Origin: Candidatus Micrarchaeota archaeon
GTDB taxonomy: Archaea > Iainarchaeota > Iainarchaeia > JAADDC01
Reading direction: 5' to 3'
Assembly (NCBI GenBank): GCA_027046625.1
Contig: JALTXX010000011.1
Coordinates: forward strand, 1 to 18,424
Length of the DNA: 18,424 bases
Within the stretch, counting starts at the first letter, position 1; the number at the start of each line of letters is the position of its first letter. Below, piece by piece: positions 1 to 18,424 of this stretch. Made by a program: the position numbers and the translations under genes. The notes beneath the pieces were generated by a model that was not told the origin of the DNA, searched no databases, and saw nothing but the letters and a program-made list of their open reading frames with translations.

Positions 1-140
1 GGGTAGATGAGCATCCATTGGTGGATATATTAGGGTTGCATGGAAGGGATTATGGAAACATTAGGCAAGTTGTAAAGATGATCTTTCCAAGGGATAAAGA
101 GGAGCTAAAGAGGGTTCTTAAGAGGTTCTACCATAGCTGA
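1..140 (+). CDS. 3' end of a hypothetical protein (partial, runs off the window start)
   Basis: The frame starting at base 3 is open to TGA at 138-140 (VDEHPLVDILGLHGRDYGNIRQVVKMIFPRDKEELKRVLKRFYHS*). Its purine-rich codon usage matches neighbouring genes and it converges on the helicase stop at 166. Confidence 0.65.
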   Translation, partial: VDEHPLVDILGLHGRDYGNIRQVVKMIFPRDKEELKRVLKRFYHS

Positions 141-165
141 GCATAACTTCTATGTAGACAGATCC

Positions 166-1800
166 CTAACCCCATACCCTATAAACATGAGGAGATGAGT
201 AGTGGCGTAGAATATACTTCAACGTCCGTTCATCCACAAGGCAGCCCACCTTCAACACATAAACATATTCTACATCACCTTTCTTCTCCCTTATAACTAC
301 ACGTTCCAACAGAAATGGGGGTTTCTTTCTTTTATCCCTTGTTTTAAGCTCTATCTTTACATTTCCCCCTTCAAACAGCTCTGGGTATCGTTCTTCAAGG
401 AGGGGTAATACATCTGTTCTAAGATAGGATCTCCCCCTTTCTGTAAACACCACCACAATATCACCACTTTCACAAAGCATCCTGATATGCTTTTTTACAG
501 AGGCCATTGGCAGTCCTGCCAGCTTTGCTATCCATTCCTCTGGCATAGGCTCCTCCAACAACTTCAGTATCTTCCCCCTCCATCCAAGTCGCATATACTT
601 TTCTACCACTGCTTCCAACACCCCTATATCTACTCCTACCTGCTTGGCCGAGAATAGACTCTCCACAAAGAAATCCATATCTATTGTATCTGGTGTTACT
701 ATGAACGCAACCACCTTTGGTATCCTTCCTACCGGTCTTAGAACCCTTCCTCTTCGCTGTATAAATCTCAGAGGAGATGGGGTATTGCTCCATACTATTA
801 GGAGATCTGCAGTAGGCAGATCTACACCCTCCTCCCCTGCAGAGGTAGATACAACTATGCTGGCATTTTTTGCTTCTTCTAGCTCTTTCCTCTTCTCTTT
901 CAGCGATTTCCTTCCTGTTATAAGCGCTGCGTCTAGTTTATCTGCTATCCTTTTGGCTACTACTACCCTATCCACAAAGATAATAGCCTTTGAGTACTCA
1001 TGCTCCTCTAAAATACTCTTTAACGTGTTCCACTTGTGCAGATCCTCCAACGATAGAATATCATCCCCTAGGGAGGATAGAAGGCTTGCCAGCTTTGTCT
1101 TCCTCGATATACTCTCTTTCAAGGCAAGGGCGCCATCTCGTGAAAGATATGTCAGAGCTAACCTATACAACATCCTCTCCTTTCCATCACATCGAGTAAA
1201 CAATTCCTCTATCTTGTTGTATACCTCCCTCTCCTTTTCTCCCAAGGGGGATTCGTACACTTCCGCCACCCATTCTGCAATATAAGGCCTTATGAGAGGA
1301 TCATCATATGACCATTGTATGATGGGGCCTATAAGGGAAGTTATAGTCTTTTTGTGTCGGGATGGAATATGTGCTGATAGACCAAGCCTATACTCTGCCC
1401 TCAAACTTTCTAGCAATTTCTTTAACGGATCGTTACCTATTGCATGGTGGCATTCATCCACTATCACAACATCTGTATCTCCTAACCTCAAGGAAAGGGC
1501 GGATTCCGGAGTTGTTATGATCACCTGCCTTTGAAGGGAGGGCCGTTCCCTCATTAAGCCATGGTAAGCCTCCACACTTAAGGAGGAGTAAGCCTTGTAG
1601 AACTGATAGGTCTGCTCCACCAGCAATCTAGTAGGTTCTAATACAAGTATTTTTCTTCCTTCCTTTGCCAACCTTTCTGCATACATAATACCTATTAGTG
1701 TTTTTCCTGTACCAGTTGGAAGCACAAGTACTACTCTCTTTCTCTTTAGCGCTTCCTCTACTGCTATCTGCTGATACTTTCTTGGTATTAGCTTAGAGAT
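166..1800 (-). CDS. SF2 (Hef/ERCC4-related) DEAD/DEAH-box helicase with C-terminal winged-helix-like region and no nuclease domain
   Basis: Q motif PRKYQ, Walker A LPTGTGKT, motif Ia EPTRLLVEQ, DECHH, motif V STSAGEEGVDLP, motif VI QRRGRVLR. The C-terminus (KILKLL..EEWIAKLAGLPMASVKKHIRMLCESGDI) looks like a wHTH. The start is uncertain: the ORF track gives ATG 1911, but ATC 1800 follows a strong SD (see findings). Confidence 0.85.
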   Translation of the reverse strand: MSKLIPRKYQQIAVEEALKRKRVVLVLPTGTGKTLIGIMYAERLAKEGRKILVLEPTRLLVEQTYQFYKAYSSLSVEAYHGLMRERPSLQRQVIITTPESALSLRLGDTDVVIVDECHHAIGNDPLKKLLESLRAEYRLGLSAHIPSRHKKTITSLIGPIIQWSYDDPLIRPYIAEWVAEVYESPLGEKEREVYNKIEELFTRCDGKERMLYRLALTYLSRDGALALKESISRKTKLASLLSSLGDDILSLEDLHKWNTLKSILEEHEYSKAIIFVDRVVVAKRIADKLDAALITGRKSLKEKRKELEEAKNASIVVSTSAGEEGVDLPTADLLIVWSNTPSPLRFIQRRGRVLRPVGRIPKVVAFIVTPDTIDMDFFVESLFSAKQVGVDIGVLEAVVEKYMRLGWRGKILKLLEEPMPEEWIAKLAGLPMASVKKHIRMLCESGDIVVVFTERGRSYLRTDVLPLLEERYPELFEGGNVKIELKTRDKRKKPPFLLERVVIREKKGDVEYVYVLKVGCLVDERTLKYILRHYSSPHVYRVWG

Positions 1801-2653
1801 GTTCTGCCACCTCCCTTGCCACGTGGTAGTAGAAACGTATGGTGTCTCTGTACTTTGTTTCAGGCGGGCCGGTATATATAAGGTGTATGGGTGTGTTCTC
1901 GTATTCCACATACCTAGCTATATACTCTGCAATGGCCCGTGATATGACATCAAGAGAGGGGTATCCCATTCCAAGGGGCGTCCTCTTTTTCACGAAGAAC
2001 CTCCCCTTAAGATACAATCCGGTTACCTGGGAGAAGCGAAGAGATACATGGTTTGCAAAAAGATCCTCGTTCTTCCTTAGAAGATCTATCCAGAACCTTT
2101 CCGTTACTTCCCTGTCCTTCTCATGAAACTTTCCATCTTCATAAACCTTCATCTCCCTAATGAAGTCATTCTCCAGCTGGAAAGATATACCCACCCTCTC
2201 GCTGTTTACCGTCTCCACAATAGCCCTAATATCATCGGGGCTGCCTAGGAGTTTGGGCGTATAGGTTGTCTCCAATGTTACAAGGATCTTCTTTGTAGAC
2301 GATAAGATACTCTTTACCGCCTCTGCAGCATTGTGTACGGCTACTCCCCTATCTTCGCCTGCACTTCCAAGATGAATATTATATACCATGGCTCCAGCCC
2401 TCTCAGATCTTTGGGCTGCAAGCACATGAGCGTTTATGGAAGGTTCCTCCCCTTTGGTTATACCATAGTATGGCCCATGGGCTGTAATGGTGGAAAAATC
2501 CGATGCAATCCTTCCATATTCTTCAAAGTAATCTTCTCCTCTTCTTTTCATAAAATCTCCTGGAGGTATCTCTGTTAGCCTCAAACCAAGCAAAAACGCC
2601 TTTTTAACGGTTGACAAGCCGTTGTATGTACCCCACTCCAGTATGGCCTTCAT
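1793..2653 (-). CDS. Endonuclease IV / xylose isomerase-like TIM-barrel protein with apparently degenerate metal ligands
   Basis: TAHGPYY resembles Nfo xHAPYxIN; YNIHLG resembles xxHPG; TLETT..LLGSPDDI resembles LENxAG..GxxEEL. The later D-x-x-H position reads Q-L-E-N. Confidence 0.7.
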   Translation of the reverse strand: MKAILEWGTYNGLSTVKKAFLLGLRLTEIPPGDFMKRRGEDYFEEYGRIASDFSTITAHGPYYGITKGEEPSINAHVLAAQRSERAGAMVYNIHLGSAGEDRGVAVHNAAEAVKSILSSTKKILVTLETTYTPKLLGSPDDIRAIVETVNSERVGISFQLENDFIREMKVYEDGKFHEKDREVTERFWIDLLRKNEDLFANHVSLRFSQVTGLYLKGRFFVKKRTPLGMGYPSLDVISRAIAEYIARYVEYENTPIHLIYTGPPETKYRDTIRFYYHVAREVAEHL

Positions 2654-2673
2654 GTTATAACTTTTCTACGATG

Positions 2674-2681
2674 TTATTAAA
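2674..2681 (-). promoter_or_regulatory. TATA box for the leaderless TIM-barrel/helicase transcript
   Basis: TTTAATAA on the minus strand ends about 20 nt before ATG 2653, the usual archaeal leaderless spacing. Confidence 0.5.
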
Positions 2682-3989
2682 TTACACCCTGTCCTGCTCA
2701 TAATCCCTTTCCTTAAAAGCTCGCCATATTTCCCTTCCAAGGTATAGTGCGTGGCTAAAAAGGGTAAAACCTTCTCTCTTTCTCAACCACTCGTAGGCAT
2801 CCCCATAGCTGTCAAAGTACTGCTTTGAAAGGAGATCCCTATGATGCGCATTCCAGTGCTCCACCACTACTCTGTTTCCATCCCTGTAAATAACATAGTT
2901 TCCCTTTGGATCTTCCACAAAGACGTCCTCCACCTTTAAGTTTCTAACCTTGGCCCAATCGTGTTGATATACATGAGCAGATATGGAAAGAATGGTTAAT
3001 GTCCCTACCTCTACGCCCAATTTTTCTGATATGCTTTCCATTAGCTTATATTGTGCGTACACATTTATCGGCCACGCCGCATACATATCATGGCTTCGAA
3101 ATATAGCAGTATGGTGATAGTATCCCTCACTTACCAACCCCTCCACAAAAACTAGACAGGGAGGCTGTTCCTCCCCCCTATCACTATCTTTCCAGAGGCA
3201 TGCAACAGCCCTTCTGCTATCTGGATATTTAGAAAGGGTTTCCACCATATAGTCTACCTGATTCTCAAGCCTCTCACCATAGGTGTATGAAACACCTGGC
3301 GGTTTTTTGGATGATAGCACTTCCTTTACATGTTTTTCAAGGTTTTCTCTGCCCACCTCTTTCTCCAACTCCCTCTCCAACTCATACTTGTTGCCATAAA
3401 AGCCCAGTACAACCAACATATTCATAAATTCCTTTTGTAACTCTCCGTACTGAGATCCCTTTACAGTTCCAAACTCCATAACCACTCCTAACGCTCTCTT
3501 CCACGCTCTATATATGGAGGTATCATAAATCAAGTGCCCCGAAAGAGGAGGAATGTAAGAATTTACTCCCACCCGCTCCTCTACATCTATCCTTACGAAT
3601 GGTCTCACTGGCTCTCCTTCCCTGTAGTGCTCCTCGATAGTTCTCTCAAGGTCTTCAAAGGATCTTCCCCTCATGTCTATCAACTTCACTGTCTCTATTA
3701 TGGGTTTTGCGCGTGGTTCTATAATCTCCTTTTCTCCAAACACTCTAACCAATCCATTTCCTGAATCTGAAAGATCTGCCCCGAAGATAATAAGTGTATC
3801 TATGCGGGGGTGTTCACCCAGCGTTTTCAAAATATGTAGAATACCAGGAAATGTGTATGTGGTTCCTATGATACCAATCTTCCTCTTGATCTCCTCCTTT
3901 AGCCTGGAGAGAATTGCCTCCTTCCTTGTCCAGAGAGTGGATATGGCTATATTAGAGGCGGGATTTATAACCTGTATATCGTACCTCAC
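2682..3989 (-). CDS. thyA: Thymidylate synthase (ThyA family) fused to an N-terminal MtrA-like domain and a C-terminal DUF4346-like domain
   Basis: ThyA motifs YTYGERL, DSRRA, catalytic PPCL, FRSHDM..AWPIN and SAHVY. The N-terminus (AISTLWT..IIGT..GI..IL..HPRIDTLIIFG) resembles MtrA. The C-terminus (DPKGNYVIY..HALYLGREI..YEQD) resembles DUF4346. Confidence 0.85.
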   Translation of the reverse strand: MRYDIQVINPASNIAISTLWTRKEAILSRLKEEIKRKIGIIGTTYTFPGILHILKTLGEHPRIDTLIIFGADLSDSGNGLVRVFGEKEIIEPRAKPIIETVKLIDMRGRSFEDLERTIEEHYREGEPVRPFVRIDVEERVGVNSYIPPLSGHLIYDTSIYRAWKRALGVVMEFGTVKGSQYGELQKEFMNMLVVLGFYGNKYELERELEKEVGRENLEKHVKEVLSSKKPPGVSYTYGERLENQVDYMVETLSKYPDSRRAVACLWKDSDRGEEQPPCLVFVEGLVSEGYYHHTAIFRSHDMYAAWPINVYAQYKLMESISEKLGVEVGTLTILSISAHVYQHDWAKVRNLKVEDVFVEDPKGNYVIYRDGNRVVVEHWNAHHRDLLSKQYFDSYGDAYEWLRKREGFTLFSHALYLGREIWRAFKERDYEQDRV

Positions 3990-4010
3990 TAGAACTAGAT
4001 GGAGGAAGGT

Positions 4011-4018
4011 ATTTATAT
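4011..4018. promoter_or_regulatory. Central TATA box shared by divergent thyA and the surface-protein gene
   Basis: ATTTATAT lies about 22 nt from both starts (GTG 3989 minus, ATG 4040 plus), with purine-rich BRE-like GGAAGG upstream on the plus strand. Confidence 0.6.
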
Positions 4019-4039
4019 GGGTTAAAGGATTGTGTTAAT

Positions 4040-5908
4040 ATGAGATTTCAAGCATCTGTAGAGTTCCTTGTGCTAGGGCTTGGAGCATTGCTGCTCACCC
4101 TCAGCGTGGGGACCACTCTGGTGGATTCCTTACAGACACTGTCTGCGGAAGTGAAGGAAACACCTCAAGGAAAGAAAGTAGTATATCCTTCCGAGGTGTT
4201 AAAGAAGAATCCTTCCATTTCAAGGATGGAGGTAACTCCACTCTCTCCCTATGATGATGAACGTGTCACTTTTTTCTGCGAAGGCCCGGAGATGAGACGC
4301 GTTTCTCTCTACCTAAACAATTCTTTAATTAAGAGTTGTAACAGCTCTTCCTGCTCCGCTCAAAAAGATAACCTCACTCCTGGGGATTACACGTTTACAT
4401 GCAGAGTGTGGGATGAGAAGGGAAATAGCGAGGATGCATCCATCAGATTCTCCGTTACAAGAAGACCGGACACCGTTCCCCCTGTTATTACAGGGCTTAC
4501 CATTTCAGGCTACCAGAACAATGTAACCATTTCTTGCCACGCAACGGATGACAGGGGATTGAAGTATGTAGCCATCTTCTTGGATAACAGCAAAATAAAA
4601 GAATGTACCGGAGGAACGGTAGACAATCCAAAAACCGTAGTAGAATGTACCGTTAGCAAAACTCTCTCCAAAGGAAGTTATAATATTGAGTGTGAGGCTG
4701 TGGACATGGCCAACCAGATAAATCCTGACTATCCTCCAAACATTACTAGAAGAGGGCAGAGAATAACCATACCCTTCGAGCCCCCAAAGAAGTCAAACAC
4801 ACCCGAGGTGACTGCCACCAAGGGCAGTGTAACTCTTAGCTTGAGGATTACGCCCATTGAGGGAGCATACATTGATAAAGACGTTATTAGAATTGGATGT
4901 GCAGCCACCTCAGAGGATCCAGGTGAGAAGATACGGTACATGACCATAACTGACTACAGCTACAGAAAGGGGATAAACAGAGTGCTCCAAAGCTGGAGTG
5001 GAAGTAGTACCTCCCAGTACATATCATATGCGGGAACATTTACAGTTCCGTGGTACCATAAAATAAGATGTGTAGCACTCACTTCACGGGGTAATTACTT
5101 GGTGGCGGAACAGACTATTCATGTATATGGTAGGGAGCCAAAGATAACTCTAACGAGCAAAAGAAACGGGTCTTCACCAGGCTGGAGGGGCAGAGCCAAT
5201 GAAACTACCTTTAGCATAACATGCAAGGTGAATGATCCGGCAGGCATAAGACGTGCATATCTGAAGGTTGGGGGCAGAACTATAGACGAGATAAGAAACG
5301 ATGAGTGTGACTATGAAAAACTATCTCCCGAAGGCATTACCCAATGTCCCACAGAGAAAACATTTACCTATAGTGGAACATTTTCCTCCGACAGAAGGGT
5401 AGAGTGTGTAGCTATAGATGTATACGGCAAGAAAAGCATAGTCAGCAACACGGTAGATGTATGTACAGACACCTGTAGATATTACAGTATTGGGTATGAA
5501 AAATGTGCCAGTACTACAAGGATAAACAGATGTGAATGGGAATGGGGAGGCGTGAAACCCTCAGAGCCAGAACAGTTTAATTGCAAAGTATGGAGGCCTT
5601 TCAAGAGTTGTGATGCAGAAACTGCTAAAGTTCTGGATTCCTGCAGCGGTACCGCTAACGAATGTGTGAATATGAACTTTACAACATGGACATGCAAAAA
5701 GAGAGAATGTGTAAGATACAAAGAAACGCTATACGAGTACGAGGGCCAGAGATGTGTGGATAATGATGGAGACGCAGACTGTAAACCTTATACATATTAC
5801 AAAACAACGACTTGCTACTCCAAACACTTCTTGGGATCAGGATACTGTGAGAGAACAACGTACTATTATAGACCTTGGAATAAACCTTCTTGCAGCTACA
5901 GCTGTTAG
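4040..5908 (+). CDS. Surface protein with class III-like signal peptide, about 4 Ig-like repeats and a Cys-rich C-terminal region
   Basis: N-terminus MRF-QASVEF (E at +5) plus a hydrophobic helix. Four repeats follow the pattern xCxAxD..(G)xYxxxCxAxDxxG. The last ~150 aa contain 16 Cys. Confidence 0.8.
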   Translation: MRFQASVEFLVLGLGALLLTLSVGTTLVDSLQTLSAEVKETPQGKKVVYPSEVLKKNPSISRMEVTPLSPYDDERVTFFCEGPEMRRVSLYLNNSLIKSCNSSSCSAQKDNLTPGDYTFTCRVWDEKGNSEDASIRFSVTRRPDTVPPVITGLTISGYQNNVTISCHATDDRGLKYVAIFLDNSKIKECTGGTVDNPKTVVECTVSKTLSKGSYNIECEAVDMANQINPDYPPNITRRGQRITIPFEPPKKSNTPEVTATKGSVTLSLRITPIEGAYIDKDVIRIGCAATSEDPGEKIRYMTITDYSYRKGINRVLQSWSGSSTSQYISYAGTFTVPWYHKIRCVALTSRGNYLVAEQTIHVYGREPKITLTSKRNGSSPGWRGRANETTFSITCKVNDPAGIRRAYLKVGGRTIDEIRNDECDYEKLSPEGITQCPTEKTFTYSGTFSSDRRVECVAIDVYGKKSIVSNTVDVCTDTCRYYSIGYEKCASTTRINRCEWEWGGVKPSEPEQFNCKVWRPFKSCDAETAKVLDSCSGTANECVNMNFTTWTCKKRECVRYKETLYEYEGQRCVDNDGDADCKPYTYYKTTTCYSKHFLGSGYCERTTYYYRPWNKPSCSYSC

Positions 5909-5912
5909 CAAG

Positions 5913-5996
5913 CGCCGGGGAGGGGATTCGAACCCCTGCGGGGAGGACCCCCACCGGCTTAGCAGGCCGGCGCCTTAACCACTCGGCCACCCCGGC
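5913..5996 (-). tRNA. tRNA-Ser(GCT), no intron, CCA not encoded
   Basis: Acceptor GCCGGGG/CCCCGGC with discriminator G; D loop AGTGGTTAAG; anticodon arm CCGGC-CTGCTAA-GCCGG; long variable arm; T arm AGGGG-TTCGAAT-CCCCT; 84 nt. Confidence 0.97.
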
Positions 5997-6022
5997 ACGC
6001 TTCATATAGATGTGATATGGAC

Positions 6023-6030
6023 ATTAAAAA
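6023..6030. promoter_or_regulatory. Central TATA-like box between divergent tRNA-Ser and mre11
   Basis: ATTAAAAA / TTTTTAAT lies about 21 nt before GTG 6052 and about 26 nt before the tRNA 5' end. Confidence 0.5.
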
Positions 6031-6051
6031 CTATGCATCCTCCATCTTAGG

Positions 6052-7188
6052 GTGAGGGCACTTTTCCTCTCGGACACTCACATAGGATTTAGGGATAGAA
6101 ACTATCCAGAGAGAAAAGAGGATCCATTTTTAGGGTTGGAAAAAGCCTTAGAGATTGATAGCGATGTTATACTACATGGAGGGGATCTGTTTGATGTTCC
6201 AAAGCCCTTCTATGATGATATTGCCCGAACACTAGACATTATCAAGAAACACCAAAAGGGGGAGGAGATAGAGGTTACCATAGAATCCTTGGAGGGGGAA
6301 ACACTAAACTCTTTCAAAGAACGAAGGCCCTTCATTGCAGTACACGGAAATCATGACTGGAACCTTAGAGGAGGAAACGTATACCACGTTTTAGAGCGGG
6401 CTGGCATTGTATACGCCCACAGGAGAAAGGTTATCCTTGAGGGAGATGAAACATTAGAAGTTGTGGGTATGGGGTGGATACCTGATAGGTATGTAATAAA
6501 GGTGATGGAGGACTACAGAGGGATAGAAGGGGATCTCTTTCTATTTCATCAGCCTGTTGAGGGTTTATACCCAGAAATATATGGAGAAAAGGCTGTTCCA
6601 CCTTCCCTTTTTCCAAAGGGATTCAGATTCTACCTTGGAGGTCATCTGCACTGGATAGTAGATAGGATATTGGAAGGTAGAAGATTCCTTATACCTGGAA
6701 GTACCACCATTACCACCCTGAAGGCGGATGAAATAACCAAACCCAGAGTTGTATATCTGCTGGAGAAAAACAATGTAGACAGGGTTGAGCTAAAGGGTTT
6801 GAGAAGGGCCTATGTAGTAGAGGCTTCGGACTTTTCTATGGCTGTGGAAAAGATATCACAGATAAGGGATTCTGTACCTCCTGTTGTTAAGGTGGTGGGA
6901 AATGTAGAAGAGAAACAGCTTAGGGATTACTTCAGAGGGAGGGCCTTAATCTATGTCAAGCCTGTGGTAGGGGAGGAGATGAGAAGCTTCAAGGAGCACA
7001 TTTCAAGGATTAACATAGACGAGGAGGATGTGTTCAACATCTTTAAAGAAAAGATGGGAGATAGGTGGGAACCCTGGATGGAGGAATTTCTGAGAGGCGC
7101 CATGGAGGGAGAGGAGGAGGCCATGGAGGTTATTAGAAGTCTGAGGGAAAACAAGCCAAGAACAGTTACAGATTGGTTTTCTTCATAA
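6052..7188 (+). CDS. mre11: Mre11/SbcD-family DNA repair nuclease
   Basis: All five metallophosphoesterase motifs are present (SDTHIG, GGDLFD, HGNHD, FHQ, GHLH), followed by PGS, a capping-domain-like region, an acidic helical tail and terminal TVTDWF. Confidence 0.85.
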   Translation: MRALFLSDTHIGFRDRNYPERKEDPFLGLEKALEIDSDVILHGGDLFDVPKPFYDDIARTLDIIKKHQKGEEIEVTIESLEGETLNSFKERRPFIAVHGNHDWNLRGGNVYHVLERAGIVYAHRRKVILEGDETLEVVGMGWIPDRYVIKVMEDYRGIEGDLFLFHQPVEGLYPEIYGEKAVPPSLFPKGFRFYLGGHLHWIVDRILEGRRFLIPGSTTITTLKADEITKPRVVYLLEKNNVDRVELKGLRRAYVVEASDFSMAVEKISQIRDSVPPVVKVVGNVEEKQLRDYFRGRALIYVKPVVGEEMRSFKEHISRINIDEEDVFNIFKEKMGDRWEPWMEEFLRGAMEGEEEAMEVIRSLRENKPRTVTDWFSS

Positions 7189-7777
7189 AGTTGATAGCAT
7201 CATCGTACATACTTCTTGTATTAAAGAATAGGAAGCCCCTTTCTCCCCTTGTTCTTTCCCTTATAATATCAAGATTTGCCTGTCTACCATGCACGCGGAA
7301 ATACTGAATGGGTTGGTCTATTACCTCCCTCTGGGGATCCGTCACCCACACCCCAACATCAATGGGTTTCCAGCCTCTTAACTCAAGGGCAGCCCTTACA
7401 CCTAGGGTAGAAACATAGTCTTTTACCAGCTGTTCGTGCTTCGATGTTTGGACAAAGCTCTTTGGCGTCTGGATAAGGAGCCACTCGCTCCGTAAGGTTT
7501 TCATAATGCTTAGTATGTGCTCTGTTACATCGTCCACATTCTTGAAAAACCTCACATGGGTAACCTCCCTATTATGTTTTACTGTAAACTCAAAGGTTTC
7601 CGGAACATTTCTCCTCCACCGTTTCACAATGTTTAGATTAGGCAAGGAATAGAATGTGCTATTAACCTCCACCACAGGGAATAGTTCAGCATAGGCCTTT
7701 AGTTTATCTCCCTTTAACCCGTATTTCCAAGGTTTAAAATACCCCCATCCACAAGTACCTACCTTTAGCTCCTCCAC
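7166..7777 (-). CDS. DUF72 (YecE-like) family protein
   Basis: GTCGWGY, YAELFPVVEVNSTFY, FEFTVK, QTP, YFRVHGR and FFN match the family pattern. The GTG start overlaps the upstream gene by 13 nt. Confidence 0.88.
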   Translation of the reverse strand: MEELKVGTCGWGYFKPWKYGLKGDKLKAYAELFPVVEVNSTFYSLPNLNIVKRWRRNVPETFEFTVKHNREVTHVRFFKNVDDVTEHILSIMKTLRSEWLLIQTPKSFVQTSKHEQLVKDYVSTLGVRAALELRGWKPIDVGVWVTDPQREVIDQPIQYFRVHGRQANLDIIRERTRGERGFLFFNTRSMYDDAINFMKKTNL

Positions 7778-8994
7778 ACAGGTATAACCTCGTACACCTT
7801 TATGTTCCTAACTCTTATAGTGGCAGGACGCGGAAAGGTTGTGATACCTAGCTTGAAGTTTATATCTGCGTCCAATATATCTGGTCTTGCTAGGGAAGCG
7901 CAGAACAACGTTCCACTATTAGTTAGCGGACCACAGTTACCTATTAAACCAGATATCACAGCACCGCTGTAATATGTTATACCTGTACTAGGGTACGAAT
8001 CACCATTGAATTCCAAGAGGTAGAGTAGGTACATGGGGTTTGCTATGTTAGGGTCTTCTACAGGGATGCTATTTAAATACCCATTAGTATTTAGCTCTGC
8101 TACAATCCATCCATTGGATTCGTAGAGGTTTGCATCATAGGGAGTAAAATAAGAACTATTTGAATCAAAATCAATGATCAATCTCTTTATCTTCCAGAAA
8201 AACATCGGATATATCCTAAACTCATCAAAGGCGGCATATGCTGTATTTCCATCGGTGCTCCAGCCGGCATTTAGACATATCTGAACATCTGAGGCGGAGG
8301 GAAGCTGAAAGGATGAAGCTTCTAACAACCACCCATGAGCGGCTGGAGGTGCTACAGAATACTTATCCCTTATTTGTGAAATTTGTTTTGACCCCACTGG
8401 GTTTATTGGGATATGCGTCTCTATCATGTTTTCCTTCTTTATATAGGCAGCCATAATGTAATTTCCTTCCGGGAGATGAAACACTTTACATATCCAGCTC
8501 CAACCCACTGTTGTCTTGTTTGTCTCTATGCAGAAGGCATTTCCTTCCACCCCCTCACAGAGGTAGAAGGTGTAGCCTGCAGCGGGAGTATCCCATCCGT
8601 TGTTTCTGTCGAGGGTTTCCCTTATGATAGGAGTAGGACAGGTAGGTTTCACAACAGCGGTACCTCCCGAAGAAACAACCTTTACGCTGTCTATCTGCTC
8701 ACAAAAGAGAGGCGAGAGAAGATAGTAGGTACACCTCTCCCCATCGCACTCGCTATACACATTAAGGGGTTCTTTGTTGTTTATAAAGAAATGGGGATTT
8801 GATAGCTGGTTTGTGCGAAGGAGGATCCAGTTAGGAGGTATAAACCCGGACTGATAAACAATGATGGGTTTTATGGTGGTCCTTTCGAGATCGGCAGAGG
8901 TAGATTCCATGGATGACATCGTGACATTGTAGAGAAGTGTGGAGGATGCTACCACAATAGCCAAGAGAAGGAGTGTTCCCACGATGGAATTCAT
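7765..8994 (-). CDS. Pilin/archaellin-like N-terminus plus beta-sandwich (CBM-like) extracellular domains
   Basis: MNSIVGTLLLLAIVVAS matches the mature archaeal pilin N-terminal helix. The centre (HLPEGNYIMAAYIKKE..AYAAFDEFRIY) resembles galactose-binding-like/CBM jelly-roll modules; that fold call is tentative. Confidence 0.65.
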   Translation of the reverse strand: MNSIVGTLLLLAIVVASSTLLYNVTMSSMESTSADLERTTIKPIIVYQSGFIPPNWILLRTNQLSNPHFFINNKEPLNVYSECDGERCTYYLLSPLFCEQIDSVKVVSSGGTAVVKPTCPTPIIRETLDRNNGWDTPAAGYTFYLCEGVEGNAFCIETNKTTVGWSWICKVFHLPEGNYIMAAYIKKENMIETHIPINPVGSKQISQIRDKYSVAPPAAHGWLLEASSFQLPSASDVQICLNAGWSTDGNTAYAAFDEFRIYPMFFWKIKRLIIDFDSNSSYFTPYDANLYESNGWIVAELNTNGYLNSIPVEDPNIANPMYLLYLLEFNGDSYPSTGITYYSGAVISGLIGNCGPLTNSGTLFCASLARPDILDADINFKLGITTFPRPATIRVRNIKVYEVIPVWRS

Positions 8995-9045
8995 AGTAAT
9001 GTTATACCTCGCAAAGTTTTTACCTTTTCGATGTTAGACAGGAGG

Positions 9046-9082
9046 CGGCTGGCAGCCGGAGATTACCCCCATAAGCGGGGGT
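9046..9082. other. Two adjacent GC-rich hairpins in the tRNA-Ala trailer
   Basis: CGGCT-ggc-AGCCG (9046-9058) and ACCCCC-ataagc-GGGGGT (9065-9082) lie in an otherwise AT-rich intergenic region. Confidence 0.5.
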
Positions 9083-9106
9083 TATAAGAAGGTATAGTTC
9101 CAAGGA

Positions 9107-9178
9107 TGGACCCGCCGGGATTCGAACCCGGGGCCTCCCGCTCGCAAGGCGGGCGCTCTACCGCTGAGCTACGGGCCC
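9107..9178 (-). tRNA. tRNA-Ala(TGC), no intron, CCA not encoded
   Basis: Acceptor GGGCCCG/CGGGTCC with the G3:U70 Ala identity pair and discriminator A; anticodon arm CCCGC-CTTGCGA-GCGGG; T arm CCGGG-TTCGAAT-CCCGG; 72 nt. Confidence 0.98.
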
Positions 9179-9195
9179 TCATTCTAACATTGTGC

Positions 9196-9210
9196 AAAAG
9201 GGTTTTATAT
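9196..9210. promoter_or_regulatory. BRE + TATA box shared by tRNA-Ala (minus) and the micro-ORF at 9231 (plus)
   Basis: CAAAAGG-TTTTATAT. The TATA box is about 24 nt from the tRNA 5' end and 20 nt from GTG 9231. Confidence 0.6.
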
Positions 9211-9230
9211 CCTAACAGCATTACAGAAGT

Positions 9231-9412
9231 GTGAAGGGAGAGATCCATCCGTGGGAGAAGGCTGTTAAGCTGGCTGAGAAGAGAGGGGTTGAACCCATGC
9301 TATTGCAAGAACCATAAAAGACTATCTGGAAGTTAGTAAGGAGTTTCACAAAAATTTTTGGGGCGCATGGAGTAATCTTGCGGAATGGTTCAAGGAGCAG
9401 AAGAAGCTTTGA
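9231..9412 (+). pseudogene. About 60-aa small protein split by an apparent 1-nt frameshift (pseudogene, recoding or sequence error)
   Basis: GTG 9231 gives MKGEIHPWEKAVKLAEKRGVEP and stops at 9315-9317. The -1 frame from 9296 gives HAIARTIKDYLEVSKEFHKNFWGAWSNLAEWFKEQKKL* ending at 9412. One extra C in GAACCCAT joins the two. Confidence 0.5.
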
Positions 9413-9436
9413 ATGCTTCCTTGACCCTATTTTTAG

Positions 9437-10132
9437 ATGAGCAGGGAAAAGGAACTTAAACTGCTAAGGGAGGGAAAAATAAAATCTTTCAACGTTCTCG
9501 AGCCATATGGAATACGTATCCCCAATAAACTTACAGAACTATACCCTCATATAAGTCCGGAGGTGTTCTTTAGGACCTATAAAGAAATGTTTGGAGAGTT
9601 TCCCCGTGAAGAGGAGCTATTTAGGTATATAGGCTTCCTTTTACCCCTAAAAATGAAAATCCACGAGGGTGTTTTCTATCACTATGATGAGAGAACTCAT
9701 ACCCTCTACATACCAAAGACAAGAGCAGAGGAGTTGTACAAAAAGGCAAGAAGACAGCTCATGCTAAGAAGAAGGGTTAGAGATGCGAGAGACTTCCTGT
9801 ATATTATGTGGTCCAGAACTCCGCTTGTTTCAGCCCCACTATCGCTAGTGTTGAATAAGTACGGTAATCCTATACATGGATTGGTTGCAGCCGCAAGTGC
9901 CATTGCCACCACCACATACCAGATATACAGGTATGCTAAACATGGAGAGCTTCCAATCAAAACTGACATAGATGAAGCCATCAAGATCATAAAAGAAAGA
10001 CACAAAAGGGAGGAAGAGTATCTTAGAGAAGCTGGTCTTACTATAAAAGCCTTGTTGGATGCCCTAAGGGATGATCATGTAAGAAGAGGGATAGAGAGAG
10101 CTGCAAAAGGAGTGTTGGATAATTATACATAA
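9437..10132 (+). CDS. Hypothetical protein with a central moderately hydrophobic segment
   Basis: 231-aa ORF with typical codon usage. No family motif recognised. Confidence 0.75.
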   Translation: MSREKELKLLREGKIKSFNVLEPYGIRIPNKLTELYPHISPEVFFRTYKEMFGEFPREEELFRYIGFLLPLKMKIHEGVFYHYDERTHTLYIPKTRAEELYKKARRQLMLRRRVRDARDFLYIMWSRTPLVSAPLSLVLNKYGNPIHGLVAAASAIATTTYQIYRYAKHGELPIKTDIDEAIKIIKERHKREEEYLREAGLTIKALLDALRDDHVRRGIERAAKGVLDNYT

Positions 10133-10143
10133 CGGCCCCTGAC

Positions 10144-10158
10144 CGAAAAGTATTTATT
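10144..10158 (+). promoter_or_regulatory. BRE-TATA of the lectin pilin gene
   Basis: CGAAAAG-TATTTATT ends 21 nt before ATG 10180. Confidence 0.65.
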
Positions 10159-10163
10159 CATCG

Positions 10164-10172
10164 TTTTTTTTT
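10164..10172 (+). terminator. Oligo-T tract, possible archaeal terminator of the 9437..10132 gene
   Basis: T9 run about 30 nt after the stop codon. It lies inside the next promoter region. Confidence 0.35.
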
Positions 10173-10179
10173 CGTTAGG

Positions 10180-11031
10180 ATGAGAGGAGTTTCACCCATC
10201 GTGGCAACAATACTCATCATCCTCCTAGTGGTAGCCATAGGTATCATACTTTACTCTTCACTCACCAACTATGTAAGCGTTTCTACCTCTACTCTTGGGA
10301 GAACATCCATGATTACATTTACCATAGATGCGTCCACATATGCGATTGAAGCGCCCGGCGCTATGGCTTACTATATGCACTACTATATTCCCATTGATAA
10401 TCCTATGACATGGGAGGAGGCCTTTAACTATTGTAAGGAAAGAGGCTTCCACCTCCTAACACCGGATGAGAGCGGAGATGTAAAAGCTGCTCTTTCTGAT
10501 AAGATGAAGGAGCTGGGATGGACATATGCGTGGATAGGATTGTATCAAGAGGCTGGAGCTGCTGAGCCAGACGATGGATGGAACTTCGTTACAGGTTCTC
10601 CCATTACACTTTCGTTCTGGAAGAGTGGAGAGCCAAATGGAGGGACTGCGCAGAACGTGGCAGCTGTGGATGAAAATGGAGAATGGGTGGATCTAAACTA
10701 TGATATGAATCTACCCTTCTTCTGTGAAACATCTGCTCTACAGTTTACCTTCAACAACAAACACTCAGCCAACTTAAACCTTGAACTGTTCATCGTTAGG
10801 TCAGAAAGGTTTAGCATGAATCTAAGAGATGCTCATAGATTTAGTGTAAACCTTGGAGGTGTGGAGAAAACCTTTGAACAGCCATACGTGTGGTGCAATC
10901 GGTACGTTATCCCAGCAGGAGGTAGTGCCACATGTCGTATCATAGATACAAATCCAAACTTCAGAACATCACCATCCACTATATGTTTATCAGGCTATGG
11001 AGCAACTATATGTGACAGCGTGTATAGATGA
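10180..11031 (+). CDS. Archaeal type IV pilin with an inserted C-type lectin domain
   Basis: Class III signal MRG/VSPIVATILIILLVVAIG. CTLD motifs TWEEAFNYC..GFHL, AWIGL, W..G, WKSGEPNG, WVD and FFCE (about 10390-10728). The chain then resumes pilin-like beta strands (FTFNNKHSANL..IPAGGSAT). Confidence 0.85.
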   Translation: MRGVSPIVATILIILLVVAIGIILYSSLTNYVSVSTSTLGRTSMITFTIDASTYAIEAPGAMAYYMHYYIPIDNPMTWEEAFNYCKERGFHLLTPDESGDVKAALSDKMKELGWTYAWIGLYQEAGAAEPDDGWNFVTGSPITLSFWKSGEPNGGTAQNVAAVDENGEWVDLNYDMNLPFFCETSALQFTFNNKHSANLNLELFIVRSERFSMNLRDAHRFSVNLGGVEKTFEQPYVWCNRYVIPAGGSATCRIIDTNPNFRTSPSTICLSGYGATICDSVYR

Positions 11032-11036
11032 CGATT

Positions 11037-13556
11037 CTATCCTATGTAGCTTGATTCTTCCCTCTTAACCTTTCTTCTCATGCGTTTCATCTGGTTGTAA
11101 AACTCTTCATACCATTTAACTGTCTCGCTGTCAAGGGATGGCCTCACTTCCTTTAGTGCTTCTTCAAAGTGCTTCATCTTCACCTTTGTGGGTTTCATGC
11201 CGCTCTCTTCCAATGCCTTAAAAACTGCCTCTCTTACAAGGGCTGCAAGGTCTGCGCCACTATAATTCTCTGTTAGCTCTGATAGTTTATCTAGATCCAC
11301 TCTCTCGGTGGGAACATTCCTTAAATGTACCCTTAGGATGCTCTTACGTGCCTCTTTGTCAGGAGGAGGAACGTAAATAATCCTGTCAAATCTTCCCGGC
11401 CTAAGAAGGGAGGGATCTATAATATCAGGTCTGTTGGTGGCAGCTATCACTACTACATCCTTCAGCTCTGCAATACCGTCCATCTCTGTAAGTAATTGGT
11501 TTACAATCCTGTCTGTTACATGGGAGTCTGGGAACAAACCTCTTATGGGGGCGATGGCATCTATTTCGTCGATGAAGATAATGGTGGGAGCGCTCTGTCT
11601 GGCCTTTTGAAATACCTCCCTTATGGCTCTTTCGCTCTCACCCACCCACTTAGAGAGTATCTCGGGTCCCTTTATGGCAATGAAGTTCGCTTCACTCTCT
11701 GTTGCTACTGCCTTGGCGAGGAGGGTCTTGCCTGTGCCAGGAGGTCCATAGAGCAAAATACCCTTGGGGGGTTCTATGCCCATGGATTGGAAAACATCAC
11801 GGTGTTTGAGGGGGTACTCCACCACTTCCCTTAGCTTCTTCTTAACAGTGTCCAGTCCTCCTATATCCTCCCATTTTATGTTAGGTACCTCTATGAAAAC
11901 CTCTCTTAACGCAGAGGGTCTTACCTCCTTTAATGCTTCTTCAAAATCCTCCCTCTTTACCACAAGCTCTTCCAATACCTCTTCAGGTACGTCCTTATCT
12001 AGATCTATCTTGGGAAGGACCCTCCTTAATGCCTTCATAGCTGCCTCCTTCACAAGGGCTGCAAGATCAGCCCCCACAAACCCGTGAGTTCTCTCCGCTA
12101 TCTCCCATAGGATATGGTTTCTAAGGTAGGTCTCCACCCTTTCCTTTACTACATAGGGAGACTCCTCAATAACCTTCTTAGCTTCGGAAATGTTTTTCAC
12201 CTTTGAGAGGCGCTTCTTTAGCTCTTTTAATGCCTCGAAGTAGGATATCTCCCTTTCCAGAACCTCACCCACCTTTTCTTCTGACTCCTTGGACAATTTT
12301 TCCTTCATTTCACCAGATAGCTCCTCTATGGCGGATGAAACTGATTCCCCTTTCTTTATCTTATTTAGAGCTTTCTCTGCTCTTTCCATTTCATCCACAA
12401 GGGACTCAACTACCTTCTTTACCCTCTCAAGAGAATCATAAACATCTAGAGGAACGTGTCTTGTATGAATTTGGAGTATCTCAAAACGGCCCCGCTTATC
12501 TGGAACGGGAAGCTCTATCTCCCTGTCAAATCTCCCCGGTCTCCTTAGAGCCGGATCTATGGCATTGGGTCTGTTGGTAGCTGCTATTACTATTACATCT
12601 CCTCTAGCTTCTAATCCATCCATAAGGGTTAGAAGCTGGGCAACCACCCTCCTTTCTACCTCACCTATCACCTCTTCCCTTTTGGGGGCAATGGCATCTA
12701 TTTCGTCGATGAAGATAATGGTGGGGGCGTTCCTTCTTGCTTCCTCAAAGATCTTCCTCAGTTTTTCCTCTGCCTCACCCACAAACTTGCTCATGATTTC
12801 CGGTCCGTTTAGGGCTATAAAGTGCGCGTTTGCCTCTGTTGCTACTGCCTTGGCTAGGAGGGTCTTGCCTGTGCCGGGAGGTCCATAGAGCAAAATACCC
12901 TTGGGGGGTTCTATGCCCAACTTCCTAAACAACTCTGGTTTTCTGAGAGGCAGTTCTATCATCTCCCTTACCTTTTGAATCTGATCGGACAACCCTCCTA
13001 TATCCTCATAGGAGATGGTAGAGGTGGAAAGGACGCCCGTCATCTCCTCTCTGATGATAATCTGGGTATCCGTTGTTACCCTTACTATACCATTGGGGTT
13101 TGTAGAAACAACGGCATACAGATTCTTCCTAAAGATGGGTATGACTAACTTGTCTCCCCTTACAAGGGGCCTCCCTATGAGAAACTTCAACACATAGTGT
13201 TCATATCCCTTTAGAATGACGGCATCCTCGGAGGCGGGGGCTAACACGATTTGCTTTGCAGGTTCCCACTTTGCGGGCCTCACAATCACTTCATCTCCTA
13301 TGGAAACGCCTGCGTTTTCCCTGGTGGTTCTATCCATTCTTATGATTCTTTCCCCTATATCAGAGGTGGGAGCTGGCCATGCAATGGCTGCTGTTTTCTT
13401 GCTTCCCTCTATCTCTATAATGTCCCCATACACTATACCCAGTTCCTTCTTTGTTTGCAAATCTATAGCCACAATTCCCCTGTTTACATGGGAGGGAAGT
13501 GCATCTGCAACCCTCAGCTTTACAGCTTTTTCACCCACGCTAACATAACACCTCAT
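11037..13556 (-). CDS. cdc48: Cdc48/VAT/p97-family AAA+ ATPase with a ~110-aa helical insertion in D1
   Basis: N domain ([14 protein letters not shown]) and two AAA modules, each with [25 protein letters not shown] and RPGRFDR. The C-terminus ends in an HbYX-like ..SYIG. Confidence 0.96.
11697..12919 (+). repeat. Intragenic direct repeat in cdc48: 11697-11782 vs 12834-12919 (84/86 nt); second pair 11546-11592 vs 12683-12729 (45/47 nt)
   Basis: Manual alignment. Both pairs are offset by 1137 nt and cover the Walker A and Walker B regions of D2 and D1. Confidence 0.9.
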
Positions 13557-13561
13557 AGGGT

Positions 13562-14302
13562 TTAAACAACCTTCTTCAGATGGATAGATCCGGGGGGAAG
13601 AAGGGGATACACATCGTTTATATCAACGTTTAGCTGTGAGGCAATATGTTTTGCCGCTTCCTCCCTCTTCATAGAGCCAGGAGTGAGTTCAAATACCACC
13701 CCACCTCTTTTGACGGCAGATACAAACACTCTCTCATCCACACCCATATACAACCTCAACTCTCCCTTTACCCATTCCCTTTTACCCCTCACAATAATCC
13801 CTCCCTTCGGTCTATACTCTCCCGAGGGGGGAGAAAGGGAAACTTGGCCAAATTTAACGTAAAAAACTGGTAGTGAGGTAAATCCCTCTTTCCACCCCCT
13901 TGAGTAGGAAGCCGCAAAGGCGGCAGCCTCCTTTATATCTCTTTCCCCTCCTTTTTCCCCTCCTTTCATAATAACAGCTGGTGCTCCCACAATATCCGCA
14001 TGAAAGAACAGGTCTCCCTCTTCAAAATATTTCTTTACAAGCAGTTCGTTGGTTTTTGCATCTCTGCCTCCAATTACTAATAGACCTCCGCTTGTAAACA
14101 TCCAACGGAAGGATTCATACCATTCTCTCTTCCTTTTTTTCTTTATCTCTACCCTTCTTTCTTCTTTGGGTTTATAATTCTTTATTCTTTCTTCTAGACG
14201 ACGCTTTTTTTCCTTTAAACGTTTTAAACGTTCGTGAAGCTCTCGAACGTTTTCCCACAGGCTTTTTCTTCTGTCCAGCACTATCTTCATCCCTAATATC
14301 AT
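13562..14302 (-). CDS. Truncated RqcH/Rqc2 (NFACT) homologue: coiled coil + NFACT-R RNA-binding domain + short C-terminal domain
   Basis: LD.RKSLWEN coiled-coil start, [55 protein letters not shown] and [14 protein letters not shown]. At 246 aa it has no NFACT-N or HhH. The start could be ATG 14290. Confidence 0.85.
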
Positions 14303-15956
14303 GCCATACCACTTCTTTTATGCGCTGACTATTGGAGAGTATGATATCCACATATTCCTTCAGAATTTTTCTTGTCTCCTTTAGTACATCCTCCCTCCTC
14401 CTCTTTCCTCTCTCTATCAGGTCCATCTCCCTCTCAAGGTTCGCCGTTATTTCTGGAGAAAGGAGGTAAGGTATCAGCGCATTTAAGATATTATATAGGT
14501 TTTCTCCAAGTTTGGTGGGCTTTATACGTTTTCTTCCCTCAATGTAGCCCCTTTTGTAAAGTTTAGATATAATATCCTGCCTCGTGGACTTCGTTCCAAG
14601 TCCAAGCCTTTCCATTTCCTTAACGAGATCCCCCGGGGAGTATCTCGGCGGAGGGGTTGTCTTGGAAGTAGAAAGTGCCTTTTCTCTTATGGCAACTTCT
14701 CCCGTTAGCTCTGGTACCCTTTGAAGCTCTATCCTTCTAGGGTATATTTTCGTCCATCCCCTATCTAATACGATGCCTCCAGATACCCTAATCTCTATCC
14801 CCCCGGAGGAAAGAATGGCTTCTCTTCTCTCTACAATCCCATCTCTATAGAAGGTGGCCAGAAACCTCCTTGCTATAAGGTCATACACTCTTAGAAGATC
14901 ATCCTTTAGATTTGTGGGAGGTTTTACAGGGTATATGGGAGGGTGGTCTTCTGTTTTCCTTCCCTTGGAGGGTTGGTATATCTCTTCGATGCCATAAAGG
15001 GTTTTCAGCATGCTTGCGTAGCGTTTTGCCTCTGGAGGATAGGTTTGATTATCAGTCCTAGGATAGGTGATGTATCCCATCATGTAAAGTTCTTCCGCCA
15101 GTGCCATAGCCTTTGAGGGTGAGAGGCCTAGTAATCTATTTGCCTCGGATAGAAAAGTGGTTGTATCGAAGGGTTTCGGACGAGGTATAGATTCTTTTTT
15201 CTTATTAAATGATACAACCTTCGCCCTGTTAGTTATAGAGTGTAGCCAAAGCTCTGCCTCTTCTTTTTTCTTCGTTCTCTCCGTTGTACCCACAAAACCT
15301 CCGTCAAACGTAACCTTAACGTAGTAGAATGTCTCTGGCTTAAAAGAGCGTATCTGGAGCTCCCTTTCCACTACTAATGCAAGCGTAGGTGTTTGAACCC
15401 TACCTATAGAAAGGAAGTCTCTACCTCTCCTGTTAGAAACCAGAGAAATAGCCCTTGTAAGGGTGGCACCCCATAGAAGATCCACATCCCTTCTAGCAAA
15501 GGCTGCTTCTGCAAGATTTTCCCTTGGTTTCCCTAGGTTGGAGAATGCTCTTTCAAGTTCTTCCTTGGAAAGAGAGGAGAACCATGCCCTGTAGGCAGGA
15601 ATGTTTTTGTATATCTTCTTTACAACTTCCAAGCCTATAGCCTCTCCTTCTCTATCTGCATCTGTCGCTATAATAACAAGAGATGGCTTCAACCCCCTCA
15701 AAACACTATATATATCCCATCTTACAATTTTTTCCCTTATAGGGGCCTCTATAAGCTCATAGAGGTGTTTTAGACTCCACCTTCCAAACTCCTCTGGAAA
15801 ATCCACATCTATGATATGACCCGATAGAGGCACCACCACGGTATCGTTATATCTGAAAACTGGTACCCTTCCCCTTCTTTCCATGGATGCGGAGGGGAAA
15901 AGCTGAGATACAAGGGTCTTTGCTGCAAGAGGCTTTTCCATAAGAATGAGCCTCAT
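14172..15956 (-). CDS. topA: Type IA DNA topoisomerase without Zn ribbons, with a basic C-terminal tail
   Basis: Toprim EKP and ATDADREGE, GRVQTPTL, catalytic GYITYPRTD, HPPIYP and GLGTKSTR. Confidence 0.95.
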   Translation of the reverse strand: MRLILMEKPLAAKTLVSQLFPSASMERRGRVPVFRYNDTVVVPLSGHIIDVDFPEEFGRWSLKHLYELIEAPIREKIVRWDIYSVLRGLKPSLVIIATDADREGEAIGLEVVKKIYKNIPAYRAWFSSLSKEELERAFSNLGKPRENLAEAAFARRDVDLLWGATLTRAISLVSNRRGRDFLSIGRVQTPTLALVVERELQIRSFKPETFYYVKVTFDGGFVGTTERTKKKEEAELWLHSITNRAKVVSFNKKKESIPRPKPFDTTTFLSEANRLLGLSPSKAMALAEELYMMGYITYPRTDNQTYPPEAKRYASMLKTLYGIEEIYQPSKGRKTEDHPPIYPVKPPTNLKDDLLRVYDLIARRFLATFYRDGIVERREAILSSGGIEIRVSGGIVLDRGWTKIYPRRIELQRVPELTGEVAIREKALSTSKTTPPPRYSPGDLVKEMERLGLGTKSTRQDIISKLYKRGYIEGRKRIKPTKLGENLYNILNALIPYLLSPEITANLEREMDLIERGKRRREDVLKETRKILKEYVDIILSNSQRIKEVVWHDIRDEDSAGQKKKPVGKRSRASRTFKTFKGKKASSRRKNKEL

Positions 15957-16429
15957 CCAAGCACCCTCTGGCCTATTTTTAGAGGTATCACAAAGGGTTT
16001 TTCGTATTCTTCCAAAGAGATATAGGTTTTTACATCTGCCACTCCATCTATTTTGCCTAATTCATCCAGAAATCTTCTAACTTCTTCTATGTCCTCTCCC
16101 ACACCCTTTATGAGGATGGGATAATCCCCCACCAGCTGGTGTATCTCAAGTATGTGGGGAAGCTCTTGAAGTCTCCTCATAACACGCTGTATATCAGATA
16201 CGTCTACCCTCAAGAGGGCAAAGTAGGTGTACTTGAAACCTACTCGCTTTTTATCTACAATTGCACTGATCCTCTTTATTATTCCCTTTGAAATCAACTT
16301 ATCTACTCGCTTTTTAACCGCTACATCCGACAACTTTGTTTCTTTTGCTATGTAGGAGAAAGGTATTCTTCCATCCTGCACAAGTATCTTAAGTATCTTC
16401 CTATCTACAGGATCTAACTCCCCTTCCAC
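15953..16429 (-). CDS. Lrp/AsnC-family transcriptional regulator
   Basis: LDPVDRKILKILVQDGRIPFSYIAKETKLSDVAVKKRVDKL..GII HTH plus a RAM domain (GDYP). Start moved to GTG 16429, 24 nt from the TATA box. ATGA overlap with topA. Confidence 0.92.
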   Translation of the reverse strand: MEGELDPVDRKILKILVQDGRIPFSYIAKETKLSDVAVKKRVDKLISKGIIKRISAIVDKKRVGFKYTYFALLRVDVSDIQRVMRRLQELPHILEIHQLVGDYPILIKGVGEDIEEVRRFLDELGKIDGVADVKTYISLEEYEKPFVIPLKIGQRVLG

Positions 16430-16453
16430 GGTTAGTATAGTTAACCAGTACCC

Positions 16454-16460
16454 TTTATAT
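16454..16460. promoter_or_regulatory. Central TATA box shared by the lrp operon and the ATP-cone gene
   Basis: TTTATAT lies exactly 24 nt from GTG 16429 (minus) and 24 nt from GTG 16485 (plus). Confidence 0.65.
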
Positions 16461-16484
16461 TGTTGGCTATTCTTAACTAAAGCT

Positions 16485-17543
16485 GTGAACAAAAACCTTC
16501 TCATCTATAGACTTACAGAGCTGGGTCTCTCACCCCTCGAGGTGGTAGAGGTTTTGGAGGAATTGGGAGAAGAATGGACAGAAGATGATGTGTATAACGT
16601 TCTAAAACATGTAAACAGAGAAGCAGCGGAGGAATTTCGAAAAGGAATGAGATTATCTGTATGGAGATCGGATCTTAGAAAGGAGGGATTCAATAGAAAG
16701 AGAATTGTGGATTCTCTTGTGAGGGAAACCAACATACCCCGCTCTGTGGCAGAAAAGATTGCAAAGGAAGTAGAGGACAGAATACGCTCCTCCAATTTCA
16801 CCTTTCTTACAAGCTCCCTCATCAGGGAGATGGTACTCATAAAGCTGTTAGAGTACGGAAAGGAGGATGCATACAGAAGATATGCAAGGCTTGGAATACC
16901 AGTATACGATCTTTCTACTATGGAAGGCAACCCAAGGGATGAGATCGTTAAAAGGATTCTTACACAGTATTCCATCGTCTACATTCTTCCTGATACCCTC
17001 AGAAACGCCCTTTTCGAGGGTTATATAGATATAGGGGGCATAGCAAATCCTTTTGTACACTACGGACTGGCGTACCACTCAAGGGTATCGCAGAAGGAGA
17101 GGTGGCTTACTGGCTTGTTCCAATACCTTGGTGAAAGGAACTTTGTATCAGAACCATCTATCTATATACCCCCTTTTGAAGGAATAGAGGAGATGGTAGA
17201 ACCTCTAAAGAGGGGCTACAAGGCAATACTATGGTCAGATGAAAATATTGAAGGTGTTATAAGGTCTGAGGATCCGGTATTCTCCTTCGGAAGGGTGCCA
17301 GAGAGAAAGGTACTAGACGTGGTGTATATAGATATAGAAAAGATGAGGCTAAACCTTGGAGATGCAAAGATGGAACACTACATGGATGACATCCTAAACG
17401 GACTGGAGGAATACCAGGAAAGGAGGAGGAAACTAGTTAAAGGAGGTAATATATACATAAAACTCAACGGAGACTATCCTATTTACAGATTTAGGGTGAT
17501 AAATGACGAAGAGCTAGCGGATAGCGAGAAAGATAGTAGATAA
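16485..17543 (+). CDS. ATP-cone protein resembling the N-terminal part of archaeal class III ribonucleotide reductase (NrdD); truncated and Cys-free
   Basis: VWRSD...FNRKRIVDSLVRET...AEKIAKEVE...LTSSLIREMV..KLLEYG...YARLGIPVYD and QYSIVYILP..LRNALFEGYIDI follow the archaeal NrdD N-terminal pattern. The protein is only 352 aa, has no Cys and has no RxxGY glycyl-radical motif. Confidence 0.7.
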   Translation: MNKNLLIYRLTELGLSPLEVVEVLEELGEEWTEDDVYNVLKHVNREAAEEFRKGMRLSVWRSDLRKEGFNRKRIVDSLVRETNIPRSVAEKIAKEVEDRIRSSNFTFLTSSLIREMVLIKLLEYGKEDAYRRYARLGIPVYDLSTMEGNPRDEIVKRILTQYSIVYILPDTLRNALFEGYIDIGGIANPFVHYGLAYHSRVSQKERWLTGLFQYLGERNFVSEPSIYIPPFEGIEEMVEPLKRGYKAILWSDENIEGVIRSEDPVFSFGRVPERKVLDVVYIDIEKMRLNLGDAKMEHYMDDILNGLEEYQERRRKLVKGGNIYIKLNGDYPIYRFRVINDEELADSEKDSR

Positions 17544-18093
17544 CAAGTAAGTTTGTAAGGAAAGGGATGGTAAACAACGATGTAAGTACCAGTGAGAGGA
17601 AGGCTCCGGCGGTGCCGCCTACAGCCTCTAAAAAGGCAGCCGTCAACAACAGCACGGAGGATACCAGCAAGAACTCAAGAAACAGTATAGGGTTTCTCCT
17701 CCACACATCCAGTCCACTCATAATATTGTCCATCTCCCCCACATCGTCAAGAGACACCGCCACAGGGTAGAGGAGAAATAATAGGAATATAATGGAAAGA
17801 GGCGGGAAAAGGTAGCTTATAACTACCCCTAACAAAAGGAACACCACAATCCTGAGTATTTTCAATGGGATCTTCTCACTTTCTATCTCTCTCTGGTATC
17901 CTAGCTCCTCTCCAATCCTTCTAGACTGTACAAACAGGAAGATTGCGTACACCAACACTCCCAGCCCCACCACCCAGGAAAGTAAGGAGGAGGGCAGCAC
18001 GCTACCTCCACCCAACACTCCTCCACCCAACAAACCCAACCCTGCAAGGAGGAGCAGCAATGCAGGATATCTATAATCCACCTTCTTCATCAT
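17491..18093 (-). CDS. Hypothetical multi-pass membrane protein (about 5-6 TM helices)
   Basis: Alternating long hydrophobic stretches. The likely start is ATG 18093/18090 (MMKKVDY), not 18177. It overlaps the convergent ATP-cone gene by 53 nt. Confidence 0.75.
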   Translation of the reverse strand: MMKKVDYRYPALLLLLAGLGLLGGGVLGGGSVLPSSLLSWVVGLGVLVYAIFLFVQSRRIGEELGYQREIESEKIPLKILRIVVFLLLGVVISYLFPPLSIIFLLFLLYPVAVSLDDVGEMDNIMSGLDVWRRNPILFLEFLLVSSVLLLTAAFLEAVGGTAGAFLSLVLTSLFTIPFLTNLLVIYYLSRYPLALRHLSP

Positions 18094-18225
18094 CAAAAGG
18101 GCAAGGCCTGAGTACACAGTAATTATGTGGTTACAACCATCATTTAAAGGATGTGCGCAATAATTTTTCACAAACAAAACTACATACTAAAAATATAGAT
18201 AAGGTAAGGAAAGGGTAACACCACA

Positions 18226-18232
18226 TTTAAAA
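18226..18232 (+). promoter_or_regulatory. TATA box of the 23S rRNA gene
   Basis: TTTAAAA about 30 nt before the structured leader. Other AT-rich boxes at 18142-18148 and 18188-18197 may be additional promoters. Confidence 0.5.
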
Positions 18233-18263
18233 CCTTTCTTACCCATCCACTATACAGTTGCTT

Positions 18264-18339
18264 ATGCACCTCAGGATATTCATTCCTGGGGGAAGAGGCT
18301 GACAAGGGGATGACGCCGCCCACAGGAGGTCTAACGGAC
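18264..18339 (+). other. Structured pre-23S leader (spacer-like hairpin and probable 5' strand of the processing stem)
   Basis: ATGCA-CCTCAGGA-tattcat-TCCTGGGG-GAAG hairpin (18269-18291), followed by the GC-rich GGGGATGACGCCGCCC segment. Confidence 0.55.
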
Positions 18340-18424
18340 CGAGGGTACAGGTAACCCGGCTGGTGGATGGCTCGGCTCGGGAGCCGAGGAAGGCCGTGGC
18401 AAGCTGCGATAAGCCCCGGCGAGG
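18340..18424 (+). rRNA. rrl: 23S rRNA, 5' end (partial; exact start approximate)
   Basis: TGGTGGATGGCTCGGCTCGGG..CCGAGGAAGGCCGTGGCAAGCTGCGATAAGCCCCGGCGAGG is the conserved archaeal 23S 5' signature. Confidence 0.95.

Follow-up and report, generated by a model that had tools for sequence, protein, structure and literature searches.

The gene and its surroundings

The window analysed here is the whole stretch of 18,424 nucleotides (contig JALTXX010000011.1 of assembly GCA_027046625.1), and all coordinates refer to it. The ORF at 10180..11031 encodes a protein of 283 aa and corresponds exactly to the description in an earlier note on this DNA. A conserved promoter block lies directly upstream, and a gene for a CDC48-type AAA ATPase converges on the ORF, its end lying 5 nt from the TGA. 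The features are as follows.

10123..10179, + strand: conserved promoter block, near-identical in all 13 copies of the gene family described below; it includes an upstream element (TTATACATAAC...) and a BRE/TATA-like segment (GAAAAG-TATTTATT)
10151-10158, + strand: TATA
10164-10172, + strand: run of nine T (T9), then CGTTAGG abutting the ATG
10180..11031, + strand: ORF, 283 aa, ATG start
10180..10188, + strand: class III signal peptide, Met-Arg-Gly, with the predicted prepilin-peptidase cut after Gly3
10189..10290, + strand: hydrophobic N-terminal alpha-helix (pilin H-domain), residues 4-37
10291..10332, + strand: linker, residues 38-51, with the lowest confidence and the lowest conservation in the protein
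10333..10737, + strand: C-type lectin-like domain (CTLD), residues ~52-186, long-form-like
10432-10434 and 10723-10725, + strand: codons for C85 and C182, outer disulfide
10630-10638, + strand: EPN (E151-P152-N153), gagccaaat
10651-10653, + strand: Gln158
10684-10692, + strand: WVD, residues 169-171
10738..11028, + strand: C-terminal beta-sandwich, residues 187-283, with invariant C239, C252, C269 and C278; possible pilin body
11029..11031, + strand: stop codon TGA
11037-13556, minus strand: CDC48-type AAA ATPase gene

The motifs NYC (residues 83-85), WIGL (118-121) and FFCE (180-183) are also all present in the ORF. The order of domains is a class III signal peptide and helix, then a two-cysteine CTLD, then a four-cysteine beta-sandwich.

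Fold and relatives of the lectin domain

Residues 75-184 match positions 2-107 of the 107 in the Pfam Lectin_C profile (PF00059; E 4.6e-8, 34.2 bits with a cut-off of 22.6). A profile of the 12 full-length paralogs found in the same genome gave 120 distinct matches to PDB sequences at E<=0.01, the best being collectin-11 (2.6e-12), and the 60 listed among them are all C-type lectin domain proteins. An AlphaFold model built from a 27-row alignment (mean pLDDT 89.0, pTM 0.79) has the CTLD fold. It replaced a first model that used the 12 paralogs only (pLDDT 55.5, Foldseek rmsd mostly 13-20 Å). The full-length Lectin_C match, the PDB matches and the predicted structure together bear out the complete CTLD reported in the earlier note.

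The outer cysteine pair had also been described as kept and the inner pair as replaced. This is correct; C85 and C182 are invariant in all 16 family members, and the inner-disulfide positions are occupied by V160 and about Y175, with no cysteine at either in any of the 12 paralogs. However, the label 'eukaryote-style' is not supported. The 50 best-scoring CTLDs from outside the family contain a mean of 2.3 cysteines per domain, and only one of the 50 has the inner-disulfide pattern. Bacterial-type domains (Dockerin_1, Flg_new, Flg_new_2, Big_13/Big_7 and NADase_transloc) were found above cut-off in five of 13 proteins scanned. The nearest relatives are therefore two-cysteine CTLDs, some of them on proteins with bacterial-type domains, rather than animal CTLDs, and among these relatives the absence of the inner disulfide is the norm.

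The candidate binding site

In mannose-binding protein, five positions make up Ca2+ site 2 and bind the sugar hydroxyls, namely those in the E/Q-P-N/D motif, a Glu further downstream and both Asn and Asp in WND. In the ORF, E151, N153 and D171 are in place, whereas Q158 is found instead of Glu and V170 instead of the WND Asn. The earlier note had read the EPN motif as pointing to mannose or GlcNAc. The motif is indeed present, but with two of five ligands replaced, Ca2+ site 2 is incomplete and canonical Ca2+-dependent binding of the mannose type is doubtful. For this copy we expect sugar binding that is weak or non-canonical, or else a ligand outside the mannose-type sugars. The site also differs from copy to copy; EPN, QPD, KPD, EPT, EPS, QPS and QPE are all found, with LHD or VHD replacing WND in some, and P152 and D171 are the only residues of the site that are invariant across the 12 copies. 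Full sets are present in relatives P0035 and P0154 (EPN/Glu/WND) and in P0040 and another copy in the same genome, C9:9183-10055 (QPD/Glu/WND).

It is unlikely that the ORF encodes a canonical Ca2+-dependent lectin that recognises mannose, GlcNAc or glucose via EPN. The complete fold, E151-P152-N153 and D171, and the full EPN/Glu/WND sets of P0035 and P0154 would be consistent with such a lectin, and Gln158 might still provide a carbonyl oxygen to Ca2+, but the changes at 158 and 170 and the invariance of P152 and D171 alone argue against it. Many CTLDs that lack the Ca2+ site bind ligands other than sugars, and the heads could instead bind a non-sugar ligand, for example a protein of a partner cell or a mineral surface. 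The degenerate motif in most copies points in this direction, as do structural neighbours titled lithostathine, ovocleidin-17, NK receptors and tetranectin. However, sugar-binding CTLDs score equally, so that structural rank does not separate ligand types, and a complete canonical site is present in at least four family members; we regard non-sugar binding as improbable.

Position of the lectin domain and the C-terminal sandwich

The VIA fold search used the whole model and its wide list was filled by lectins. Superposition on the CTLD begins at model residue 55 or earlier in 36 of 50 of these structural matches, and most end at 184-192. Only residues 38-51 lie between helix and lectin (mean pLDDT 55 over the block 31-40). 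Since a helix, the CTLD and a further globular beta domain follow one another, the lectin is internal rather than appended, as had been proposed. However, it sits at the junction of the helix and the beta-sandwich and not inside a split pilin body, and in this respect the proposed insertion into the pilin needs to be modified.

The C-terminal sandwich was modelled with nine strands; pLDDT is 90-97 in the 10-residue blocks covering 181-250 and 77-91 in later blocks. An hhalign comparison with the bodies of 14 short pilins gave a weak match (probability 32 %, P 4.8e-4, 49 columns). No relative of this domain was found outside the family in the same genome, nor did its profile match any PDB sequence at E<=10. 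A search of the ESM Atlas with residues 186-283 returned sub-threshold leads only, the best being an archaeal cluster (0.87), followed by Ig-like (0.84) and archaeal flagellin (0.76) entries.

Pilin-type N-terminus and pilus machinery

Residues 2-28 match the NCBIfam model for the archaellin/type IV pilin N-terminal domain (TIGR02537; 21.8 bits, cut-off 20). PibD/FlaK substrates are described as having a charged residue at -2 and Gly, Ala or Ser at -1, followed by an H-domain (PMC4371748). Here, the predicted processing site, M-R-G/VSPIVATILIILLVVAIGIILY, has Arg at -2 and Gly at -1 with an uninterrupted hydrophobic H-domain after it, and residues 6-37 are modelled as a helix; the archaeal class III signal peptide in the earlier note is thus confirmed. 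No Pfam pilin family matched the ORF even at E<=10. The NCBIfam UpsA model matches residues 1-37 only, and at 24.5 bits this is so far under its cut-off of 130 that the protein is not a UpsA.

The same 652-kb genome encodes two Peptidase_A24 prepilin peptidases, with seven T2SSE ATPase and eight T2SSF platform-protein matches over cut-off, as well as an STT3/AglB homologue. No pilus machinery was found beside the 12 family genes, which are flanked by housekeeping genes or by toxin-antitoxin pairs. In this genome and its relatives, short pilins measure 141-165 aa, about half the length of the 283 aa protein. One short classical pilin, at C4:12522-12959, has the same MRGISPIV start, and co-assembly is therefore possible.

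A family of paralogs with a shared promoter

The genome (652,019 bases) includes 12 complete copies of the gene and one cut by a contig end, of which the 5' end is at the edge of contig C1. All 12 full-length paralogs were recovered using phmmer (283-297 aa), and Lectin_C was detected at 12 places, 10 of them over the cut-off. The family genes total 10,488 bases, or 1.6 % of the genome. Over residues 1-30 the 12 paralogs have a mean pairwise identity of 76.7 %, compared with 32-41 % in the linker, the lectin loop region and the C-terminal domain (32 % for the wider linker region, residues 31-64). The ORF studied here is the most divergent copy, sharing 33-38 % identity with the others.

For five pairs tested, synonymous divergence is 0.24-0.78 over codons 2-30; outside these codons, two pairs have reached saturation and in two others the values are mostly higher. 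Diversifying (positive) selection was considered but gave no signal, dN/dS being <1 in every region with synonymous distances mostly saturated. Two hallmarks of extracellular proteins were found, namely six cysteines invariant across the family and, in 10 of the 12 copies, an N-x-S sequon at the invariant N193. The ORF at 10180..11031 contains no N-glycosylation sequon at all.

Lectin_C was found in only four of 215 genomes of the phylum; the PF00059-type domains occur in a single order and are otherwise rare in this archaeal phylum. In a scan of genome contigs with the family alignment, the sole hit was a look-alike of the N-terminus in a Micrarchaeota MAG. The same scan of metagenome contigs found no relative, and a scan with P0035 recovered only the 1.9-kb contig of P0035 itself.

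Both an upstream alignment and a genome-wide motif search found the promoter block at the 13 family genes only. The first base of the TATA is at -29 relative to the start codon of the ORF, and TATA-like hexamers upstream of 425 other long ORFs in the genome peak at -32 to -27; the transcript is, judging from the sequence, probably leaderless. The T run varies, with T9 in five copies, T8 in five, T7 in two and T6 in one. Across all T6-T9 copies the TATA begins 25-29 nt upstream of the start codon, and in 12 of 13 (T7-T9, -29 to -27) it falls within the genome-wide modal window. As this spacing is kept, the case for phase variation by the T run is weak. We note that, in two vent-metagenome runs, the promoter region is a collapsed repeat, in which a one-base indel at 10164 is indistinguishable from differences between paralogs.

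Proposed function

Our preferred reading is that the gene product acts as a pilin-like adhesin subunit at the cell surface, one of a repertoire of heads on a shared helix, and we place the probability of this explanation as a whole at roughly 0.6. Translation of a leaderless mRNA would yield a pre-protein, which one of the two A24 prepilin peptidases would then cleave after Gly3. The helix would anchor the protein in the membrane, from which one of the type IV filament machineries of the genome would incorporate it into a pilus, or into a short stalk resembling one, its lectin head pointing outward. The shared helix would let any copy join the same filament, and the differing heads would make up a hard-wired repertoire of ligand specificities, with which this small-genome vent archaeon may bind a surface or a partner cell, glycans being the most likely ligands. 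The domain order, the family size, the shared promoter and conserved helix, the pilus machinery in the genome, the extracellular hallmarks, the intact sugar sites of some members and the precedents cited below speak for this proposal. Against it stand the lack of a Pfam pilin match and the low UpsA score, the distance of the genes from the machinery, the merely weak likeness of the C-terminal domain to pilin bodies and the absence of any diversifying-selection signal, as well as the two replaced ligands, the missing sequon and the high divergence of the copy studied here. Selection of host cells by an episymbiont, the role suggested in the earlier note, is compatible with the genome size.

A surface lectin that operates outside a long pilus, with the class III signal peptide serving as an anchor or in a short pseudopilus-like structure resembling the bindosome, seems to us rather unlikely. 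The length of the protein, about twice that of the short pilins, and the location of the family genes away from the machinery are in keeping with such a lectin. However, the helix is strongly conserved in the 12 complete copies, as in the polymerising Haloferax PilA1-6, and the short pilin with the MRGISPIV start makes co-assembly possible. A role as variable protein in a diversity-generating retroelement (DGR) is very improbable. CLec-fold targets of DGRs have been described from Nanoarchaeota and Nanohaloarchaeota (PMC5006420; PMC7443923), but no RVT_1 (reverse transcriptase) match was found in this 94 %-complete genome, and differences between copies are spread across the whole gene with synonymous sites mostly saturated. 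[quoted passage not shown]

The adhesin reading can be extended, though only tentatively. The 13 genes may constitute a germ-line set of lectin heads that can be exchanged on a common pilus stalk, all under one type of promoter, forming a host-recognition system that would be the hard-wired counterpart of the CLec-fold proteins that retroelements diversify in other DPANN archaea. Recombination between copies would then generate new specificities, which would explain the mosaic synonymous divergence, the domain-specific nearest neighbours and the homogenised 5' ends. The choice of heads on display might be made through the shared upstream element, and possibly also through the T6-T9 run.

The family bears on the means by which symbiotic archaea of ultra-small size recognise their hosts and hold on to them, for which the candidates put forward previously include surface proteins of the ConA/LamG type and proteins diversified by retroelements. 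In this family, a well-understood fold whose binding site can be read is combined with an assembly signal of the pilin type in about 13 differing copies. The proteins should be expressible for glycan arrays and vent-community pull-downs, making them a testable candidate for how a partner is gripped, and the variant motifs (EPN, QPD, KPD, EPT and others) offer a natural set of binding sites for comparison.

Comparison with known systems

The carbohydrate-recognition domains of collectin-11, DC-SIGN, langerin and SRCL (PDB 4yli, 1k9i, 3p7f and 2ox8) are also Lectin_C domains. The domain described here differs from them in lacking the inner disulfide, in its incomplete Ca2+ site 2 (Q158 and V170) and in being embedded in a pilin-like protein. 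The YQ..G..EP..GW segment after WIGL is also longer, a property shared with two-cysteine metagenomic CTLD proteins such as P0075, P0107, P0118 and P0159.

Among archaeal pilins, PilA1-PilA6 of Haloferax volcanii are six dispersed pilins with one shared H-domain, each able to form pili (PMC4371748). Their genes lie away from the biosynthesis genes, as here, and the H-domain is needed for assembly. They are small and lack a lectin domain, and the likeness is judged at the N-terminal motif only. The Sulfolobus pilin UpsA, of UV-inducible pili, recognises S-layer N-glycans of other cells and sets partner specificity (PMC7064770), but for this it is reported to use a short, variable segment within its pilin body rather than a lectin domain. 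The sugar-binding subunits of the Sulfolobus solfataricus bindosome have class III signal peptides and are processed by the prepilin peptidase (PMC4371748, PMC3047682); like the protein studied here they are far larger than ordinary pilins. However, they are ABC-transporter substrate-binding proteins for uptake, and no transporter linkage was seen here.

Lectins have been proposed for host finding in other small symbionts, as lectin-like minor pilins in Saccharibacteria (PMC11623550) and as ConA/LamG-type lectin-like surface proteins in cultivated DPANN (bioRxiv 10.1101/2023.10.27.564410, PMC7443923). The folds given in these accounts are L-type, PLL-type and ConA/LamG, and no pilin family with C-type lectins is among them. 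Full-text searches of the literature turned up no archaeal pilin bearing a C-type lectin domain, although Dataset S1 of PMC8179133, which covers 264 pilin architectures, could list one.

A parallel in design is provided by the bacterial modular type IV pilins, exemplified by PilC (lectin module) and PilB (vWA module) of Streptococcus sanguinis, among which carbohydrate-binding modules are some of the commonest (PMC8179133, PMC9934059). The survey of these pilins used the N-terminal motif IPR012902 and reported them for monoderm and diderm bacteria. In both cases, the protein combines a class III signal peptide and a pilin helix with a ligand-binding module, for an adhesive filament in the bacteria and, as we propose, in the archaeon. 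However, in the bacterial proteins the extra module follows a pilin module that is already complete, whereas here it lies between the helix and the beta-sandwich. The bacterial modules named are ConA-like, PA14 and others, with no C-type lectin among them, and the proteins are single minor pilins modelled at the tip, in contrast to about 13 copies in one archaeon. The family would thus carry the concept of modular pilins over from bacteria to archaea, with the domains in a different order.

The lectin-pilin gene and its domains

The lectin-pilin gene and the motifs read from the sequence of its lectin domain are as follows.

10180-11031, forward strand: lectin-pilin open reading frame, uninterrupted, 283 codons, ATG start
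Residues 83-85: NYC
Residues 118-121: WIGL
10630-10638, forward strand: EPN (E151-P152-N153)
Residues 169-171: WVD
Residues 180-183: FFCE

All five motifs lie where the earlier note placed them. Residues 75-184 match the whole Pfam Lectin_C profile (positions 2-107 of 107; E 4.6e-8; 34.2 bits, gathering score 22.6). When a profile of the family was compared with PDB sequences, 120 distinct matches were found at E<=0.01, and all 60 of those listed are C-type lectin domain proteins; collectin-11 (2.6e-12) is the best match, and next come DC-SIGN, mannose receptor, SP-D and MBP-A. The sequence case for a C-type lectin domain in the window copy is strong. The N-terminus scores 21.8 bits against NCBIfam TIGR02537, the archaellin/type IV pilin N-terminal domain (cut-off 20), and the first 37 residues of UpsA are similar to it in the NCBIfam search; the Pfam pilin families gave no match in the window copy. 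The observation in the earlier note, a pilin-type N-terminus combined with a C-type lectin domain, was confirmed. Its interpretation as a whole is partly supported, as set out below.

A structure model built from the 12 paralogs alone (pLDDT 55.5; fold-match rmsd mostly 13-20 Å) was rejected. A second model of the window copy, from an alignment enlarged to 27 rows with seven relatives encoded in other genomes and eight lectin proteins of metagenomic origin, has a mean pLDDT of 89.0 and a pTM of 0.79. It predicts a helix (residues 6-37) and a weakly predicted linker, then, up to residue 185, strands and helices that follow one another as is usual for a lectin domain, and nine more strands at residues 187-281. 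Of the 50 VIA rows listed, 36 have a superposition that begins no later than model residue 55, and most rows end at 184-192; the strand at residues 47-53 is therefore assigned as the start of a long-form-like lectin domain. In P0035, a metagenomic relative, two cysteines fall in the region of this strand with the spacing found in long-form lectin domains, which we take to be a signature of that form. In the model, the stretch between helix and lectin domain comprises no more than residues 38-51, and the C-terminal beta-sandwich begins no more than 2 residues past the last lectin strand. As both chain ends lie side by side in the C-type lectin fold, and the flanks are this short, the modelled lectin domain acts like an excursion from the point where the helix meets the C-terminal domain. 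The proposal that the lectin is inserted in the pilin thus holds in that the domain is internal, not appended, but a split pilin body is not supported, because the model places the lectin between helix and sandwich.

By sequence comparison, the C-terminal domain is family-specific. Its HMM found only the 12 paralogs in the source genome at E<0.001, its profile found nothing among PDB sequences at E<=10, and look-alikes in an Atlas search were all under the level that counts. Aligned using hhalign with 14 short-pilin bodies (pilins of 141-165 aa encoded by the source genome and its relatives), it gave a probability of 32 % and a P of 4.8e-4 over 49 columns, the aligned part being the common 'x-F-x-V-x-N-x-S' opening strands. 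That this domain is a pilin body is plausible.

A multigene family

The source genome comprises 652,019 bases in 18 contigs (94 % complete, 0.5 % contamination), and the sequencing runs containing the window DNA are labelled hydrothermal vent metagenome. Lectin_C was found in 12 places, 10 of them over the cut-off, and phmmer recovered 12 full-length paralogs, which are 283-297 aa long and spread over eight contigs, with a 13th copy truncated by the end of contig C1. Together, the family genes make up 1.6 % of the genome. The window copy is the most divergent (33-38 % identity with the others), and among the 12 it is the only one with EPN and the only one wholly lacking an N-x-S/T sequon. A sequon is present at the invariant N193 in 10 of the 12, and the genome includes an STT3/AglB gene.

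Residues 1-30 show a mean pairwise identity of 76.7 %, compared with 32 % for the linker, 59 % for the lectin core, 41 % for the lectin loop region and 36 % for the C-terminal domain. In the five pairs tested, synonymous divergence was 0.24-0.78 over codons 2-30; over the rest of the gene it was saturated in two pairs and mostly higher in two more. For the closest pair, dS was 0.19 in the lectin domain, 0.46 in the C-terminal domain and 1.07 in the linker, and for most copies the nearest neighbour changes by region. These regional differences and shifting neighbours suggest that the 5' end has undergone gene conversion and that the copies are to some extent mosaic. No diversifying selection was seen (all dN/dS <1), and no reverse transcriptase was found in this 94 % complete genome.

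Toxin-antitoxin-type genes, of the NTP_transf_2/HEPN and ParE kinds, alternate with the family copies on contigs C9 and C16, and the family seems to occupy plastic, duplicated blocks. Those placed immediately between paralogs (loci L001 and L003) are an NTP_transf_2 and HEPN pair at C16:58361-59064 (E 1e-12 and 1e-30), a look-alike of this pair at C9:10098-10836, and a ParE toxin at C9:11759-12076 (E 9.5e-9).

Distribution

A single-sequence search of 5.8 billion clustered proteins returned only paralogs from the source genome. A 16-row profile search gained P0017, P0032, P0040, P0154 and P0155, and an exhaustive search of 1.84 billion representatives gained P0035, which is on a separate 1.9-kb metagenome contig. 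Among 215 genomes surveyed from the class (here the same as the phylum), full-length members were found only in the source genome and in G004 (83 % complete; at least four copies), one of the five further genomes in its genus. Completeness of 78-83 % and fragmentation into 80-130 contigs make absence from the other genomes of the genus weak evidence. Lectin_C of any kind was found in 4 of the 215 genomes, all from one order, and in none of 14 control genomes. In one of the four, G015, whose taxonomic family within that order is a different one, it forms three lectin domains of a single open frame that exceeds 1,000 codons and begins with an N-terminal hydrophobic segment (L038, G015:C49). G004 also includes a larger pilin-like relative (L037, on G004:C14) in which an additional beta domain and a spacer rich in Gly/Ser/Thr come ahead of the lectin; its open frame reaches the contig end.

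The shared upstream block

An upstream block of approximately 57 nt is common to all 13 copies and occurs nowhere else in the genome. Its TATA-like octamer begins 25-29 nt upstream of the start codon, and TATA-like hexamers of 425 other long ORFs of this genome peak at -32 to -27. Because the position matches the genome-wide peak, the family mRNAs are probably leaderless. The block also includes a T run of 6-9 bases that varies in length among copies. The first part of the conserved element, TTAT-AC-ATAA at 10123-10132 in the window, includes a small inverted repeat (TTAT/ATAA). Every one of the 12 copies with assembled upstream DNA has it, approximately 20 nt upstream of the TATA box (on C12 the upstream DNA runs off the contig). 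A common regulator might bind there. An AsnC/Lrp-type regulator gene is present in the window (15953-16504, reverse strand); an ATP-cone ORF (16485-17543, forward strand) is divergent from it and overlaps it by 20 nt from the listed GTG, and its true start may be further downstream.

In G004, three lectin-pilin genes (L033, L034 and L036) share an upstream block of their own, in which an (AG)6-7 repeat accompanies a TATA-like box, TAAATAAT(T)TTT, and have no in-frame ATG, GTG or TTG ahead of the conserved RGVSPIV. For the proteins of these genes (P0017, P0155 and P0040), gene callers placed the start at a GTG or TTG inside the helix.

The binding site and the origin of the lectin domain

Site positions were assigned by aligning the family with lectins of known structure. 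The five positions with which mannose-binding protein builds Ca2+ site 2 and holds its sugar are, in the window copy, E151, N153, Q158, V170 and D171; the Glu is changed conservatively (Q158) and the Asn of WND is gone (V170). Among the 12 copies, the tripeptide is EPN (1), KPD (2), EPT (2), EPS (1), QPD (3), QPS (2) or QPE (1), and the WND position reads WND (3), WDD (2), WVD (1), LDD (1), LHD (4) or VHD (1), so that only P152 and D171 are invariant at the site. The complete EPN/Glu/WND set is found in P0035 and P0154, and the complete QPD/Glu/WND set in P0040 and the copy at C9:9183-10055. Since some members retain complete canonical sets, the site is probably ancestral and was later remodelled in most copies, including that in the window. 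The earlier note cited EPN as favouring mannose/GlcNAc/glucose-type sugars in Ca2+-dependent domains; the EPN is present, but with Q158 and V170 at two of the five positions, canonical mannose-type Ca2+-dependent binding by the window copy is unlikely.

The description of the domain as eukaryote-style was not borne out. Single domains of 148 non-family proteins from the representative search were scored with a lectin-only HMM. The best 50 average 2.3 cysteines, with the inner-disulfide pattern in 1 of 50 (using a crude regular expression), and lower-ranked domains average 4 or more. Bacterial-type domains were above cut-off in 5 of 13 such proteins scanned (Dockerin_1, Flg_new, Flg_new_2, Big_13/Big_7 and NADase_transloc). 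Several of the non-family proteins also have the extended segment after WIGL. These comparisons show kinship with lectin domains that have two cysteines and sit on proteins with domains of bacterial type, and a bacterial origin of the lectin domain is a lead suggested by them.

Pilus machinery and other probable surface proteins

The source genome encodes seven T2SSE-type ATPases over the cut-off, two Peptidase_A24 genes and eight T2SSF matches over the cut-off. A classical short pilin of 145 residues (C4:12522-12959, forward strand) begins MRGISPIV, as the lectin-pilins do; its helix continues differently and it is without the family's promoter block. The lectin-pilins could be incorporated into a filament that has this pilin as its major subunit.

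Two further window genes were noted.

7765-8994, reverse strand: 409-aa ORF, 1.2 kb upstream of the lectin-pilin
4040-5908, forward strand: 622-aa protein, hydrophobic segment at the N-terminus, Big_7/Y_Y_Y-type Ig-like domains

At its N-terminus, the 409-aa ORF is hydrophobic in the manner of a pilin (MNSIVGTLLLLAIVVASS...) and gives a weak TIGR02537 match (E 0.064), and it matches no Pfam family; a 298-aa paralog is on C5 and fragments are at the start of C9. The 622-aa protein is, from its domains, probably another surface protein.

Comparison with known systems

Full-text searches of the literature brought up no archaeal pilin with a C-type lectin. In bacteria, 'modular pilins' that bear lectins are established (PMC8179133, PMC9934059), and lectin-like minor pilins have been proposed for host binding in Saccharibacteria (PMC11623550). 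Among archaea, Haloferax has dispersed pilin paralogs with a single common H-domain, and the bindosome includes sugar-binding proteins bearing class III signal peptides (both PMC4371748), while a Sulfolobus pilin reads glycans (PMC7064770). For DPANN, ConA/LamG-type proteins (bioRxiv 10.1101/2023.10.27.564410, PMC7443923) and DGR-diversified CLec proteins (PMC7443923) have been reported. The lectin-pilins belong with the modular or adhesive type IV pilins, and we infer that they function as a displayed ligand-binding head for attachment. The family also shows a striking expansion.
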